Virus record (IMG/VR): IMGVR_UViG_3300037231_000129
Span: 1 to 64,000 of that record
Direction: 5' to 3' (one strand)
Length of the DNA: 64,000 nt
Source of the DNA: a virus
The notes beneath the pieces are model-generated. The model ran no database searches. It saw only the letters and a program-made list of their open reading frames with translations, and was not told where the DNA came from. Shown one piece after another: positions 1-64,000 of the stretch. The position numbers were made by a program, and so were the translations under genes. Every line of letters starts with the position of its first letter. The stretch's first letter is position 1.

Positions 1-385
1 GTGATGGCAGGATCGAGCCGTCCTGCCGGGTGCGTCTGTCCACATCGTCGCGGAATTCATGCACCACGTACGGGTTTTCACCCGGACCGTGCAGGGGCGC
101 GAAGGGTTTCTCACCATCGACGTTGAACCATTCGCCCAGTTCATGATTTTCCACGCCGCGGCAGCATTCGAAGATCCAGCGCCGCCAGGTCTTTTCGTTG
201 TACGAGGCGGGCGGCACCGGAAAGTAATGCCGCACGGTTATCTCGTCGTCCGGATCCCTGGCGTCCGGGCCGCTGACCGCGATCACCAGGCGCAAAGCCC
301 CCTCTTCCTCAATAATGCGGAAGCTCCACGTTGGTTTGCAGCGGACTTTTGCGACCAGGTCTCTGAGCACATCGAACGTGAACAT
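1..385 (-). CDS. conserved phage hypothetical protein, runs off the left edge (MFTFDVLRDLVAKVRCKPTWSF...WIFECCRGVENHELGEWF...PFAPLHGPGENPY)
   Basis: Hand-translated. ATG at 385 abuts the TAA (388-386) of the upstream gene and the frame stays open to the window edge. Confidence 0.75.
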   Translation of the reverse strand, partial: MFTFDVLRDLVAKVRCKPTWSFRIIEEEGALRLVIAVSGPDARDPDDEITVRHYFPVPPASYNEKTWRRWIFECCRGVENHELGEWFNVDGEKPFAPLHGPGENPYVVHEFRDDVDRRTRQDGSILPS

Positions 386-1915
386 TTAGCGGGCTCCGAT
401 GCTCGGCGGCACGATCGGCGTACCACCGCCCAGATGCACGATTTTCAGCATTTCCTTCGCGGCGGCTTCAGGATTGCTCTTTGCCAGCGCTTCGATCCGT
501 TGCTGCTCTTCCTCGACCCGGTTGGTGGCCTGTCCTTCGATCACGACGTCATTGCCCTTGTTGACCGCGAACAACGCGCCCTTTGGTGGGGCAGGCATCT
601 TTTGCAGCCGGGTGACAGTCGCGCGCAGCAAGCCAAGCTGGCTCTCTGCCTCGGTGAATTTCGCGGCGTCCTTTTCCAATTTTGCGAGCTTCTCCAGGGC
701 GTCCGCCACGGTCGGATGCACCGCGACCTCGCCGGAATAGATCTTCGCCAGCGGTGTATCGCCGATGTCGAAGCCGCGGGCCTGCCGCTGCAACGGCTGG
801 GTGCCTGAGTTGTCGTTGGGCATCCCGGCGGTGTTGTCGGCGCTGTTGGGATCGGTCGGATCGTCGGTCGGATCGGCGCCGGCGCCCTGTTGCAGCGAAC
901 CGGCGACGACGACAATGATGGACGCCAACCGGGTAATCATCTCAATCGGATCTTGCGGCGCATCGCCCGGGTCGGCCCCAGGATCGCCCGGATCGGACGC
1001 GTCATCCGGATCCGCGCCAGTTCCCAGTGTCTCGTCTTCCGCCTTTTCGAACAATTCCGGGTATTCCTCGACAATCGCCGCCGGCAATGCGCCCATCTTG
1101 ATCATCGGCTCGGCCATTTCCAAGGCCATGTTGGTGAGCGCGCGCGCGCCCTCGGCCCAATCCGCAACCAGGTCGACCGGATCGGTCAGGTATTCGCGGT
1201 AAGCTGGTGGCAGCGCCGTCTTCACCATCAGATCGAAGCCGTCGTAGCATTCGATCTTGTGCAGCTCGCCGGCCGCCTCGGCGCGCTCCAGGTCATCCTG
1301 CTCATCGAGTTCCTCGGCGGTGTCGTTGACCATGGATTGCAGCGTGGTGACGCCCAGCCGCAGAAACAGGTCCATCTTGCTCTTGGCGCCGTCGCTGACT
1401 TCTTCGGGCGCCATTCCATCGCTGTTCGACATCCAGCTTGGCCGGCCGGTTTTGATCGCCTGTACCGTGCGGTCGAGATCGCGCAGCGCGTTGGCGAACA
1501 TCGAGACGTGGTTCAGCCCTTTCTCCAGGGTTTCCTCGGTGGCGCCGCTGATGAAGAACGGCTCCAACTTCTCCATCAGCGCGTCTCGGAACTCGGAGAG
1601 CGTCTGATGCAGCAGCGTTTCCTGGTTTTCCGCCCCGCCGGCGGCGATGCCGATCAGGCTTTTTTCCAGAAGGCCGAAGACGTCGTCGGTGAGGTGGTCC
1701 GTACCCTTAGCCATCTTGTCTCCTTTACGCCGGCGCGTGCCGGGTTTGATGAGCCATGAAGTGTTCAGCAGAGGCACCGGACGGCGCTTGCGCCGGCGCG
1801 GCCGCAGATCCGTGTTCGTCAGGCCCGAGAAAGCGTCCGGCGATTGCCAGAAGCCGCCGCCATGGCCGTAGCTGGCATCACCGCCGGCACCTGCGCCTGC
1901 GCCGCCATCGCTCAT
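386..1915 (-). CDS. probable capsid scaffolding-like protein (acidic, coiled-coil C-terminus ...LQKMPAPPKGALFAVNKGND)
   Basis: 509-aa ORF coupled to the upstream stop. Acidic low-complexity stretches plus coiled coil; downstream of the prohead protease. Function inferred. Confidence 0.55.
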   Translation of the reverse strand: MSDGGAGAGAGGDASYGHGGGFWQSPDAFSGLTNTDLRPRRRKRRPVPLLNTSWLIKPGTRRRKGDKMAKGTDHLTDDVFGLLEKSLIGIAAGGAENQETLLHQTLSEFRDALMEKLEPFFISGATEETLEKGLNHVSMFANALRDLDRTVQAIKTGRPSWMSNSDGMAPEEVSDGAKSKMDLFLRLGVTTLQSMVNDTAEELDEQDDLERAEAAGELHKIECYDGFDLMVKTALPPAYREYLTDPVDLVADWAEGARALTNMALEMAEPMIKMGALPAAIVEEYPELFEKAEDETLGTGADPDDASDPGDPGADPGDAPQDPIEMITRLASIIVVVAGSLQQGAGADPTDDPTDPNSADNTAGMPNDNSGTQPLQRQARGFDIGDTPLAKIYSGEVAVHPTVADALEKLAKLEKDAAKFTEAESQLGLLRATVTRLQKMPAPPKGALFAVNKGNDVVIEGQATNRVEEEQQRIEALAKSNPEAAAKEMLKIVHLGGGTPIVPPSIGAR

Positions 1916-4900
1916 CAGAAGCCTCCTGCGGCGGGTTGCGCTGGAGCCGCCGGCGTGATCGAGGCGGCGTGGCGGGCACGCGTTGCAGGCGGGACGCCCA
2001 GCGTCGCGGCCGCCTGGTTGGCGACGTGCGGGCCGTAACCGGACAGCGCACGATACAGCGCGCTGATCCCCTCGTCGGCCAGATAGCCGGCGCCGGCGCC
2101 GATCGCGCCGCCAATCGCGGTACCGGCGACGTTGCCCGCCAGCGTGCCGCCACCAGGCTCCACGGCTGTCCCGGCAATGTCACCCGCGACACCGCCGACA
2201 TCCTCGCCGGCCGCCGCGCCGGCGCGTTGGAAGAAGCCCCCGGTCAGACGGGTCGCGGCACCGGCGATCTTGCTGCCGACCGCCTTGACGCTTTGACCAA
2301 CCGAAGATCCGGCGATCTTGCTGCCGAGGCCGGGCAAATTCGCGGTGTTCTGCGCATTGGCGATCGCCCCGCCAATCTTCTGGCCGACACCGGTCTGCGC
2401 GAAACGGTTGGCCGCGCCGGAAATCGCCTGTCCGGCACCGGTCTGGCCGAATTTATCGATCGCAGCCTGCGCCAGTTGCTTGCCCGGCTTGGTCGCCAAA
2501 CTTGTGGCTCCGGCACCCACGACGAGGCCGCCAAGCGACCCTGCGGTTGGGTGGTTGGGATTGAGGGCACCGGATTGGCCGACTTGGCCGCCGACAATGC
2601 CACCCACAGCAGGGGCCAGCGCGCGCAAACCCGTCGAGATCAGACCACCGCCTGGAATGAAATTGGAGGCGGCATTCGCCAGCTGAAATCCGGCTTCGCC
2701 ACCGGCATAGGAACCGCCAAGAGTGCCGCGGAATGCATTGTGCAATCGGCCGCGTTGCGGACCGGCCGCACCAGGTGCAGCGGTCGCAGCCGCGCCGGCG
2801 ATCGCCGGTGGTTTCGCGGGGGCCGTCTCGCCAGGAACATCGCCATTCGCCGCGGCCGCGCCGGCGATCGCCGGCGTCTTCGGCAATTGGATGGCATCCG
2901 ACGCGCCAGACCAGGACAGGAACTTGCGCAGGCCGTCCAGCGGCTCCTGCTTCATCACGTTCCTGTCGATCCAGCTGTTCAGCTTACGTGCGGCCACGTG
3001 ATGGATGTCCTCGTCGGATGCGAGAGGTGTCTGCTCGCGTGCCCGGCGGATCTCGCCACGGAACATCTTGTCGATGGTGTCGCGGAATTCCTCGTTGGTG
3101 CGCCATTCCTCGGGACGATGGCTTTCCGGGATTTCTTCAGTCAGCCGCTCTTGCAAATCACGCAAGTATTCGTCGGTGGTCTTCGCGGCTGCTGATGCTT
3201 TGCCGGTCGGCGGCGTGGCGGCGGTGGCATTCGTGTAGGCCTTGTCGACGGCCTCGGTGAGCTCTGACTGCATGATCGCCGGCAGACTGTAATGCTGCGC
3301 GATCAACCATATCGCCCGCTGTATCTGCTTATGTTCGTCGGCATTTGTGGGCGTATAGACGGCGATCTGCTTGCGCAGCTGGCCCAGCACGCGGCCTTTG
3401 TCGCTGGTTGCGGACTCACCGTAAACGTTGTCGGGATTGCCGAAGATGCCGCGTTTCGTGGCGTTTCCTACGAGCAGTTCGGCACGCTGGTTCTGATCGA
3501 GAACCTCCGTGCCGTGCGACTCGAACAGGTCCTTCAGGGAATTCCAGTAACTGACCGGCTTATTAGTCGTGGCGTGTTTGTATTTGGGACCGATGAATGC
3601 CAAGTGTTTTTTGAACAAGCCATCGACCATGTCCTGATCAGCTTTTCCAGGACTACCGCCGCGACGTTCGCGAAACTGCGCATTGGCAGGGCCGGTGCTG
3701 ACGATGTGGTTTTCACGCCGCAGCTTATCGACGGTCTCGTTGAGCGACTTTGGATCGGCGACCTCGATGGTGGATGCCTTCACCTGGTTCTGACTACCAC
3801 TGCCCTGCTGGTTGTCGCGGTTGCGCACCTCGTTCCGGATTTGCTCGACGTTTGATCCGAAGGGGATCTGCACCGCGGCAGACGCACCAGGTTCGTCCTT
3901 CTTCGGGAAGACATGGTGGCCATACATGAAGACCTGTTGGTTCTCAGCATTCCGGTAAGACAAGCCCATGAGCCGCTCACCACGTCGATTGAGGCCGCCA
4001 ACCGGTTCATTGATAACTCGGATATCCTTTGGCCTCTTCCATTTCTTGGTATTGATCTGGAACGGCCTGGTGGGTGAGCTGGCGTCGATCACGCCGATCG
4101 ACGTCGCGAGGCCCAGCGCGGTGCTCAGCTTACCCGAATTTTGGAGGGCAAACGCGCCGACTTTCTTCGCCTTGGCGGCTGCGCTGGCACCCACACGCTG
4201 GGCTGTCTCACCGGCCGTCTTCCAGTTCGTGTTGGCGTGCAGGAAATCGTAAATGTCCTTCAGCGTGCCTTTCAGCGAGCCGCGATGAGCAGCCACCAGG
4301 GCTTCGTAATCGACCGCCGCCTGTTGCATGCGCCCAGCGAGTTCCGGGACGTGGCGTTCGAAAGCAGTTCCGAGTAGCCCGTGCTTCGGAATCCCGGCTT
4401 CCAGTGCCGCCTGCTGGACCGCGATGAGCGTGTTGAGATGGTCGGCGGCGACCCGCGCATGGATGTTGGAGTCGTGGAGGAAATCCCGGCTGGCCTTGGT
4501 TTTAACCTCTGCCTCTTTGGCGTCGAAATTCGGCACCGGGGCAAAATATTCAGGCTTTTTGGAGAACGGATTGCGTATTGCCACTCGCTCGGCGTCCGTC
4601 AAATCTTTCGATTCGGAGCCACGGGCATACTGCAGTGCAGGCTCGCCAAGCTTCATCTCGTCCGCGATGAAGCCGAGCTCGGCATTCACTTTGACTTCCC
4701 AATCATTGTGAACGTTTTCCAGCTCTTCCAACGCCGCCTTGCGGGTTTTTGCGACAAGGTCGTGACCCATCCGGGTCTTCGCAAAGGTGCGGATCGAGGC
4801 CAGTGAGGTGTCATCATGGTCGAAATCGGATAGCCGGTCAGGGACCGCCGTCAGGTCACGCTGCAGTCCATTCCGTCTGGTTTCAAGCTCCTTGATGAGG

Positions 4901-6888
4901 CTGCCGACCTTCTGAGTTTCCGCGGCCCGCTCGATGTGGATTTTTTCGAAACTCGCCAGCGCGGCTTTCCGGTGCTTCACCAGGTCAGTCCACAGCAGCA
5001 GCTGCTTTGGATTCAGTTTCTCTTCATCCAAGGTGTTGATCAGATTCCCTTGGACGGCGCGGCCGGTCTTATCGAGCAACGGCAATCTTTTGCCCTTGGC
5101 GTCGAGATCCGCCACCGCGCGCAGAGATAATGGGCCTTGCGTGCTCATGGCGGCCTTGTCTAAGGCCACATCGATCTGGTGCGGATACCAGCTCCGCGCG
5201 CCATCCCGAATTGCCGCCCCTTCGCCGAGCGACCACTTGTTCACCGCGTTGCGTTCCAACGCTTCCTTGACGAGTTGATGGGTCGGCGTAGTGACAAAAG
5301 CGGGATGATTGGCCGCTACTCCGGGCGCAAAATGGCCAATTTCCTTATGCTCATCGATGTAGGTTTTGGCATGCACCTCACGCGCGGCCAGCGTGGCGCG
5401 GTCGTGCATGCCCGTCGCAGCGGCTCCAAGACGGGCCAGGGCCGCGCGCAGCAGGGCGGTATGACCTTCGCGTGCCGCGACAACGCCGGCGACCACGCCG
5501 GCACCAATGCCGACGGCCGCGCCGATCTTGGCGCCGAGGCGCGCGTGCTGACCGCTACGCGCAAAGCGGCCACCTTCGCCACGCGGATGCTCGGTGGGGT
5601 CGAAGTGATCGTAGGCCGCGCCGGCGATCGCGCCGACACCTGCGCCGGCAGCGCCGAGGACAGCGGCATGCTTGGCGGTGTAGCGAATACCACCGCCGCG
5701 CCTGACGCCAAACTCCTCGGCCATCTTGGCCTGGCCGAGCCAGGGGATGCCCACCTGCTCGCCGATGCTGTGACTGGCGACGCTGGGCCACAGCGTGGCG
5801 ATAACCCGCCTGGCGCCCGCCACAGCCCCCCGGAAATTAGCTTTTTGGAGGAGGTCAGCCTGCTTGGCGAGCACCTCGGGCGCTTCCAGCATGGGCCCGG
5901 CGATCTTGCGCACCCGCCGCGGAAACGCCGCGTCGACATAAGGCCCGACAGCCGATTGCAAATGGAACAACGAAGATCCGTAAGCGAGGCCAGGCACCCC
6001 AGCCCCAACCACCGCGCCAGCGAGAATCCCGGCAGCTCGGCCAGCGCCGGTGCCAAAACGTGGTGTGATCAAGGCACGCGCCAAACGTTTGCCTGTTGCC
6101 GGGAACACGTTGGCCGCATAACTCACGAACTCGCCCGCGCCGTGTCCAAGCGCCCGACCCGCTGCACCGCCAATGCGCTCGGCGGAATCGAGCAGTGCGT
6201 CGCCTGCCGTTGCGGAAGGCCGCGCATACGTCGTTCCATAGGTTCGATTGATTGCGCCGATCGCGCCGCGTGCCACCATGCGCCCTGCCACGACCGGCGC
6301 ACGAACAACCGCTCGGCCTGTCAGCTGACCAAGTTTTCCGCCGGCCCACCCCAAGGCGCGGGTTTGCGCATGATCCAACCGGCCACCGCCGAATTTCGCC
6401 GACGCGCCGGCGATCGCGCCAACGCCTATCCCGGCGGCGCCGGCGATCGGCGGTCCGAAGACGGAATACCGGGTTTCCGGGATGATCTGGGTTTGCGATG
6501 CGTCATACCCGGCGTTGCTGTCGGCGAGGTTCTGGTGATCCTCCGGCCGGGCGACGTCGCCGAAGAAGCCGTGTTGACCGCTGTCCGGTGGTGACCCACC
6601 ACCGCCTGATCCACCACCCGACGAGAACCGACCGCGTTCATCACGCCCCTCGACCTTGGCCAGCACGCGATCGCGTAGGCGCTCGAGGTGAGCGTCGATA
6701 TGCATCAAGGCATGCTGATGCGGATCGGCACCGTTGTAGAACCGCTTATACAAATCCTTCAAACTCGTCAGTTTTGTCAGAGCCGTTTCACGTTTAGCCG
6801 ACGCGCCGGCGCTCTTCAGCAGCTCGTTGTGCTCGATCACACGACGACGCAACTCGGCGATGACGGGTGGGGAGAAGGCAACCTTCAC
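1915..6888 (-). CDS. 1657-aa Gly/Ala-rich putative virion internal (cargo/ejection) protein
   Basis: Long ORF with GTGA overlap with the protease gene; glycine-zipper segments; RDERGRF and HPRGEGGRF motifs. Confidence 0.65.
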   Translation of the reverse strand: MKVAFSPPVIAELRRRVIEHNELLKSAGASAKRETALTKLTSLKDLYKRFYNGADPHQHALMHIDAHLERLRDRVLAKVEGRDERGRFSSGGGSGGGGSPPDSGQHGFFGDVARPEDHQNLADSNAGYDASQTQIIPETRYSVFGPPIAGAAGIGVGAIAGASAKFGGGRLDHAQTRALGWAGGKLGQLTGRAVVRAPVVAGRMVARGAIGAINRTYGTTYARPSATAGDALLDSAERIGGAAGRALGHGAGEFVSYAANVFPATGKRLARALITPRFGTGAGRAAGILAGAVVGAGVPGLAYGSSLFHLQSAVGPYVDAAFPRRVRKIAGPMLEAPEVLAKQADLLQKANFRGAVAGARRVIATLWPSVASHSIGEQVGIPWLGQAKMAEEFGVRRGGGIRYTAKHAAVLGAAGAGVGAIAGAAYDHFDPTEHPRGEGGRFARSGQHARLGAKIGAAVGIGAGVVAGVVAAREGHTALLRAALARLGAAATGMHDRATLAAREVHAKTYIDEHKEIGHFAPGVAANHPAFVTTPTHQLVKEALERNAVNKWSLGEGAAIRDGARSWYPHQIDVALDKAAMSTQGPLSLRAVADLDAKGKRLPLLDKTGRAVQGNLINTLDEEKLNPKQLLLWTDLVKHRKAALASFEKIHIERAAETQKVGSLIKELETRRNGLQRDLTAVPDRLSDFDHDDTSLASIRTFAKTRMGHDLVAKTRKAALEELENVHNDWEVKVNAELGFIADEMKLGEPALQYARGSESKDLTDAERVAIRNPFSKKPEYFAPVPNFDAKEAEVKTKASRDFLHDSNIHARVAADHLNTLIAVQQAALEAGIPKHGLLGTAFERHVPELAGRMQQAAVDYEALVAAHRGSLKGTLKDIYDFLHANTNWKTAGETAQRVGASAAAKAKKVGAFALQNSGKLSTALGLATSIGVIDASSPTRPFQINTKKWKRPKDIRVINEPVGGLNRRGERLMGLSYRNAENQQVFMYGHHVFPKKDEPGASAAVQIPFGSNVEQIRNEVRNRDNQQGSGSQNQVKASTIEVADPKSLNETVDKLRRENHIVSTGPANAQFRERRGGSPGKADQDMVDGLFKKHLAFIGPKYKHATTNKPVSYWNSLKDLFESHGTEVLDQNQRAELLVGNATKRGIFGNPDNVYGESATSDKGRVLGQLRKQIAVYTPTNADEHKQIQRAIWLIAQHYSLPAIMQSELTEAVDKAYTNATAATPPTGKASAAAKTTDEYLRDLQERLTEEIPESHRPEEWRTNEEFRDTIDKMFRGEIRRAREQTPLASDEDIHHVAARKLNSWIDRNVMKQEPLDGLRKFLSWSGASDAIQLPKTPAIAGAAAANGDVPGETAPAKPPAIAGAAATAAPGAAGPQRGRLHNAFRGTLGGSYAGGEAGFQLANAASNFIPGGGLISTGLRALAPAVGGIVGGQVGQSGALNPNHPTAGSLGGLVVGAGATSLATKPGKQLAQAAIDKFGQTGAGQAISGAANRFAQTGVGQKIGGAIANAQNTANLPGLGSKIAGSSVGQSVKAVGSKIAGAATRLTGGFFQRAGAAAGEDVGGVAGDIAGTAVEPGGGTLAGNVAGTAIGGAIGAGAGYLADEGISALYRALSGYGPHVANQAAATLGVPPATRARHAASITPAAPAQPAAGGF

Positions 6889-9326
6889 GCGGCGACCTTC
6901 CGCGGTTCAAGGATCTCGCGGATATGCGTGATCAGGCCACGCGGCGCCATTTTCGCTACCGCAGGCGCAGCTTTGCCGTGTTTCTTGATCCAGTCATCCG
7001 CCTCGGCCGGATGCAGCACGTAGAGCGGGTTTGACGGGGCGCCGTCATGGCCGAAATGCTTCTCGCCAACGCCTTCGGGGTTGTGCAGCAGGCCTGCCGC
7101 GTGTGAGACCTCCATCATCAGGTTGGCGTGCTTCGGCAGGTGTGGCCGCACCTTGTCGTAGGCGCCCTGGGCGTCGCCAACGGCGTGCCAGGTGTTCCGC
7201 CGCTGCTGGTCGACCGCGGCGACCTTGTTCTTGCGGCCGAGCACGGCTTTGCCGGCATGGGTCCGCATGCTGTCGAACTGGTCGTCTAGGTCGTGATGAC
7301 CTTCCTTCAGCCACCGGGCTTTCGCCGCAGCGATACGCTGATCGTGTTCTTTCTCGGAAAGGTTGCTGTGTGCGACGGCTTGCTGACCAACGGCTGCCTG
7401 AGCACCAGTGACTGCCAATTTTTGCATGTAGTTCGGCTTGGCGAGTTCGCTGTCCGGCTTCTTTTTGCCAGACAAAGCACGCCCCGCTGCAAGCCCGGTG
7501 ACGGCACCGCCAACTCCGCCAGCAATACGGCCAGCCTGACGACCCTGAACCGCGCCTTGTACCGCATCATCCAAGCCCATGTCGCCAGCCTCGTAGGCTT
7601 TTTGGCCAAGATGAGCCATTGTGTCCAAACCGACCTTTCGACCGAGTTTAGCGCCCAAATAACCGCCGGCTGCCGCTCCCAACAGACCAAGCACTTTGTT
7701 CATGGGCTGCTGGCGTTTCGCCAATCGCTCATCCAACGCCTCGAGCACCGCGCTGTCGGCCGACTTCATGTAATTGGCCATCCTCAACCTCTCCGCATCC
7801 GGTTGCTTCATCGGATCTACCGTGTGCATCGGGCGCAGCTGCCCATCCGTGTCGAGATGCAGGCCCGCCGCGGTCAGCTCATCCTCGGTCATTTCGTCGG
7901 CGTGCTTGCCGGTCTGGCCCTGCGTCCGGCCGTCAGCGTCGCGGCCGCGTTTGGCCAGCTCCCAGAGGATCGCCTTGTCGGCGCTGTTCGCCAGCGGATC
8001 CGTCGAGCCGGGCCCGGTCCCGCCCATTGACCCAACCTGCGCCTGGCGCAGACCGCCGACGCTCATGTTCTGCGGCTTCGAGCTCGGGCCGTAGACGAAG
8101 CTTTTCGCGCCCATGATACTGCCGATCTCACCACCGTCGCCGCCGGCGCCGTATTCCGGTTTGCCGGTGTCTACGGTGGTGACGTCCTTGCGCAGGCGCT
8201 GCTCGAGGGCGACGAGAACAGGCTCGGTTTTACCAAGCCGGCCGGCCTGACTGAGGGCGATGGCGATAGCCTGTTTGCGATCGGTCACTATCGGCCCCCT
8301 TCGCGGTTTGCCCGAGCGCGGATTCGTCCCGCGCCAGGAGCGCAGCGTGCCAACCTTGTGCTCGTGCATCGTCTGAGCGATCGATGCGCGCTTGGCTTCT
8401 TCGGTGGCCGCAACCTCTGCATCGGCTTTTGCCAGATCGAAAACGATTGGTTTACCGGCCATTTTCTTGAATCCGGGCTCAGTGCTGCGGCTGGTGAACG
8501 TCTTGCCCCGGCTCGTGACCGTCGTCGCCGTACCGGGATCCACCTGGCGGCTCATCGGTTTGTTGCCCCTCACTGTCGTGTAAGCCCAACTCGGCAGGAC
8601 CTTCTTCGTCGGGTTCTGACCGCTGAATGTCTTGCCGCGGCTGACGTAGTTGCCCGCCAACGAGGCTTCGTGCTCGCTGGCCTCGGCCGGCAAATGCGGG
8701 AGCATCCCGACCACGCGCCGGACATCGATCTTGAGCAAATCCGCGAAGGTCGGCGGTGGCAGCATCTGCGCGAACGTGCGCGGCGTGCCCTTCAGCATCA
8801 CCTCCTCGACCGAACCATCCGATTTCTGCAATTCGAGGAATCGCGCGCCGTGCATGCAAGGGCTGTCGACCAGGCTGATTTCGCCGATCCGCGGCGTGTA
8901 GCGGGTGCAGCCTTTATGGATGGGATCAGCCCATTTCTTAGCGTAGCCGCCGCCGATCGACAGCCCGGTGTAGCCGCCCTCCTCGACCTTTAGCCAGTCG
9001 ATGGGGTCGAGGATTTTGAGGCAAACCCGAACCCTTTTCGCCTCATCGTCGAATTCCATCTTCTCGACTTTGCCGGCCAGGTGCTTCGGATTGTGCATGG
9101 CGCGCACGTTGCCGAGGCTCTTGCCGCTGGTCGCGTCGGAGAACTGTTTCGACCATGCCTTGAACATCGGCACGGCCGTGGCGTAGTCCATCACCTCACG
9201 CGATTTGTCCGGCTCCTCGAGCGCCGCCACTGCCCAAATCGTCTGGGTTGCCGCGTCAGCCTTGAACAGAATCGCCGCGTCCGGCTTGAACAACAGCGGG
9301 AACGGCGTTTCACCGCCGATCGCCAT
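6885..9326 (-). CDS. prohead maturation serine protease (HK97/XkdF-like N-terminal domain) with long C-terminal extension including a DUF6496-like segment
   Basis: Motifs GNVRAMH, YTGLSIGG and EISLVDSPC. TMHEHKVGTLRS...VTDRKQAIAIALSQA resembles DUF6496. Start placed at ATG 9326, next to the upstream stop. Confidence 0.8.
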   Translation of the reverse strand: MAIGGETPFPLLFKPDAAILFKADAATQTIWAVAALEEPDKSREVMDYATAVPMFKAWSKQFSDATSGKSLGNVRAMHNPKHLAGKVEKMEFDDEAKRVRVCLKILDPIDWLKVEEGGYTGLSIGGGYAKKWADPIHKGCTRYTPRIGEISLVDSPCMHGARFLELQKSDGSVEEVMLKGTPRTFAQMLPPPTFADLLKIDVRRVVGMLPHLPAEASEHEASLAGNYVSRGKTFSGQNPTKKVLPSWAYTTVRGNKPMSRQVDPGTATTVTSRGKTFTSRSTEPGFKKMAGKPIVFDLAKADAEVAATEEAKRASIAQTMHEHKVGTLRSWRGTNPRSGKPRRGPIVTDRKQAIAIALSQAGRLGKTEPVLVALEQRLRKDVTTVDTGKPEYGAGGDGGEIGSIMGAKSFVYGPSSKPQNMSVGGLRQAQVGSMGGTGPGSTDPLANSADKAILWELAKRGRDADGRTQGQTGKHADEMTEDELTAAGLHLDTDGQLRPMHTVDPMKQPDAERLRMANYMKSADSAVLEALDERLAKRQQPMNKVLGLLGAAAGGYLGAKLGRKVGLDTMAHLGQKAYEAGDMGLDDAVQGAVQGRQAGRIAGGVGGAVTGLAAGRALSGKKKPDSELAKPNYMQKLAVTGAQAAVGQQAVAHSNLSEKEHDQRIAAAKARWLKEGHHDLDDQFDSMRTHAGKAVLGRKNKVAAVDQQRRNTWHAVGDAQGAYDKVRPHLPKHANLMMEVSHAAGLLHNPEGVGEKHFGHDGAPSNPLYVLHPAEADDWIKKHGKAAPAVAKMAPRGLITHIREILEPRKVAA

Positions 9327-9327
9327 C

Positions 9328-10812
9328 TCAGGCCGCCGTCGCGAAGCGTTGCCGCAAGCGCACCCCACCAGCAGGTTCAGCTGCCGCCCGGGGCGGTTCC
9401 CAACCCATGATCGCCTTGGCCAGCGGCAACGGGATCTCCTCGGCCGTCGCCAGCGCCTCCGCGACCCACTTCTTCAGCTGGATGGTGTTGGCGTCTTCCT
9501 GCAACCATGCGGTGATCGCGCCGTCGAGTGCTACCTTCTGCAACTTGTCGCCGGCTTGCATCGACCAAGCCATCAGATCGGCGGCATGCTGCGCGCCCAC
9601 TCGCATCACCTCGACCCGTGATTCCGGCTCCAACGTGTTCAGCGCCTTGCACATCTCCAGCGGTGCGATCTTCACCAGCTCGACCGCCAGGTCGCCGCCC
9701 TTGTCCATCTTCTTCTTCGGGCGCTTCTTGCCGGTGGCCGGATCGACGCTGTCGGCGTCATTGGCCTCGGTCAGCGGTCCATCGCCCTCCGAGCCCGCCA
9801 CGCTGCCCAGGCCGCCCGTGGCGCCCTTGCGGCGGATCTTCAACGTCGGATTGATCTCGCCGCCGCCGCCATCATTGGGACCGCTGCCGGGGGTTGGGCT
9901 TGTGCCGTCCGTCTGATTCGGCATTGCCGTTGAACCGGGCATCCGCTTGCCCGCGCCTTCGCCGCTGCCCTGCCGGGTGTAACCCAAGCGTGAATCGTGC
10001 GTCGCGCCCAGCTTCGATCCCACGTGGCTGGCGGCGTTCCCGGCATTGCTGTGCGCCGGAACCTCATCCTGCTCCTCGGCCTTCCGCAACGCGCGCTGGC
10101 GTACCAAAATTTCCGCGACCGCCTTTTTCAGCTGCTTGTGGCTGCCGTCGCCACCGTTGATGAACTCGGCGATCGCGGCTTCCCGATCGGCATCGGAAGT
10201 CTTGTAGACGTCCATCTTGGCCAGTGCGTTGTCAAAATGCGCGGTGTAATTGCCCACATGCTGCGCCAGCCTGGCCTGCTCGCGTGGCGTCGGCAGAGCA
10301 TCGAACATCTTCTGCAGCTCGAATTCCGGGCCAACGTCAGGCGCAGCCTTGGCCAGCGCCGGGAACTCCTCACTGCCGGACTCGGAATTGACCAGCGCCT
10401 TCTTCAGCGGGCCGTCGCCGGCCTCGAACCACTCCTCGAGGACCTGCTTGGCCATGTCCTCGTCGGCGTCGCGGATCATCGGCATGTAGTGGCCGAGTTC
10501 AGTGCGATACGAGCCGATCTTGATCAGCATCGCCGCCTTTCTTTCCGGCGTCGGCTGCTCATCAACGAATTTCACCAGTGCCGCATCCAAGCTGGCGCGG
10601 GTTTCGTCGAGCGTTGGATTTTGCGTGCTCACGGAAGACTCCTGTTTACCGAAAAGGCTTTGAAAAAAGCTCGGGGCTTTGGTCTTTGGCGTTTTGGGCG
10701 GTGGCGTGTCGGCGGCGTTCGTCTCATTGGAGTTGATCGCGATTTTGCTGCCGATTTCGAGGGCATCGGGCGCGGCCATGCTGACGAAACGCCCCAGGGT
10801 GCTGCCGCTCAT
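9328..10812 (-). CDS. head-associated hypothetical protein rich in L-x-K motifs
   Basis: ATGA overlap with the MuF gene at 10809-10812; lies within the head operon. Confidence 0.7.
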   Translation of the reverse strand: MSGSTLGRFVSMAAPDALEIGSKIAINSNETNAADTPPPKTPKTKAPSFFQSLFGKQESSVSTQNPTLDETRASLDAALVKFVDEQPTPERKAAMLIKIGSYRTELGHYMPMIRDADEDMAKQVLEEWFEAGDGPLKKALVNSESGSEEFPALAKAAPDVGPEFELQKMFDALPTPREQARLAQHVGNYTAHFDNALAKMDVYKTSDADREAAIAEFINGGDGSHKQLKKAVAEILVRQRALRKAEEQDEVPAHSNAGNAASHVGSKLGATHDSRLGYTRQGSGEGAGKRMPGSTAMPNQTDGTSPTPGSGPNDGGGGEINPTLKIRRKGATGGLGSVAGSEGDGPLTEANDADSVDPATGKKRPKKKMDKGGDLAVELVKIAPLEMCKALNTLEPESRVEVMRVGAQHAADLMAWSMQAGDKLQKVALDGAITAWLQEDANTIQLKKWVAEALATAEEIPLPLAKAIMGWEPPRAAAEPAGGVRLRQRFATAA

Positions 10813-12680
10813 GACGCCACCAGCGCTGATCGGATCATGGTGCCCCTCGGGATGAATTTGAAACCGCAGCTGCAACGGCAATTGATGACGTTGTCAGCGG
10901 TGGCCTGTTCGTCGCAGGGCCAGCGAATCGGCCCCAGGATCGACTGGAATGGCGTCTCGATCCCCTGCACTTCCTGGCCGCCCAGCTCGACGTGGGCTTC
11001 GCGGGTGCGTTCGTCGTCGGTGTCGATCCAATGCTTGATCACGTCCAGGTTTGGGTGCGTGTCCAGCACGTCCTGGGCGCGCGCCACCGCGCCGTAGGAG
11101 GTCGCGCGGATCGATTCCGTCCGGGCGATCGTCTGGGCCCGCAGTGCCAGCATCCGCCGATGGTAGGCGTCCACCATCGGGTTGATCTGCTCGGGGGTCA
11201 GCGCCTTGTCCTCGCGGATCGCGCGCTCGATCGTCTTGTCGTAGCGCTTGTCGCGCAGCTTCATCTCGAAAACGCTGGAATCGAGGTTCTCAAGCTTGCG
11301 GCGGAAGCTGTTCACCACGTTGGTCTGATAGGCGGTCAGGCCGATCGACTGCTTGATCGTGCGCGCAACCTCCAGCGGGCCGATCCCCTGCAGGACGGAC
11401 TGGTCCATCAGCGTCTTGCGGATCGTGTCGCGTTGCTGGGTCGAAATTTCGGCGATCCGGTCGAGTGCATAGGTGGCCATGTGCCGGCGGACCGCCGGGT
11501 TGATGAGATCAAAGTCGGTGTCGATCCGATAGCGCGGGTCGCTGCCGTCCGGCTGTTCGGTGGGTGGTTGCGTCGCGCCGTCGGCGTAGGACTCGAAGAT
11601 CCCCGGGCCCAGCGCCGCAATCAGGTCGTCGCCGATGTTGATCGGCTTGTCGCTGTTGCCCAGCAGCCGATCCATCCACTGGCGATAGGTCTCGGCCATG
11701 TTGGTGGCCATGCCCTGTTCAGTGGCCTTGGTCGCCTTGCTCAGCTTGCCCTTACGCTCGGCCGCCGCCACCAGGTGGTGTGCCAGCAGGGTGATGCCGG
11801 CCGCCGTCAGGCCGATGCCGGCGCCGATCAGCGCGCCTCGGCCGCCGGCGCGGTTCATGTGGATGTGCAGGAGCGCCTCGGTCTCGTTGACCACGCGGAC
11901 TCGCGTGCTCTCGCGCAGCTCGGCCGTGCGACGTTCCAGCGTACTCAGCAGTGAGGCGCCATGCGCTTTGACCCCGCGTTGGGCAGCGCTGATGCGTTCA
12001 ATGATCTTTTTTTTCGTCTCGCCACCAACCCACGCATGCATGACATGAGCTTTGACGGGATGCTTCTGGCCGAGACCGGTTTCCAGATCGTCGCGGTGCA
12101 TCTCCATTCTGACCATGTCAGGGGTGAGGCCGAACATCTCCATGTCAGCCATCGACTGATCGAGATTTTTCAGGTCACGGGCGAGTTTCGCGCGATTGAG
12201 GACACGCTCGGTCGGCGCCCGTACAGTGGCTTTCGGCGGTTTGCCTTTGAGCGTCTGGAGCTGTTTGATTCCGTCCTGAAGCGCCTTGAGCTTCTCAGGA
12301 TCAGTTGTGTTCCCGATCAGCTGGTTCAACGCCGCGACCTGGAAGTCGTAAACCGCCCGGTTCTTCGGGGTGCCGATATACGGCGCCTCCGGTCGCGCAG
12401 GATTCGGCGTGCCGCGCAGACTTTGCTTCATTTCCTCGACAATCGCCGATCGCTGCGCTTCAGCGTCCGTGACAACGCCCTGGTCAGCCGCGTGGACGGC
12501 GTCGGCCATTTTCCGGGGTGCAGCTCGGGCCACGTTGTATCGACCTGCCTCAGCGCCGATTACAGCGCCGGCGACGGCACCGCCCGCGAGAAGACTCCAC
12601 CGGGAATGGGCCGCGTTACGCCGTTGGCGTAGTTCCGCTGGGCTGAGCGGGTCGCCAACGATGTGTTTTGCGAGCTCCAT
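10809..12680 (-). CDS. MuF/SPP1 gp7-like head morphogenesis (minor head) protein with long N-terminal extension
   Basis: C-terminal RAQTIARTE, KHW-DERTREAH and NVINCRC motifs. Confidence 0.85.
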   Translation of the reverse strand: MELAKHIVGDPLSPAELRQRRNAAHSRWSLLAGGAVAGAVIGAEAGRYNVARAAPRKMADAVHAADQGVVTDAEAQRSAIVEEMKQSLRGTPNPARPEAPYIGTPKNRAVYDFQVAALNQLIGNTTDPEKLKALQDGIKQLQTLKGKPPKATVRAPTERVLNRAKLARDLKNLDQSMADMEMFGLTPDMVRMEMHRDDLETGLGQKHPVKAHVMHAWVGGETKKKIIERISAAQRGVKAHGASLLSTLERRTAELRESTRVRVVNETEALLHIHMNRAGGRGALIGAGIGLTAAGITLLAHHLVAAAERKGKLSKATKATEQGMATNMAETYRQWMDRLLGNSDKPINIGDDLIAALGPGIFESYADGATQPPTEQPDGSDPRYRIDTDFDLINPAVRRHMATYALDRIAEISTQQRDTIRKTLMDQSVLQGIGPLEVARTIKQSIGLTAYQTNVVNSFRRKLENLDSSVFEMKLRDKRYDKTIERAIREDKALTPEQINPMVDAYHRRMLALRAQTIARTESIRATSYGAVARAQDVLDTHPNLDVIKHWIDTDDERTREAHVELGGQEVQGIETPFQSILGPIRWPCDEQATADNVINCRCSCGFKFIPRGTMIRSALVAS

Positions 12681-12690
12681 GAGCGTCCAT

Positions 12691-12725
12691 AAAAAAAGGG
12701 TGCAGCCTTGATTCTGGCCGTACCC
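12691..12725 (-). terminator. intrinsic terminator-like hairpin immediately upstream of the head operon
   Basis: Minus strand GGGTACGGCC-AGAATCAA-GGCTGCACCC followed by T7. Confidence 0.55.
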
Positions 12726-12845
12726 ACGATGTCAAGGATTGCTTATCCCCACCGAAATTACAACAGCAATCAATGAAATCAAAAGTTTAGGACACTCCGA
12801 TGTGACTTTCCCGGCCATGGAGGCCGATCACGTCTTGAGTGGTCT

Positions 12846-13985
12846 ATGAGACTGGACAACTCCGAGATGCCGGCGCTACGGTGTTTGGCACAGAGTCATG
12901 GACCAAAAACAATGGCGCGAAACCTGCGAAAATTGCTTGCTGGAACCGAAGTAGCAGAATTCACACCGCCAGGCGTGCCGGGTGGTTTCGCCTCATCCAC
13001 CGAATTGCTGCTCAACACCGTCCTCGCGGCATGGAAAGATGGGAGCCCAGCCGAAAGCGAGACGGATGTGCGTGAATGGGCGTCCTATGGAATGGCGCTG
13101 GGCCAGGCCGACAGACGGGTGCGCTGGGAAATCGGCGACTGGTGGAACCGCGGCGAACGCTACGGCGAGCGCGTCGATATCGTCAGCCATCCCGACTGGA
13201 AAGGCCCCTCCTACGGCACGTGTCGCACGTATGGATCGATCGCGGCGAAGTTTGATCTGTCTACGCGCATGTACAATCTCGATTTTGAGCATCACCGCCA
13301 AGTGGCCAAAATACCCGCCGATAATGCAATTCGTATCCTCCGGGATGCCAGCGCACAGGCCACGGAAACAGGGAAAGTCCCGCCGGCGCGTCAGCTTGGT
13401 CAGCAGGCGAAAAAGGAGAAGCGGGCGACAAGGGAAGAAGAGCTTGATGAAGCCGCCCAACGGCAATCCTCGCGGCTTGGCACGAAAGTCTATCCGGTAA
13501 TTTTGGCCGATCCGCCGTGGCGCTTCAAAGTCTGGGGCGAAAAGACCGGCATGGATCGCGCGGCCGACAATCATTATCCGACCATGGCACTCGAGGATAT
13601 CTGCACGCTGCAGGTCCCGGCCGCCGACGATTGCGTGCTCTTCCTGTGGCGAACTGGCTCGACCTCACGCAAGGCTCACCAGGTCATCGATGCCTGGGGT
13701 TTCGAATGCAAAAGCGAGTTCGTATGGGGCAAAGACCGCATCGGGAACGGCTACTGGGTGCGTGACAAGCATGAGGTGCTGATGATCGCGACCCGCGGGA
13801 ATCCGCCAGCCCCGGCGCCGGGCGAGAATCACGACTCCCTGCAGCTTCTGCCCAAGGGCAAGCACAGCGCCAAGCCCGAGCGGTTTTACGAGATCATCGA
13901 AAAATGGTTCCCGAGTTGCGACAAGCTCGAGATGTTCGCGCGCGCGCCGCGGGATGGCTGGGACAGCTGGGGGAACGAGCTATGA
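12846..13985 (+). CDS. MT-A70 family N6-adenine methyltransferase with N-terminal phage domain
   Basis: ILADPPW, HYPTM, HSAKPERFYEIIE and KLEMFAR motifs. Confidence 0.9.
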   Translation: MRLDNSEMPALRCLAQSHGPKTMARNLRKLLAGTEVAEFTPPGVPGGFASSTELLLNTVLAAWKDGSPAESETDVREWASYGMALGQADRRVRWEIGDWWNRGERYGERVDIVSHPDWKGPSYGTCRTYGSIAAKFDLSTRMYNLDFEHHRQVAKIPADNAIRILRDASAQATETGKVPPARQLGQQAKKEKRATREEELDEAAQRQSSRLGTKVYPVILADPPWRFKVWGEKTGMDRAADNHYPTMALEDICTLQVPAADDCVLFLWRTGSTSRKAHQVIDAWGFECKSEFVWGKDRIGNGYWVRDKHEVLMIATRGNPPAPAPGENHDSLQLLPKGKHSAKPERFYEIIEKWFPSCDKLEMFARAPRDGWDSWGNEL

Positions 13986-14368
13986 GCGATCCCGAATTGA
14001 CGCAGGCGCCCGCGACACGCGCCGAGCTGATTTCGCTTGGGCTGGATGAACTTTCAACGTTGGAGGAAATCAGACTTGCTCGCGAAGCTAGAGCCAAGAC
14101 GTACTCCAGCGTTGAACAGGCTATCCGATCTGAGCAACGGAGAACCGATGAAAGACGGGAAGAACGGAAGCGGACCGGCGAAACAGTAGACCAACAAAAT
14201 AAACGCAGACGCGCCCAAATATTAACCCTTCGAGCGCAGGGAATGACTTTTGCCGTCATTGGCAAAACTCTCGGTATAAGCACGAGCAGAGCCGCACAAG
14301 TCGCGGAAAGTGAGAAACGGCGTGAGAGGCGTCGTAAACAGAATCGCCCAGAGGGAATCGAATCATGA
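13982..14368 (+). CDS. HTH (sigma-70 region 4-like) DNA-binding protein
   Basis: ATGA overlap; LRAQGMTFAVIGKTLGISTSRAAQV. Confidence 0.65.
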   Translation: MSDPELTQAPATRAELISLGLDELSTLEEIRLAREARAKTYSSVEQAIRSEQRRTDERREERKRTGETVDQQNKRRRAQILTLRAQGMTFAVIGKTLGISTSRAAQVAESEKRRERRRKQNRPEGIES

Positions 14369-14664
14369 GCGTCGATCAAGCAAGCAACAGAGCCGTGCCG
14401 AAGGCATGGAACGGTGGTTCACCACCGCCGCCGCGCAAACTGGGCCGCTGGGCCATGACACCGAACGTCGACGTCGCGCTGGAAGCCGGCGAAAAGCTGG
14501 TGGTGCAGGTTGTCGACGGCAAGGTCAAGGCGTACCGCGGAATCAACCCCGTCGGGATCTTCGCTGATCCCCTGCTGGTGCTGGTGCTGAAGAAGAACTC
14601 CGAGATCGCCAATGGCGAGATCACACGCTGCTTTCCGGATCGGATGGAGGTGGAACTGACATGA
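14365..14664 (+). CDS. hypothetical protein
   Basis: ATGA-coupled ORF. Confidence 0.6.
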   Translation: MSVDQASNRAVPKAWNGGSPPPPRKLGRWAMTPNVDVALEAGEKLVVQVVDGKVKAYRGINPVGIFADPLLVLVLKKNSEIANGEITRCFPDRMEVELT

Positions 14665-14819
14665 CCGGGAACTTCTCTGCGTTCTTCATGGGTATGCTTT
14701 TTATGTCCGGCATTATATTTTCCAACCGGAAGGAATGGGGAGCCGTGATTGCGGTCTTCGTCATGCTGATCCTGCTCCTGGTCACGACGACACGACCGGA
14801 AGGCTGGGCTCTCCCATGA
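14661..14819 (+). CDS. small two-TM membrane protein (52 aa, MTGNFSAFFMGMLFMSGIIF...)
   Basis: Hand-translated; ATGA overlaps at both ends; GGAGG upstream. Confidence 0.55.
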   Translation: MTGNFSAFFMGMLFMSGIIFSNRKEWGAVIAVFVMLILLLVTTTRPEGWALP

Positions 14820-15259
14820 CCGATCTCATCGCCGACGCACCACGAACCTGCCGCACCTGTGGCTGTACGGATTTGGACTGCTCGCAGTGCATCACTAAGA
14901 CCGGCCGGCCCTGCTCCTGGGTCGAAGTCGATTTGTGCAGCGCCTGTTGCACAATCGACCTCGAGGCCATCGAGCCCAGCATCCACGCCATCCACCAGAT
15001 GTTCGGCCTGTCCTACGCCCGTTATCTGGTGGTGCCGCGCAGCGTCCTGCAATCGATGCCGGCACACTGGCAGGGCAAGATGGTCGTCTTGCTCGAAGAG
15101 ATGCGGGTCGCCTGCGCCCAGGTCGGGATCGAGCTGCCGACGTACGTCGTCGATAACAGCGGTGGCGAGAAACGGGACAAGCTGATGCGAGCGTGGTTGC
15201 ACGACTACGAGCGCGGCCGGCGGAACGTCTTTGCCGAGGGAAAAGTCCGTGTCGGATAG
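14816..15259 (+). CDS. Cys-rich phage hypothetical protein
   Basis: CRTCGCTD..C...CSWVEVDLCSAC followed by FGLSYARYLVVPRSVLQSMP; coupled start. Confidence 0.7.
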   Translation: MTDLIADAPRTCRTCGCTDLDCSQCITKTGRPCSWVEVDLCSACCTIDLEAIEPSIHAIHQMFGLSYARYLVVPRSVLQSMPAHWQGKMVVLLEEMRVACAQVGIELPTYVVDNSGGEKRDKLMRAWLHDYERGRRNVFAEGKVRVG

Positions 15260-15432
15260 GGATAAGGGCCTCGGCGTCGCCGCCCTGATGCATGGGTTGC
15301 TGGGTCTCAGCCGGCCGGTCAACCGCGTTGCCGAGCACCTCCTGCGCTGGGATCTGCACGAGACCAGCGCCTACGCCTCGCGCTACCCGGAGGCCGTCAC
15401 ACCCGATGACGACAGAGGGATCGGAGGGACCG

Positions 15433-15714
15433 GTGTCGAACCTGTTTGAAGACTGGAAATTCTGGGCGGCCGTTCTCGCCGGTTTCATTCTCGGACAGCT
15501 CAACAGGCGGTGGCTTCACTGGCGTTTTCCGAATTGGAAAAGCATCCACAAGAAATTCGAATGGAATAGCGGCGAGCATGTTTACGTTAACGATCGGGAA
15601 GTCTTCGGCGAAGAAGCCGAGCGCGTGAAAGCGGATCTTGAAGGTGCTCACGAGCGCATGCGCGAAGCTCTCGCACGGATGCTTAATAAAACGAAGGTAA
15701 AGGCCGACAAATGA
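15433..15714 (+). CDS. hypothetical membrane protein
   Basis: GGAGGG RBS before GTG; N-terminal hydrophobic stretch. Confidence 0.5.
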   Translation: MSNLFEDWKFWAAVLAGFILGQLNRRWLHWRFPNWKSIHKKFEWNSGEHVYVNDREVFGEEAERVKADLEGAHERMREALARMLNKTKVKADK

Positions 15715-16166
15715 GCGCTCTTGTCATCACCTCTGAAACCATCGAGGCGTTGCGGCAACTGGCCATCACCGCCGCCGCGGCGCCTGTCGACATGAACGTC
15801 CTCACCTCGGCGATCCGAACGCCCGAGGGTAAGGTCAAGCACATGGAGCAGATGACGGCGCAAAGCCTCGAGCTTCTCGGATCACGGCCGTATTTCGTCA
15901 CCTTCTCGATCGAGACAGGCCATCCCTGCGGCACCAGCCGCCACATGAGCATGAGCGTCGATCGCGCCGGCTTCATGCCCAACGATTACGCGGTGTGGAT
16001 GGTGGCCGAATTGCTCGGCTTTTTGGGTACGCTCCGCGGGAACTGTCACATCTGGTGGGAAGACATCGAGGATGGCCAGAAGGCCGTCAACATCCTGCAG
16101 CCGATCGAGAATCCGCTGACCTGGCGGGACAGGAGGCATGGAGTCGTCCCATGGATCCTGGCATGA
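15711..16166 (+). CDS. hypothetical protein
   Basis: ATGA-coupled ORF of 151 aa. Confidence 0.65.
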   Translation: MSALVITSETIEALRQLAITAAAAPVDMNVLTSAIRTPEGKVKHMEQMTAQSLELLGSRPYFVTFSIETGHPCGTSRHMSMSVDRAGFMPNDYAVWMVAELLGFLGTLRGNCHIWWEDIEDGQKAVNILQPIENPLTWRDRRHGVVPWILA

Positions 16167-16327
16167 AGCTCCAGATTACGCTCGACGAGAACAAGGTCGG
16201 GATAACGATGATCTACCCAGATCGCTATGCCGCGATCGAAGAATACGATCGATTGGTTGAGATGTTGAGCCGCCAAAGCGGAGAAACTGTCACCCTCGAA
16301 ATAAAAGGAGCACGTCGTGTGGAATAA
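16163..16327 (+). CDS. small hypothetical protein
   Basis: ATGA-coupled. Confidence 0.5.
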   Translation: MKLQITLDENKVGITMIYPDRYAAIEEYDRLVEMLSRQSGETVTLEIKGARRVE

Positions 16328-17009
16328 ATCCGCCTACAACGCTTCGATCCGAGACATCGAGATGCCGGATCGGATCAAGAAACTGCCGGTTTCGCCGAAG
16401 GGATTCTCGGTGCCATGGTTCGTCGCGTTCATCGACGGCGTGCCGGATTTCCGGGTTGTCCGTGAGAACGGCATCGCGATTGCCCATAACCGCAAGCTCT
16501 GCTGGGTCTGCGGCGAGCCGATGGGTCGCATGAAGGCAATCTCGCTGGGCCCCATGTGCATCATCAACCGAGTGATCAGTGAGCCGCCGTCGCATCGCGA
16601 ATGCGCGGTCTATAGCTGCTTGGCCTGTCCGTTTCTATCGAACCCGCGCATGCAGCGGCACGCCGCCAATCTACCGGAGAACATCGGCGCCGCCGGCGTC
16701 GCGATCCTGCGCAACCCGGGCGTCATGGCGGTCTGGATCACGCGGCACTACGAGCCGTTCGGCACCGATGGCCAGGGCATCGGCCGCGCCGGCGTGCTGT
16801 TTACCTTCGACGATGCGGAGGAGATCCTGTGGTTCGCCGAGGGTCGCGCCGCGACGCGGGCCGAGATCATGGCCTCGATCGACAGCGGTTTTCCGCTGCT
16901 GGAGGAGGCTGCGGCGAAGCAGGACCAGCATTACAAGCAGGGCGACGCGGCGATGAAGCAACTGATGAAACAGCGCGAGGCCGCGCTCCGCCTCCTGCCG
17001 GAGGCATGA
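16317..17009 (+). CDS. conserved Cys/His-rich phage protein
   Basis: AAGGAG RBS; VPWFVA, LCWVCG, GPMC, EPPSHRECA and ACPFL motifs. Confidence 0.75.
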   Translation: MWNKSAYNASIRDIEMPDRIKKLPVSPKGFSVPWFVAFIDGVPDFRVVRENGIAIAHNRKLCWVCGEPMGRMKAISLGPMCIINRVISEPPSHRECAVYSCLACPFLSNPRMQRHAANLPENIGAAGVAILRNPGVMAVWITRHYEPFGTDGQGIGRAGVLFTFDDAEEILWFAEGRAATRAEIMASIDSGFPLLEEAAAKQDQHYKQGDAAMKQLMKQREAALRLLPEA

Positions 17010-17239
17010 CAATGGCTAGAGGTGGCAAGATCACGGTCACAACCTATTCCTATCAGCAAATCGTCGCCGCGGTTCTGCGGGAACTCGGAATTTCGGAAGG
17101 TCGAGATTCCGTCAAGATTATGCCTCAACCGGAAAACGAACCCAGAATCGAGATCGTCTCGATCAACGGCGGTAAGCCATCTGTCATGATGCTGACCAAG
17201 GACATGACGCTGCACGACGTGCTTCGGATAGGGCTCTGA
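17006..17239 (+). CDS. hypothetical protein
   Basis: ATGA-coupled. Confidence 0.5.
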   Translation: MTMARGGKITVTTYSYQQIVAAVLRELGISEGRDSVKIMPQPENEPRIEIVSINGGKPSVMMLTKDMTLHDVLRIGL

Positions 17240-17241
17240 CC

Positions 17242-17511
17242 ATGCCGGTGACGCTTCAGCCACGACCTGGATTCAATTGGCTCCAGGTCAGCTGGGGCGG
17301 TCCGTACGAGGTGCGGACCCTCAAGTGCTCGTATTGCGAAGCGCCGATCAACGATGACGACGATGACGACGACGATATCCCCCTGATTGTGTGGAACAAC
17401 GCAGGCTGGTGCGCCGAATTCTGCCGAGATTGCCAGGTGACCTGGTGGGGATTTTCGCCGCTCGCTCCACCTCCTGACGATGAACTTGACTGGGAGCGAC
17501 GCGACACATGA
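17242..17511 (+). CDS. zinc-finger hypothetical protein
   Basis: CSYC...FCRDC pairs. Confidence 0.6.
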   Translation: MPVTLQPRPGFNWLQVSWGGPYEVRTLKCSYCEAPINDDDDDDDDIPLIVWNNAGWCAEFCRDCQVTWWGFSPLAPPPDDELDWERRDT

Positions 17512-17795
17512 GCGGTCCACAAAATGGGTTTGGCTATCACCCCATAGTACCCCGCTACTGGACGGCCGAAACCAGTGGGCGGCTGCGGCCGGCGGTGATG
17601 GCCTACTTGGAAAACAAGCCCATGGACGATCGCCAGATCGCCGCCATGCGGGCTTATCTGCGGCAATGGATGGCATGTGACTGGAAAGGTCCGATGATCG
17701 ACGTGTTGCGAACGCAAGTCGAGGATTTGACAACGAAAGAAGATATCACCCGATGGCTCGACCGCGCGCGGACCATGAGCATCGACCCGCTCTGA
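17508..17795 (+). CDS. hypothetical protein
   Basis: ATGA-coupled, 95 aa. Confidence 0.65.
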   Translation: MSGPQNGFGYHPIVPRYWTAETSGRLRPAVMAYLENKPMDDRQIAAMRAYLRQWMACDWKGPMIDVLRTQVEDLTTKEDITRWLDRARTMSIDPL

Positions 17796-17809
17796 GAAAG
17801 GACAAGCAA

Positions 17810-17971
17810 ATGCATTGTCCACCAAGCGATTTTTTGTTTGGCGTTTACTGTGGGGCCACCATGATTGGTTTTCCGCTGTTCTGCGTTATTGTGGTGATGT
17901 GGCGTTTTCCCTCGGGAAAGGCTGCAAATTGCAAGACATGTAAACAGCCGCCACGCCGCCGGTCATTCTGA
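17810..17971 (+). CDS. small membrane protein
   Basis: GAAAGGA RBS; one TM segment. Confidence 0.45.
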   Translation: MHCPPSDFLFGVYCGATMIGFPLFCVIVVMWRFPSGKAANCKTCKQPPRRRSF

Positions 17972-18189
17972 TGAGCCGTCGCCAGTTCAGCCTCCTGCCG
18001 CCCTGCGCGCGACTGCCGCGGCTACACCGCATGCACGTTGCCGACATGGGCGAAGGCGGGAGATCCATCATTGCCCTCTTCGAATGCCGGCGTTGCCACC
18101 AGAAATCAGACTGGGTCGAGATTGACGGTCTGACCGCCGCCCGCAAGGGCATTCCGTGCCCGACCTGCAACAAGGATCTGCCCTCATGA
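17971..18189 (+). CDS. zinc-ribbon hypothetical protein
   Basis: CRRC and CPTC; TGATG coupling. Confidence 0.65.
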   Translation: MSRRQFSLLPPCARLPRLHRMHVADMGEGGRSIIALFECRRCHQKSDWVEIDGLTAARKGIPCPTCNKDLPS

Positions 18190-18707
18190 GCGAAACCGAG
18201 AGCCGAATCGCGAAGGCCAAGATGCCGGTCGCCTTCGAGATGACCATGCTGATTGCCCAGGAACCGTGGTTCCAGGACGCCATGACCAAAGCCGAGCAGG
18301 CCGTCGACGTCCTTGAAAAGCATGACGTTGTCGGCACGCTGGCGCTCAGCAACGGTAGCCTGCAGGTCGGCCTGCTGATCAGCCTGAAAGAGCAGAAGAA
18401 GCTCGAGGAGGCGACGTCCGTCAGTGACTGGATGCGTCGTGATTCGGTGGACATGCTGCGCCGGGGTGCCACGTCGCCCTTTGACTCGTCCGATGCTTTC
18501 CGCAAGGGCCGCGCGCCCACGGTGCCGGATCCGGCGATCGACTGGGCGCATGCCGCCGCGCGCGGCGTGATGGAGCTGCTCGCCACCGATAAGCGCTTGA
18601 GCTTCGAGCTGGGAAAACTGCGATACGAGCATCGGCGGGATCTGGTGCAGCGTGCCACGGCGATTGTCCGCCAGGCCGACGCGTGGCGTCGAACAGGAGA
18701 AGAGTGA
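18186..18707 (+). CDS. hypothetical protein
   Basis: ATGA-coupled. Confidence 0.6.
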   Translation: MSETESRIAKAKMPVAFEMTMLIAQEPWFQDAMTKAEQAVDVLEKHDVVGTLALSNGSLQVGLLISLKEQKKLEEATSVSDWMRRDSVDMLRRGATSPFDSSDAFRKGRAPTVPDPAIDWAHAAARGVMELLATDKRLSFELGKLRYEHRRDLVQRATAIVRQADAWRRTGEE

Positions 18708-19429
18708 TGAGCAGCCCCGGATTTGATCGAGCAACCGGTATGCCGATAGCGGGCAAGAACAGCCTCCTCGTTGGCGGTGGCCGCGTAGACGCTGCGACCA
18801 CCGCCCCAGTCCCTTCGTTGCCGGCGGGGGGTTATGGGAAAGTGCAGACCGCATTATGGGCGTTTATCGCCAGCCAGGAAAGCGGGAAATTGTCGCTGGA
18901 CCCGAAGGACTCGGGCAATTGGAACTCGGGGATCTGCGGCATCGGCATTCTTGTCGGGTCGAAATGGGGAATTTCCGCCGCGGCGTTTCCGTCGGTGGAT
19001 ATTCAGAACGTGACGTTTGAGAGTGCCCAAGCGATTTGCATGCGGCAATATTGGCCGACGGTGAAAGCCAGCATGTTATGCGACAAAGGCGCCGCAGCAC
19101 TGGCTATGCTCCTTGTCGATGCGGCCTGGGGCAGTGGTCCGACTCCGGCGATAGTAGCGCTCCAGCGTGCCGTTGGGGTAGCGGCGGACGGAGAGTGGGG
19201 TTCCATAACCGACGCGGCGATCGACCGCGCCATCGGTGCGCCACCGCTGTGGGGACTACCAACCGGGCTCCACTGTCTGATCGCGGACTACGTCGCTGAA
19301 CGGATCCTGTTTGAGAGCAAGCTGGGCACCTGGGGCAACTACGAAGGCGGGTGGGTGCATCGGCTGACTCGAATCGAGTCGCTTTGCCACTCGTTCCTGC
19401 CGGTGCCTCCCCCGCAATTCGTCGCTTAA
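18707..19429 (+). CDS. glycoside hydrolase family 108 lysozyme (endolysin-like) with C-terminal peptidoglycan-binding region
   Basis: QESG..DPKDSGNW, SKWGISAAAFP, RQYW, LQRAVGVAADG and GGWVHRL. Confidence 0.8.
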   Translation: MSSPGFDRATGMPIAGKNSLLVGGGRVDAATTAPVPSLPAGGYGKVQTALWAFIASQESGKLSLDPKDSGNWNSGICGIGILVGSKWGISAAAFPSVDIQNVTFESAQAICMRQYWPTVKASMLCDKGAAALAMLLVDAAWGSGPTPAIVALQRAVGVAADGEWGSITDAAIDRAIGAPPLWGLPTGLHCLIADYVAERILFESKLGTWGNYEGGWVHRLTRIESLCHSFLPVPPPQFVA

Positions 19430-19445
19430 CCCCACGGAGGAACCC

Positions 19446-20057
19446 ATGTCCGATTCCGCGTTCCCTTCCACGGCCCACTGGCCGGAATACACCTCGCACA
19501 AGATCGTCCGCGCCGCGCCGATCGTCGACATCAAGCGTGGGGAAGGGGGTCGTTCGAAAATCTTCATCTACGTTCAGCCGACACCGGACGCCGTCATAGA
19601 GGTCTTCGAAACGACTGTTCCGGCGATGAAGGACAAGGCCGCGATCGGCGGCTACGGGGTGGTTTACGAGGACGGGTTTCACTCGATTTCGCCGAAAGAG
19701 GCATTCGAGAACGGCTACACGCTTCGGAAGAAGAAGCCACTCGATCCGGCGGATGAGCCTGGCGCTGTCCCGCTCACCTGGCCGAAATACCGATGCAACG
19801 ACGACGGCCATGTCGTCTATGCGGCTTGCATCGTGAATGCATGGACCCACTACCAGAACGCCGCTGCCGCACCTTCAAAAGTCGTGATCACCGTACAACC
19901 GCGTGGCGCCGACAGCGTCGAACTCATCAGCCTGTCCAACCCTGATCTGTGGGAAAATGCAGTCACCGGTGCGTATGCTGTTTGCGACGAGGCGGGCAAA
20001 AAGGAGATCGTCCCAGGCGATCTATTCGTTTTCAATTTCACAGGGATCCCGACCTAA
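19446..20057 (+). CDS. phage protein with two tandem related domains
   Basis: GGAGG RBS; WPEYTSHKIVRAA...GGYGVVYEDG..SISPKEAFENGY, then WPKYRC..VYAA...GAYAV. Confidence 0.7.
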   Translation: MSDSAFPSTAHWPEYTSHKIVRAAPIVDIKRGEGGRSKIFIYVQPTPDAVIEVFETTVPAMKDKAAIGGYGVVYEDGFHSISPKEAFENGYTLRKKKPLDPADEPGAVPLTWPKYRCNDDGHVVYAACIVNAWTHYQNAAAAPSKVVITVQPRGADSVELISLSNPDLWENAVTGAYAVCDEAGKKEIVPGDLFVFNFTGIPT

Positions 20058-20208
20058 TCTACGCTGCCCAGGTGCAGTGACGCGAGTTGGAGCGACCGAG
20101 CACCCAAACGGGCAAGCCTTCAATCGGTAAGACGGGCGACACCGGTCAGACGAAGGCCTGAGACCCGCGACTTCGCCGGAGGGAGAGAATCTGGCACCTT
20201 TCAATTAC

Positions 20209-20244
20209 AAAACAGCCGATTTCGACGTAGAAACCGGCTGTTTT
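20209..20244. terminator. bidirectional intrinsic terminator between convergent blocks
   Basis: AAAACAGCCGATTTC-GACGTA-GAAACCGGCTGTTTT. Confidence 0.7.
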
Positions 20245-20311
20245 CGTGAAGCCGCTTGATATTGCGGCAAACAATTCCCGCATTCAGGGCTTTATGCGCC
20301 CATTCAGTGCT

Positions 20312-21775
20312 TTATGCGCCGGTGCCTGGAATGTTCCCCTCACGCCGTTGCCGCCTGGCTTCCCGATCGGCGTCGGTCTCCGGATCGGAGCCAGCGCCCG
20401 TGCCCGCCGTAGCCGCATCGCCGATCGTCGCCATCGTGCCGAGATCGCGGCGCTGATCAAGTTCCGAGGCCTGCTCCGGGCTCAGTTTCCTCGACGCGTC
20501 CTTTTGGCTTTGGCTTGTCATCCCGGCGTCCTGATGCTCGCCAGGCGCCGCACCGGCCCTGTCGTCTTCGGCTCTGTCGTAATCGCCAGCGGCGATCCGC
20601 TCCGCTTTCGGTCGATTGGCGTCAAAATCAGCCCGGTCACCCCGATAGCTTTCGCCGAGATCCACCGACCCCGTGCTTGCCATGTCACGCCGATAGCTTT
20701 CGCCGAGATCCACCGACCCCGTGCTTGCCATCGTGTTCGTGTTCGGGATGTCCACCGTGCCGTTGTTCGAGATCCCGCCCGTGTTCGCCGAGGCGCTTCT
20801 CACCTCGCCAACATGATCGTCGATAGAGTCCGTGCTCCTGATCTCCCTTTCACCGTTGTCCGTTCCATCGACATCAGTGTCCTCGCGCTGAACGATGCCC
20901 ACCGATTTGGTCTGCGGGTGCGGATCCGCGATCCGATTGTCCATCGATCTCTTCGCGCGCAGCTGGTCCGCCGGCATGATCGGCGTCGGGCTGTGCAGGG
21001 CGGCCGACGACGCATCCAGAGCTGGGGTCTCCTCGATACCCTCGACGTCCTCAGCATCCTGTGGACCGCTCGCCAAGGCCTCGAAATCCGCCTTGATCTT
21101 GTCGATCGTGTCGCGCGCGGCCGGAACCAGCGTTGCGCCGGCGTCAAGCAGCGCCTGTTCGTAGATGCTGACGATGTGCATCGCCGAGGCTGCCATCTGA
21201 CGCAACTGGAAATACTCGGGCGGCGGCACGAATTTGGCTTTGTCGACGCCATCCTCGGGCACCTCGCGGCCAAGCGTTACCGCCATATTCCGCGATTGAC
21301 GCCGCGCATTCAGATCCCGGAAGAACTGCGCGACAACGGCCAGCTCACCGGTCACTGGATGCGGGAAATCTTGAATCCAGTTGCGGAAATCACCGGTTAT
21401 TTTGCGAAATGCGGAGGTCGCGGCGACCTGCGTCATTTGCGAGGGACTGTTGCGCAGGGTGTCGCTGGTGACCGTCTCATAGGCTGGCGCCGGCATCGCC
21501 AGATCCACGGTTCTCCGACTTTGAGCACCAGGATTGTAGTCGTAGTGCTCGGGTCGCAGGACCATGCCAGCGGGCTGGGCAACGCGAGCCGGTGCAGAAT
21601 AGTCCGCATCGCCCGGGCGGGGCCCGGTGACTACGGCCGCGCGCGCGACGGGATCGGTGACCACCGGTTCACGGGCTTTCGCGCGGTCGTCTTTTGGATC
21701 AACCCCATAGTCACGGCCGTCATTTTGGTCGAGGCTCCCTCCAGCCGGAGGGTCGTCTTGCCTGATATCGGACAT
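20312..21775 (-). CDS. acidic low-complexity hypothetical protein (487 aa)
   Basis: GAGGAG RBS; follows the polyvalent protein gene. Confidence 0.7.
   Translation of the reverse strand: MSDIRQDDPPAGGSLDQNDGRDYGVDPKDDRAKAREPVVTDPVARAAVVTGPRPGDADYSAPARVAQPAGMVLRPEHYDYNPGAQSRRTVDLAMPAPAYETVTSDTLRNSPSQMTQVAATSAFRKITGDFRNWIQDFPHPVTGELAVVAQFFRDLNARRQSRNMAVTLGREVPEDGVDKAKFVPPPEYFQLRQMAASAMHIVSIYEQALLDAGATLVPAARDTIDKIKADFEALASGPQDAEDVEGIEETPALDASSAALHSPTPIMPADQLRAKRSMDNRIADPHPQTKSVGIVQREDTDVDGTDNGEREIRSTDSIDDHVGEVRSASANTGGISNNGTVDIPNTNTMASTGSVDLGESYRRDMASTGSVDLGESYRGDRADFDANRPKAERIAAGDYDRAEDDRAGAAPGEHQDAGMTSQSQKDASRKLSPEQASELDQRRDLGTMATIGDAATAGTGAGSDPETDADREARRQRREGNIPGTGA
20642..20731. repeat. 42-nt direct repeat, 48-nt period (MASTGSVDLGESYR twice)
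   Basis: Direct sequence comparison. Confidence 0.9.
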
Positions 21776-21785
21776 AAGTGTCTCC

Positions 21786-24700
21786 TCATTGTTGCGGGAC
21801 AGACGAGTCAGAAGGCTGATCGCCAGCGGCTTGGTAGAGCGGTGGAGCTGTGTAACGTGTACCCGATGATGCTGCTATGGCAGCTCCTCCTGCGGCCGCG
21901 CCCGCAATCGTTCTCGATGCGGGGCGGATCCCAGCCATTCCGGTCTTACGGGCGAGCTGGGCATGCTGTAACGCGGCTTTCTTGCCGGCGGTCATGGCTT
22001 TGCGAGCAGCGGTTTGCATCAGTGGCGAAGGACTACCGCCGTCGAGAACACGGACGTGCTCGCGGAGTGCCTCGTGCAGGCCATGCCGGTACAGGCTTTG
22101 GGTGGCGCCGCGCACCCCACGGACAGCGCGCCCATGGGTCAGCAGCGCGGCAGCGCCGCCGGCAATAGCCCCGCCGGCGATCGCGCGTGCCATCGGGTGG
22201 TTCGCCAACTCCTCTTTGACCTTCGGCGCCACCAGCGCAGCGCCAGCGCCGGCGCCGACGCCCATGCCGATTTTCAGCTTGGTGCTCGATGAAGCAAAGC
22301 GACGTCCCAGGCTGGCGCCCATGCTGGCGAAGCTCTTCCCAAGTTCGCCTTTGCTGGGGAAATCGGCGCCATATTTGTCGCGCCATTCCTTCTTGCAACT
22401 GGAACATAGACCGGGGCCACCGCAGCGAGCCTTGATTCCGTGCGGATGCGGGGTGACGTGGCCATGGCCGTATGCGCCTCCGAGCGGGATGAACGCCTTT
22501 GTCAGCGGCTTTTTCTCCTTGCCGCGGAACGCCCATGCGCCGGCGGCCGCGAGTCCACCGTAAATCAACGCACCCGGCAGACGCCCGGCGAGCCGGCCTG
22601 CATGGAACGATGGACTGAGCAGGCGCCGGCCGACACCCCGCCGCAACGCGGCTTTCTCGTCTTGCTCAACCAGCGATGCGAAGACGATCCTGTGGCCTTC
22701 CCTGGTATGGCGGATTTTGTCGACGCGGATCTTGCTGCCCGCGCCAAGTGCTACTTCCGCCTGCGGACCCTGAAGCGGATTGGCGCCTTCGACGTCCCAC
22801 ATGTGCGTTTTGTTGTTCAAGCCGCGCAGATGCACCCGCACCTTTTTCTCGCCGGCCTTTGTATTCGCGCCGCCCACTGCCGCCGTTAACCTAGATCCCG
22901 CTCGACTTGCGGGACCTTTCTCTGTTTCCGCGACTTCCTTCGGCGTGCCGGTTTTGCTTGCGTAATCGAAGTGGGTGAAATGGCTTCCAATGCTAGAATC
23001 ACGCGTCCAGGAGTTCGGCGCGTTCATGGTGATGTGGTCGCCTTCCTTGGCATTGAGAAATGCCTCGGCGCCTTTGCCGTGCATCCCGCGCCACAGGTGC
23101 TTCGGTGGCGGCTTTAGAGCCGGAGTGCCAAACAATCCTTTCAGCGCTTCATGCAGGCCAAAAGGATCGTGACGCGGCCTCTTTTCCCCACCAAACCCGG
23201 TGCGCTCGGCGCCGGCTTCGTTGATATGACGGATATTGTCGTGTGATCCGACCATTCCGGCGGCAAATCGCTGCTTGGACGATCCTTCGCCGTAAGCGCC
23301 CTGAACATGGGCATGCACAACGCCCTGACGCCAACCACCCAAAGCCGCCGCTTGCCGCATGCGCCGCACCGTTGGATGAACTCCGAGGAGCCCCTTGGGC
23401 GCAGCCCCGGTGGCTGCACTGTAGGCGTCGCCACCGTAGCGGATGCCGAGCGAACCGCCGGCGATGGCCCCACCGGTCACAGCGCCGATTTTACCGGCGC
23501 TCCACCGGCCGCCCTGGTCACGCTTGTGCTTGGATTCCTCGTAGGCCTTCGCCAGCGGACCGCTGGTGTCGCAATTGTCGGCCCAATGCTTGAAGGTCGA
23601 AAAAGTCATCGTATGCACGGCGTTGCGCCGATCGGGGCCGCGGCCGTCGGAGAACGCCTGGTCATAGGTGGTCACCGCTTGTCCACGGGTGACGAACCCC
23701 AGGAAACTCTTGTGTTCGTCGAACGCCTTGGCGCCATGCGTCTTGTGCTGGTCGATGACGAAAACGGGGTGCTGGTCGGCATGATGCGCGTCGGGGCCGA
23801 GATAGACGTCCAGGTGGTCACCATCGGCGCCGACGGTCTTCTTGATGTAGCCGTAGTGCGCCGGCATGCGGACCGACCAGGCCTTACCGCTAGGGCCGAC
23901 CCCGCGCCGCATCGCGCCCTTCGGTGTCTCGATCGAGATATCGAGGCCGCCAACGAACAGGTGGCCCATGCGATAATTACCGGCCTTGGCTTGCGCGGGG
24001 CTTGGACTCTGTGTGCGCCTGGCGGCCGCGCGGACGTCGGACTCGGTCACCAGCCGCTTGCCGAGAGGTTGACGTTCCACGCCAATCTGTTGACGTTCAA
24101 CACTAATTTGTTCACGTTTTGCGCCGCGCTGTTGACGAATGGCCGGAAATTTCGGGTTTTGTTGACGTTCGTTATTTGCAACAGCCTGCTTCCCCATCGG
24201 CCCGAACTGCCAGCGCTCCTGCCGCGTGACGCCGCCGTTCAGCTGGCGATGCAGATCCCGCTGGGTGTTCAGCCGTAGCCGCAGCGCATTGCGTCGCATG
24301 CGTGGATGAATTGCGCGCTGTAGTTGGCGTTTCGGATCGGTGGTGAAATCCGAGCCCAGCCGGAAGCCGTAATCCATCTTCTCGAGGTCGCCCACGGGCT
24401 GGATCCGGTAGAGTCCAGTGACGTCGTCGTAGACGGTCGAGCCGCCGATCGTCGGCACGCCGAAGTGCGATTCAACCGATGCGGCCTGGTCCGTCATCGA
24501 GGACGCGCCGGAGATCGGTGGCAAGCCGCCAGGCGGCATGGGAATAGCTTTCCCAGCTCTGCCAGCGGCGATCGCCAGCGCCGCGAGCTCCAGCGGGTTG
24601 CTCGGCGCCGATGACTCGCCGCCGGCGCCGGCCGAGGCCTGTGGCGCGGTTCCGAAGCCGCTCATCAGGCTGTAGCTGCTGTAGCGACGACCGAGAGCCT

Positions 24701-25940
24701 GTGCCTGCGGCTGGATCGGCGCCGTCGGCACCTGGCCGGACGTATCCTGGCTGTTGCCCGGCTGCGCCACCGCGGCGCCGGCGATCGGTGGCGTGTTTGT
24801 CAAATGAACAGCCGCCGATCCTTGGGACTTTTCTCCGAAATTTCGGGACTTTTCTCCGAAATTTCGGGGTCGCCCTGGCTTCCCTTTCAAAGGGGCAACG
24901 GGGGGCACGCGAGGCGCTGGCAAAGGCCCACGTGCGCCTGTCGCGGGCGTCGCCGGCGGCCGCGGATGAACATTCGGGCCGCCGGCACCCGGTTCCGACT
25001 GATTTGGCGGGATTGCGCCTGGTTGCGGATGATTTGGCGGCGGCGTCTTCTTGCCGTGCAAATTTGCAAGGTTGAACGCCTTGGTCATCTCCTCGTCGCT
25101 CAGATTGCCGAGGTTCAGCTTGATGAACTGCTCATGCGTGCGCATCCGCATCCGCTCGTGACCCGTCAGCTTGCCGAATTTCTTCTGCCGGTAGAGCGTG
25201 CCGAATTCGTCGCGGAACGGCTGCCAGCTGCCCTTCAAGCCGCCCTGGTTCAGATGGTCGAATACCCGGCGCGCGGCATAGCGCATGAACGGCACCAACG
25301 GCTTGAACTCGGCCTTGGCAGCCTCATCCATGTGCGTGTCGTAGTCGCCCAGGCCCGCCTTGTGCATGGCGCGCAGCGCGGCATGCTTGTAGGCGCGCAC
25401 CACCGTGTCATGGCGCGTGCTTGCCGGAATCAGACCTCTTGCGTGCCCCTGCTCGATCGCGGCCGTCTGGTGGTCGCGCACCACCGCGCCGACCTGGGTG
25501 ACCAGCGCGCGCATCTTCGGATGCTGCTGCGCCATCGCGACCTGGCCCGGGTTGGTGATCACGACGTCCTGGTGTGCACCGCCCTTCGCCCGAGCCAGCG
25601 CGCGCGCCATCGAGCGGCGGCTCAGCGCCGGCAACGCCGCAACGGCGCCGTCCTGGTATGCCTTAGGCAGGTGGAAGGTGAACTTGCCGTTGACACTGCC
25701 TACGGGCGCTTCGGTGGCCCTGGTGTCCCACACGCTCCGCACGCTTGTCGAAGGGCGGCTTTGGCCTTGACGAAACAGCCCAATCGCTTGACGCGAAGGC
25801 GCTCCACTGGATCCCTGTTTAACGCTGGGGGACGTTTCCGCACGGTGGCTTGCATCTCGCCCTGACTCGCCCGATGCGGTCCAGCGGCCTCCCTCGTCCC
25901 GCATTTCGGCTTGCGTCAGGTAGCGTTTGCCGAGAATCAC
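21786..25940 (-). CDS. polyvalent protein with InPase (inorganic pyrophosphatase-like) domain, R-S-E ADP-ribosyltransferase domain and small Cys/His domain
   Basis: InPase: AQAKAGNYRMGH, IETPKG, HYGYIKKTVGADGDHLDVY, FDEHK. ART: LWRG, SWT, QAEV. Also GHGHVTP..KARCGGPGLC. Confidence 0.8.
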   Translation of the reverse strand: MILGKRYLTQAEMRDEGGRWTASGESGRDASHRAETSPSVKQGSSGAPSRQAIGLFRQGQSRPSTSVRSVWDTRATEAPVGSVNGKFTFHLPKAYQDGAVAALPALSRRSMARALARAKGGAHQDVVITNPGQVAMAQQHPKMRALVTQVGAVVRDHQTAAIEQGHARGLIPASTRHDTVVRAYKHAALRAMHKAGLGDYDTHMDEAAKAEFKPLVPFMRYAARRVFDHLNQGGLKGSWQPFRDEFGTLYRQKKFGKLTGHERMRMRTHEQFIKLNLGNLSDEEMTKAFNLANLHGKKTPPPNHPQPGAIPPNQSEPGAGGPNVHPRPPATPATGARGPLPAPRVPPVAPLKGKPGRPRNFGEKSRNFGEKSQGSAAVHLTNTPPIAGAAVAQPGNSQDTSGQVPTAPIQPQAQALGRRYSSYSLMSGFGTAPQASAGAGGESSAPSNPLELAALAIAAGRAGKAIPMPPGGLPPISGASSMTDQAASVESHFGVPTIGGSTVYDDVTGLYRIQPVGDLEKMDYGFRLGSDFTTDPKRQLQRAIHPRMRRNALRLRLNTQRDLHRQLNGGVTRQERWQFGPMGKQAVANNERQQNPKFPAIRQQRGAKREQISVERQQIGVERQPLGKRLVTESDVRAAARRTQSPSPAQAKAGNYRMGHLFVGGLDISIETPKGAMRRGVGPSGKAWSVRMPAHYGYIKKTVGADGDHLDVYLGPDAHHADQHPVFVIDQHKTHGAKAFDEHKSFLGFVTRGQAVTTYDQAFSDGRGPDRRNAVHTMTFSTFKHWADNCDTSGPLAKAYEESKHKRDQGGRWSAGKIGAVTGGAIAGGSLGIRYGGDAYSAATGAAPKGLLGVHPTVRRMRQAAALGGWRQGVVHAHVQGAYGEGSSKQRFAAGMVGSHDNIRHINEAGAERTGFGGEKRPRHDPFGLHEALKGLFGTPALKPPPKHLWRGMHGKGAEAFLNAKEGDHITMNAPNSWTRDSSIGSHFTHFDYASKTGTPKEVAETEKGPASRAGSRLTAAVGGANTKAGEKKVRVHLRGLNNKTHMWDVEGANPLQGPQAEVALGAGSKIRVDKIRHTREGHRIVFASLVEQDEKAALRRGVGRRLLSPSFHAGRLAGRLPGALIYGGLAAAGAWAFRGKEKKPLTKAFIPLGGAYGHGHVTPHPHGIKARCGGPGLCSSCKKEWRDKYGADFPSKGELGKSFASMGASLGRRFASSSTKLKIGMGVGAGAGAALVAPKVKEELANHPMARAIAGGAIAGGAAALLTHGRAVRGVRGATQSLYRHGLHEALREHVRVLDGGSPSPLMQTAARKAMTAGKKAALQHAQLARKTGMAGIRPASRTIAGAAAGGAAIAASSGTRYTAPPLYQAAGDQPSDSSVPQQ
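24824..24865. repeat. 21-nt tandem duplication (RNFGEKS twice)
   Basis: GGGACTTTTCTCCGAAATTTC repeated twice. Confidence 0.9.
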
Positions 25941-26410
25941 GGGTTTTTCCTTATCTCAGTGAACAAGGTGTCCAGGCTTTGGCGGATCTGCGCCGACACT
26001 CCTCCGGGATCATCGGAAATTACGTGCAGGCGCATTCGCGAGTTAACCCGGCGCGCGCTCTCCTGCAGGATCACGTCGCGTAGACAGGCCATCGTGATGA
26101 CCAGGTCGCGAGGATCAACCATGCCGAGCAGGATCATGGCTTCGCGGGCACGGTGCAACGCCGCCTGGATTTCAGGGTCCGGATAGGCGACCAGGCGCAA
26201 CATAATGCCTAATCCGCGCAATCGGACGTTCATGTCCCGATCGCCGTAGTCGAGCGAGACCATCGTCTCGCTGGCATGCGCCGAACGCGCGAAATAGCCC
26301 GGATCGTTGGTTCGAATTTGGCGCACGATGTTGGCGATCTCGCTGTCATTCTCTTTCGTATCGAGAGATTCCAGCAGGCGCGGCAGCAGCCGGGCGACAT
26401 GGTCGCTCAT
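25937..26410 (-). CDS. hypothetical protein
   Basis: Coupled at both ends. Confidence 0.6.
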   Translation of the reverse strand: MSDHVARLLPRLLESLDTKENDSEIANIVRQIRTNDPGYFARSAHASETMVSLDYGDRDMNVRLRGLGIMLRLVAYPDPEIQAALHRAREAMILLGMVDPRDLVITMACLRDVILQESARRVNSRMRLHVISDDPGGVSAQIRQSLDTLFTEIRKNP

Positions 26411-26610
26411 CTGTAATCCTTGGCGTCTATCAGCATTTCTGTCGGAGAAATGCCCATGACCACGCTTCTGAGGGCCAACCCGCACAGATTACGCTGGGCG
26501 TCTACCACGAGCGCCGCATCTTCCTCGGGAAACGGGAAATCAGCGAGCATTCGAATAACAAGCGGATCCTGCCACAGCGGTCCTCCCCACCGGAGATCGC
26601 GGTCGCTCAT
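26407..26610 (-). CDS. hypothetical protein
   Basis: ATGA coupling. Confidence 0.5.
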   Translation of the reverse strand: MSDRDLRWGGPLWQDPLVIRMLADFPFPEEDAALVVDAQRNLCGLALRSVVMGISPTEMLIDAKDYR

Positions 26611-26906
26611 GTGAAATCCCGCGCCCAGACGCGGATGTTGGGCCTTTCTCCGGGCGCGCATTCATCCTTGTGCGCCAGGCCGATGATCTCACCCTGCTTA
26701 TCGATGATCATGACCACGTCTTCGTAGGCATACGGGAATTTCACCAGCATCCGGCACAGCAGCCGCTCCTGTTCAACCACGGCTCGGTAGAAATGCGAAA
26801 AGACCGGATCGTGCGGCAGTGTTTCCTGATTCGCTGTTTCGTTTGACCATGGAGGCAGCACTGGCAACCCAAGGAATTTGCTGACCTCTGCTTCGAAACG
26901 GGGCAT
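26607..26906 (-). CDS. hypothetical protein
   Basis: Starts immediately after the portal stop. Confidence 0.55.
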   Translation of the reverse strand: MPRFEAEVSKFLGLPVLPPWSNETANQETLPHDPVFSHFYRAVVEQERLLCRMLVKFPYAYEDVVMIIDKQGEIIGLAHKDECAPGERPNIRVWARDFT

Positions 26907-28766
26907 TTACTTTGCTCCCCCCATGCGGGCTGCGAGGACCTTGGCATGCGCCTCGCCCACCTTCAGCGCAGCCTGGACCTTCGGATGAAGGTGGAGCGGC
27001 ACGACGTTGCTGCCGCCGGCGGGTCCGCCGAAGGGTGGTTTGCCAGCGGCAGGCTTGCCGAAGGCCGGTTTACCGGCGGGCCCACCGTTGTCCGGCACCG
27101 AATTACCGGGCGTCGTCTGGCGCTTGATGTTGAGCGGACCGCCCGCCGTGACGCCAGGCGCTTCCGGTGGCGTCGGCGTTACCCCGAGTGCTTCGAGGAC
27201 CTCGGGTGGCAGCCCATTGAGCGGATCGCCATCCTGGCCGCTGCCGAGCAGCTGCGCGGGGTCCTGGCCGGGCATCATCTCGCCGCCGGATCCCATCATC
27301 GGCATCTGTGGCTGCGGCATCCCGGTCAGGTCCCAGCCGTTGGCGATCGCCTTGATCATCGCTGCCACGCTCATGAACCCAAGCGGCCCGATGCCCTGCA
27401 CCACCGGCCCGATACCCAGCGGCTCGATGCCGCGCTCGCTGCGCATGTCGTCGCGCGAGATGATACCGCCCTCCACCAACGGCAGATCCCGCTTTTCCTT
27501 CTCGGCGGGATCCGTCTTCTTAATGTCGTCCCAGACCATCTCAATGTTTTTGAAGCCGAACCAACGAACAATGATGTCGTCGATGATGTTCTTGACCCAC
27601 ATCATCAGTGGTTGCAGGCCTTCGTCTTGCGACTCCTCGTAGGAACTCTCCGAGGTGGCGCGATTCATCATTCTCACCAACGGAGTTGGTGGCAAACTGA
27701 AACAATATTGGACAATTCTAGCTAGCCATTCGTCGAACTGGTCGGTCAGCGCGGTGTCATTCCTCGTCGGAACGAATTGCACGCCGCCAGGAATGAACTT
27801 CAGCTTGCGGCGGTTGACCGCGTCATTGACCACGGTGTCCCAGTGGTCCTGCCACTCCTGAATGCGTTGGGTGCTCCAGTCGGCCGGCACCTGGGCGATC
27901 GCGTCGGGCACGGTGCCGTCGGTGAAATACCCGAGCTGTGAGGCCTGCCGGCGCATGCCGATATTGGCGGTGACGATGACTTGTTCGACGCAGCTGTAGC
28001 CGTATGCCTTGTGAACACGCGGGTTCCGCGGCGCATAGATCAGTTCGTCGGCCGTGTAGTGGACGGCGCCGAGGCCCTTCAGGTTCTGCACATAGGCCGG
28101 TCCGCTCTCCGGGCGCCGGCCGTCGTAACTCAGGATCGGCTTGATCAGCGCGCCGTCCAGCAGCTCGAGCTTGGCGATCTCGCCGCCAACCGTCTTATGG
28201 CAGTAGATCGTCGCCGCATCGATCGAGAGATGTTCCTCGACCAGCATGCGTACCCAGTCAGCCCAGCTGTGCTGGCCGTCCGGCCGGCGCAGGAAACTCT
28301 CGACCTTCTCGCAATCAGGATCGCTTTTCGGCCGCAGCTGCTGGTTCGCCGGCTTCCGCGGCAACACCGAATAGGTGAGCTTCGACATCTGATCCTTGCG
28401 CGTCTCCATCGCGAGACGGATCAGGTCCCAGCCGCCGACAGACGGATCGCAGATCGCGCGCAAGGTGTCGAAGTCGACCGGCTCGTAGGAGCGGGCGCGC
28501 AGCGTGGCGTTGTAATTGGTCGGGTAATCGAAGCGGCGTCCGATCGCGCCCTGGGCGATCGGCGGCATCGGAATGCCAGGCGGGAAAAACGGTAATTCAC
28601 TTGAGCCAGGACCGGTGGTCATCCCGAGCCATGACCGGACGCCCGACGTCACCTGGCGGATGATGCCGGGATCGATCGGTTGGGCGTTGGCATTGGTGCG
28701 GCTGAGACCCGCTACATTCTGCGGTCGACCGTTGTTCCAGCCGTTGGCGGTGACCGCCTTGGCCAT
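26907..28766 (-). CDS. phage portal protein (HK97-like) with Pro/Gly-rich tail
   Basis: ETRKDQ, LELLDGALIKP, YAPRNPR..YGYSCVEQ, YFTDGTVP, DEWLARIVQYCFSLPP, GLQPL. Confidence 0.9.
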   Translation of the reverse strand: MAKAVTANGWNNGRPQNVAGLSRTNANAQPIDPGIIRQVTSGVRSWLGMTTGPGSSELPFFPPGIPMPPIAQGAIGRRFDYPTNYNATLRARSYEPVDFDTLRAICDPSVGGWDLIRLAMETRKDQMSKLTYSVLPRKPANQQLRPKSDPDCEKVESFLRRPDGQHSWADWVRMLVEEHLSIDAATIYCHKTVGGEIAKLELLDGALIKPILSYDGRRPESGPAYVQNLKGLGAVHYTADELIYAPRNPRVHKAYGYSCVEQVIVTANIGMRRQASQLGYFTDGTVPDAIAQVPADWSTQRIQEWQDHWDTVVNDAVNRRKLKFIPGGVQFVPTRNDTALTDQFDEWLARIVQYCFSLPPTPLVRMMNRATSESSYEESQDEGLQPLMMWVKNIIDDIIVRWFGFKNIEMVWDDIKKTDPAEKEKRDLPLVEGGIISRDDMRSERGIEPLGIGPVVQGIGPLGFMSVAAMIKAIANGWDLTGMPQPQMPMMGSGGEMMPGQDPAQLLGSGQDGDPLNGLPPEVLEALGVTPTPPEAPGVTAGGPLNIKRQTTPGNSVPDNGGPAGKPAFGKPAAGKPPFGGPAGGSNVVPLHLHPKVQAALKVGEAHAKVLAARMGGAK

Positions 28767-28767
28767 C

Positions 28768-29043
28768 TCAGTCGAGACCCATCAAGGTTGCCACGGTGCC
28801 CATGTGGAGCATGGATAAGGCGTAGGGATAGTAGACGCCGGCGACCACCGGGAAGCTGACCGGCGGGCCGCCACGCATGTCCTTAAAGGTCGCGACGACA
28901 ACGCCGTCGGTGAGGGCGTGGATGCCGCTGGTGTACGGTTGCGGCTTACCGTTGGATTGCATCGGTCCCTGAATGGTCTGGATATCCGACGGGACCAGCA
29001 GGTAGGCGATGGTTCGCCTGGCACTGTAAAGCGGATCGGGCAT
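28768..29043 (-). CDS. hypothetical protein upstream of portal
   Basis: AGGAG RBS, 91 aa. Confidence 0.65.
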   Translation of the reverse strand: MPDPLYSARRTIAYLLVPSDIQTIQGPMQSNGKPQPYTSGIHALTDGVVVATFKDMRGGPPVSFPVVAGVYYPYALSMLHMGTVATLMGLD

Positions 29044-29058
29044 CTGGATCTCCTGGGG

Positions 29059-29238
29059 TCAGAAACGGCCGCTGCCGAACCCGCCAAACAGCATGAAAAG
29101 CACGATGACCACGACAACGAGGACGAAGCCACCACCCATGTAGTGGGCGCCTCCATAGCCACCGTAGCCTTGGCGATAACTATATGCGCCGCCGCCAAAG
29201 ATCAGGAAAAGCACGACAATCAAAAGGATTACGCCCAT
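29059..29238 (-). CDS. DUF3309-like small two-TM protein (MGVILLIVVLFLIFGGG...)
   Basis: Hand-translated, 59 aa; AAGGAGG RBS. Confidence 0.7.
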   Translation of the reverse strand: MGVILLIVVLFLIFGGGAYSYRQGYGGYGGAHYMGGGFVLVVVVIVLFMLFGGFGSGRF

Positions 29239-29250
29239 GGTCGATCCTCC

Positions 29251-29547
29251 TTAAGGGCCAACACCGTTCTGTGTCATCGCCCAGAGTTCAGCAGCCAGCG
29301 GCTGTGGATCGATTTCGTGTTCAGACCACCATTGAGCCTCGTCGCCTGCTGCTTCGATTATGAGATGATGCGCCCGACAGACCGGCACCGTCCACTGATC
29401 TCCCGATTTCAGGCTGCGCGCGCGGAGTTGTGCGAACTTCAAGTGGTGCGGATCACATGGTTGGCGCCCACAAATGATACAGCGTAGTGTGCTGACGAAC
29501 GTCAGGTGTGCTCTGGACCGGTGGCGCTCGGGATGCGGAGGGATCAT
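29251..29547 (-). CDS. DUF968-like HNH/zinc-binding protein
   Basis: CIICGR..DPHH...K.GDQWTVPVCRAHH; start uncertain. Confidence 0.75.
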   Translation of the reverse strand: MIPPHPERHRSRAHLTFVSTLRCIICGRQPCDPHHLKFAQLRARSLKSGDQWTVPVCRAHHLIIEAAGDEAQWWSEHEIDPQPLAAELWAMTQNGVGP

Positions 29548-29788
29548 GAAAACCGCTGACTGGAACAAAGATGGCTATGACATGCGGGCCTGCTACGACG
29601 AAGAATCCCAGATCCTGATCATGGGGCTCGTGCCGCAGGGACGGCGCAGATTCCCACAAGGCTATGCTTTTCCCCGTTACACTGGACCTGGTGGTCGCTC
29701 GGAGTATGGCATCGACCTGGCGGCCGCCACGGCGATCATCGTCGAGCAGGGCGGAGCCTGGAATGAACAGGGAAGAGAGCCAGCATGA
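29546..29788 (+). CDS. hypothetical protein
   Basis: GGAGGG RBS before ATG. Confidence 0.55.
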   Translation: MKTADWNKDGYDMRACYDEESQILIMGLVPQGRRRFPQGYAFPRYTGPGGRSEYGIDLAAATAIIVEQGGAWNEQGREPA

Positions 29789-30258
29789 GCAACGCGCGTG
29801 GACGCATACGGCTGATATCGACGGATGGCACGACGCGATCCGTCAAAGTGCTGGACGCCGCCGGCGACGAGATCAAATGGGGCGAGACAGGGCTCCTGGG
29901 AGTCGAAGTCGAACCGTTGGAACCCAATGGCTTCGTCAACATAAGGCTGGAGCTGAGCCGCGTTGACCTCGATCTCGAGGGGACCGTGTATGTGGCAGGA
30001 AACGACCTCACCCGCGAAGCACTCAGGGTTACCGATGGTGAGGAAGGTCTTCAGCCCCTGCTGCGATACATGAACTCGATTCCAGAGATGATGCCATGGG
30101 ACGACGTGCCGGAAGAATGCCGCATCGTTTTCTGGGGGCGGTGGCGTCTGTCGACGGGCGATAAAACCCCGTTCGACGAGTGGGATGCGGCAAAGGGCGT
30201 CCAGGACAAGGCCAAATACGGCCAGATGCGCGCACAAGCCGCGAAGCCTGATATTTAG
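29785..30258 (+). CDS. hypothetical protein
   Basis: ATGA-coupled, 157 aa. Confidence 0.65.
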   Translation: MSNARGRIRLISTDGTTRSVKVLDAAGDEIKWGETGLLGVEVEPLEPNGFVNIRLELSRVDLDLEGTVYVAGNDLTREALRVTDGEEGLQPLLRYMNSIPEMMPWDDVPEECRIVFWGRWRLSTGDKTPFDEWDAAKGVQDKAKYGQMRAQAAKPDI

Positions 30259-30518
30259 GCGCCGCATCACCCGCTCACCGGCAGTTTCCCGTGTCGCGTA
30301 CATAATTTCAGGAATAATTTGGCGCGGTTTTCGGCGTCGAAATAACCGCAATTTCCGCAGCGCTTTTAGGTGGACATTTAGCCACGCGCCTAATTGGGCC
30401 TCATTTCCGCGCACTTGCGTGTGAAGCGGCACAGGGTCTAAGACCGTCAGCGCTAGAATTCAAAACAGGTCTCCTGAGACGGCGGCCGACCGCATCTGCA
30501 TCCTGCTGTAGGTCGCTC

Positions 30519-30557
30519 GAGAAACGCCGGTTCGGCCTCCCCGACCGGCGTTTTCTC
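30519..30557. terminator. terminator-like hairpin
   Basis: GAGAAACGCCGGT(T)CGG-CCTCC-CCGACCGGCGTTTTCTC between convergent genes. Confidence 0.55.
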
Positions 30558-30804
30558 ACCAGCGACGATCCCAGACGATCCAATGCACCACCGCGTCAGG
30601 CTGATCGATCGCCGCCCGGCCGACACGCTCCACCGTCAAAACCAGCAGAATATGCGGTTCGCCCGTCTGTTTATGCATGCGGACGCCTCGATTGTTCACG
30701 CCGAGAATGAGATATGCGCCGCGGCCGCGGGCGGAGGCGACGTAGTGCGCGTGCATTGGCATCTCGGCATCAGGCCCATTCCAGCGCATGCGGATCTTCT
30801 TCAT
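30556..30804 (-). CDS. hypothetical protein
   Basis: ATGA-coupled. Confidence 0.55.
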   Translation of the reverse strand: MKKIRMRWNGPDAEMPMHAHYVASARGRGAYLILGVNNRGVRMHKQTGEPHILLVLTVERVGRAAIDQPDAVVHWIVWDRRW

Positions 30805-31268
30805 GCCTTTGTCTTCAGCGCCCAGTAATCCAGTTTCTGCGACGCCAGCACGCAAAGACCATCGGACATCGGTTCGTAGGTCCTGCACAAGCCCGGCCGG
30901 TGGGCATGGTCGCCGCAGCGGCCCTCGCGGGTCAACACCGGGCACCAGAACAGCCACCGGCCGTCCGGACGCCGCCACAGCGGCATGATCGGGCCGGCAT
31001 TATTTGTCGACGTGCCGTCACCATCGAACGATCGTGCGAGCCTGACATAGACCTCCAGCAGCGTCAGCGGTCGCTCGACCCTTGCGCAATGGGAAAGCGG
31101 CCCCTGTAGCTCCAACCGATCGGAGAAGTCACCCCAGTCCCAGGGCCAATCCGACGACACTGCGGGATGTTCGATGAAATCGAAGGTACTACCGGGCCAG
31201 CTTCCACTGTTGATCATCATGCCGCTGCAGCAGCGGCCGGGAGCATGACATTGGTCGCAAATGGACAT
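30801..31268 (-). CDS. YkgJ-like Cys-cluster protein
   Basis: CDQC..GRCC; CPVL..GRC..H..RP.LCR.YEP; GGAGG RBS. Confidence 0.65.
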   Translation of the reverse strand: MSICDQCHAPGRCCSGMMINSGSWPGSTFDFIEHPAVSSDWPWDWGDFSDRLELQGPLSHCARVERPLTLLEVYVRLARSFDGDGTSTNNAGPIMPLWRRPDGRWLFWCPVLTREGRCGDHAHRPGLCRTYEPMSDGLCVLASQKLDYWALKTKA

Positions 31269-31350
31269 CGGCCGGCCTCCAAAGATTTTTTCACAGAAAA
31301 ACCGAAGAGTGCCTATAAACGGAGCACTTTTAACACAAAGAAACATTCGT

Positions 31351-32169
31351 ATGCCCGTCGCAACCAGGCGATCCGAGCGTTATGACCAGCAGGCCAACAT
31401 CCCCAGTCCCGATCCCTCGCTACGAACGACCGAGGAATTGCGACATGGGCTGAACTCGCTTCGCGAGCTGGTCGAAACACGATTTACCGCTATGGACAAG
31501 GCTTCGGTTTTGTTCAACGAGAACCTGAGTCGAACCCCGACCGAAATCGATAAGCAAGTCACTCATCTACGATCACTACTTGAGAGCCGCATTTCCACCG
31601 TTGACCATTTGATCAAGCTGATCACTGACGACGTAAAACAGTTTCCCGCTGAAATCGGCCGCTTCGTGGAAAACTTGCGGCAGTTGCACGATGAGAAATT
31701 CACCAGCATCCAGACCCAGTTTCTAGAGCGTGACGTACGAGCCACGGCCAGCGAAGACGCCGCGAAGATCGCGGTGAACGCCGCGTTGCAGGCGCAGAAA
31801 GAAGCCGCCGCAGCGCAGAATCAGGCTAACTCCGAGGCGATCACCAAGAGCGAAGCGGCGACCGCCAAGCAGATCGACGCCATTCAGGCGCTCATCACCA
31901 CCAACAACAAAGCGAACGACGAGAAAATCGGCTCGGTGCTGACGCTGATCGCCGCCAACAACAAGGCGATCGATGAAAAGATCGCTTTGCTCAATGCTCG
32001 GCAGAATATTGGCGAAGGGGGCACCAGCGCTCGTTCGACCCAGAACACCATGATGATCGCGGTGATCGCCGTGCTGGTCTCGATCGTGGTCGGTGGATTT
32101 GCGATCATGCACAGCGGCAACACCATTCCGACTGCGATGCCCGCCTACAACATGACCAACCCGCACTGA
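31351..32169 (+). CDS. coiled-coil protein with C-terminal TM helix
   Basis: Heptad-like pattern; MMIAVIAVLVSIVVGGF. Confidence 0.7.
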   Translation: MPVATRRSERYDQQANIPSPDPSLRTTEELRHGLNSLRELVETRFTAMDKASVLFNENLSRTPTEIDKQVTHLRSLLESRISTVDHLIKLITDDVKQFPAEIGRFVENLRQLHDEKFTSIQTQFLERDVRATASEDAAKIAVNAALQAQKEAAAAQNQANSEAITKSEAATAKQIDAIQALITTNNKANDEKIGSVLTLIAANNKAIDEKIALLNARQNIGEGGTSARSTQNTMMIAVIAVLVSIVVGGFAIMHSGNTIPTAMPAYNMTNPH

Positions 32170-32171
32170 CA

Positions 32172-32690
32172 TCAGGCGGCTTTCCGCTTCCTGGCCGTTC
32201 CCCAAAATGCGTCGGCCGACCCGTACCGCAGAATACTCGCTCGAGCTGCAATGTGCGGGTAACGGTATTTGAACTTCGCCTCCTGGCTGATTGCGAATTT
32301 CCGGATATCCTCGGCTTCCTCTTGCAGAATCGCGGCCTTCACAAAGGCGATGATGCGCTTAGAGGTTTTCTTCCTCGGCGTGTTGCGTGCGACAAAAGCG
32401 GCGATCGGCACCGGATCAAAGGTCACCGTGATTTCGTGCAGGGTCCGCCGGATCTCCTGTGGCAATGCGTCGAAGCGCCGGAAAACACTGCGATGGGTGA
32501 CCTGGAGCGTCGTCCACTGGTCGCCGGTATCGAAGCCCGGTTCCGGTGGCCCCTCGACGATCGCCGGCAGCGCCAGCAGAAGCTGGCGGCGCTGCACCAA
32601 GGACAATTGCCGCTTGCGACGTCCCGGCCGCCTGTGAACAGCGTGGACCCTGGTGATCGCCTTTTCGAAGGCCTCACTCTCGAAGGCCAC
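32172..32690 (-). CDS. hypothetical protein
   Basis: GAGG RBS before GTG. Confidence 0.6.
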   Translation of the reverse strand: MAFESEAFEKAITRVHAVHRRPGRRKRQLSLVQRRQLLLALPAIVEGPPEPGFDTGDQWTTLQVTHRSVFRRFDALPQEIRRTLHEITVTFDPVPIAAFVARNTPRKKTSKRIIAFVKAAILQEEAEDIRKFAISQEAKFKYRYPHIAARASILRYGSADAFWGTARKRKAA

Positions 32691-32697
32691 AGGATCC

Positions 32698-32997
32698 TCA
32701 CTCGCGAGCAGGTTTGTAGCCTTTCAGCGTTAGGTGAAACTGACCGCCCATGGTTTGGAGGATCTCCCATTCGAAAGCCTTGGGGATGATTTTCTCCGCG
32801 GCGCCGCGGGTCCAGCACAGCCGCTCTGATTCCGGTCGGCCACCTCGCTCGCCGATACCGCTTTCGTCCTGGACGACTTTCTGGATGTCGTAGGCGAAGG
32901 CCTGCTTCGGATCTTCCATGATCGCGTCGACCACGTCCATCACCTGGCTATGGTATCTTCGCCAGCTGGCGGCGATCGCGTCGTCGTTCATCGGCAT
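32698..32997 (-). CDS. hypothetical protein
   Basis: TGATG coupling. Confidence 0.6.
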   Translation of the reverse strand: MPMNDDAIAASWRRYHSQVMDVVDAIMEDPKQAFAYDIQKVVQDESGIGERGGRPESERLCWTRGAAEKIIPKAFEWEILQTMGGQFHLTLKGYKPARE

Positions 32998-33446
32998 CAG
33001 ACGTCCCTCCGTTCCAGGTAATTGTCGAGCATCTCGATGATCTCGGCCTTGGCATATCCCTCGCCGACTTGGTGCGTCTGCGCCAAATCATACACCGCCG
33101 TCTTGAGCCGGGCGATCGTGTTGCGGCGCACACCCTCGGCCAGCGCCGCCACCTGGTCGCTGGTCAGCAGAAACGACGGTGGTTCCCGCGGCGCCGGCGC
33201 ACCGACAAGCCCGAGCAGCTGCAGCCACCGCGCCATCGCCTCCGCCAACTTCGCGATGCCCTGGAACTCGCCGAGGGTGCAAATGGTGCGATAACCGTCG
33301 TCGGCGCGGAACCACACCCGAGTTCGGGTATTGACGAGCTCGGTTTCCTTGATCACCAGGGCGATCGTCCGATCCGAGTTGGTCTTACCGAAGGCGGCGA
33401 TCGGCCCGACGAACAGCTCCTGCAGCGTGATGCCCTGCTCGTTCAT
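32997..33446 (-). CDS. hypothetical protein
   Basis: ATGA coupling. Confidence 0.6.
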   Translation of the reverse strand: MNEQGITLQELFVGPIAAFGKTNSDRTIALVIKETELVNTRTRVWFRADDGYRTICTLGEFQGIAKLAEAMARWLQLLGLVGAPAPREPPSFLLTSDQVAALAEGVRRNTIARLKTAVYDLAQTHQVGEGYAKAEIIEMLDNYLERRDV

Positions 33447-33886
33447 CGGATGGTGAGCCCTGAACTTGGCGGCTGCTCGGTGGCGCGGAGGCCTGCGATC
33501 TTGCGCATGTCCTCCAGGTGGTAACGTAGCGCGGTGATCTCGGCGCTCCGATCCTTCTCGCCACTGGGCATCATGCCGAGCCGGTGGCCTAAATCGATGA
33601 AGGCCTGGAGAACCTCCAACACGCCGCGACCGCCGCCGGGCTCGTAACCCACTGCTGACAGGAACGGTTCTCGGGCCCACTCGCCCTCTGGTATTGCCTG
33701 CCAGATCGCCGGACAGAGCTCGAGATCCGGCGTGCGTGTCAGAGTACCATCAACCTCCCGGTGATGAGTATTCGGCGGTCGATAGAACACCCGTAGCTCG
33801 AGCCGGCGGGTTTGCATCGGCATCAGGAATGCCGATACCCCGACCTTTGGTTCGTATGGCGATCCAAGCCCAATGGTGAACGACAT
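33443..33886 (-). CDS. hypothetical protein
   Basis: AGGAGG RBS. Confidence 0.65.
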   Translation of the reverse strand: MSFTIGLGSPYEPKVGVSAFLMPMQTRRLELRVFYRPPNTHHREVDGTLTRTPDLELCPAIWQAIPEGEWAREPFLSAVGYEPGGGRGVLEVLQAFIDLGHRLGMMPSGEKDRSAEITALRYHLEDMRKIAGLRATEQPPSSGLTIR

Positions 33887-33898
33887 AGCAGAAGCCTC

Positions 33899-34288
33899 CT
33901 ATTCGTCCGCGTGCACCAGCTTGCGGATCATCGCATCCGTCACCGGCGTTTCGCCGGCCAGATGGAAATCGATGATGTCGGCCACCGCGATCTTGCTGGT
34001 GAATGGCTGCGGTGCGCCCAGCGTCTGCTCCGGCGCCTCGATCTCGAGCACCTGGTTCTCCAGTCGGACCGCCCGGCCAACCGTGATCGTCATCATGCCG
34101 GTCCCCAGGGACTTCAGCGCTGGATCCTTCGCGTCGATCGGTTTCCACCACTTCACGATGATCCAACCCCGTTTCGCTGCCATTTCGGGTATCAGATAGA
34201 GTTTTGCCGCCATATCCGGCGGTGACAACGGCCGCTGGTTGGTGTGAAGCACGGGAGTCCTCGATTTATGCTCGGCCATGACGGTCAC
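33899..34288 (-). CDS. hypothetical protein
   Basis: GTGA coupling. Confidence 0.6.
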   Translation of the reverse strand: MTVMAEHKSRTPVLHTNQRPLSPPDMAAKLYLIPEMAAKRGWIIVKWWKPIDAKDPALKSLGTGMMTITVGRAVRLENQVLEIEAPEQTLGAPQPFTSKIAVADIIDFHLAGETPVTDAMIRKLVHADE

Positions 34289-34578
34289 TTCCTTTGCGGG
34301 TAAAGCGGTTGGATATCGATGATGCAGGCAATCGGGATGATCGTCCTGCGCTGGGGGTTGAGACGCATCTGGATGACGTTCATGCGCACCTCTTCCGGCA
34401 ATCCCGTTGCCCGCCAGACCTCGGTGAAGACGGCGTTCAGATAGGTCACCACGACGGGGCGACGATGCGGGATGGTGAGCCGGAACCGTTCGACCAGTCG
34501 CCGCTGTACGTTCGGCGCGGCGGCCGGCGGCGGCAGCATATCGAGCCTGGCCTGCTCAGGAGTATCAGCCGGGCTCAT
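34285..34578 (-). CDS. hypothetical protein
   Basis: Member of the coupled ORF chain. Confidence 0.55.
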   Translation of the reverse strand: MSPADTPEQARLDMLPPPAAAPNVQRRLVERFRLTIPHRRPVVVTYLNAVFTEVWRATGLPEEVRMNVIQMRLNPQRRTIIPIACIIDIQPLYPQRK

Positions 34579-34942
34579 CAGACCGCTCGCCAGTGAACGT
34601 ACCCGCCTCGATGTCGCCTTTCTCCCGGATGATGCTGGCGAGGTAGCCGACAGCGATGGCGTTGCCGTGTTTGGCCTCCGTGTTCAGTACATCCCAGAGT
34701 TCGATCAAGCACATCCCGCGCAGCTCGTTGTCGCGGTCCGCCGGCAGATTTTTCGCATAGCTCAGCATCTGGCTACGAAAGCGCTGCACGCCGGCCGCCC
34801 GGCGCCAGTCATCCAATTGGGCCGCGGTTTCGCGAAGAATTTCCGCCAACGGCTTATCCCCCAAAACCCGAGCAGCGGTTCGCAAAAAATCTGTCGTCGG
34901 CCACCACGGCTGTGGAAAACGAGATGGGTTCTTGCGCGTCAT
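34565..34942 (-). CDS. hypothetical protein
   Basis: ATGA coupling. Confidence 0.6.
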   Translation of the reverse strand: MTRKNPSRFPQPWWPTTDFLRTAARVLGDKPLAEILRETAAQLDDWRRAAGVQRFRSQMLSYAKNLPADRDNELRGMCLIELWDVLNTEAKHGNAIAVGYLASIIREKGDIEAGTFTGERSDEPG

Positions 34943-35409
34943 CGCCAGCTCAGCACGATGCGCGGGAAGAACAGCGCGATCTCGCGCCTAGCCGCGGTGG
35001 CATCCTCCGAGCCATGCGCGACGTTCTCGGCCACCAGGTTGACGTTGCCGTATTCCGCCCGCAGCGTACCTTTGTCGGCGAAGCCTGGATCCGTGGCGCC
35101 CAACACCCCGCGCCACGCTTTCACTGCATCGCGGCCGCCGATCACCATGGCGACCACCGGGCCCGACACGCTGTCGACCAGCTGCGGCCAGTAGCGTTTT
35201 TTCCTGTGCTCGGAGTACAGATCGAGGATCTGCTCGCTGGTGAGCGTCGCCGCCACCGCGGTCATGATGATCAGCTTTTCCCGCAGGATACGAGAGAGCA
35301 CGAGGCCGACCAGATTGGCCCTGACGGCATGGCTTTTGATCAGGGCGAAGGTGGTTTCCAGAGCAGCTTCACCGGCCGGCGGCTGCGGGATAAGCAGGTT
35401 TGGGATCAT
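34939..35409 (-). CDS. ndk: nucleoside diphosphate kinase
   Basis: TFALIK, Y.EH, SGPVVAM, GATDP, GTLRAEYG, NVAHGS, REIALFF. Confidence 0.92.
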   Translation of the reverse strand: MIPNLLIPQPPAGEAALETTFALIKSHAVRANLVGLVLSRILREKLIIMTAVAATLTSEQILDLYSEHRKKRYWPQLVDSVSGPVVAMVIGGRDAVKAWRGVLGATDPGFADKGTLRAEYGNVNLVAENVAHGSEDATAARREIALFFPRIVLSWR

Positions 35410-35675
35410 GACGATTTCCTTATGACGCAACGGCAGTTGGGAGGGGTAGAGGCGGTGGGGTCGACCAGGATCGCGAGATACAGCGGCCCTTCGTCAACGA
35501 ATGGCCGGGGCATCGGCGCACCGGTTCGATCATCGCGCCAGACCTTGCCGATCCCGCCGCAGGGATCACACCGCTTGGCCGATAACCGATCCCAGTTGCG
35601 GAGCAGGCGCATAGACTCAGGAACGAAGGCACCGAGGCCTTGGCAGACCGGGCAGACGAAGACCGCGACGTTCAT
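35406..35675 (-). CDS. DnaJ-type zinc-finger small protein
   Basis: CPVCQGLG and CDPCGGIG. Confidence 0.6.
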   Translation of the reverse strand: MNVAVFVCPVCQGLGAFVPESMRLLRNWDRLSAKRCDPCGGIGKVWRDDRTGAPMPRPFVDEGPLYLAILVDPTASTPPNCRCVIRKSS

Positions 35676-35863
35676 GTTCCGTAGATCTCTTTGAGCCGCT
35701 TTTCGCTGTAATTGTCCGGATGCTCGCGGTTCAGTTCTTTCAGCTCTGCGACCGATTTGTTGACGACCCCGGCTATGTCCGCGTCGTCGCACATGAAGTC
35801 CCCATGCCAGCAGCATGCACACAAACACCTTGAGCATACGATCACCATTCGGTCGTCGTTCAT
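35672..35863 (-). CDS. Cys-rich small phage protein
   Basis: VCSRCLCACCWHGDFMCD...LNREHPDNY. Confidence 0.65.
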   Translation of the reverse strand: MNDDRMVIVCSRCLCACCWHGDFMCDDADIAGVVNKSVAELKELNREHPDNYSEKRLKEIYGT

Positions 35864-36150
35864 CGCCGGAATTGCTCCGGAATCGGGGTGCCGTCGGGCA
35901 TCTGCCCGTTGCGGTACCAATCAGGGGTTTTGTTGGTGGATTCCAGCCGGCCGGGCGGGTAGCCCGCCTGGGTCAGGCGCCTGTTAAAATCGCCCATTTG
36001 CTCGCTTTGGTTCTGGAACACCCAGGCGACCTCGTTGCGGAATTGCTCGTAACGAGCAGTCAGCTTGAACAGCATGACGATCAGGAGGGTCTCGAGCATG
36101 ACGGACGCGACGATGACAGCGATCAGGACGATCCAATCGAATAAGGTCAT
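35860..36150 (-). CDS. membrane-anchored hypothetical protein
   Basis: N-terminal TM segment. Confidence 0.6.
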   Translation of the reverse strand: MTLFDWIVLIAVIVASVMLETLLIVMLFKLTARYEQFRNEVAWVFQNQSEQMGDFNRRLTQAGYPPGRLESTNKTPDWYRNGQMPDGTPIPEQFRR

Positions 36151-36151
36151 G

Positions 36152-36370
36152 TCACACCCCCTGTGCTGTGCTGATCTGCGGGCAATCGATCACGATCGGC
36201 GCCGGCCGGCCGAGGCAAGGCGCGTTGCCCTCGGTTGACCAGGGTCGCTCGTAGCAGCGCATGCACCGTCCCATGTAGCTGTGCAAATCGCCCCATAAAT
36301 GGCCGCTTTTGTCGGACGTTAGGGCGACAGGGAACCGGGGAAACTCGGACGCGAGTGAATCTTGGCTCAT
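36152..36370 (-). CDS. hypothetical protein
   Basis: Coupled ORF. Confidence 0.45.
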   Translation of the reverse strand: MSQDSLASEFPRFPVALTSDKSGHLWGDLHSYMGRCMRCYERPWSTEGNAPCLGRPAPIVIDCPQISTAQGV

Positions 36371-36633
36371 CACCCGCTGACCCTTGTCTGATTGTGGTAG
36401 ATATCGAGCCTGATCTGATTTGCCGCGATCTGCTCTTCGAGGTTGGTTATCGCCCGCTCAAGCCGCTCCACGATTGCTGGGAAATAACCGATAAGCTTAA
36501 CGCCATCGCAGATCGTTTGCAGATCGATCAGCACCAGGTGGTCTTCCATGATCTGGAATGTGAGATCACGGATCATCCGGAATCGCCACATTTCGTCTGC
36601 GCGAGCGCTGTGTGGGTAGAGCTGAGTGACCAT
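36370..36633 (-). CDS. hypothetical protein
   Basis: Coupled ORF. Confidence 0.5.
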   Translation of the reverse strand: MVTQLYPHSARADEMWRFRMIRDLTFQIMEDHLVLIDLQTICDGVKLIGYFPAIVERLERAITNLEEQIAANQIRLDIYHNQTRVSG

Positions 36634-36857
36634 CAACCCGTGACCTCTTCCGGGGCGTCGTCATCGATGTGGCGCTCATTCCAAGTTGTGCGCCCCAACG
36701 CCAACGTTTCAGCAGCTACGTGAGGTGCTACCAAGCAAAAATCCGCCACACACGAAACCATGACCTTCTCTGGACCACCCCCATGCCAGGATTCGACCTG
36801 GGGAATTTCACCGCACCAGGGACACCCTTTGAAGCCTTCGACGACGAAGATCGCCAT
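36633..36857 (-). CDS. Lar-like (restriction alleviation) zinc-finger protein
   Basis: CPWCG...C...C...TWNER; AGGAG RBS. Confidence 0.6.
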   Translation of the reverse strand: MAIFVVEGFKGCPWCGEIPQVESWHGGGPEKVMVSCVADFCLVAPHVAAETLALGRTTWNERHIDDDAPEEVTG

Positions 36858-36911
36858 GTCACTCTCCTGCCTTGAACGGCACACGGTCATAGACACCTTT
36901 TCGAACCCGGG

Positions 36912-38483
36912 TCAACGGTTGCCCCGCGGGCCAGTGACCGGCGCCAGCCCCATCGCCTGCCGCAACGCGTTCTCCGATTCCAGCACCTTCTCGGCCTGCG
37001 CCTTCAGGAATTCAAACAGTCCGTCGGTGCCGTTGATGAACATCGCGAAGCCGGACGCGACCGCGTCGACCTGGTCGTCATGCGCGCCGGTGGGGAAGCT
37101 CTGGATTTCTTCCAGGAAGTCCTCGTTCCAGCCCGCCCGGTAGTAGAAGACATTGCCGGCGGAGGCCTGCGACGCCAGCGGCGAGGCGCGAACCGACTTC
37201 GAGCCGGTCGCCGGTTCCCATTTCACGGTGTAGCCGGCGAGCTGCTTGACCAGGTAAGCGATCTGGTATTTGCCCGCCTGCGCCGGATCCTGCGGAATGA
37301 AGATCGGGATCGATTTACCATCCTGCGCGGCGGTGGTGCTGATCAAGGTCTCGACGCCGCCGGGATCAAACCGTTCCCGAGTAATGTGGCCGATGATGTA
37401 GGTCTTGGTCGCCGGATGAAAACCGAACTTGCAGCCCACCGTCCAGTCCGGATCGGCGCTGCCCATCTTCTCGGTCGCCGCGAGATCCCATGCCCGTACC
37501 CAGATAACGCCGTGCGGGATCGCCTCGAGCGGCTTGAACCAGGCCCGCTTGAATAGACCACCCTCACGCGGCTGCGGCCGCTGCTGCTGCTGTCCGGCCA
37601 CCGCATAGCCGTCCTGGCCGCCCAGGTTCTTCCACAGGCCGTCCAGCACCACCTCTGAGAACTTCTCCGGCCACAACGGCTCGCCCTCGGTGGTGCGCCA
37701 GTCGAATTCATGGCGATTGGGGTGCTTGAGCTCAAATCGCGCCGGCAGCACGACGGTGTAGTAACCGCGGCGGATGCACTCGCCGGCGACGTCTTTGTCA
37801 TTGATCCGCTGCTGCACCACCATCGACACGCCGCGCTCGGGGGCGTTGAACCGGCCCGACATGGTTTCAAACCAGAAAATCCGCGCCATGGTGATTTCGG
37901 CGGGGCTATCTCCCGAAGTGATGTCGTGCGGATCATCGAAGATATTGAAATCGCTACCATGTCCGGTTACACCGGTGCCGGGCGACCCTACGAAACGAAC
38001 CCCGCCTTCGGTGGTCTGGTAGTGCGTCTTGGTGTTCTGATCGCGCCGGAATCGCACTTCCGGCCATCGGGCCTGATACCAGGGGCTTTCGATCAACCGC
38101 CGCGACGCGCTGGCATCCCGGGTGGCGAGCGGCTGGGCGTAGCTCGCGGTGATGAACTTCGCGGACGGCCACCAGGTCCATACCCAGGCGGGAAACGCCA
38201 CGCTGCAAAGCAGGGACTTCGAATAGCGTGGCGGGATGCAGATGACGATTTGCTGGATGTCGCGACGGGCGGCACGCTGCAGGTGGTAGCAAATGACCCG
38301 GATATGCCGGCCGTCTTTGAACGGCTCTGGATCCATAATGGGCCACGCCATCTTGTAGAAATCGATGAACGATCGTCGGCCGAGCTCGCGTTCGACGTCG
38401 ATCCGATGGCTCAGGAAATCGATGGTGTCATTGTCAGTGGCGAGCATTGGGTCTACGGTAATGGACCAAAGAGGGGTATCCAA
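36912..38483 (-). CDS. terL: terminase large subunit
   Basis: Walker A IPPRYSKS, Walker B IFDDPH, nuclease motifs RAWDLAAT and HDDQVDA. Alternative start at ATG 38447. Confidence 0.93.
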   Translation of the reverse strand: MDTPLWSITVDPMLATDNDTIDFLSHRIDVERELGRRSFIDFYKMAWPIMDPEPFKDGRHIRVICYHLQRAARRDIQQIVICIPPRYSKSLLCSVAFPAWVWTWWPSAKFITASYAQPLATRDASASRRLIESPWYQARWPEVRFRRDQNTKTHYQTTEGGVRFVGSPGTGVTGHGSDFNIFDDPHDITSGDSPAEITMARIFWFETMSGRFNAPERGVSMVVQQRINDKDVAGECIRRGYYTVVLPARFELKHPNRHEFDWRTTEGEPLWPEKFSEVVLDGLWKNLGGQDGYAVAGQQQQRPQPREGGLFKRAWFKPLEAIPHGVIWVRAWDLAATEKMGSADPDWTVGCKFGFHPATKTYIIGHITRERFDPGGVETLISTTAAQDGKSIPIFIPQDPAQAGKYQIAYLVKQLAGYTVKWEPATGSKSVRASPLASQASAGNVFYYRAGWNEDFLEEIQSFPTGAHDDQVDAVASGFAMFINGTDGLFEFLKAQAEKVLESENALRQAMGLAPVTGPRGNR

Positions 38484-38996
38484 ATGTCACACTATACCGG
38501 TCCTAATCCGGCGGCGATTAAGTTCGTGGAAAACGTCCCCGATGAATTTGCGGAGATGTGCCGTATTTCCAATGGGATACTGTATTTGCACATTTGGGTG
38601 CCCGGACCGGATTCTGAGAAGCGATTTGCCGACACAACCGATCGAGATGCTCAAGTGGACCGCTATCTCGTTGAAACCTTCTTCAAATCTCTCGCCAGCC
38701 ACGAAAACCCGTTCTGTATGCTTTGCGACACCCGTTTCCATATCGCGGCACCATCGCTTGAACCACCGCCGCTCGTAAATCCGAACATCTATCCCGTCGC
38801 CATTGCGATTTTGCGACCCGATCTCGATGTCGGAAAGAAGCATCGTGAAATGCCCGCCATTATCAGTGGGATATGCGACGATTGTGCCGGGCGTCATCCC
38901 GACCTCTACCAGACTCTGGCCCTTTTTTATGGTCGCTATTACCTTGATGGGGTCCGGCTGATCGACCGCTCGACACACGAGCCCGGTCATGCCTGA
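38484..38996 (+). CDS. hypothetical protein (CxxC pairs)
   Basis: GAGGGG RBS; the upstream part of the listed ORF is antisense to terL. Confidence 0.6.
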   Translation: MSHYTGPNPAAIKFVENVPDEFAEMCRISNGILYLHIWVPGPDSEKRFADTTDRDAQVDRYLVETFFKSLASHENPFCMLCDTRFHIAAPSLEPPPLVNPNIYPVAIAILRPDLDVGKKHREMPAIISGICDDCAGRHPDLYQTLALFYGRYYLDGVRLIDRSTHEPGHA

Positions 38997-39243
38997 TTCA
39001 CCTATCCGCACAACACAAGAGACGATCGCGATCTACGAGCAAGATTGGCGGGATACGCTTGGCCGCGAAATGACCTTCGAAACATACGTTCAGGGAAGGG
39101 TCGATCAAACGATGCTCGATCTTCAAAAAATCCAGGAAATCCTGAAATGGCTGAGAGCAGGCCCATCAAAGCGATCGCGTATCGAGCACGAAAACAGGCT
39201 ATTTAGCCGCCACATCGTATTTCCCGAGGTGAACGATGGCTGA
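38989..39243 (+). CDS. hypothetical protein
   Basis: Member of an overlapping ORF chain. Confidence 0.55.
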   Translation: MPDSPIRTTQETIAIYEQDWRDTLGREMTFETYVQGRVDQTMLDLQKIQEILKWLRAGPSKRSRIEHENRLFSRHIVFPEVNDG

Positions 39244-39538
39244 CCGACAATTCTTAGAACAGCTGACCAAACAACTCGCCAACGATGGCAAGCTGATCGA
39301 ATCCGGCTACGTCGCGATGCGGCTTCACTGCATGGATCGGGACGCGCCGCCCGACCAGGTGCGGGAAATGCGCATGGCGTTCATGGCCGGCGCGCAACAT
39401 CTGTTCAGCAGCCTCATGGTTACGCTGGATCCCGAGCATGAGCCGACGGAGGCGGATATGCGGCGGATGGACCTGATCGACAAAGAGCTTCGCGCGTTCA
39501 TCCCAGAGTTGAACAAGTGGGTGGCCGCTCATGGCTAA
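39236..39538 (+). CDS. conserved phage hypothetical protein
   Basis: GAGGTG RBS; Q.REMRMAFMAGA. Confidence 0.7.
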   Translation: MADRQFLEQLTKQLANDGKLIESGYVAMRLHCMDRDAPPDQVREMRMAFMAGAQHLFSSLMVTLDPEHEPTEADMRRMDLIDKELRAFIPELNKWVAAHG

Positions 39539-39755
39539 ATTTGGGAGCATCTTCGATTACGCTGAGCAGGTCACAATCGATGGCGACCACAGTCTCAAAG
39601 CGGTGGTAACTGGCTTTCACTTCGGTCCGCCGGGCTACGAGATGATCGATGTAGCCTGGATTCACAACGGCGAGCAGAAGACCGCGACGGTCCATGCCTG
39701 CCGATTGAAATCGACGCTCAATAAGCCGCTGCCGCCGGGATACCTCAAGCCATGA
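39531..39755 (+). CDS. hypothetical protein
   Basis: Member of an overlapping ORF chain. Confidence 0.6.
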   Translation: MAKFGSIFDYAEQVTIDGDHSLKAVVTGFHFGPPGYEMIDVAWIHNGEQKTATVHACRLKSTLNKPLPPGYLKP

Positions 39756-40027
39756 ACGAACCCCTCTACGGCTGGTTCGACAAGGCTGACGCACCACCGG
39801 TCTACGAGCCGCCCCTCGACACGCCCTGCCCCTATTGCGGGCTTCCCTGCACGGACGACGATGTCCGCACCCACAGCTTCGTCAGCCTGGAGCGCCGCGC
39901 CGGCAGACGGTCGTATTTCTACCGCACGCACCAGACCTGCGACGACCAGGCCTCGGAGGGAGAGCAGGAATCCATTTTCAACGGCGTGGTCGAGCAGATC
40001 GCCGTGATCGAGGGCGAAGAGCCATGA
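39752..40027 (+). CDS. hypothetical protein (CPYC, H..C)
   Basis: ATGA coupling. Confidence 0.6.
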   Translation: MNEPLYGWFDKADAPPVYEPPLDTPCPYCGLPCTDDDVRTHSFVSLERRAGRRSYFYRTHQTCDDQASEGEQESIFNGVVEQIAVIEGEEP

Positions 40028-40203
40028 CGCAATCCATTCCTCCCGCAAGGCCGGCCAACAACAACGATCGGATTCCCAAGAATTTCATAAGCTTCAGCGA
40101 TCTCGCGACAGGCATGGGACTAGATGAAGACGTTCTTCTGCAACGGCTCGCAAAGATTTTCAGCAAGCGAGACATCCCTGCAGCCGAGGGTGAACCGCCG
40201 TAA
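40024..40203 (+). CDS. small hypothetical protein
   Basis: ATGA coupling. Confidence 0.45.
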   Translation: MTQSIPPARPANNNDRIPKNFISFSDLATGMGLDEDVLLQRLAKIFSKRDIPAAEGEPP

Positions 40204-40222
40204 CCGAACAGGAGACAAACCC

Positions 40223-40432
40223 ATGGATTACACGGCCTCCCAGCAGCTTGTCGTCGATGAACGCAACGCGCTGGAAGCAAAGATGACGACGCTGGTGGAG
40301 TACATCGCGAACTCGGAAGAATTCGCGCTGCTGCCTGTCGAAGACCGCGGCCGGCTGCGGATCCAGCTGTCGATCATGCGCCAGTACAGCGACATTCTGT
40401 TCGTCCGGATTGACCATTTCGCCAAGCCATGA
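40223..40432 (+). CDS. crAss001_48-like small helical phage protein
   Basis: AGGAG RBS; QQ.VVDE..L......L..Q..IM.QYS.IL..RI pattern. Confidence 0.65.
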   Translation: MDYTASQQLVVDERNALEAKMTTLVEYIANSEEFALLPVEDRGRLRIQLSIMRQYSDILFVRIDHFAKP

Positions 40433-40695
40433 GCCGCGCATCTCACCCTGAAGCCACCGCCGACGAAGTCTTCATCGGCAACATCTGGCGCAGCGATTTC
40501 TCGAAGATCGGTTGGAAAACCAAGCGACTTGGCCGGATCGCTTATGCGAGCGATGGCCGGGAAATTCCCAAGCACCAGGCATTCTCGCCTGTCTTCGCGA
40601 GTCGCGAAGAGGTTGAGGCCGCTGGTGTGGCAATCCCCGATACCGGCGTCATCGATCACTGTTGGCACGGCAAACTGAACTCTCGACCCCTCTGA
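40429..40695 (+). CDS. hypothetical protein
   Basis: HPE...EVF.GN, GWKTKR.G..AY, PVF. Confidence 0.65.
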   Translation: MSRASHPEATADEVFIGNIWRSDFSKIGWKTKRLGRIAYASDGREIPKHQAFSPVFASREEVEAAGVAIPDTGVIDHCWHGKLNSRPL

Positions 40696-40934
40696 AACGG
40701 CACGCGGGGATGACGCTGATCACGCCTGCGACGACGCGCCATCTGATTGCCGAGCTGCGCGCTCAGTGCCGGGAAATGCCGGCGCTGGCGTAGCCGGAAT
40801 GGGCGTAAGCGGTTCATCGCGCGCCATGTGGCCGTGTCGACCACGACCATCGTTTCCGGCCATGGGACCTTCCACTGATCCCAGAACGCGTGCAGCGCCG
40901 CGTCGATCTCGATGATCATCTGGCTATCTGGCAT
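40656..40934 (-). CDS. hypothetical protein
   Basis: End of the minus-strand chain; start uncertain. Confidence 0.45.
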   Translation of the reverse strand: MPDSQMIIEIDAALHAFWDQWKVPWPETMVVVDTATWRAMNRLRPFRLRQRRHFPALSAQLGNQMARRRRRDQRHPRVPFQRGREFSLPCQQ

Positions 40935-41164
40935 TCTGGCTATCTGGCTTTCCGTCTCAATGGTTCATCGACGGCCGCGCAGCGCGTCCTGTCGGCGTCA
41001 GGCGCACCATTGGTCGCGGCCAGTTAGAGACCTCGATCAAGCTGTTCATGAGAAGCTCCTGGAACGATCTCCACTCAATAAGCCCATAATCGATGGGCTG
41101 CCATTCCGGCGTGATCAGCGCCAGCACGCGACGCCCCGCCGGCGAGATCAAATCTTGCGATGAC

Positions 41165-41692
41165 TTAGGTGTCAGCTTTGCTCACGGGAAGCAGAGACAC
41201 TGACATAGAATCGATCCCGTAGGCCTTGAGCGTCGTGCGTGCCTCGATCAGCTGCTCGACCACATCCCGCATCTGGTTGTCGGTCCATTCAGGCCGCGTA
41301 TCAGCGCCAGGCCGGTCTTTCGGCCCACAGCTTTGCAGCAAGTCTTCCAGCTCGGCGGAGGTAGCCCGCGGTAGCCGCCAATTGAGCCGCGATCGCCGGC
41401 GCGAAGTTTCCCTGCTTGCCGCCATGCGCCGCAGCTTGATGAGCTGCTCGAGCACGTCCCTCATTTGACCATCGAGCAGCTCTAGGTCGAGTAGTCTGCG
41501 GAGTGTTCGGGCATAACAGAGCCACGTGTCGCGACTGATGTGCAACGGCACCTCGAGGCGGGAATTGACCGCGAAATGCCAGAGCAGGAACTGAGGATTG
41601 TCGAGTTCTGATGGTCTGCCTGCGTTCTCGGCTTCGATCTGCCAGTGCTCGGCCCCGTCGGTGATATTGGGAACGTGCAAATTGTCGCTCAT
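41165..41692 (-). CDS. hypothetical protein with internal repeat (QMRDVLEQLI/QMRDVVEQLI)
   Basis: ATGA coupling. Confidence 0.6.
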   Translation of the reverse strand: MSDNLHVPNITDGAEHWQIEAENAGRPSELDNPQFLLWHFAVNSRLEVPLHISRDTWLCYARTLRRLLDLELLDGQMRDVLEQLIKLRRMAASRETSRRRSRLNWRLPRATSAELEDLLQSCGPKDRPGADTRPEWTDNQMRDVVEQLIEARTTLKAYGIDSMSVSLLPVSKADT

Positions 41693-42069
41693 GTGAGCGG
41701 CCACGCGAGGCCCAGCGCGGCCGCGACCTCCATCGACGTGATCTCCCATCCCTCCTCGGTGTCGCCCTCCTGGCGCATGACGTGAAACGCCGGCAGGGCG
41801 TCCTCAGGAAACAGGTCGGCGGCGATCGGCGTCTCGTCCACCACCTCGACACCGCCATGAAAGCCTTCCACGGGCTCGACGGTGATCGGCGCGTCGTCAC
41901 CGTTGGGATTGTGGACGATGTGGCGCAGCTCGCCGCTGAGCAGCGTGACGTCGAACGGTGGTGGCCCGAAGCCGCCCAGCATGAGCGTCACTTTCGGAAT
42001 TTCGCGCCAGGTGCCGTTTTCGATCCAGCCCCAGGCGCGCCCGTCGTCGAGATTGTCGAACTTGGCCAT
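41689..42069 (-). CDS. hypothetical protein
   Basis: GGAG RBS; abuts the upstream stop. Confidence 0.6.
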   Translation of the reverse strand: MAKFDNLDDGRAWGWIENGTWREIPKVTLMLGGFGPPPFDVTLLSGELRHIVHNPNGDDAPITVEPVEGFHGGVEVVDETPIAADLFPEDALPAFHVMRQEGDTEEGWEITSMEVAAALGLAWPLT

Positions 42070-42327
42070 TTAGCGCTCCAGCCCTTTAGCGTCGGGCACC
42101 TCCAGCCGAAAGTTGATGATCGTGCCGAGGACAGCCTCGACTGGCTGCATAACAAGAACCACAGGCGCCAACCGATTACAGGCTACCCACCCAGACAAAA
42201 ATGCCCGGCGATGCATGCCTTCCTCGCGCACGGTCAGGGTTCCAAGGTGTTGCCGATAGGCCGCATAATCTGCGTACATGGCTTTACGCTTTTCGTCATC
42301 AGTCATGAGGAAGATCCTGCCAAGCAT
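42070..42327 (-). CDS. hypothetical protein
   Basis: Chain ORF; start uncertain. Confidence 0.5.
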   Translation of the reverse strand: MLGRIFLMTDDEKRKAMYADYAAYRQHLGTLTVREEGMHRRAFLSGWVACNRLAPVVLVMQPVEAVLGTIINFRLEVPDAKGLER

Positions 42328-42571
42328 GTTCGACAGCTTCGACCCGCTGCCATCCTTCGAAGTGGATCAGCGTCTCGGCATCGACCTTGCGCGCGAAACG
42401 GAGAGCCTTGCTTGCGTCGTTCGTCCACAAATCGGGCGTCACCAGCGCTTGCTGCCATTCCCATCGCGACGCCGGCCCAGCTGCATACCAGGACGGTGAT
42501 CCTACTCCTCGTCGCTCGATGAGCCAGCCGGTTTCAGCAACCGCTGGCGTCGTCTTGCCGAGATCCCCCAT
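42299..42571 (-). CDS. hypothetical protein
   Basis: GWLIER...ALRFARK.DAE...EHAW pattern. Confidence 0.55.
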   Translation of the reverse strand: MGDLGKTTPAVAETGWLIERRGVGSPSWYAAGPASRWEWQQALVTPDLWTNDASKALRFARKVDAETLIHFEGWQRVEAVEHAWQDLPHD

Positions 42572-42628
42572 GACGCACCGCTTTCCAGTTGCGGCGGCCC
42601 CCGAGCAGCAACGCGAGGGCCGCGTTGA

Positions 42629-44209
42629 TCATGCCGCGGCTGCGATGGCCCCGGTGACCGTCGCAAACCCGCTGATCGTCGGCGCCACGGTTCCCTTATG
42701 GGTGCAACCAACCAACACCAGTTTCGAAGTCGGCATATAGCTGCCAGCCTGGATTTCACCAGCAACACCACCGCCGTCGAAAATGACATCTGTCATTGTA
42801 ACAGTGGCACCCGTCGCCTGGTTTAAGGCGCTCTCCATGCTGTATCCGAAGAACAGCGTATTCGCCGCATTGGCTCGCAGCGCGATCGTGGTTCCGGTGA
42901 TCGACACCAGGCCACCGTCAGGGATGTCGACGACACTTCCGGAAACCGCGCCGCCGTCGGCCGCGCCGCCCGTCAGCACGCCGCCGGTGATGGTCGTTGT
43001 TCCCGCCCGTGATTTGACCGCGTGTGTGGAAAGCGGACCGGTCGATACAGTCGATGTCCCCAGCACGAATTTTGTGGTCGGACTGCCGCCGACATACATC
43101 TCGTGCGTGTAACCATCGCCAGCACCATTGCCGTGGATGTTGCTGCCGTTGACCGTGATGTTGCTGGCGAAGGTCAGAATTCCGTCCTGACAGCCGGTGA
43201 TCTCGACATCGGTCAGCGTGAAGCCGATCCCGGCCGCGCCGTCTCGCACTCCCGCCGCGTTGTTGCCCAAGGACGCTGGCACCGCCGCACCTTGAATCGT
43301 CAGCTTCTCGATCGTCACGCCGGCCACCGTTGGGACCAAGACGGCCTTGTTCTCATATGGCGGCAAATCGGTGGCGTTGATCGTTGTCACCCCCGTCCCG
43401 GCGCCAGTCACGATCCCGGCCACATTGATCGCGCCGGTACCGACAAACGTCCCGGCGCCCAAGGTCAGCGTCTGGCCTGTCGCCAGATCCGTTAGAAGCG
43501 TGGCAAGCGTTCCCGATTTGGCGACACCAGCGATTGTGCCGGCGACGGTGGTCAGCGCGGGCGCAGGCACCGGGATCGGAGCCGCTGGGACGGCACTTTG
43601 AGGCAGGAACGTCATATTCGAGCCGTTCGAGTTGAAAATCGACGTGGCATACGAAGCACTCCCGGTGCCCCGCGAGTTCGCCGCGTCCTGATTACACCAC
43701 CACGGGATCAGGCCGACGGTTGCCGCGTTGATCCACAGTCCATTCAAGCCTGGCCCGGTTGCATTGATCTCGAAGCCGGTCATGCCCGTGAAATCGCCGT
43801 TGATAGTGAAAACCTGCGATCCGGTCATGGTCTCGCCAACGTCCGAGGTCACGGTCAGGGGGCCGGCGAGCGCCGTTTGCTCGGTTCCCTGATTCATGAT
43901 GAGCACGAATTCGCAGCTGCCCGCCGTGCCCGGGTTGTTCGAAAGGGTGAGCTGGATGCTGTTGGGGCCTTTGCCGAGAGTGACTGGCGCTCCGGCTGCA
44001 ATTCCCGTCGGCATTGCGAGGGGATAAGCGTTGGTGCTGCCGGTGACGACCGGCGTCGTGCCGCCTCCCGTGGTGCCACCTCCCGTGGTACCGCCTCCCG
44101 TGCCCGTCCCGCTGCCTGTTACGCTGGCACCGCCGCCTGTTAAGACGGTGGTCTCGACGGTGGTCGATGAAAGGGTCGTGGTCTTCGTGGTGGTGTTGTT
44201 GCCGCTCAT
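42629..44209 (-). CDS. Gly/Thr-rich protein with right-handed beta-helix (pectin-lyase-like) domain
   Basis: AGGAG RBS; NAAGVR, ITGCQDGILT, HGNGAGDGYTHEMYVG, HAVKSRA, VDIPDGG. Confidence 0.75.
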   Translation of the reverse strand: MSGNNTTTKTTTLSSTTVETTVLTGGGASVTGSGTGTGGGTTGGGTTGGGTTPVVTGSTNAYPLAMPTGIAAGAPVTLGKGPNSIQLTLSNNPGTAGSCEFVLIMNQGTEQTALAGPLTVTSDVGETMTGSQVFTINGDFTGMTGFEINATGPGLNGLWINAATVGLIPWWCNQDAANSRGTGSASYATSIFNSNGSNMTFLPQSAVPAAPIPVPAPALTTVAGTIAGVAKSGTLATLLTDLATGQTLTLGAGTFVGTGAINVAGIVTGAGTGVTTINATDLPPYENKAVLVPTVAGVTIEKLTIQGAAVPASLGNNAAGVRDGAAGIGFTLTDVEITGCQDGILTFASNITVNGSNIHGNGAGDGYTHEMYVGGSPTTKFVLGTSTVSTGPLSTHAVKSRAGTTTITGGVLTGGAADGGAVSGSVVDIPDGGLVSITGTTIALRANAANTLFFGYSMESALNQATGATVTMTDVIFDGGGVAGEIQAGSYMPTSKLVLVGCTHKGTVAPTISGFATVTGAIAAAA

Positions 44210-44243
44210 GGGTGTCTCCTCTGAAATCATAGAAAAATTGCAA

Positions 44244-44480
44244 TTATTCAGTCGGCGTCGCGATCTGGCCCTTGACCATATCGAGTAGAAACTTGTTTAG
44301 CCTGTTTTGAGCTATCACGGCTGGACCAATTAAAGTGTTGACCTCGGCCTGCGCCGCATCGAGCCGCATGCGAGCGGCCCTTAGCTTCGCCTGATATCGC
44401 GCGGCGTCAGCGACCAACGTACGGATCTGAGCAAGATCATCGTCAGCCACGACGAACGGCGCGCCGCAGAGCTGCTTCAC
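44244..44480 (-). CDS. hypothetical coiled-coil protein
   Basis: GGAG RBS before GTG. Confidence 0.5.
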   Translation of the reverse strand: MKQLCGAPFVVADDDLAQIRTLVADAARYQAKLRAARMRLDAAQAEVNTLIGPAVIAQNRLNKFLLDMVKGQIATPTE

Positions 44481-45429
44481 GTTGGAGACGCTCCGCCGCG
44501 TTTTTCAACTGCTCGACCTGGCCGGGCGTGACTCGAGCATGCACCAAATCGTCGAGAACCTCGTCGACGCGTTTGGCGACCTTACGAGCCGCTTCGATTT
44601 CCTCGGCCTTTTCCACGGCTGCCCGCGCGACGACGATCTCGCCAGCGACGGATCTGAGTCGTTCTCGACCTGATTGCTGGAGGACCAGTGCGGGATCGTT
44701 GTAGATCCCCTCCTGCATGGGATGACCTCCCATCGGCACGATCCCGACGCTTTTGCCGTCCGGCGCCATCTCGGCGTGCGTCCCATAAAGGTCACCCGCG
44801 CGCAACATACGTTCCGCCTCCGCGATCATTTCGTCGGAGAAAGCCTTATCGGTCTCGGAATTACCGAAACGACCGAAACCCTTGCACGATATCGAGTATC
44901 TCGGCACAGCGTCAGTGCTCGGCGGAAGCCGCGCCACCGGATGATCGCTCGCCAGGAAACGTCGTTCGCAGCGCAGCCACGCCTCCGCCGGCTTCGGACT
45001 GGGTTTCTGGGACGTGATTCCCGGTCCAAATGGGTCTGCCGAGGCGATCTGCGACGTTTGGCCGGCGAGAGGCTTGGTGATGACGGCTTCGATCTGCGCC
45101 CGCAGCTTCGTCTCCTCATCCTCGAGATCGTCGAAGATCATCATGCTCGCGCTCAAGCCTGTTAGGCTCGCCGCCGGCGATATCTTCGTCGTCTTCCAAC
45201 GATACCCGACCGGGATTGGCACCGTATTGTCCTCTGGGTGAAACACGGAAACGGGCCCATGCTCGAGGCCGACCTCGACGTCTGCGACTCGGAACACGGG
45301 CTCGAGCGCTTCCAGTGGGATGCGAAAATTCTTCCGCAAAACACCGAATCCCTGCGATTTCCCACAATTTAACAAAGCCTGCATCTCGGCCAAAGTCGGG
45401 AGAACCTTCGGTGGATCGCCGCATGCCAT
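44443..45429 (-). CDS. hypothetical protein (328 aa)
   Basis: GGAGG RBS. Confidence 0.6.
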   Translation of the reverse strand: MACGDPPKVLPTLAEMQALLNCGKSQGFGVLRKNFRIPLEALEPVFRVADVEVGLEHGPVSVFHPEDNTVPIPVGYRWKTTKISPAASLTGLSASMMIFDDLEDEETKLRAQIEAVITKPLAGQTSQIASADPFGPGITSQKPSPKPAEAWLRCERRFLASDHPVARLPPSTDAVPRYSISCKGFGRFGNSETDKAFSDEMIAEAERMLRAGDLYGTHAEMAPDGKSVGIVPMGGHPMQEGIYNDPALVLQQSGRERLRSVAGEIVVARAAVEKAEEIEAARKVAKRVDEVLDDLVHARVTPGQVEQLKNAAERLQREAALRRAVRRG

Positions 45430-45469
45430 TTGCCTGCCTCCATTCCTGATCCCAGCATCATAGGCGCAT

Positions 45470-45545
45470 TGGTGCCCAGGGATGGAATCGAACCACCGAC
45501 TCCCGCGTTTTCGGCGCGGAGCTCTACCAACTGAGCTACCCGGGC
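45470..45545 (-). tRNA. tRNA-Phe(GAA) with encoded CCA
   Basis: GCCCGGG TA GCTC..GAGC T CCGCG-CCGAAAA-CGCGG GAGTC GGTGG-TTCGATT-CCATC CCTGGGC ACCA; 76 nt. Confidence 0.9.
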
Positions 45546-45549
45546 AACG

Positions 45550-45649
45550 AGCCTGGTGAGGGATTCGAACCCCCGACCTCTCTACAGTCCCACAGCCGTG
45601 AAGCTGACCCTGCTTGAGTGCTCTGACCGAATAACTGAGCTACCCAGAC
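45550..45649 (-). tRNA. tRNA-like element with greatly extended anticodon arm and no CCA
   Basis: Acceptor GTCTGG/CCAGGC, D arm GCTC/GAGC, T arm GGGGG-TTCGAAT-CCCTC; anticodon arm about 39 nt. Confidence 0.65.
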
Positions 45650-45682
45650 CCGACGCAACCTTGATCGGCCCATGATCGTGTG

Positions 45683-46807
45683 TCAATCAGGCTTCGGCAC
45701 TTCCTCCTCCGGATCCATAACTCGCCGCAGATCCTCAAGACTGTCCGGCGGCGGCGGCCGCGGCGGCTCACTCTCGCGCCGCACCTCGCCGGCGAGCAGC
45801 AACTGCCCCGCGCGCACGATGCGCAGCTCGTCGCTGCGCAGCTTCGACATATCCGCCTGTGGCAGCAACGCCGGATCCGCCGGCGGCACCGTGGGCCCGC
45901 GACCACCACCCCCGCCCAGCGCCAGGCCGGCGATCGCGCGTTCCAGAGTGATTGTGTCCTTCAGCGAGTTGGTGAGCGCCCGCAGCGTCCCCGCCAGCGT
46001 GTCGCCCTCGGTCGGCAGCAATAGCGTCAGCGCAGCCCGCTGCACCTTCAACAGCTTCTCCTGCGCGTCCTCCTCCTCAAGGCCCTCGGTTTTCACGTAA
46101 TCATGCGGCGTCAGGTAAACCGACAATAAATGCGTCACTTCCGCCAAGATCCGCTTATGTCGCTCCACCTGCTGGAGCTGCTGCAGCGACATCATCCCGC
46201 GCAGCGTTGAAAGGTGAACCTGGAGCTCCGCTTGCTCCTCTTTCGACCGCGTTGGGAATATAGTCGCTTCGGGTGGTTTAGGCGGTGGTTTCGCTCCCGG
46301 AAACGGGATTACGTGCGCACCCGGCGCTTTGCCGGCCTTCGCTGGCTTGGCGGAATCCCCGACGGGCTTGGCTGGTTCTTCGGGAGGGGTCTGCTGGGGT
46401 GCCGGCGGAACGGGGGGTGGGAATGGCGTCCCAGGCCGAACAGCCGGTGGCCCATGCGGCCCTGCCTGCCGCTTTGCGATCCGCTGGGCCTTCTTTGGCA
46501 TGGGTGGACCGCCGAGGCTCTTGGCCAGCCCCTGCGCCAGGACTTCGTCGTGCGCCTCCGCCGCGGCATCCTTCACCTGGCGATCGAATTCCGCGGCCTG
46601 CTGCTTGGTGAGCTTCTTCATCTCGCCGGGAGAGGTGTATTTGAGCCAGCCGCCGACCTCGATCCAGTACTCGATGGCCCCCCGGTGAACACCATATTTC
46701 CTAGCCAGGTAGCGCTGGGAGCAGGCGGAGTTTTCGTATTCCCAGCGGCAGGCTGCCAGGTGTGCGTCGGTTAACTTCCGGACAATCCGGGTTGGATGCT
46801 TAGCCAT
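45683..46807 (-). CDS. putative terminase small subunit / N-terminal HTH protein
   Basis: EYE....SQRYLARKYGV...AI..W...GGW HTH; first gene of the leftward unit. Confidence 0.5.
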   Translation of the reverse strand: MAKHPTRIVRKLTDAHLAACRWEYENSACSQRYLARKYGVHRGAIEYWIEVGGWLKYTSPGEMKKLTKQQAAEFDRQVKDAAAEAHDEVLAQGLAKSLGGPPMPKKAQRIAKRQAGPHGPPAVRPGTPFPPPVPPAPQQTPPEEPAKPVGDSAKPAKAGKAPGAHVIPFPGAKPPPKPPEATIFPTRSKEEQAELQVHLSTLRGMMSLQQLQQVERHKRILAEVTHLLSVYLTPHDYVKTEGLEEEDAQEKLLKVQRAALTLLLPTEGDTLAGTLRALTNSLKDTITLERAIAGLALGGGGGRGPTVPPADPALLPQADMSKLRSDELRIVRAGQLLLAGEVRRESEPPRPPPPDSLEDLRRVMDPEEEVPKPD

Positions 46808-46967
46808 GGCAACAATTCAACATTTTTGTAAGAAAAACGCAACGAGACCTTGAAATTATCATTGATTTTGCACCGAAAAACACCACATACTTATAGACCG
46901 AAACGCTCGGTCGGCCCAGCCGGGACACCCCCGTTGCTGGGTCTTTGCATATCTAAGGAACACCACC
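46808..46967. promoter_or_regulatory. AT-rich divergent promoter region with two hairpins before the first array gene
   Basis: Local AT richness; TTGCAC...CATACT; hairpins GACCGA/TCGGTC and CCCAGC/GCTGGG. Confidence 0.5.
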
Positions 46968-47333
46968 ATGTTCAAAAAGTTCTTCCGCAAAATCGTCCCG
47001 GCAGTTCCTGGCTCCCCAAGGGGTCCTTTGGTTCTTGTCGTGACACCTCCGACGGCTCTTGCCGAGCCTGTCGTCGATTTCCTGACCCCGTTCATCCAGT
47101 TCTCTCGGATGCGGATCAATTCGCTTCGGATGTCCAGTTGCTGTCCCACCTCTGTGGTGGCACGGAAGCTGCGAAGGATCGAAGCAAAAATCGATAATTT
47201 CCAAAGACTGGTTATCTGCCCAACCGGTCTCGATCTTGAACTCTCGATCATCATGGTCGTCGAGCTCATCAACGGGATTACCGCCGATTTGGACCAGGTC
47301 GTCAGTGAAATGGGAGTTGTCGAAACCGTCTAG
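46968..47333 (+). CDS. hypothetical protein (array gene)
   Basis: TAAGGAACACCACC-ATG leader. Confidence 0.65.
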   Translation: MFKKFFRKIVPAVPGSPRGPLVLVVTPPTALAEPVVDFLTPFIQFSRMRINSLRMSSCCPTSVVARKLRRIEAKIDNFQRLVICPTGLDLELSIIMVVELINGITADLDQVVSEMGVVETV

Positions 47334-47348
47334 CGCCGCGTGAGCGGC

Positions 47349-47405
47349 GTGCCTTCCCTGTGATCAAGCAGGGCAGAGAGCTGGCTGCGCTCCAGCGAAA
47401 GGCAC
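47349..47405 (+). ncRNA. hammerhead-like element, type III topology, CAGAGA core (copy A1)
   Basis: GTGCCT T CCCTG/CAGGG CAGAGA GCTGG/CCAGC GAA AGGCAC. Confidence 0.55.
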
Positions 47406-47411
47406 ACCCCA

Positions 47412-47780
47412 ATGTTCAACGCAATCCTCCCCGTCGTTCGTCCCGTCGCCATTGCTGGCGCCCGGGTTGCCGGCGGCATCGCCATTGACGTGACCAAGAC
47501 CGCTGCCGGCGTCGTTGTCGGTATCGCGCTCGCGGTCGGTCTGGTTCGTGGTCTCAACAAAATCGAAACCACGTATCAGACGGTCAAGACCCGCCGCCAG
47601 GCGCGGCAGATCGCCAAATCGGTGGCTCAGGAAATCGCAAAACGCAATCTCCTGGCCTCCAACGGCTTTCTGCACCGCGACCAAGTGGCTCCTCAGCTGC
47701 ACGCTGAGATCCAACGGATGATCGACAATGGCCGTCTGGTCCTTGTCGCCGATCCGATCTCCGATGAGCTCGCCGCGTAA
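47412..47780 (+). CDS. hypothetical protein (array gene)
   Basis: GAAAGG-CACACCCCA-ATG. Confidence 0.75.
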   Translation: MFNAILPVVRPVAIAGARVAGGIAIDVTKTAAGVVVGIALAVGLVRGLNKIETTYQTVKTRRQARQIAKSVAQEIAKRNLLASNGFLHRDQVAPQLHAEIQRMIDNGRLVLVADPISDELAA

Positions 47781-47825
47781 GCGGCGTGCCTTCGGGCCTC
47801 CTAAGACCACGCCGCACCATGCGGC

Positions 47826-47884
47826 GTGCCTATCCAGCACCGCTGGACAGAGAGCCGAGACCTGTCCGTCTCGGCGAAAGGCAC
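47826..47884 (+). ncRNA. hammerhead-like element A2
   Basis: GTGCCT A TCCAGC/GCTGGA CAGAGA GCCGAGAC/GTCTCGGC GAA AGGCAC. Confidence 0.55.
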
Positions 47885-47892
47885 ACCCCAAT

Positions 47893-48162
47893 ATGCCCAC
47901 CCCCACAGAAGAAATCCTCGATCCCTCCGATGAAGAGCTGGTCGAGACCCTACGCTGCATCAACAGCCTGGCTCGGCTCCGTGAAATCATGGGCGGCCGC
48001 CTCGGCAGCTCTGATCCAACGGTCGCACTCTTGGTAGCGGTCATCTTCCGTCTCGAGCGCGACTACCAAACGGATTCGAGCGAGGCTCAGCGTGACGAAA
48101 TCAGACGCCTGGTGGCTTCGGAAAAAAGACACGAAATCACCAGCCTGCTGAATTCGCTATAA
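47893..48162 (+). CDS. hypothetical protein (array gene)
   Basis: Shared leader; 89 aa. Confidence 0.7.
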   Translation: MPTPTEEILDPSDEELVETLRCINSLARLREIMGGRLGSSDPTVALLVAVIFRLERDYQTDSSEAQRDEIRRLVASEKRHEITSLLNSL

Positions 48163-48181
48163 GAACCTGGCGCAAGCCAGG

Positions 48182-48236
48182 GCCTTCCCCACCCCGTGGG
48201 GCAGAGAGCCGGGACCTGTCAGTTCTGGCGAAAGGC
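48182..48236 (+). ncRNA. hammerhead-like element A3
   Basis: GCCT T CCCCAC/GTGGGG CAGAGA GCCGGGAC/GTTCTGGC GAA AGGC. Confidence 0.55.
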
Positions 48237-48244
48237 ACACCCCA

Positions 48245-48565
48245 ATGACTTTCAAATCCTTCCTGTCGGCGACCGGCAGCGCGATCGGTGCCACGGCAAA
48301 GATCATGAACGACGTCGCCATGACCAATGCACGTGGCAATCTCCTGTTGAGGCTTCCGACCGAGATCGACAAGATCGATACCGCATTCGGAACCTTGACA
48401 ACCGATCTTCACATGCTCGCCGCCTACGGCAAACCGAGCTCTTCCGAGCAGCTTCGCGCTACGCGGGAGATCTCTGACAAACTGGCAGCTTTGGCCGCCA
48501 AGCTTGTCGCAACATCCTCCGAACTCGCGGCTTTGGCCGGGGCCAAGAAGATGAGCCCCGCATGA
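48245..48565 (+). CDS. hypothetical protein (array gene)
   Basis: Shared leader. Confidence 0.75.
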   Translation: MTFKSFLSATGSAIGATAKIMNDVAMTNARGNLLLRLPTEIDKIDTAFGTLTTDLHMLAAYGKPSSSEQLRATREISDKLAALAAKLVATSSELAALAGAKKMSPA

Positions 48566-48571
48566 CGGGGC

Positions 48572-48625
48572 GCCTTTCCAGCACCGCTGGACAGAGAGCC
48601 GAGACCTGTCGTCTCGGCGAAAGGC
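48572..48625 (+). ncRNA. hammerhead-like element A4
   Basis: GCCT T TCCAGC/GCTGGA CAGAGA GCCGAGAC/GTCTCGGC GAA AGGC. Confidence 0.55.
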
Positions 48626-48632
48626 ACACCCA

Positions 48633-48755
48633 ATGCTCAAAACTCTTACCCGAAAACTCCTGGTCACAGGCGTTGCGCTCCTATCGGGCGCCACGGTGGC
48701 CGGGATCACTCTCGCGATCATCTCCGTCAAGGGCGCGAAAGGCGCACCCGAATAA
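48633..48755 (+). CDS. 40-aa single-TM peptide (MLKTLTRKLLVTGVALLSGATVAGITLAIISVKGAKGAPE)
   Basis: Hand-translated; shared leader. Confidence 0.65.
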   Translation: MLKTLTRKLLVTGVALLSGATVAGITLAIISVKGAKGAPE

Positions 48756-48779
48756 CCAAACTGCCCCTCTCGTAGGGGC

Positions 48780-48831
48780 GCCTTCCCCGCACCGCGGGGC
48801 AGAGAGCATCCCTGCAATGGATGCGAAAGGC
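48780..48831 (+). ncRNA. hammerhead-like element A5
   Basis: GCCT T CCCCGC/GCGGGG CAGAGA GCATCC/GGATGC GAA AGGC. Confidence 0.55.
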
Positions 48832-48839
48832 ACACCCCA

Positions 48840-49226
48840 ATGAGTTTTGCTTCATCCTTCGGCCAGCCGCTCGCGCGTACTGGCCTTAATTTGCTTCGTG
48901 GGTCCACGATCCAGGCCATCGCCCGCACTGTGGGCGTTGTCGCTGCCGCGGGTCTCCTCGGAGCAGTCTACCACGTCGTCAACGACGAGGCCCGCAACGT
49001 CGTCCAGCTCGCCCGCTTGCGAGGCCAGTACCGCCGGCACCGCCACGATCGAATACTCGTAGCGACGCTCGGCACGGCTCTGGATCCGCAGCTGCAATAC
49101 CAGCTGCTCTCGTCGCGGGATGCATTCAAACGCATCACACGCCTGCTGGTCGATCCGGCCGTCGACGACGTCTCACGTAACCAGCTGCGCCAAGCCATTG
49201 TCATGGCCTGCTCGCAGCCGGTTTAG
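48840..49226 (+). CDS. hypothetical protein with TM segment (array gene)
   Basis: Shared leader. Confidence 0.75.
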   Translation: MSFASSFGQPLARTGLNLLRGSTIQAIARTVGVVAAAGLLGAVYHVVNDEARNVVQLARLRGQYRRHRHDRILVATLGTALDPQLQYQLLSSRDAFKRITRLLVDPAVDDVSRNQLRQAIVMACSQPV

Positions 49227-49353
49227 AACGGGTATCATACCCTTTCTCGTTCCCGCTTTGGTCCACCAAAGCGGGCGGGATACCCTCTCGACTGAGAGGG
49301 GAGTCCAGCCGGCCGCTCTGAAAGCGCCGACGAAATCCCGAAAGGCACACCCA

Positions 49354-49770
49354 ATGGCCAAATCCAAGCTGTCCGAACGCATGCTTCCTGTGCGAGGTTC
49401 CAAGCAATCACATGAATTGCTGATAGAGCTGGTCGCCGAACTTAAAATGGCGGCCGAAGAAGGCACTGTCTTGCATTATGCGCCTGTTTTGGACGCTTAC
49501 GTGTCAAAGCGTAAAGCCAAACAGATAAACAAATGCTTTGAGGAAATGCTCGACGAAGTTTTGCTTCGAAAATTGACGACCCTCGAATTTTTGTTTGTTG
49601 CGGCTAGACTCTGGCATTTCGCCAAGCTAGAAACAAATATGACGATGCCGATCCAAGCACGTCCATACTTACCCAAGCTGTTCGATCTCGCCGAAGAATT
49701 CGGCGTCGCGGCAGCGGATATCGCACAAATCGAAATCGACCATGTCGTGAACCCGCCGCCCGATGATTGA
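49354..49770 (+). CDS. hypothetical protein (array gene)
   Basis: CGAAAGGCACACCCA-ATG. Confidence 0.75.
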   Translation: MAKSKLSERMLPVRGSKQSHELLIELVAELKMAAEEGTVLHYAPVLDAYVSKRKAKQINKCFEEMLDEVLLRKLTTLEFLFVAARLWHFAKLETNMTMPIQARPYLPKLFDLAEEFGVAAADIAQIEIDHVVNPPPDD

Positions 49771-49778
49771 TCGGGCGG

Positions 49779-49833
49779 GCCTTCCCCGCACCGCGGGGCA
49801 GAGAGCCGAGACCTGCACGTCCCGGCGAAAGGC
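49779..49833 (+). ncRNA. hammerhead-like element A6
   Basis: GCCT T CCCCGC/GCGGGG CAGAGA GCCGAGAC/GTCCCGGC GAA AGGC. Confidence 0.55.
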
Positions 49834-49840
49834 ACACAAA

Positions 49841-49966
49841 ATGCCGTTCCTCCTCGCCCTGGCATTCATTTACCTGCCGGGTTGGGTCTGGCCCGCGCTC
49901 ATCATTTTCGCGTTGATCGCGCTGCTAGTGCCCGGCCTTGCACCCCCCAGAACCGGCGGTAAGTAA
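49841..49966 (+). CDS. 41-aa hydrophobic peptide
   Basis: Shared leader; MPFLLALAFIYLPGWVWPALIIFALIALLVPG. Confidence 0.6.
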   Translation: MPFLLALAFIYLPGWVWPALIIFALIALLVPGLAPPRTGGK

Positions 49967-50002
49967 CCGCCGGCGCCGGCATTCAACCGGCTTGAGAAAG
50001 GG
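49946..50002 (+). ncRNA. hammerhead-like element, type II topology, UUGANAA core (B1)
   Basis: CCC A GAA CCGGCGGT/ACCGCCGG C GCCGG/CCGGC TTGAGAA A GGG. Confidence 0.6.
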
Positions 50003-50008
50003 ACAACC

Positions 50009-50284
50009 ATGACCATAGACCCCAACCTCCTCCGACCTGGTCATCGTCTGCGGTTCACCCAATCGCTGGACGTCTTCACCCTGGACCACATCTTTCCCAA
50101 AGGTGCGGCGGGCACGATCGAAGACGCCGAACTCGACGCCCTCCCGGGTCTGCCAATCCTGTATCTGCGCATGGATGACGTCTTTCCCTGCTTGAGCAGC
50201 TTCAAGAATGTTCTGCAGATCTTCCGGTCTAATGACCTGGGTGCGGAGGTGACCGACGCTGAATTCGAACCATGCGGCTTCTAA
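50009..50284 (+). CDS. hypothetical protein (array gene)
   Basis: AAAGGGA RBS. Confidence 0.7.
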   Translation: MTIDPNLLRPGHRLRFTQSLDVFTLDHIFPKGAAGTIEDAELDALPGLPILYLRMDDVFPCLSSFKNVLQIFRSNDLGAEVTDAEFEPCGF

Positions 50285-50321
50285 GCCGCCTGGTGCCAGG
50301 ACACCCCTGGCTTGATAAGGA
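50264..50321 (+). ncRNA. hammerhead-like element B2
   Basis: TTC GAA CCA.GCGGC/GCCGC.TGG T GCCAGG/CCTGGC TTGATAA GGA. Confidence 0.6.
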
Positions 50322-50328
50322 CATCCAC

Positions 50329-50934
50329 ATGTTACTCACCGACGACCAGGCCACACGCATCAACGGCCTTCTCCGTGCCACGCGGCCGTTCGCCAAATTG
50401 CCGGCGACGAACCAGCGACCCATGAACACCACGTGGCAAGCACTGAACGACACGTTGATGTCGATGCGGCTCCCCCTCTATCACAGATCCCTGCGCAAGC
50501 CGGTTCCCACGGAGAAGGTCTACGAGGCCGCCGTGCAGAATGGGCTTGCACTCCTCGGCGCGTTCGCGGCGACGCTTGGCACCAAACAGGCCATCGTCAG
50601 CAGCCGCGGCCGCTGGATCGACCGCATCAGCTTTCAGCCCCGTCCCGACGGGATGAACTGGAATGCGGCGCATGCCATCTCCCCGGAGTATCTGGTCCAA
50701 AAACGGGCCAGTGATCCGAACCAAGCTGTCTCGTTGGAGGATTTCCTGTTCATGGCCGCCAAGACTACCTACGTGGTAGCCCGGCGGTCCGCAGGCGCGA
50801 TCCCCGACATTACCGCTACCTTCGCCTTCGACGTCGCCTCCGATGGTGCGCCGACGGTCGATGGGGTGGTGCGAGAACACGGCGCCCAGACGCATAACGC
50901 GAGCTTGCTGCCGCTTTCTCCTTTCCGCCTTTGA
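50329..50934 (+). CDS. hypothetical protein (array gene)
   Basis: TAAGGA RBS. Confidence 0.7.
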   Translation: MLLTDDQATRINGLLRATRPFAKLPATNQRPMNTTWQALNDTLMSMRLPLYHRSLRKPVPTEKVYEAAVQNGLALLGAFAATLGTKQAIVSSRGRWIDRISFQPRPDGMNWNAAHAISPEYLVQKRASDPNQAVSLEDFLFMAAKTTYVVARRSAGAIPDITATFAFDVASDGAPTVDGVVREHGAQTHNASLLPLSPFRL

Positions 50935-51018
50935 GAAAGGCGCGCCCTTCGGGGCCGCTTATCCATGCACATCATCATGGACTGAAGACTTGATTTCCCG
51001 CCTGATCATTACCATATC

Positions 51019-51802
51019 AGTTGGGTCATTAAAATCCGAATGATCTGGGCCCGGTTAGCGCCCTAGAGTGCGGCGCTTCTGCGCGGCTTGAGACGATCCT
51101 GGTGCGACGGTCGCACTTGCAATTTAGCAGGCGAGATGTTGAGGAAGACATCAATAGAGATTCCGCATCGTTGTGGTACTTGCAAGAACGCGGAAAAGGC
51201 CAATGCTCGACTGTAAGGCCAGTTGGGATTTGAGTACGGCAGCACTTGTAACCCTGCCCGAACACGGGGGCGCCACCCTCCAAGCCTAAACCTCTTCTAT
51301 TTCGTCCAATGAGTATCGACCAAAATGGCTCCGCTATAGTCCATCGGCATGCCGGTCATCCGGATTGATGCCAGTTAGAATGCGGTTCCGAGTGCCTGGG
51401 GTCTATGGCCCCCAGGCCGCCATGAGTAGTCGAGCCATCCGTAGTGGTAGAAGTTGGTTTGACTATGGAAATCAAACTGATGGAATTCACCGCGGAGATC
51501 CTATCCGGCAAGCCATTGGCGACCGCAAGGGCGCCGAGAATGCCGAGAGTTCATGCAGGCCCATGAGCAGGATAGGATCTGGTTTCCGTCGCATAACGCG
51601 GCGGGCTGAGAACTCGCCCGGGGCCTGGTCGCAATCCAGTAGCCAGAGCCCCCGGGCGGCAGAAACCAGATATCATTCCCATAGCATAGCGGTCCGAGTA
51701 GCTTAGTGCGCTCGACTGCTAAGGCCGGCAGCTTCTGCTGTGTTTCGAAAGGAACCCGCGTTGGGTGTGCGCGGCGGCCGGCATCTCACCCACCACCCAA
51801 CT
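51019..51802 (+). ncRNA. candidate large structured non-coding RNA (about 780 nt)
   Basis: No credible ORF; many nested helices; 5'/3' closing helix AGTTGGGT/ACCCAACT; followed by a terminator. Confidence 0.6.
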
Positions 51803-51804
51803 TC

Positions 51805-51839
51805 CCCCCTGACAGGACCCCCTGTCAGGGGGTTTTTTT
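51805..51839 (+). terminator. strong intrinsic terminator
   Basis: CCCCCTGACAGG-ACCC-CCTGTCAGGGGG followed by T7. Confidence 0.85.
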
Positions 51840-52262
51840 GTGCCTTTGACGCCAGCTCGCCAGTCCGTGCAACGCGGCGCGGAGTAATGGCTGCTGGGTG
51901 GCCGTGGGCGGGTTTTCCCACACCACGCAATTTACCAGCACATTCCAGGAATCCGGGCCGATCGCGTCGTAGGCATGCGCCAGCTGGTGCAACGCGGCTG
52001 CCTGCTCAGACGCGCGCGTTGCGTCTGCTTCAGTGAACGAGGAGCGGCTCAACCGCCCGCGGAGGTTGCCTGTCGTCGCCATTTCGCCAAACCAGGCGGC
52101 CGCGCCCAGCAGTTTGGCGACCTCGTCGCCCAGCTCGCCGGCGTGCGCCATCACCTCGAGCGGTGTGAGCATGCGGCCCGGAATGACGGTTTTCACGACC
52201 ATCCGGCCATCTTTGATCGTGACGTCGGCGAATGCCGCCTTGACACGATGTTGATACGCCAT
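51825..52262 (-). CDS. DUF6456-like putative transcriptional (late/antitermination) regulator
   Basis: GAGGGG RBS; C-terminal A..AIG....VL..CV.......LLRAAL..LA pattern. Confidence 0.45.
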   Translation of the reverse strand: MAYQHRVKAAFADVTIKDGRMVVKTVIPGRMLTPLEVMAHAGELGDEVAKLLGAAAWFGEMATTGNLRGRLSRSSFTEADATRASEQAAALHQLAHAYDAIGPDSWNVLVNCVVWENPPTATQQPLLRAALHGLASWRQRHKKTP

Positions 52263-52328
52263 GGAAAACCCCTCTATCGTGGACCATGATCTTGCCTACG
52301 ACTCTAGGAAAGCGGTTAACATCCGGCC

Positions 52329-52865
52329 ATGAAAGCCCCGACCAGCCTCCCCGTTCTGCCATTAAAAGCCGATATCACGAGCGAGGTGGGTCAGATCGCG
52401 ATCGCGATCCCACTGGCCACGACGTATCTGCTTTCACTGATCGATCCGGCCGACAAGAAAGGTAAACGGCATCTGTATAATCAGCGGCACTTGCGAAATT
52501 TGACCGGCGGTGGCGACAAGAATGGCAAAGGCGGCAACGAAGAAGACCGGCTGCACAAGAATTCGATCCTGAAAATCTGGGACCTGCGCAAGATATGGGC
52601 GGTCCCTCAGCCAATAAATCCCACTTTGGGGAGAGCCTATCGAAAAGCATGCTCAGTGGCTGGTGGTACGCCCACCATGAAGAAACCGAAAATGCACTGG
52701 ATCGAGGCGAAAGAGGGTGCATCCGGCTTCATGGGCGAAAGCGGGCGCTACCAATGGCTGTGGAACCCTGAGGTTTCCACCTTCGAGAAGCTGGAGCTGA
52801 TCCTCGCTGAAGCCCGCCGGCGGGGGTTTGACGCCGAGGTGGTCAAGATGCGGCAAGCGGCGTGA
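52329..52865 (+). CDS. hypothetical protein
   Basis: 178-aa ORF. Confidence 0.6.
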   Translation: MKAPTSLPVLPLKADITSEVGQIAIAIPLATTYLLSLIDPADKKGKRHLYNQRHLRNLTGGGDKNGKGGNEEDRLHKNSILKIWDLRKIWAVPQPINPTLGRAYRKACSVAGGTPTMKKPKMHWIEAKEGASGFMGESGRYQWLWNPEVSTFEKLELILAEARRRGFDAEVVKMRQAA

Positions 52866-52877
52866 GGGATCCCCCGC

Positions 52878-53501
52878 GTGAGCCCCGAAAACGCCCCATC
52901 CTCGCTCACCATCCCTGTTGCGTCTGCGCCTCTCGATTTGCTCCCTACGGCGTCGGAAAAAGCTTTCCTTGGATCTTCAGTCAGGACTGGGAAACCTACT
53001 TCAAATCCATGCTCTGGTACTGTCCGAAGCACAATCCAGACACCGCGGCGTCGCAACCATTACGAACGCCGGCTGCAAATCTACCTCGTGCGTCAGTTCC
53101 GCCGCCTGGTCGATCCACTGGACGCGAGCCTGATCGCGATCGAGAACGGCGAAGACCGTAGCCCGGAGACGCTCGAGCTGCTCGATGCCATGGGGTTGGA
53201 GGCCGGTATCACCGACCTGGTGCTGCTCGCCACAGGCGCACGGGCGCACTGGATCGAGATCAAGCTGGCCAAGACGGATCTGCATGCAGCGACCGACGTG
53301 CGGCCCAACCAGCAGGTGATCCACAACCTGCTCCGCTATTATCGCTTCCAGGTCAGCGTGGTGCGGACGGCGGACGAATTCTGGGCAATCGTGGATGCGA
53401 TGCAGATCCACCATTTGCCGCGGCCGCCGGTGCATGAGCAGCTGCACCTGCCGGTGATGCGCCGGCGGCGGCTGAAGCGCCCGACGGCCGAGGCGGCCTA
53501 G
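52878..53501 (+). CDS. VRR-NUC (PD-(D/E)xK) nuclease
   Basis: E..LQ, MGL.AGITDL, WIEIK, Q...H..L...V.VVR. Confidence 0.75.
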   Translation: MSPENAPSSLTIPVASAPLDLLPTASEKAFLGSSVRTGKPTSNPCSGTVRSTIQTPRRRNHYERRLQIYLVRQFRRLVDPLDASLIAIENGEDRSPETLELLDAMGLEAGITDLVLLATGARAHWIEIKLAKTDLHAATDVRPNQQVIHNLLRYYRFQVSVVRTADEFWAIVDAMQIHHLPRPPVHEQLHLPVMRRRRLKRPTAEAA

Positions 53502-53532
53502 CCGATCGGCTTAGCCGGCGGCCGCGATTCCA

Positions 53533-53763
53533 TCAGTTGTCCCGTTTTTCCATGCGAGAGAGTCGGCCGGGACGGTTTCCCCTGAGCCTGCGGCCTGCAT
53601 CCGTCAGCCAAAGCAACCGGTTCTCCGTCCTGGTGACGAGGCCGGCTGACGTCGCGGCGGCGACGATCGCCCGGTCATCCGGCAGGCTACGCGATTCCCA
53701 CCATTCGGCGAACAGCGTGCTGTCAGCGATGACGGCCTGGGGCGTCGGATCTTGCGTCATCAT
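53533..53763 (-). CDS. hypothetical protein
   Basis: ATGA coupling. Confidence 0.5.
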   Translation of the reverse strand: MMTQDPTPQAVIADSTLFAEWWESRSLPDDRAIVAAATSAGLVTRTENRLLWLTDAGRRLRGNRPGRLSRMEKRDN

Positions 53764-53996
53764 GGCAAATCCGTATTCGAGGCGCTGGACAGCGAGCACC
53801 ATCCGTCCCACTCGGTCATCGTCGACGTCGTCCAGAGCATGCAGCCATCCGCCAGACACCGTGTCGCGACGATGACGTTCGCCGTCTGTTGGCTGCTCAT
53901 CGTCGGTCCTGGCCGGTTGATGGCTGGCCCCTCATCCTGCATCGACAGGGTGCGCGACCATGGGCACCATTTCTTCTTTGCTTCGTCGGGGCTCAT
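53760..53996 (-). CDS. Cys-rich small phage protein
   Basis: EAKKKWCP...C.A.GCMLW...GWC.L. Confidence 0.7.
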   Translation of the reverse strand: MSPDEAKKKWCPWSRTLSMQDEGPAINRPGPTMSSQQTANVIVATRCLADGCMLWTTSTMTEWDGWCSLSSASNTDLP

Positions 53997-54544
53997 TCTT
54001 CGGTTTCCTCTGGTTCTGGAGCGTCGGCGGCGAGCACCTCTTCAGGGTGCTTTTGCGCCATGTGGGCACTGAGATCAGCGAAGCTGGTATCGCAGTGCAG
54101 GCAGATGCCGTGAGCCGCCTGCTTCTCCGCTCGCCGCAGCGCCTTGTTGGCGTCGCGGGCCTTGCGACGCGCCCGATCGCGCGCCTCGATCGCCACGCTG
54201 AAGGCTTCTACCGCGCGGAATTGGCGGCCCTGCGCCTCGGTCGCAATTCGCTGGAGGCGCTCGATCTCTTCCGCCTGGCGGGCGGTCTCCTGCTTCAGCC
54301 GATCACGCTCGCGGCGCGTCATCTCGTCCTGGCAGTTGTCTTTGTCCCAGCCCCAGCCGTGCCCATTCGGACAGTAATTGTAGCCGCCCTTGTTGTGCCG
54401 GTGGTCATAAACCTTGATCGGAACGACATAGAGAACGCCACAGCTGCCGCATTCGGTGATCCGGTAGGACTGGTCGCGGATCTCGATCAGGTCGCAGCTA
54501 AGAGATCGTGTCGGCGGGATCACCGCCAGATTTTGCCGTCCCAT
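53993..54544 (-). CDS. zinc-finger/coiled-coil phage protein
   Basis: CGSCG, YCPNGH, G.C..C..SF..L..HM..KHP; GGAGG RBS. Confidence 0.75.
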   Translation of the reverse strand: MGRQNLAVIPPTRSLSCDLIEIRDQSYRITECGSCGVLYVVPIKVYDHRHNKGGYNYCPNGHGWGWDKDNCQDEMTRRERDRLKQETARQAEEIERLQRIATEAQGRQFRAVEAFSVAIEARDRARRKARDANKALRRAEKQAAHGICLHCDTSFADLSAHMAQKHPEEVLAADAPEPEETEE

Positions 54545-55310
54545 ATTGCACCTCCCTGGTGATCGGGAATGTCTGCCACCGCTGGAGCGTCACATGCTCG
54601 GGCGGCGCGGTGCGGCCGCGCCCAGCCGGCGGCAGGGGCCACCCTTCATCGGTGCAGCCGATACAGTACCACCGCGTCTTGCGCCGCTTGCGCGCGGTGC
54701 GGAACCACGCAAGCCAGTCGTCGAAATCGCTGACCTCCGCATCAGTCAGCGGGCCGGTAGCGACAACGATATCGGTGCAGTGGGTGTTTTTCGAGGCCAC
54801 CCCAGCGAGAGTGGCCGCGTTTACCACCAAGTTCCACATATTGGGGCCACTGGCCCGCCAAACCTGCACGTGGCCACGATCTGGCATCATCACCGGATAG
54901 AGGCTGACGATCATCAGGCCGCCGTAGCCCAGCCGATAACTCCACCGAATCATACGCTTGACCGCCAAATTACTGACGTCAGCGGTCGACGGGTCGGCGT
55001 TGTAGGTAACCCAGCAAAGCTTCGGACCTGACCCCCAGGTATGGATCAACAGCTCGCGCCAGCGGGTCATATCGCTATCGTCCCAGCGTGGCTCCTCGTT
55101 GTCGTCACGCCACCGTCTCATGCCACCACCATGAAATACCACGTGGCGCATCACTGGCTTGACCGGCCTATCGCGAGAACGAACCACGGGCGGCAACGTC
55201 ACGCCGCTGCGTTTCAGCATTTCCTCGATGTCAACGATCGCGTCCATGCCGCCTCCTGCCACGGATGTGTCCATGATCATAGACCAAAAATCCGGATGGT
55301 CCAGCCTCAA
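54498..55310 (-). CDS. DUF1643-like protein
   Basis: WGSGP..CWV..PSTAD, WSYRLGYGGL.IVSLY. Confidence 0.65.
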   Translation of the reverse strand: MRLDHPDFWSMIMDTSVAGGGMDAIVDIEEMLKRSGVTLPPVVRSRDRPVKPVMRHVVFHGGGMRRWRDDNEEPRWDDSDMTRWRELLIHTWGSGPKLCWVTYNADPSTADVSNLAVKRMIRWSYRLGYGGLMIVSLYPVMMPDRGHVQVWRASGPNMWNLVVNAATLAGVASKNTHCTDIVVATGPLTDAEVSDFDDWLAWFRTARKRRKTRWYCIGCTDEGWPLPPAGRGRTAPPEHVTLQRWQTFPITREVQYGTAKSGGDPADTIS

Positions 55311-57238
55311 TCATCGTAGCGATCCTGCCATGACTGCCCCACCGGCTCGCGGAGAGCGTCAACCGACACCAGCTGCGGCGTGATCCGGGTATTGCTGAGG
55401 TTGTAGCGCATCATCGTGTCGCCCACGGTCACGTAGTAAGACTCCTTTGACTTCCAGCTTCGCACCAGCATGTCGGAGTTTTCAAAGTTCGGGCGATGAA
55501 TTGTCAGGCCGAAATCGCAGCGCGAATAGAAATTCTGTCCCCCACCGATGTCGTAACCGACGGGCACCGGATAACTGCCATCCTTGTTTTTCTCGCGCAT
55601 GGTATGCGGGTGCACGATCAATACGATATTAGTGCGAAGCTCTACCGCGAGCCCGACGCAGCCTTGCAAGACAACGCCCAGCCAATCGGTTTGCGTCTTG
55701 CGCCAGCCCTGTGGCATTTCGTCGTCGATTTCCTGCCACGGATCCCAGATTACCAGCTTGGCCCCGGTGCGCTTCACCGCTGAGCGTGTTGTTTCTTTCA
55801 ACCAGGTGAGCGGGGCCGGTTTGCCGCGTTCCGGCCATGCGATGAAGCTCCAATATTTGTGGACCCATTCCTGATTGGTCATCAACGCGGTGGCGCGATC
55901 CATACGCTCGAGATGGGCATTGCTGAAAAATGGCTGTTGGGTGCGTTGGGAAATCAAATCGACGCTGACGCGTTTGTTGCTGACCTCGGCCGAGAACATG
56001 ATCGTGTGAAACGGCCGGGCGAATTGATTGACCTGCATCTGATCAATCGCATGTTCGGTCACCATGGTGCTGTAGGCTGTCCAGAATGCCGATTTGCCAT
56101 GGCCTGGAATCCCCGTAGTGACCCAAAAACGTCCGTCGTCCGCCAGACTTATCCGTTGATCCAACGCCGCAACCCCGGTGATGAACCGCCCGCGTCCGAT
56201 CCCGTCGTAGAGATTGCCGACTTCCTCGTCGGTGACGACTTCGATGCCCTCAAGCGGGTAAGGCTCGGCATGGTCGATCGCGAACCGCACGGCGTCACGG
56301 CCACGCTTGGACAAGGTATCCTTGGCGTCCTTGCAGCCTTCGGGCCAGCGGACCAGCCAACAGCGCTCCTTGCCCAGCCGGCGGGCGATCTCCTCGTGAT
56401 GATTGGATCCGGCCAAATCCATGTCACCAGCGAGAATGATCTGCTTGAGGCGCTTCAGCTTTTGGTTGCTATGGAGGCAAATATACCTCTGATCGTCATC
56501 CGTGACCGGATCGTAGACCTTCGACAGCTTCGCCGGGCTGCCGTCTGGCAAACTCGTGGTCTGGCGAAAGCCGGCCTCGACGCATGCCGCAACGTCGTCC
56601 TCGCCCTCCACGATGATACCGGTTTCATCGCTGACGAAGCTGTCGACATTGTAGAGCGATTGCTCGGCGTCCGGTTCCTGGCTGAACCGCTTCACCCCGC
56701 TGCTGTACACCGCCTTGTATTTGACGTTCAGCAACGCGCCATCTTCGCGGTAGGGATAGGCGATCACCGGGCGCATGCGGCCGGCGCCGTCGATCTGCTT
56801 GCCGGCCTTGTCGATCGCCGGCATGAAGCGCTGGCTCCGGTAGATGCCGAGCATCTGCACGGTAGCCTCGGAGATCCCGAACTTCGCGAACCAGGTCAGC
56901 AGCGATGCCGGGCGATCGATATCTTCCGGTGGTACCGGCCGCCGATAGACCTTCGGGGCCTGCTGGCGGCGCGGTGGTGATCCGGAGAGCCGGCGGCCGC
57001 CGGTGATGCCGCAGTTGTTCGCCCGGTGGCATACCCAGGTGAAGCCCTGCCCATCATCGTCGATCCGGACGTAGAAATTCTTCTCCCGCTGCTTGCCACC
57101 ACCGCATTCGGGGCAGAACAGCTTGGAGCGACCACCGCCGTGGTTCTTGCCGGGTCGCGGCGCTTCGTGAAGCTCGATCCGCTCATCGTCGAGTAGCTCC
57201 TGCAGCGTTTCGCACGGCTGCTCGCCCTTCCGCGCCAC
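55307..57238 (-). CDS. bifunctional DNA primase-helicase (T7 gp4/Twinkle-like)
   Basis: Zinc finger CPEC..CH..NC; TOPRIM VEGEDD, DMD, KDA; Walker A TGIPGHGKS; DPW; VHP; IHRP. Confidence 0.9.
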   Translation of the reverse strand: MARKGEQPCETLQELLDDERIELHEAPRPGKNHGGGRSKLFCPECGGGKQREKNFYVRIDDDGQGFTWVCHRANNCGITGGRRLSGSPPRRQQAPKVYRRPVPPEDIDRPASLLTWFAKFGISEATVQMLGIYRSQRFMPAIDKAGKQIDGAGRMRPVIAYPYREDGALLNVKYKAVYSSGVKRFSQEPDAEQSLYNVDSFVSDETGIIVEGEDDVAACVEAGFRQTTSLPDGSPAKLSKVYDPVTDDDQRYICLHSNQKLKRLKQIILAGDMDLAGSNHHEEIARRLGKERCWLVRWPEGCKDAKDTLSKRGRDAVRFAIDHAEPYPLEGIEVVTDEEVGNLYDGIGRGRFITGVAALDQRISLADDGRFWVTTGIPGHGKSAFWTAYSTMVTEHAIDQMQVNQFARPFHTIMFSAEVSNKRVSVDLISQRTQQPFFSNAHLERMDRATALMTNQEWVHKYWSFIAWPERGKPAPLTWLKETTRSAVKRTGAKLVIWDPWQEIDDEMPQGWRKTQTDWLGVVLQGCVGLAVELRTNIVLIVHPHTMREKNKDGSYPVPVGYDIGGGQNFYSRCDFGLTIHRPNFENSDMLVRSWKSKESYYVTVGDTMMRYNLSNTRITPQLVSVDALREPVGQSWQDRYDD

Positions 57239-57241
57239 CGG

Positions 57242-58561
57242 TTAGAACTCGGATCCCGCCCAGTCTGGAGGAGGATCCCCGGCATTGCCGCTATGCCCGT
57301 TATTTTGCCCGTACAGCGGGTCTGGCGTTTTCCCCACCTGCTGACCGGCGAAATCGTCGGACCGTGCTGAGGCGCCAAAAATCTCTGCCCGCAGAACCGG
57401 ATCACGCTCGACCGCCTGCCACATAAACGAGCCTGGTTTGCTGGGATCGTATCCCCAAGCCTCTTTGAGGGCGGCATTCTGATCACTGACGAACGTGATC
57501 TTCACCATCGAGAAATCGCTGCAATGAAGGGGATCAATGCCCGGCGGTATGTCAACCAGGATCGCTGGATTACGCGAAAGATCGACCAGGTTGGCGTAAT
57601 TGTCGCGGATCAGAGCGTAGAGATCGAGCTGGCGCAGCCGTTCCTCCGACACGTTGGCCAATGTTTTCAGCGGCAAGCTGGCCCACCACCGGCTGATGTT
57701 TTCGCTGGTGGCGATTTGGCGAATTGACGCTGGATAGCCGCCTCGACGATCGCCGCGGAAGAATGGGTCCTTCGCAGCCCAGCGACAGCAGCGTGCCCAA
57801 CGATCAAGCTTGTTCTCGATGCTGGTATGTTTCATCGCCTGCTGGAGCATGATGCACTCGCCGCGGGTCGGCGTTCCCACCATCGGGATCAGCGGCGATC
57901 CTGCGATTTCGCGATTCCAGACTTCGATGATCTCGGCCGGGCTCGGCATGCGGGGTGCTGGAGGTGGCGGCTCGACCCCCGGCAGCGACGGCTCGGCGAT
58001 CGGAGCGGTGGTCGCATCCACCGGCGCTGGGCGCGCCCCCTGCCCGTCCGATGGATCGACAGGCCCTTCATGCACGAAGGAGCTCTTCGGGGGGGCCGCC
58101 GGCGAAGCCGGTGGCGGCGCGGTGGCGCAGTCCGGATCGGCCTCGAAAATTGGTCGCGCGCTCTCTTTCTCTTTCTTGTTTATTTCCTTGATTGATTCGT
58201 AGGACTCTGTGACCGGTGCAAACGTCGTTCGAGTCCAGTCGGTCCTGTCGTCGGAGTCCGTTTTCACCGGCCGGGACGTAAACCCGACGATTTGGTAAGT
58301 GCTGGCAGTGCGGCGTCCCTGCCCACTGACCAGAATTCGTAGCAGACCCATTTCGACCAATTGATCGATGGTGCGCCGGACGCTGCGCTCGTTGGCATGG
58401 ACCATCTCGGCCAGCCGGTTGATCGTTGGATAACTGATGCCCTGGCAATTGGCGTGCTGACCAAAGGCTTGCAGGAGGTAACCTTGCAGCTGTGTTCGCA
58501 CCTGTTGTGCCCATGCCCATTGAGCGCCCGCTACGTTGACGTAAGTCGTGGTGCAGCTCAT
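57242..58561 (-). CDS. phage replication initiator-like protein with N-terminal winged HTH
   Basis: GISYPTINRLAEM...ERSVRRTIDQL; directly upstream of the helicase. Confidence 0.75.
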   Translation of the reverse strand: MSCTTTYVNVAGAQWAWAQQVRTQLQGYLLQAFGQHANCQGISYPTINRLAEMVHANERSVRRTIDQLVEMGLLRILVSGQGRRTASTYQIVGFTSRPVKTDSDDRTDWTRTTFAPVTESYESIKEINKKEKESARPIFEADPDCATAPPPASPAAPPKSSFVHEGPVDPSDGQGARPAPVDATTAPIAEPSLPGVEPPPPAPRMPSPAEIIEVWNREIAGSPLIPMVGTPTRGECIMLQQAMKHTSIENKLDRWARCCRWAAKDPFFRGDRRGGYPASIRQIATSENISRWWASLPLKTLANVSEERLRQLDLYALIRDNYANLVDLSRNPAILVDIPPGIDPLHCSDFSMVKITFVSDQNAALKEAWGYDPSKPGSFMWQAVERDPVLRAEIFGASARSDDFAGQQVGKTPDPLYGQNNGHSGNAGDPPPDWAGSEF

Positions 58562-58929
58562 GGGACGAGCTCCTCGCTTGAGGAGTCGGGTGGAAAACCG
58601 ATTATTTGGTAGATGATGATTTGCTCCGCGTCGCCGCGGCGCTCACCCGTATCGGCAATAAAGTTGCCGGCTATGAGACGTTCTGGAATTCTGGTGAGAG
58701 TTTTCTCGCTCACATTTGTGACGCTGCCTAGCATCTGGTTTTTATCCGGTGCGCTGATGCCATTTTCATCGGCCCAAGAAGCGAGGCTGAAAAGGATGAA
58801 TTTTTCCTTGTGATTGCCCGGTTGCTTGGGAATTACGTATGCTATCGCATCTGCGTTGATCGGACGTTCCTTAGCAGGGAGTGCCAAAATGGCTGTTTGG
58901 TCCACGTTCATGTTCCGCCCCTTCATCAC
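58558..58929 (-). CDS. winged-HTH protein related to the initiator N-terminus
   Basis: KFILFSLASWADENGISAP...SEKTL...YQIIGF. Confidence 0.6.
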   Translation of the reverse strand: MMKGRNMNVDQTAILALPAKERPINADAIAYVIPKQPGNHKEKFILFSLASWADENGISAPDKNQMLGSVTNVSEKTLTRIPERLIAGNFIADTGERRGDAEQIIIYQIIGFPPDSSSEELVP

Positions 58930-59207
58930 AATCGATTTGCGACGCGGCGTGAAACTGAAACGAGGGCTTGCAGCCCAGACATATAACCACTAATTTGCCA
59001 GACGAGGTCATGGCAGACCAGGTGCTTCAACGCGGACGAGGGCCCGCGAAGTGTCTGAGCGTCGAATCCGTCGCCACGGTTTCCCGCTTCGTCAGTCAAG
59101 TCAGGGGCGGTCGGGTTAGCTGGCCGACCGCCCCACCTCTTCATCAAACTCCAGACTGTAATCAGCGAGTCCCAATCACGCAATATCCATGATTCCAGCT
59201 GCGACAC
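58926..59207 (-). CDS. hypothetical protein
   Basis: Coupled ORF; weak support. Confidence 0.35.
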   Translation of the reverse strand: MSQLESWILRDWDSLITVWSLMKRWGGRPANPTAPDLTDEAGNRGDGFDAQTLRGPSSALKHLVCHDLVWQISGYMSGLQALVSVSRRVANRL

Positions 59208-59400
59208 ATTTGCTGTATTTTCAATACCTAAACGATTCCAGTCGCTTGATCGCCAGAGTCGGCATCACCATATCTATTGGGCAATAACCACACGCAAAAA
59301 TTTACCACCGGGACTCGGTTTTTTGTGCCGATCCATAGAACGGCCGGTCTGCATGCACGCATGCGAATCGTCTGTGTTCCCGTTTTGAACGTGGTTTTCA

Positions 59401-59484
59401 TATCCGAAACCGCTCCGTGGCCGTGCCTCCCTCCCATGACCACGGGACGATCCGCCGGCGATCAAGCCGGCACTGATGAGGATA
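59401..59484 (+). ncRNA. type II hammerhead-like element with canonical CUGAUGA/GAAA core (C1)
   Basis: TATCC GAAA [imperfect stem III, CCGTGG/CCACGG] TC C GCCGGC/GCCGGC A CTGATGA GGATA. Confidence 0.7.
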
Positions 59485-59488
59485 CCCC

Positions 59489-59722
59489 ATGACAACACGC
59501 ATCCCGCAGGTCGTTCTGGACGCTTACGTCGCGCGTTGGTCGCATCTCGGGATATTGGCCGGGAAGGTCAATGATCCTGCTGTCACCGGCCTGCGCGCCG
59601 CACGCACATTCGCCCAGACGGTTTGCTGTCTCGAATCACCTCCCACGGTCACCATCAACCAGGTTCGCGGGCTTGCCCGCGTGGCCAATGGCGAACCCTG
59701 GGAAGCGATCCCCGACGTTTGA
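59489..59722 (+). CDS. hypothetical protein (array gene)
   Basis: GAGGA RBS from the element. Confidence 0.7.
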   Translation: MTTRIPQVVLDAYVARWSHLGILAGKVNDPAVTGLRAARTFAQTVCCLESPPTVTINQVRGLARVANGEPWEAIPDV

Positions 59723-59775
59723 AACCCCGGCCCGCCGGGTTCCCGGCGCAATCTGGCGCCGGACTGATGAGGAAC
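59721..59775 (+). ncRNA. hammerhead-like element C2
   Basis: GAAA C CCCGG/CCGGG TT C CCGGCGC/GCGCCGG A CTGATGA GG; stem II weak. Confidence 0.55.
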
Positions 59776-59780
59776 ACCCC

Positions 59781-60026
59781 ATGCCACCAAGAAGACGCGT
59801 TGAATGGCTCGCGGCGAAAGCCGAGGGTCAATGCAACGACGTGCCCTACGACACCGAGCTGGTGAACAGCAACGGCGTCTCCATCCATTTTTGGCTGGGC
59901 GACCGTGAACCCACCGACGAACTGCTCGACGATCTCTCACGACGTGCCTGCAATCGGCGGGACATCGTGCGGATCCAATTCTCCGAGGGTCAGCCCACCG
60001 GCTTCTGGGCTCACTCCGATTTCTGA
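59781..60026 (+). CDS. hypothetical protein (array gene)
   Basis: GAGGAACACCCC-ATG. Confidence 0.7.
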   Translation: MPPRRRVEWLAAKAEGQCNDVPYDTELVNSNGVSIHFWLGDREPTDELLDDLSRRACNRRDIVRIQFSEGQPTGFWAHSDF

Positions 60027-60027
60027 C

Positions 60028-60082
60028 GAAACCCCGGCTCAGCCGGGTTTCCGGCGCAATCCTGCGTCGGGCTGATGAAAGG
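60028..60082 (+). ncRNA. hammerhead-like element C3
   Basis: GAAA C CCCGGC/GCCGGG TT TCCGGCGC/GCGTCGGG CTGATGA; stem II poor. Confidence 0.5.
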
Positions 60083-60088
60083 AATCAC

Positions 60089-60601
60089 ATGCCCCTTACC
60101 GTCCTTCGCGACGGTGCAGCACCGGTCATTCTTTCCAACCGGACTGTCTTTGATCAACTTCCCGACGAGATTGACGTAGCCGAGCTGATGAGCTCGATCC
60201 GCGCCGGCGACACCGTGCCCGTTACCTTACGGGAGATCGGTGCTGTCCGGCTGACGTCGCCAGGCATGGTGCCAACGCTGGATTACAATCCGCCCCAGCA
60301 ATCGTTGGCTCTGTCCACGGCGCATCCCATGCCCGTGGATCGGCCGTTCGAACTCGAATGCCGGATCCTGGTTCCAATCGATGCCATGATCAATTGCCAT
60401 GCCCCCTCCAAAAAGGAGGCTATGGAATTGGCCAACAAGGTTTTCGATGGTGTCAGGCAGGCGCCTTCGAGTTTCCAGGTGGTGGTGAACCGCGATGATA
60501 TAGCGGAAATCTTCCACGATCTGGAGAACGGCATGTCGCGCAGACGCTTCGACCTGATTGGCGCCCACAACCTGGTGGTCAATCGAACGGAAGAACGATG
60601 A
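60089..60601 (+). CDS. hypothetical protein (array gene)
   Basis: AAAGGA RBS. Confidence 0.7.
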   Translation: MPLTVLRDGAAPVILSNRTVFDQLPDEIDVAELMSSIRAGDTVPVTLREIGAVRLTSPGMVPTLDYNPPQQSLALSTAHPMPVDRPFELECRILVPIDAMINCHAPSKKEAMELANKVFDGVRQAPSSFQVVVNRDDIAEIFHDLENGMSRRRFDLIGAHNLVVNRTEER

Positions 60602-60614
60602 AAGAATCCAGCCC

Positions 60615-61190
60615 ATGGCAAATCTGACTGTTTACCGCCAGCAAGAGCCACCGTTTTCAATGACGATGGCCAACTGCCTGGCGGCCGCTGCCACCCAGGA
60701 AGACACCGATCTGATTGCCCTGTCCATGCGCACCAAGCGCCCTGCTCTGGTGGGCCTCGACAGCCGGTCGTCGATCATTCTACCCGGTGGAGACCTCGAC
60801 GGACGTACCACGTTCGAAGATCTCTACGACACCTGCCTGACATTGGTCGACCTGCAGCACATGCGGGAGGCCAATGTTAGCAACCCTGAGGATGTGCCAC
60901 TGCGAGCCTACAGGCTCGAAGTGTTGTTTGCGATCGATGGCACCTGCCAAATACCGATTGCTCTTCTCGCCAGTTCTATCGGCGATGCACGCCCCCGTTT
61001 GCGTACTCTCCTCGCCAAGGATGTTATGTTCCGCGAAGCCCTGTTTGACGCTGTCATTCAGGCTATCGACCGGAACTTTCGGGCTGAGGAGGATATCGTA
61101 TTCCGGGTGCGGGAGAGCAGCATGGACGATCGCTCCATCATCCCGCCCCTGCTCCCAGGGGCCGGGCCAGAGTGGCGCATTCTTGAGTAA
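60615..61190 (+). CDS. hypothetical protein
   Basis: ORF without a preceding element. Confidence 0.65.
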   Translation: MANLTVYRQQEPPFSMTMANCLAAAATQEDTDLIALSMRTKRPALVGLDSRSSIILPGGDLDGRTTFEDLYDTCLTLVDLQHMREANVSNPEDVPLRAYRLEVLFAIDGTCQIPIALLASSIGDARPRLRTLLAKDVMFREALFDAVIQAIDRNFRAEEDIVFRVRESSMDDRSIIPPLLPGAGPEWRILE

Positions 61191-61192
61191 GT

Positions 61193-61253
61193 GAAAACCC
61201 CGTAGCGGATACCGCCGCGGGGTTTTGCTTGCATTCAGCAAGCATTGATAAGG
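61193..61253 (+). ncRNA. hammerhead-like element B3 (A15.1-U16.1, UUGAUAA core)
   Basis: GAA AACCCCG/CGGGGTT T TGCTTGC/GCAAGCA TTGATAA GG; stem II weak. Confidence 0.55.
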
Positions 61254-61263
61254 AACACACCCA

Positions 61264-61506
61264 ATGTCTGACGAACCCAAGATCCTTGACGGGATCGCTA
61301 TGCCCCCGATCCACCCCTCGATCACCATGGACTTGGTTCTCGAAGCCATGGATCGCTCACCAAGCGAGACAGACGCCCTCGGCTTCTGCCTGGCGTGTGG
61401 CGAGAGCGTGCGAGAGATCGCTACGAGCACCAGGCGCGAGACATGCGGCTTCTGCGGTTGCCCTGCCGTCTTCGGCGCCGAGGAAATCATGTTCATTCTC
61501 GCCTGA
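61264..61506 (+). CDS. zinc-finger phage protein
   Basis: GFCLACG...CGFCG...VFGAEE. Confidence 0.75.
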   Translation: MSDEPKILDGIAMPPIHPSITMDLVLEAMDRSPSETDALGFCLACGESVREIATSTRRETCGFCGCPAVFGAEEIMFILA

Positions 61507-61557
61507 TCCGAACCTGGGCCACGCCCGGGCGCGGGCATTTCGCCCGCTTGAAAAGGA
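61507..61557 (+). ncRNA. hammerhead-like element B4
   Basis: TCC GAA CCTGGGC/GCCCGGG C GCGGGC/GCCCGC TTGAAAA GGA. Confidence 0.62.
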
Positions 61558-61564
61558 ACACCCC

Positions 61565-61810
61565 ATGTCGAAAACCGCTCAGGAGATCCTGGATGCCCTG
61601 CCCCTGCCGCCGATCCATTCGAGCGTCACGCCCGAGCGGCTCACCGAGGCGCTCACCCGCTATCAGCAGACCTTGGATAACCCAGGGTTTTGTTTGAGTT
61701 GCGGCGCCGAGGCCGAGGGCTGCGAACCCGATGCCCGTCGCTACCACTGCGACGAGTGCGGACAGCCCGCCGTCTTCGGCGCCGAGGAACTCGTGCTGAT
61801 GACGATGTAG
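61565..61810 (+). CDS. zinc-finger phage protein, paralog of the previous gene
   Basis: GFCLSCG..EPDARRYHCDECG..VFGAEE. Confidence 0.8.
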   Translation: MSKTAQEILDALPLPPIHSSVTPERLTEALTRYQQTLDNPGFCLSCGAEAEGCEPDARRYHCDECGQPAVFGAEELVLMTM

Positions 61811-61819
61811 GAGGCAGCC

Positions 61820-62041
61820 ATGGCAGCGCGTCTCTGGAATCCTCACATTGGCACCCTGAAAGGCGGCCTACATCATAGTGTGGCCTACATCATTCAGATG
61901 CGGGTGCCACGCGATGAAGGCTATGGCTCGCCCATGGTCGCCCTGTCCGATTACACCACTTCCCGCCGTACGGCGGATAGCTGGTTGGCGGATGCTCGGG
62001 TGAAGGCCGGCCGCTATCTCAGGGATACCCGAAACAAATAA
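61820..62041 (+). CDS. hypothetical protein
   Basis: AGGAGG RBS. Confidence 0.65.
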   Translation: MAARLWNPHIGTLKGGLHHSVAYIIQMRVPRDEGYGSPMVALSDYTTSRRTADSWLADARVKAGRYLRDTRNK

Positions 62042-62090
62042 CCGAACCCGGGCTACACCCGGGTGCGAGCATCCCGCTCGCTTGAAAAGG
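62042..62090 (+). ncRNA. hammerhead-like element B5
   Basis: CC GAA CCCGGG/CCCGGG T GCGAGC/GCTCGC TTGAAAA GG. Confidence 0.6.
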
Positions 62091-62099
62091 AAACACCCC

Positions 62100-62693
62100 A
62101 TGGCTTCCTATCGTGAACTCGCGGCCGCCATCGAGGCGCTCTGCCGCGCTATTCGTGCTCGAACGATATCGCCTGCCTCGGCGTTGCTCACGTCATGTGA
62201 AGCGCTTGCCGCGGCCGCTCGCCGTGGCATCGTTGCTCAATCGCCCTGGACGCCCTTCGAGCCAGCGACAGCGCCGCCGATCTCCGAACGGGCACTGCAG
62301 CTCACCGCTGAAAGACTGAACCTGCCCCTTGAGGACGTCCGTCGTGAGTTGACCGACGAAATCCAGGGACCGCAGATCTTCATCAACAGCCGCTACCAGG
62401 TCGCCATGCGGCTTTGGGAACCCGGCGTCATGTATCTGTCGATCAAGCGTCTGGACCAGCAACCCATCCGGTCCTGGCGCGACCTGCAGCGGATCAAGAC
62501 CGAACTGGTTGGCCCCGAAAACGAAGGGGTCGAACTGTTCCCCGCGGAATCGCGGCTCATCGATCGGGCCAACCAGTTCCACCTGTTCATTTTGACCGAT
62601 CCAGCGGCGCGGTTCCCGTTCGGTTACAAGCACACCCGCGACGTCGGCCCTCCCGTTGGCCTTGGCGAGGCGCAGGAACCATTCGAGGCATAA
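62100..62693 (+). CDS. conserved phage protein (DUF7694-like C-terminus)
   Basis: LSIKRLD..WRDLQRIK.ELVGPE.E.VELFPAESRL.D.ANQFHL; family name tentative. Confidence 0.7.
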   Translation: MASYRELAAAIEALCRAIRARTISPASALLTSCEALAAAARRGIVAQSPWTPFEPATAPPISERALQLTAERLNLPLEDVRRELTDEIQGPQIFINSRYQVAMRLWEPGVMYLSIKRLDQQPIRSWRDLQRIKTELVGPENEGVELFPAESRLIDRANQFHLFILTDPAARFPFGYKHTRDVGPPVGLGEAQEPFEA

Positions 62694-62694
62694 T

Positions 62695-62739
62695 CCGAAC
62701 CCCTTCGGGGGTGCGAGCAATCAAGCTCGCTTGAAAAGG
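62695..62739 (+). ncRNA. hammerhead-like element B6
   Basis: CC GAA CCCC-TTCG-GGGG T GCGAGC/GCTCGC TTGAAAA GG. Confidence 0.6.
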
Positions 62740-62747
62740 CTACACCC

Positions 62748-62950
62748 ATGTCGAGGCACCCTCAATTCAGAATGGGATTTAAGACCGGCAACAATGCTTT
62801 CGATTACGGTCTGGGCATCCTGGAATCCATCGCATTTTGACCGAGATCAACGCCAAAATCGCTGATGGCGATCGAATAGGTAAGATCATGGACAGCAACG
62901 GCAATTCCATCGGCCAGTGGTCACTGGAATTGCCGGACGATAAAGATTGA
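62748..62950 (+). pseudogene. frameshifted small phage gene (FKTGNNAF... / RILTEINAKIADG..GKIMDSNGNSIGQW)
   Basis: The first frame stops after 30 aa; the continuation is in another frame near 62830. Confidence 0.6.
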
Positions 62951-62951
62951 G

Positions 62952-63003
62952 CCGAACCCGCGGCGCAAGCCCGGGCGCGAGCGATCAAGCTCGCTTGATA
63001 AGG
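62952..63003 (+). ncRNA. hammerhead-like element B7
   Basis: CC GAA CCCG.GGC-GCAA-GCC CGGG C GCGAGC/GCTCGC TTGATAA GG. Confidence 0.62.
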
Positions 63004-63012
63004 AAACACCCA

Positions 63013-63447
63013 ATGGGATACACACATTTTTGGTTTGCACCCGAAGCAATCAGACCCCGCATCTGGTGGGTCGTGATGGCCGACGCGCTTAAGTTGGTGG
63101 AAGCATTCCCAGGCCCTGGTGGCCTCTGCATGGGCATCGAGAACCAAGCCCAGCGAGCCTTCGTCTCACGCGAGGAAATCCGCTTCAATGGCGGACCAGG
63201 CGCGCAGGCGGAGGATTTCAGGCTCACCCGGGAAGCCGGCAAACGGTATAGCTCCTGCAAGACCCAGCATCAGCCCTATGAACGGCTGGTCTGTGCTATA
63301 CTTGCCTCCACCGCTGATCGTACTCGGCTCATTCGCGTCACCAGCGATGGCAATCATCACGATTGGTTACCATATATAGAGTGGGCGTCCACGGTGTTGC
63401 GGCGTCCACTCCCGATGCCGATCCATACCAACGAAATCACAGGGTAA
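63013..63447 (+). CDS. conserved phage protein (MGYTH.W...IRFNG...CKT..PY...V.SDG)
   Basis: Shared leader; recognisable motif pattern. Confidence 0.75.
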   Translation: MGYTHFWFAPEAIRPRIWWVVMADALKLVEAFPGPGGLCMGIENQAQRAFVSREEIRFNGGPGAQAEDFRLTREAGKRYSSCKTQHQPYERLVCAILASTADRTRLIRVTSDGNHHDWLPYIEWASTVLRRPLPMPIHTNEITG

Positions 63448-63505
63448 CGAACCCCACCGCCCGGTGGGGACGCCGGCGATCAAGCCGGCACTGAGGAGTA
63501 ACCCT
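63441..63505 (+). ncRNA. hammerhead-like element C4 (CUGAGGA core, C15.1-G16.1)
   Basis: AGGGTAAC GAA CCCCACC/GGTGGGG A C GCCGGC/GCCGGC A CTGAGGA GTAACCCT. Confidence 0.68.
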
Positions 63506-64000
63506 ATGGCAGATCTCGACATTATCGAACTCATGCGGAGCCCGCTGACCCAAAGCGGGAAATCCTCGAACTTCCTGCGCCTGGTGCTGTCCGAAGCCGC
63601 AAGCTACGGCATGCCGGCGCAGGTGGTTGCTACACTCGACGACATAGCGGCGATGCTCGGCTACTACCGGCCCCTGCCAGAGGGGCAGGCCGTGCATCTG
63701 GCGGGTCCTCTTGTGCAATGGCGTACCGACCGGCAACAGCCGGTGCTGGAACGCATCACGGAAATCGAAGGCCTGGCGCTCAAACAGCGTGCCCTCGTTG
63801 CTTTCGGCGGCGCACCACCCGACCACCGGGTAGGCACCGCGGAGATCATCGTCGCGCTGTCCAACTGCCATAAGAGCTTCATGCCAAAGCCCTATTATGA
63901 GATTTGGGCATGGGCTTGTACCACCGTCATGGCGCATCTGACCGGCGAAAACCCCGAGAAGATCCGCAAGACGAATGAGTGGCCGCAAGTTTTCGACAAC
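63506..64000 (+). CDS. hypothetical protein, runs off the right edge (MADLDIIELMRSPL...)
   Basis: Hand-translated open frame; GAGGAG RBS. Confidence 0.7.
   Translation, partial: MADLDIIELMRSPLTQSGKSSNFLRLVLSEAASYGMPAQVVATLDDIAAMLGYYRPLPEGQAVHLAGPLVQWRTDRQQPVLERITEIEGLALKQRALVAFGGAPPDHRVGTAEIIVALSNCHKSFMPKPYYEIWAWACTTVMAHLTGENPEKIRKTNEWPQVFDN

Follow-up and report, generated by a model that had tools for sequence, protein, structure and literature searches.

A candidate structured noncoding RNA gene in a peat metagenome phage with an arm related to 23S rRNA

We describe a phage locus which, judged from its predicted fold, its ends and a counterpart in a second phage, is quite probably a genuine gene for a structured noncoding RNA. 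The interpretation that we favour, with somewhat more confidence than doubt, is that of a stand-alone composite gene of about 0.8 kb that is a member of a small phage RNA family not described before and carries a sub-domain of 23S rRNA as one of its arms. That this arm descends from 23S rRNA we regard as very likely. Non-functional DNA, a replication origin and an mRNA for a small protein are less likely explanations. The window, i.e., the whole stretch of DNA that was analysed, is the first 64 kb (64,000 nt) of a 98-kb IMG/VR phage record whose source is a peat metagenome; a portal protein, a primase-helicase and a lambda-O-like initiator are encoded by the phage within it. Coordinates of the features are collected in Table 1.

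Location, ends and folding of the locus

The first-pass annotation had pointed to a gap of about 0.9 kb without a credible ORF. The gap measures 890 nt (50935-51824), lying between the end of the upstream gene (gene A, 50934) and the end of the convergent downstream gene (gene B, 51825), and contains 8 to 16 stop codons in every frame. The sole ORF of note starts with TTG and encodes 113 aa (51365-51706). Gene A has 15 relatives in metagenomes. One of these, with 39% identity, is located within the 91.5-kb record IMG/VR 3300027821_000007 (hereafter L093), which was found by an alignment-based scan of IMG/VR with the gene A relatives. The predicted model of gene A is confident (pLDDT 87.6) and has no clear fold relative in the PDB (Foldseek E >= 0.2; best VIA Z 5.3); gene A had no family match in Pfam or PHROG, and tblastn against phages gave none. 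Gene B corresponds to L093 9250-9702 on the minus strand (36% identity, E 6e-22), and its Pfam match (DUF6456) scores below threshold. The flanking proteins, as single-sequence queries against IMG/VR, returned no relatives. The portal protein has only distant relatives, of at most 38% identity, in Brevundimonas phages, and no similar RNA was found at the 80 loci with primase-helicase relatives (at most 36% identity).

The order in L093 is gene A homolog, terminator, promoter-like element, RNA locus, strong terminator and convergent gene B homolog. The counterpart locus (8673-9266, about 590 nt) agrees with that of the window in genomic position, strand, promoter type and terminator, and has no reading frame in common with it. 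At the same places as in the window, L093 has a promoter-like element (CTTGAA-N17-CCATAT, 8643-8671) and a terminator (9217-9266).

Patterns of the CTTGAT/CCATAT type occur at only two sites in the 64-kb window, namely 50989-51017 and 59245-59273, with 0.54 matches expected when one mismatch is allowed. The second copy heads a second plus-strand gene array. The element resembles the sigma-70 consensus of S. meliloti, CTTGAC-N17-CTATAT (PMC2873474). Going by the promoter-like motif, the true 5' end of the candidate RNA is probably near 51024; the 3' end was placed at the T run. The terminator of 12 bp and seven T reported in the first-pass annotation is present on the plus strand only; its other strand has no T run.

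Folding of 51019-51839 gave -344.2 kcal/mol for the plus strand (z -4.69, none of 20 shuffles being as good) and -329.4 kcal/mol for the minus strand (z -4.31). Both the preference for the plus strand and the shuffle test, previously argued from G-U wobbles and proposed as a check, respectively, thus came out in favour of the candidate. The excess stability resides in the 3' part (51380-51800, z -3.75). The corresponding values for the L093 RNA were -293.7 kcal/mol (plus, z -7.68) and -275.1 kcal/mol (minus, z -4.52), a difference of 18.6 kcal/mol.

All helices named in the first-pass annotation are present in the sequence, the GCAA tetraloop being at 51524-27. One of them, ATGCCGGTC/GGCCGGCAT, can indeed form 9 bp including one U-G and is absent from the MFE fold. 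The description of a single fold closed by a terminal helix did not hold up. The 5' strand of this helix begins 2 nt past the -10 hexamer, so that the helix may be partly untranscribed; it has no counterpart in L093; and G51023A, a variant in one permafrost metagenome contig, breaks it. What survives of the large structured phage RNA originally proposed is a non-coding locus with a promoter-like element, a terminator, a fold better than chance and an L093 counterpart, and not one uniform 800-nt fold.

No known RNA family accounts for the locus. Rfam at gathering score returned only tRNA-Phe on the window, as did ARAGORN (45470-45545). Over 50800-52000, with E up to 10, Rfam gave chance matches only, with GOLLD, ROOL and other large RNAs absent, and no family was found at the L093 locus with E up to 1. 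That RNase P RNA, tmRNA or 6S was not recognised here in the first-pass annotation is borne out, and the same holds for GOLLD, ROOL and any other Rfam family. An extra tRNA and group I/II introns were likewise considered and rejected, there being no ARAGORN or Rfam match at the locus for any of these. A blastn search for relatives among GenBank phages gave no match.

Table 1 Features of the locus and its surroundings. Positions are those of the 64-kb window; L093 positions are those of its own record.
Feature	Position	Strand	Basis or remarks
Gene A	50272-50934	+	ORF 220 aa, aligned protein 201 aa; synteny marker
Promoter-like element CTTGAT-N17-CCATAT	50989-51017	+	same-place counterpart in L093
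Candidate ncRNA	51019-51839	+	fold z-scores, strand difference, no ORF, terminator, no Rfam family
'Terminal' helix	51019-26/51795-802	+	present in sequence
Motif GGCCCGGTTAGCGCC	51048-51062	+	L093 GGTCCCGTTAGTGCC at 8703-17; both 29-30 nt past -10
23S rRNA domain I module	51140-51292	+	nhmmer homology, E. coli ~212-432
8-bp hairpin CUCGACUG/CAGUUGGG	51206-51227	+	two G-U pairs; in place of the ~100-nt H16-H20 arm of 23S
Motif CAGTTAGAAT	51372-51381	+	L093 CAGCTAGAAT at 8782-91
Hairpin GCCUGGGG/CCCCAGGC, loop UCUAUGGC	51394-51417	+	L093 8868-8891
Long-range helix	51416-35/51710-29	+	present in sequence
Helix	51496-51509/51567-80	+	present in sequence
Three-way junction 1	51496-51580	+	11-bp closing stem, two hairpins; L093 model match
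Helix	51577-92/51656-71	+	present in sequence
Three-way junction 2	51579-51669	+	hammerhead type III layout; L093 model match
Helix	51615-26/51647-58	+	present in sequence
C/A-rich motif ACCACCCAAC	51792-51801	+	just 5' of terminator; L093 ACCACCTAAC at 9210-19
Intrinsic terminator	51805-51839	+	12-bp stem (51805-32), 4-nt loop, then seven T
Gene B	51825-52262	-	145 aa, convergent, weak DUF6456 likeness; synteny marker

A module related to domain I of 23S rRNA

The first-pass annotation had overlooked that some 150 nt of the locus are derived from domain I of 23S rRNA. The lead was the segment 51243-51289: in each of four runs it resembles short contigs of very high abundance, which proved to be 23S rRNA. 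An nhmmer profile of ten real 23S genes gave a single match in the 98-kb phage (51140-51290, E 7.2e-15). E. coli 23S alone matched the module with E 4e-5, and a 23S sequence from a metagenome (PPYE01482388.1, hereafter L086) matched it 151 nt to 151 nt with E 1.2e-11. With no more than 78-79% identity between the module and the closest real 23S gene, the capture is not a recent one. The Rfam LSU model RF02541 gave no match on the whole phage, either at gathering score or with E up to 10, while control genomes scored.

Pairing within the module was assessed with the Rfam consensus structure taken from the alignment of E. coli rrlH. The consensus pairs of 23S that could be tested numbered 26, and 23 of them are canonical in the module. 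Helices H12 (UC/GA mini-helix) and H13 (UCCGC/GCGGA) are kept, as are the long-range H14 (AGGC 51197-200 with GCCU 51284-87), H21 (51238-42/51254-58), H22 (51266-70/51277-81) and the long-range pair U234-A430. Folded in isolation, the segment shows the retained 23S helices in its MFE structure. The unpaired positions behave differently: the H22 loop reads CGCCA in the module versus GACCA in 10 of 10 real 23S genes, and the H13 loop is rewritten. Among columns invariant in the ten real 23S genes, none of 26 is changed in the kept helices versus 5 of about 27 at interior unpaired positions, a contrast (p about 0.05) that is suggestive, not strong.

Only about 150 of the roughly 2900 nt of 23S are present, the set of domains I-VI being incomplete. 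No 23S similarity was found elsewhere in the window or anywhere in L093, even at E 200; on this ground a suspected likeness to the uL11-binding centre around CAGUUAGAAU was discarded as well. Judged from its sequence, 51140-51292 is a derivative of 23S and distinct from an rRNA gene. Two scans for similar objects returned ordinary rRNA. Viral contigs searched for the 23S-like core yielded two genuine 23S genes at contig ends, and a 'short-gap' 23S pattern, run on collections of metagenomes and genomes, yielded eight matches, all of them genuine 23S genes.

The metagenome sequence L086 has a similarly short remnant of the H16-H20 arm (GACUG..CAGUCUGGAU), and this common trait hints at the source lineage of the module. 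L086, the 23S closest to the module, reaches no more than 79% identity with any of the 224 matching Pseudomonadota genomes (401 were searched) and probably comes from another phylum. For ribosomal proteins binding H12-H14 and H21-H22, the literature search found only general assembly data. bL28 may cross-link at H12-H14/H21-H22, a point not relied on here. The arm missing from the module is the one to which uL4 and uL24 bind in the 50S subunit, which counts against the favoured reading.

The strongest competing explanation accepts the RNA as real and takes the 23S piece for a passenger, i.e., a host rRNA fragment that entered a variable arm by illegitimate recombination and is tolerated or serves as a stable spacer. 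We consider this rather unlikely, at about the level warranted by a relative that lacks the arm, by altered loops and by ordinary stability: the L093 RNA has no 23S piece, loops invariant in ten real 23S genes are changed, and the module with its flanks (51085-51345, z +0.43) is no more stable than shuffles. Homology also ends abruptly on both sides, although the adjoining 23S stretches, absent here, are invariant across the ten real genes, and arms in general vary widely between the window and L093 RNAs. Against the passenger reading, every retained helix is intact at such a low identity, and the H16-H20 arm is neatly, rather than raggedly, exchanged for an 8-bp hairpin. Moreover, a 360-nt soil contig of another study (depth 5.4) spans 51026-51385, with the module and its flanks joined, at a single mismatch. 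The 23S piece is likewise joined to its flanks in an independent contig of 16 kb from what is probably the source run, and such contigs argue against an assembly artefact. Near-identical pieces of the RNA locus are present in soil and permafrost runs of other studies.

Comparison with the L093 RNA

Direct sequence comparison between the two RNAs carries little signal. No link between them was detected with nhmmer, and a global alignment reached z 4.3 only when the ends were included; the core alone (z 1.5) was no better than shuffles. Short blocks are nevertheless collinear and similarly spaced, namely GGYCCSGTTAGYGCC, CAGYTAGAAT, CGACCGCAAGG and ACCACCYAAC. The CAGTTAGAAT motif precedes the GCAA hairpin motif by 138 nt in the window and by 144 nt in L093, and from the GCAA motif to the C/A-rich motif the distances are 261 and 263 nt, respectively. 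The L093 counterpart of the hairpin at 51394-51417 is CGCCCUGG/CCGGGGCG with loop CUUUUGGC; compared by eye, several pairs are changed on both sides and the loops are alike. Three motif patterns from the window and L093 were scanned in collections, and only L093's own record and chance or coding matches were obtained.

We then used covariance models built from single L093 domains on both strands of the whole 64-kb window (128 kb), with filters disabled. For the 5' domain of L093 there was no match, the GGCCCGGTTAGCGCC region included, so homology of the 5' domains is unsupported; in L093, this domain is closed by a stem whose 3' strand precedes motif CAGCTAGAAT. The model of L093 8906-8997 placed 51494-51582 on the plus strand first in the window, full-length, with 14.3 bits and E 0.52. 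This is junction 1, whose two hairpins are one with a conserved aCC-GCAA-GGr tip (51516-37) and a second at 51549-68. Its closing pairs are canonical in 12 of 13 cases, and 7 of the 13 are changed on both sides relative to L093. The model of L093 9094-9162 placed 51579-51669 on the plus strand (junction 2) fourth, with 12.8 bits and E 0.29. E-values of 0.3-0.5 are weak by themselves, and the weight of these matches comes from where they fall: by a rough estimate of about 1e-5, two adjacent, correctly ordered matches on the right strand are unlikely to arise by chance. The search for homologs suggested in the first-pass annotation yielded one candidate member through synteny and two individually weak junction-model matches, and none through nhmmer. 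As two diverged members are known, the covariation evidence, drawn from two sequences, is thin. These comparisons point to a 3' core that would be common to the two RNAs, with 5' parts that differ.

Junction 2 resembles the type III hammerhead (RF00008): its three stems come in hammerhead order, GAAA precedes stem III, and position 17 is a U. In the window it consists of stem III (CUGGU/ACCAG), U51584 at position 17, stem I (51585-92/51598-605), the core CUGAGAA, stem II (51614-23/51650-59) and then GAAA. The type III order III-I-II, GAA, A15.1-U16.1 and H at position 17 are found both here and in the L093 counterpart (9096-9160). Neither copy has the CUGANGA core with its C3-G8 pair, U4 and stem II following directly from 10.1/11.1. 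The window copy differs from the hammerhead by A in place of G8 and by extra unpaired bases beside stem II (C51613, C51660-A51661), and the L093 copy, with core CAGACGA, by A in place of U4. The two copies of junction 2, searched as 121-nt and 88-nt stretches with E up to 10, gave no match to the hammerhead models of Rfam. With one essential core position off and no Rfam score, we call junction 2 hammerhead-like and not a hammerhead. It may serve to cleave the transcript, or to organise it, after U51584.

Four intergenic elements of the phage, at 47825, 48571, 49777 and 61218, are built like junction 2 with core CAGAGA, and several of them are also among the matches of the junction 2 model. 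This likeness of one junction to the phage's hammerhead-like elements was another point that had escaped the first-pass annotation.

These comparisons bear on the possibility that the locus yields no functional RNA and is made of decaying genes with a captured rRNA fragment, or is a DNA element such as a replication origin, between convergent units. Replication genes are located 3.5-7 kb away, the minus strand too is more stable than its shuffles, and the sequence similarity to L093 is not significant alone. Nonetheless we find this improbable. Both loci fold far beyond their shuffles, with the plus strand better by 15-19 kcal/mol; the promoter-like element and the one-way terminator are conserved at the two ends; the two junction models cross-match in order; and neither iterons nor an AT-rich stretch were seen at the locus. 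In our judgement, 0.6-0.9 kb of dead sequence would also rarely be kept in phage genomes across such divergence. That the locus is instead transcribed as an mRNA for small proteins (one or several), e.g., the 113-aa TTG frame, with incidental structure, is very improbable: one frame is open across 138 codons (51290-51704), but the 113-aa ORF has no Pfam match, the frame crosses the conserved junction helices, the open frame of L093 is a different one at another place, and no translated similarity, including collinear similarity on the plus strand, was found between the ORF locus and the syntenic L093 locus.

Possible role and comparison with known RNAs

Under the favoured reading of a composite RNA gene, the putative common 3' core, made up of GCAA junction, hammerhead-like junction and C/A-rich tail, would carry the basic function of the family. 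The L093 RNA manages without the 23S module, so the module is unneeded for that function. The rRNA piece would have been captured from a cellular 23S and kept as a folded module imitating its part of the large subunit away from the ribosome. Such an imitation could hold or mislead a host factor whose usual target is this part of 23S (among ribosomal proteins, assembly factors and enzymes directed at rRNA), and the whole RNA would act in trans during infection as a folded scaffold or decoy. That the 23S-derived arm works as a decoy is conceivable, and we lean against it; the altered GACCA loop and the rewritten H13 loop speak against a precise imitation of any binding site on the ribosome. Still more speculative is the fully specified scenario, in which the phage grafted a host 23S sub-domain (H12-H14 and H21-H22) onto an existing large RNA, the off-ribosome imitation of this part of the nascent or mature 50S subunit captures, during infection, one of the ribosomal proteins, an assembly factor or a defence enzyme directed at rRNA, and the variant hammerhead-like junction processes the RNA.

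We found no description of a folded phage noncoding RNA bearing a diverged 23S arm with its helices kept. To our knowledge, large structured noncoding RNAs are rare and nearly all have proved to do something important, and a new family of them in soil phages would be worth knowing. An arm that descends from 23S domain I, with helices kept and rRNA-specific loops lost, would indicate that RNA modules can move between unrelated RNAs. It also provides a specific case, open to testing, of a phage RNA that may imitate a section of the large ribosomal subunit. The likeness of junction 2 would further connect a big RNA with the unusual hammerhead-like junctions interspersed in the gene arrays of this phage.

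Among known systems, the large phage and bacterial RNAs GOLLD, ROOL, HEARO, OLE and raiA of Rfam are alike in their size class of 0.6-0.8 kb, their many helices and junctions and their GNRA tetraloops; they are likewise stand-alone RNAs without coding capacity, and a phage location is a further likeness. The window RNA matches none of them in sequence or structure and has a different set of modules. Families of the GOLLD/ROOL type have hundreds of members, and two diverged members are known of the family described here. The leaders recognised by L1, L10, L20 and S8 offer a second parallel, since they too are RNAs outside the ribosome that reproduce part of an rRNA fold. These leaders act in cis and are convergent mimics, whereas the module appears to be a true 23S homolog within an RNA that would act in trans, and, unlike the leaders of r-protein operons, the window RNA has no r-protein gene near it. 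The closest comparison is with domain I of 23S itself (RF02541), with which 51140-51292 shares the same helices, the same long-range pairs and homologous sequence. The module differs from it in comprising about 150 nt only, in having an arm reduced to a hairpin and altered loops, and in lying inside a phage RNA that has a promoter-like element and a terminator of its own.

Flanking genes and possible transcriptional entry

We compared the region following gene A, the upstream neighbour of the RNA locus (window 51019-51839), with its counterpart in the distant related phage L093. Whereas the latter has a full terminator in the same place after gene A (8600-8631), the window only has a weak hairpin lacking a T run, so that transcription from the gene array could possibly read through into the RNA, as judged from the sequence. 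The promoter-like pattern at the RNA locus has two matches in the whole 64-kb window, the other being directly upstream of a plus-strand gene array that begins at ~59.5 kb (the features of this part and their coordinates can be seen in the table). The predicted structure of gene A, a beta sheet and three long helices, is confident (pLDDT 87.6, pTM 0.86), and comparison with the PDB gave no convincing relative. Within gene B, the convergent neighbour, ~40 nt have 80-88% identity to many unrelated metagenome contigs with differing flanks; the stretch probably represents a common coding motif rich in G+C.

Features located in the window, the related phage and 23S genes
Feature	Location	Strand	Basis or remark
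Gene A	window 50272-50934	+	predicted structure
Weak hairpin GCCC-UUCG-GGGC after gene A	window 50935-50965	+	no T run
Recurrent ~40-nt stretch inside gene B	window 52088-52174		metagenome contig matches
CTTGAT-N17-CCATAT, second exact copy	window 59245-59273	+	pattern search of window
Intergenic three-way junctions, hammerhead type III layout	window 47825-47885, 48571-48626, 49777-49835, 61218-61280	+
G+C-rich three-way junction	L095 3217-3297 (same record as L093, 16325-16405, +)	-	GCAA-junction model
Shortened H16-H20 arm	L086 (PPYE01482388.1) 980-1020		inside 23S gene 710-1767
Partial 23S	L083 (IMGVR_UViG_3300011268_001124) 1-1240		start of viral contig; 23S model match

Three-way junctions outside the RNA locus

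Each of the four intergenic junctions ends in GAAAGGC at its 3' end, and several are among the matches in the window of the covariance model built from L093 9094-9162. Their core reads CAGAGA, in contrast to CUGANGA of the hammerhead ribozyme, and Rfam returned no hammerhead in the 64-kb window at gathering score. The model built from L093 8906-8997 (GCAA junction) matched the junction in L095 with 28.3 bits (E 7e-5), at ~7 kb from the RNA locus of the related phage, which could thereby have a further structured element here.

Shortened 23S genes and the phage module

Over the first 1240 nt of L083, the 23S match spans model positions 136 to 2925 (785 bits) and more than half of 23S is absent; the contig has been misassembled here, or else the copy is a strongly shortened one. 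Seven other 23S genes were caught by the short-gap pattern; their deletion boundaries differ from those of the metagenome gene L086, and the deletions may be assembly errors. The L086 gene is genuine and is part of an rrn operon in the order 16S, tRNA, tRNA, 23S. Its H16-H20 arm is reduced to ~35 nt, and this arm is likewise shortened in the 23S-derived phage module (window 51140-51292).
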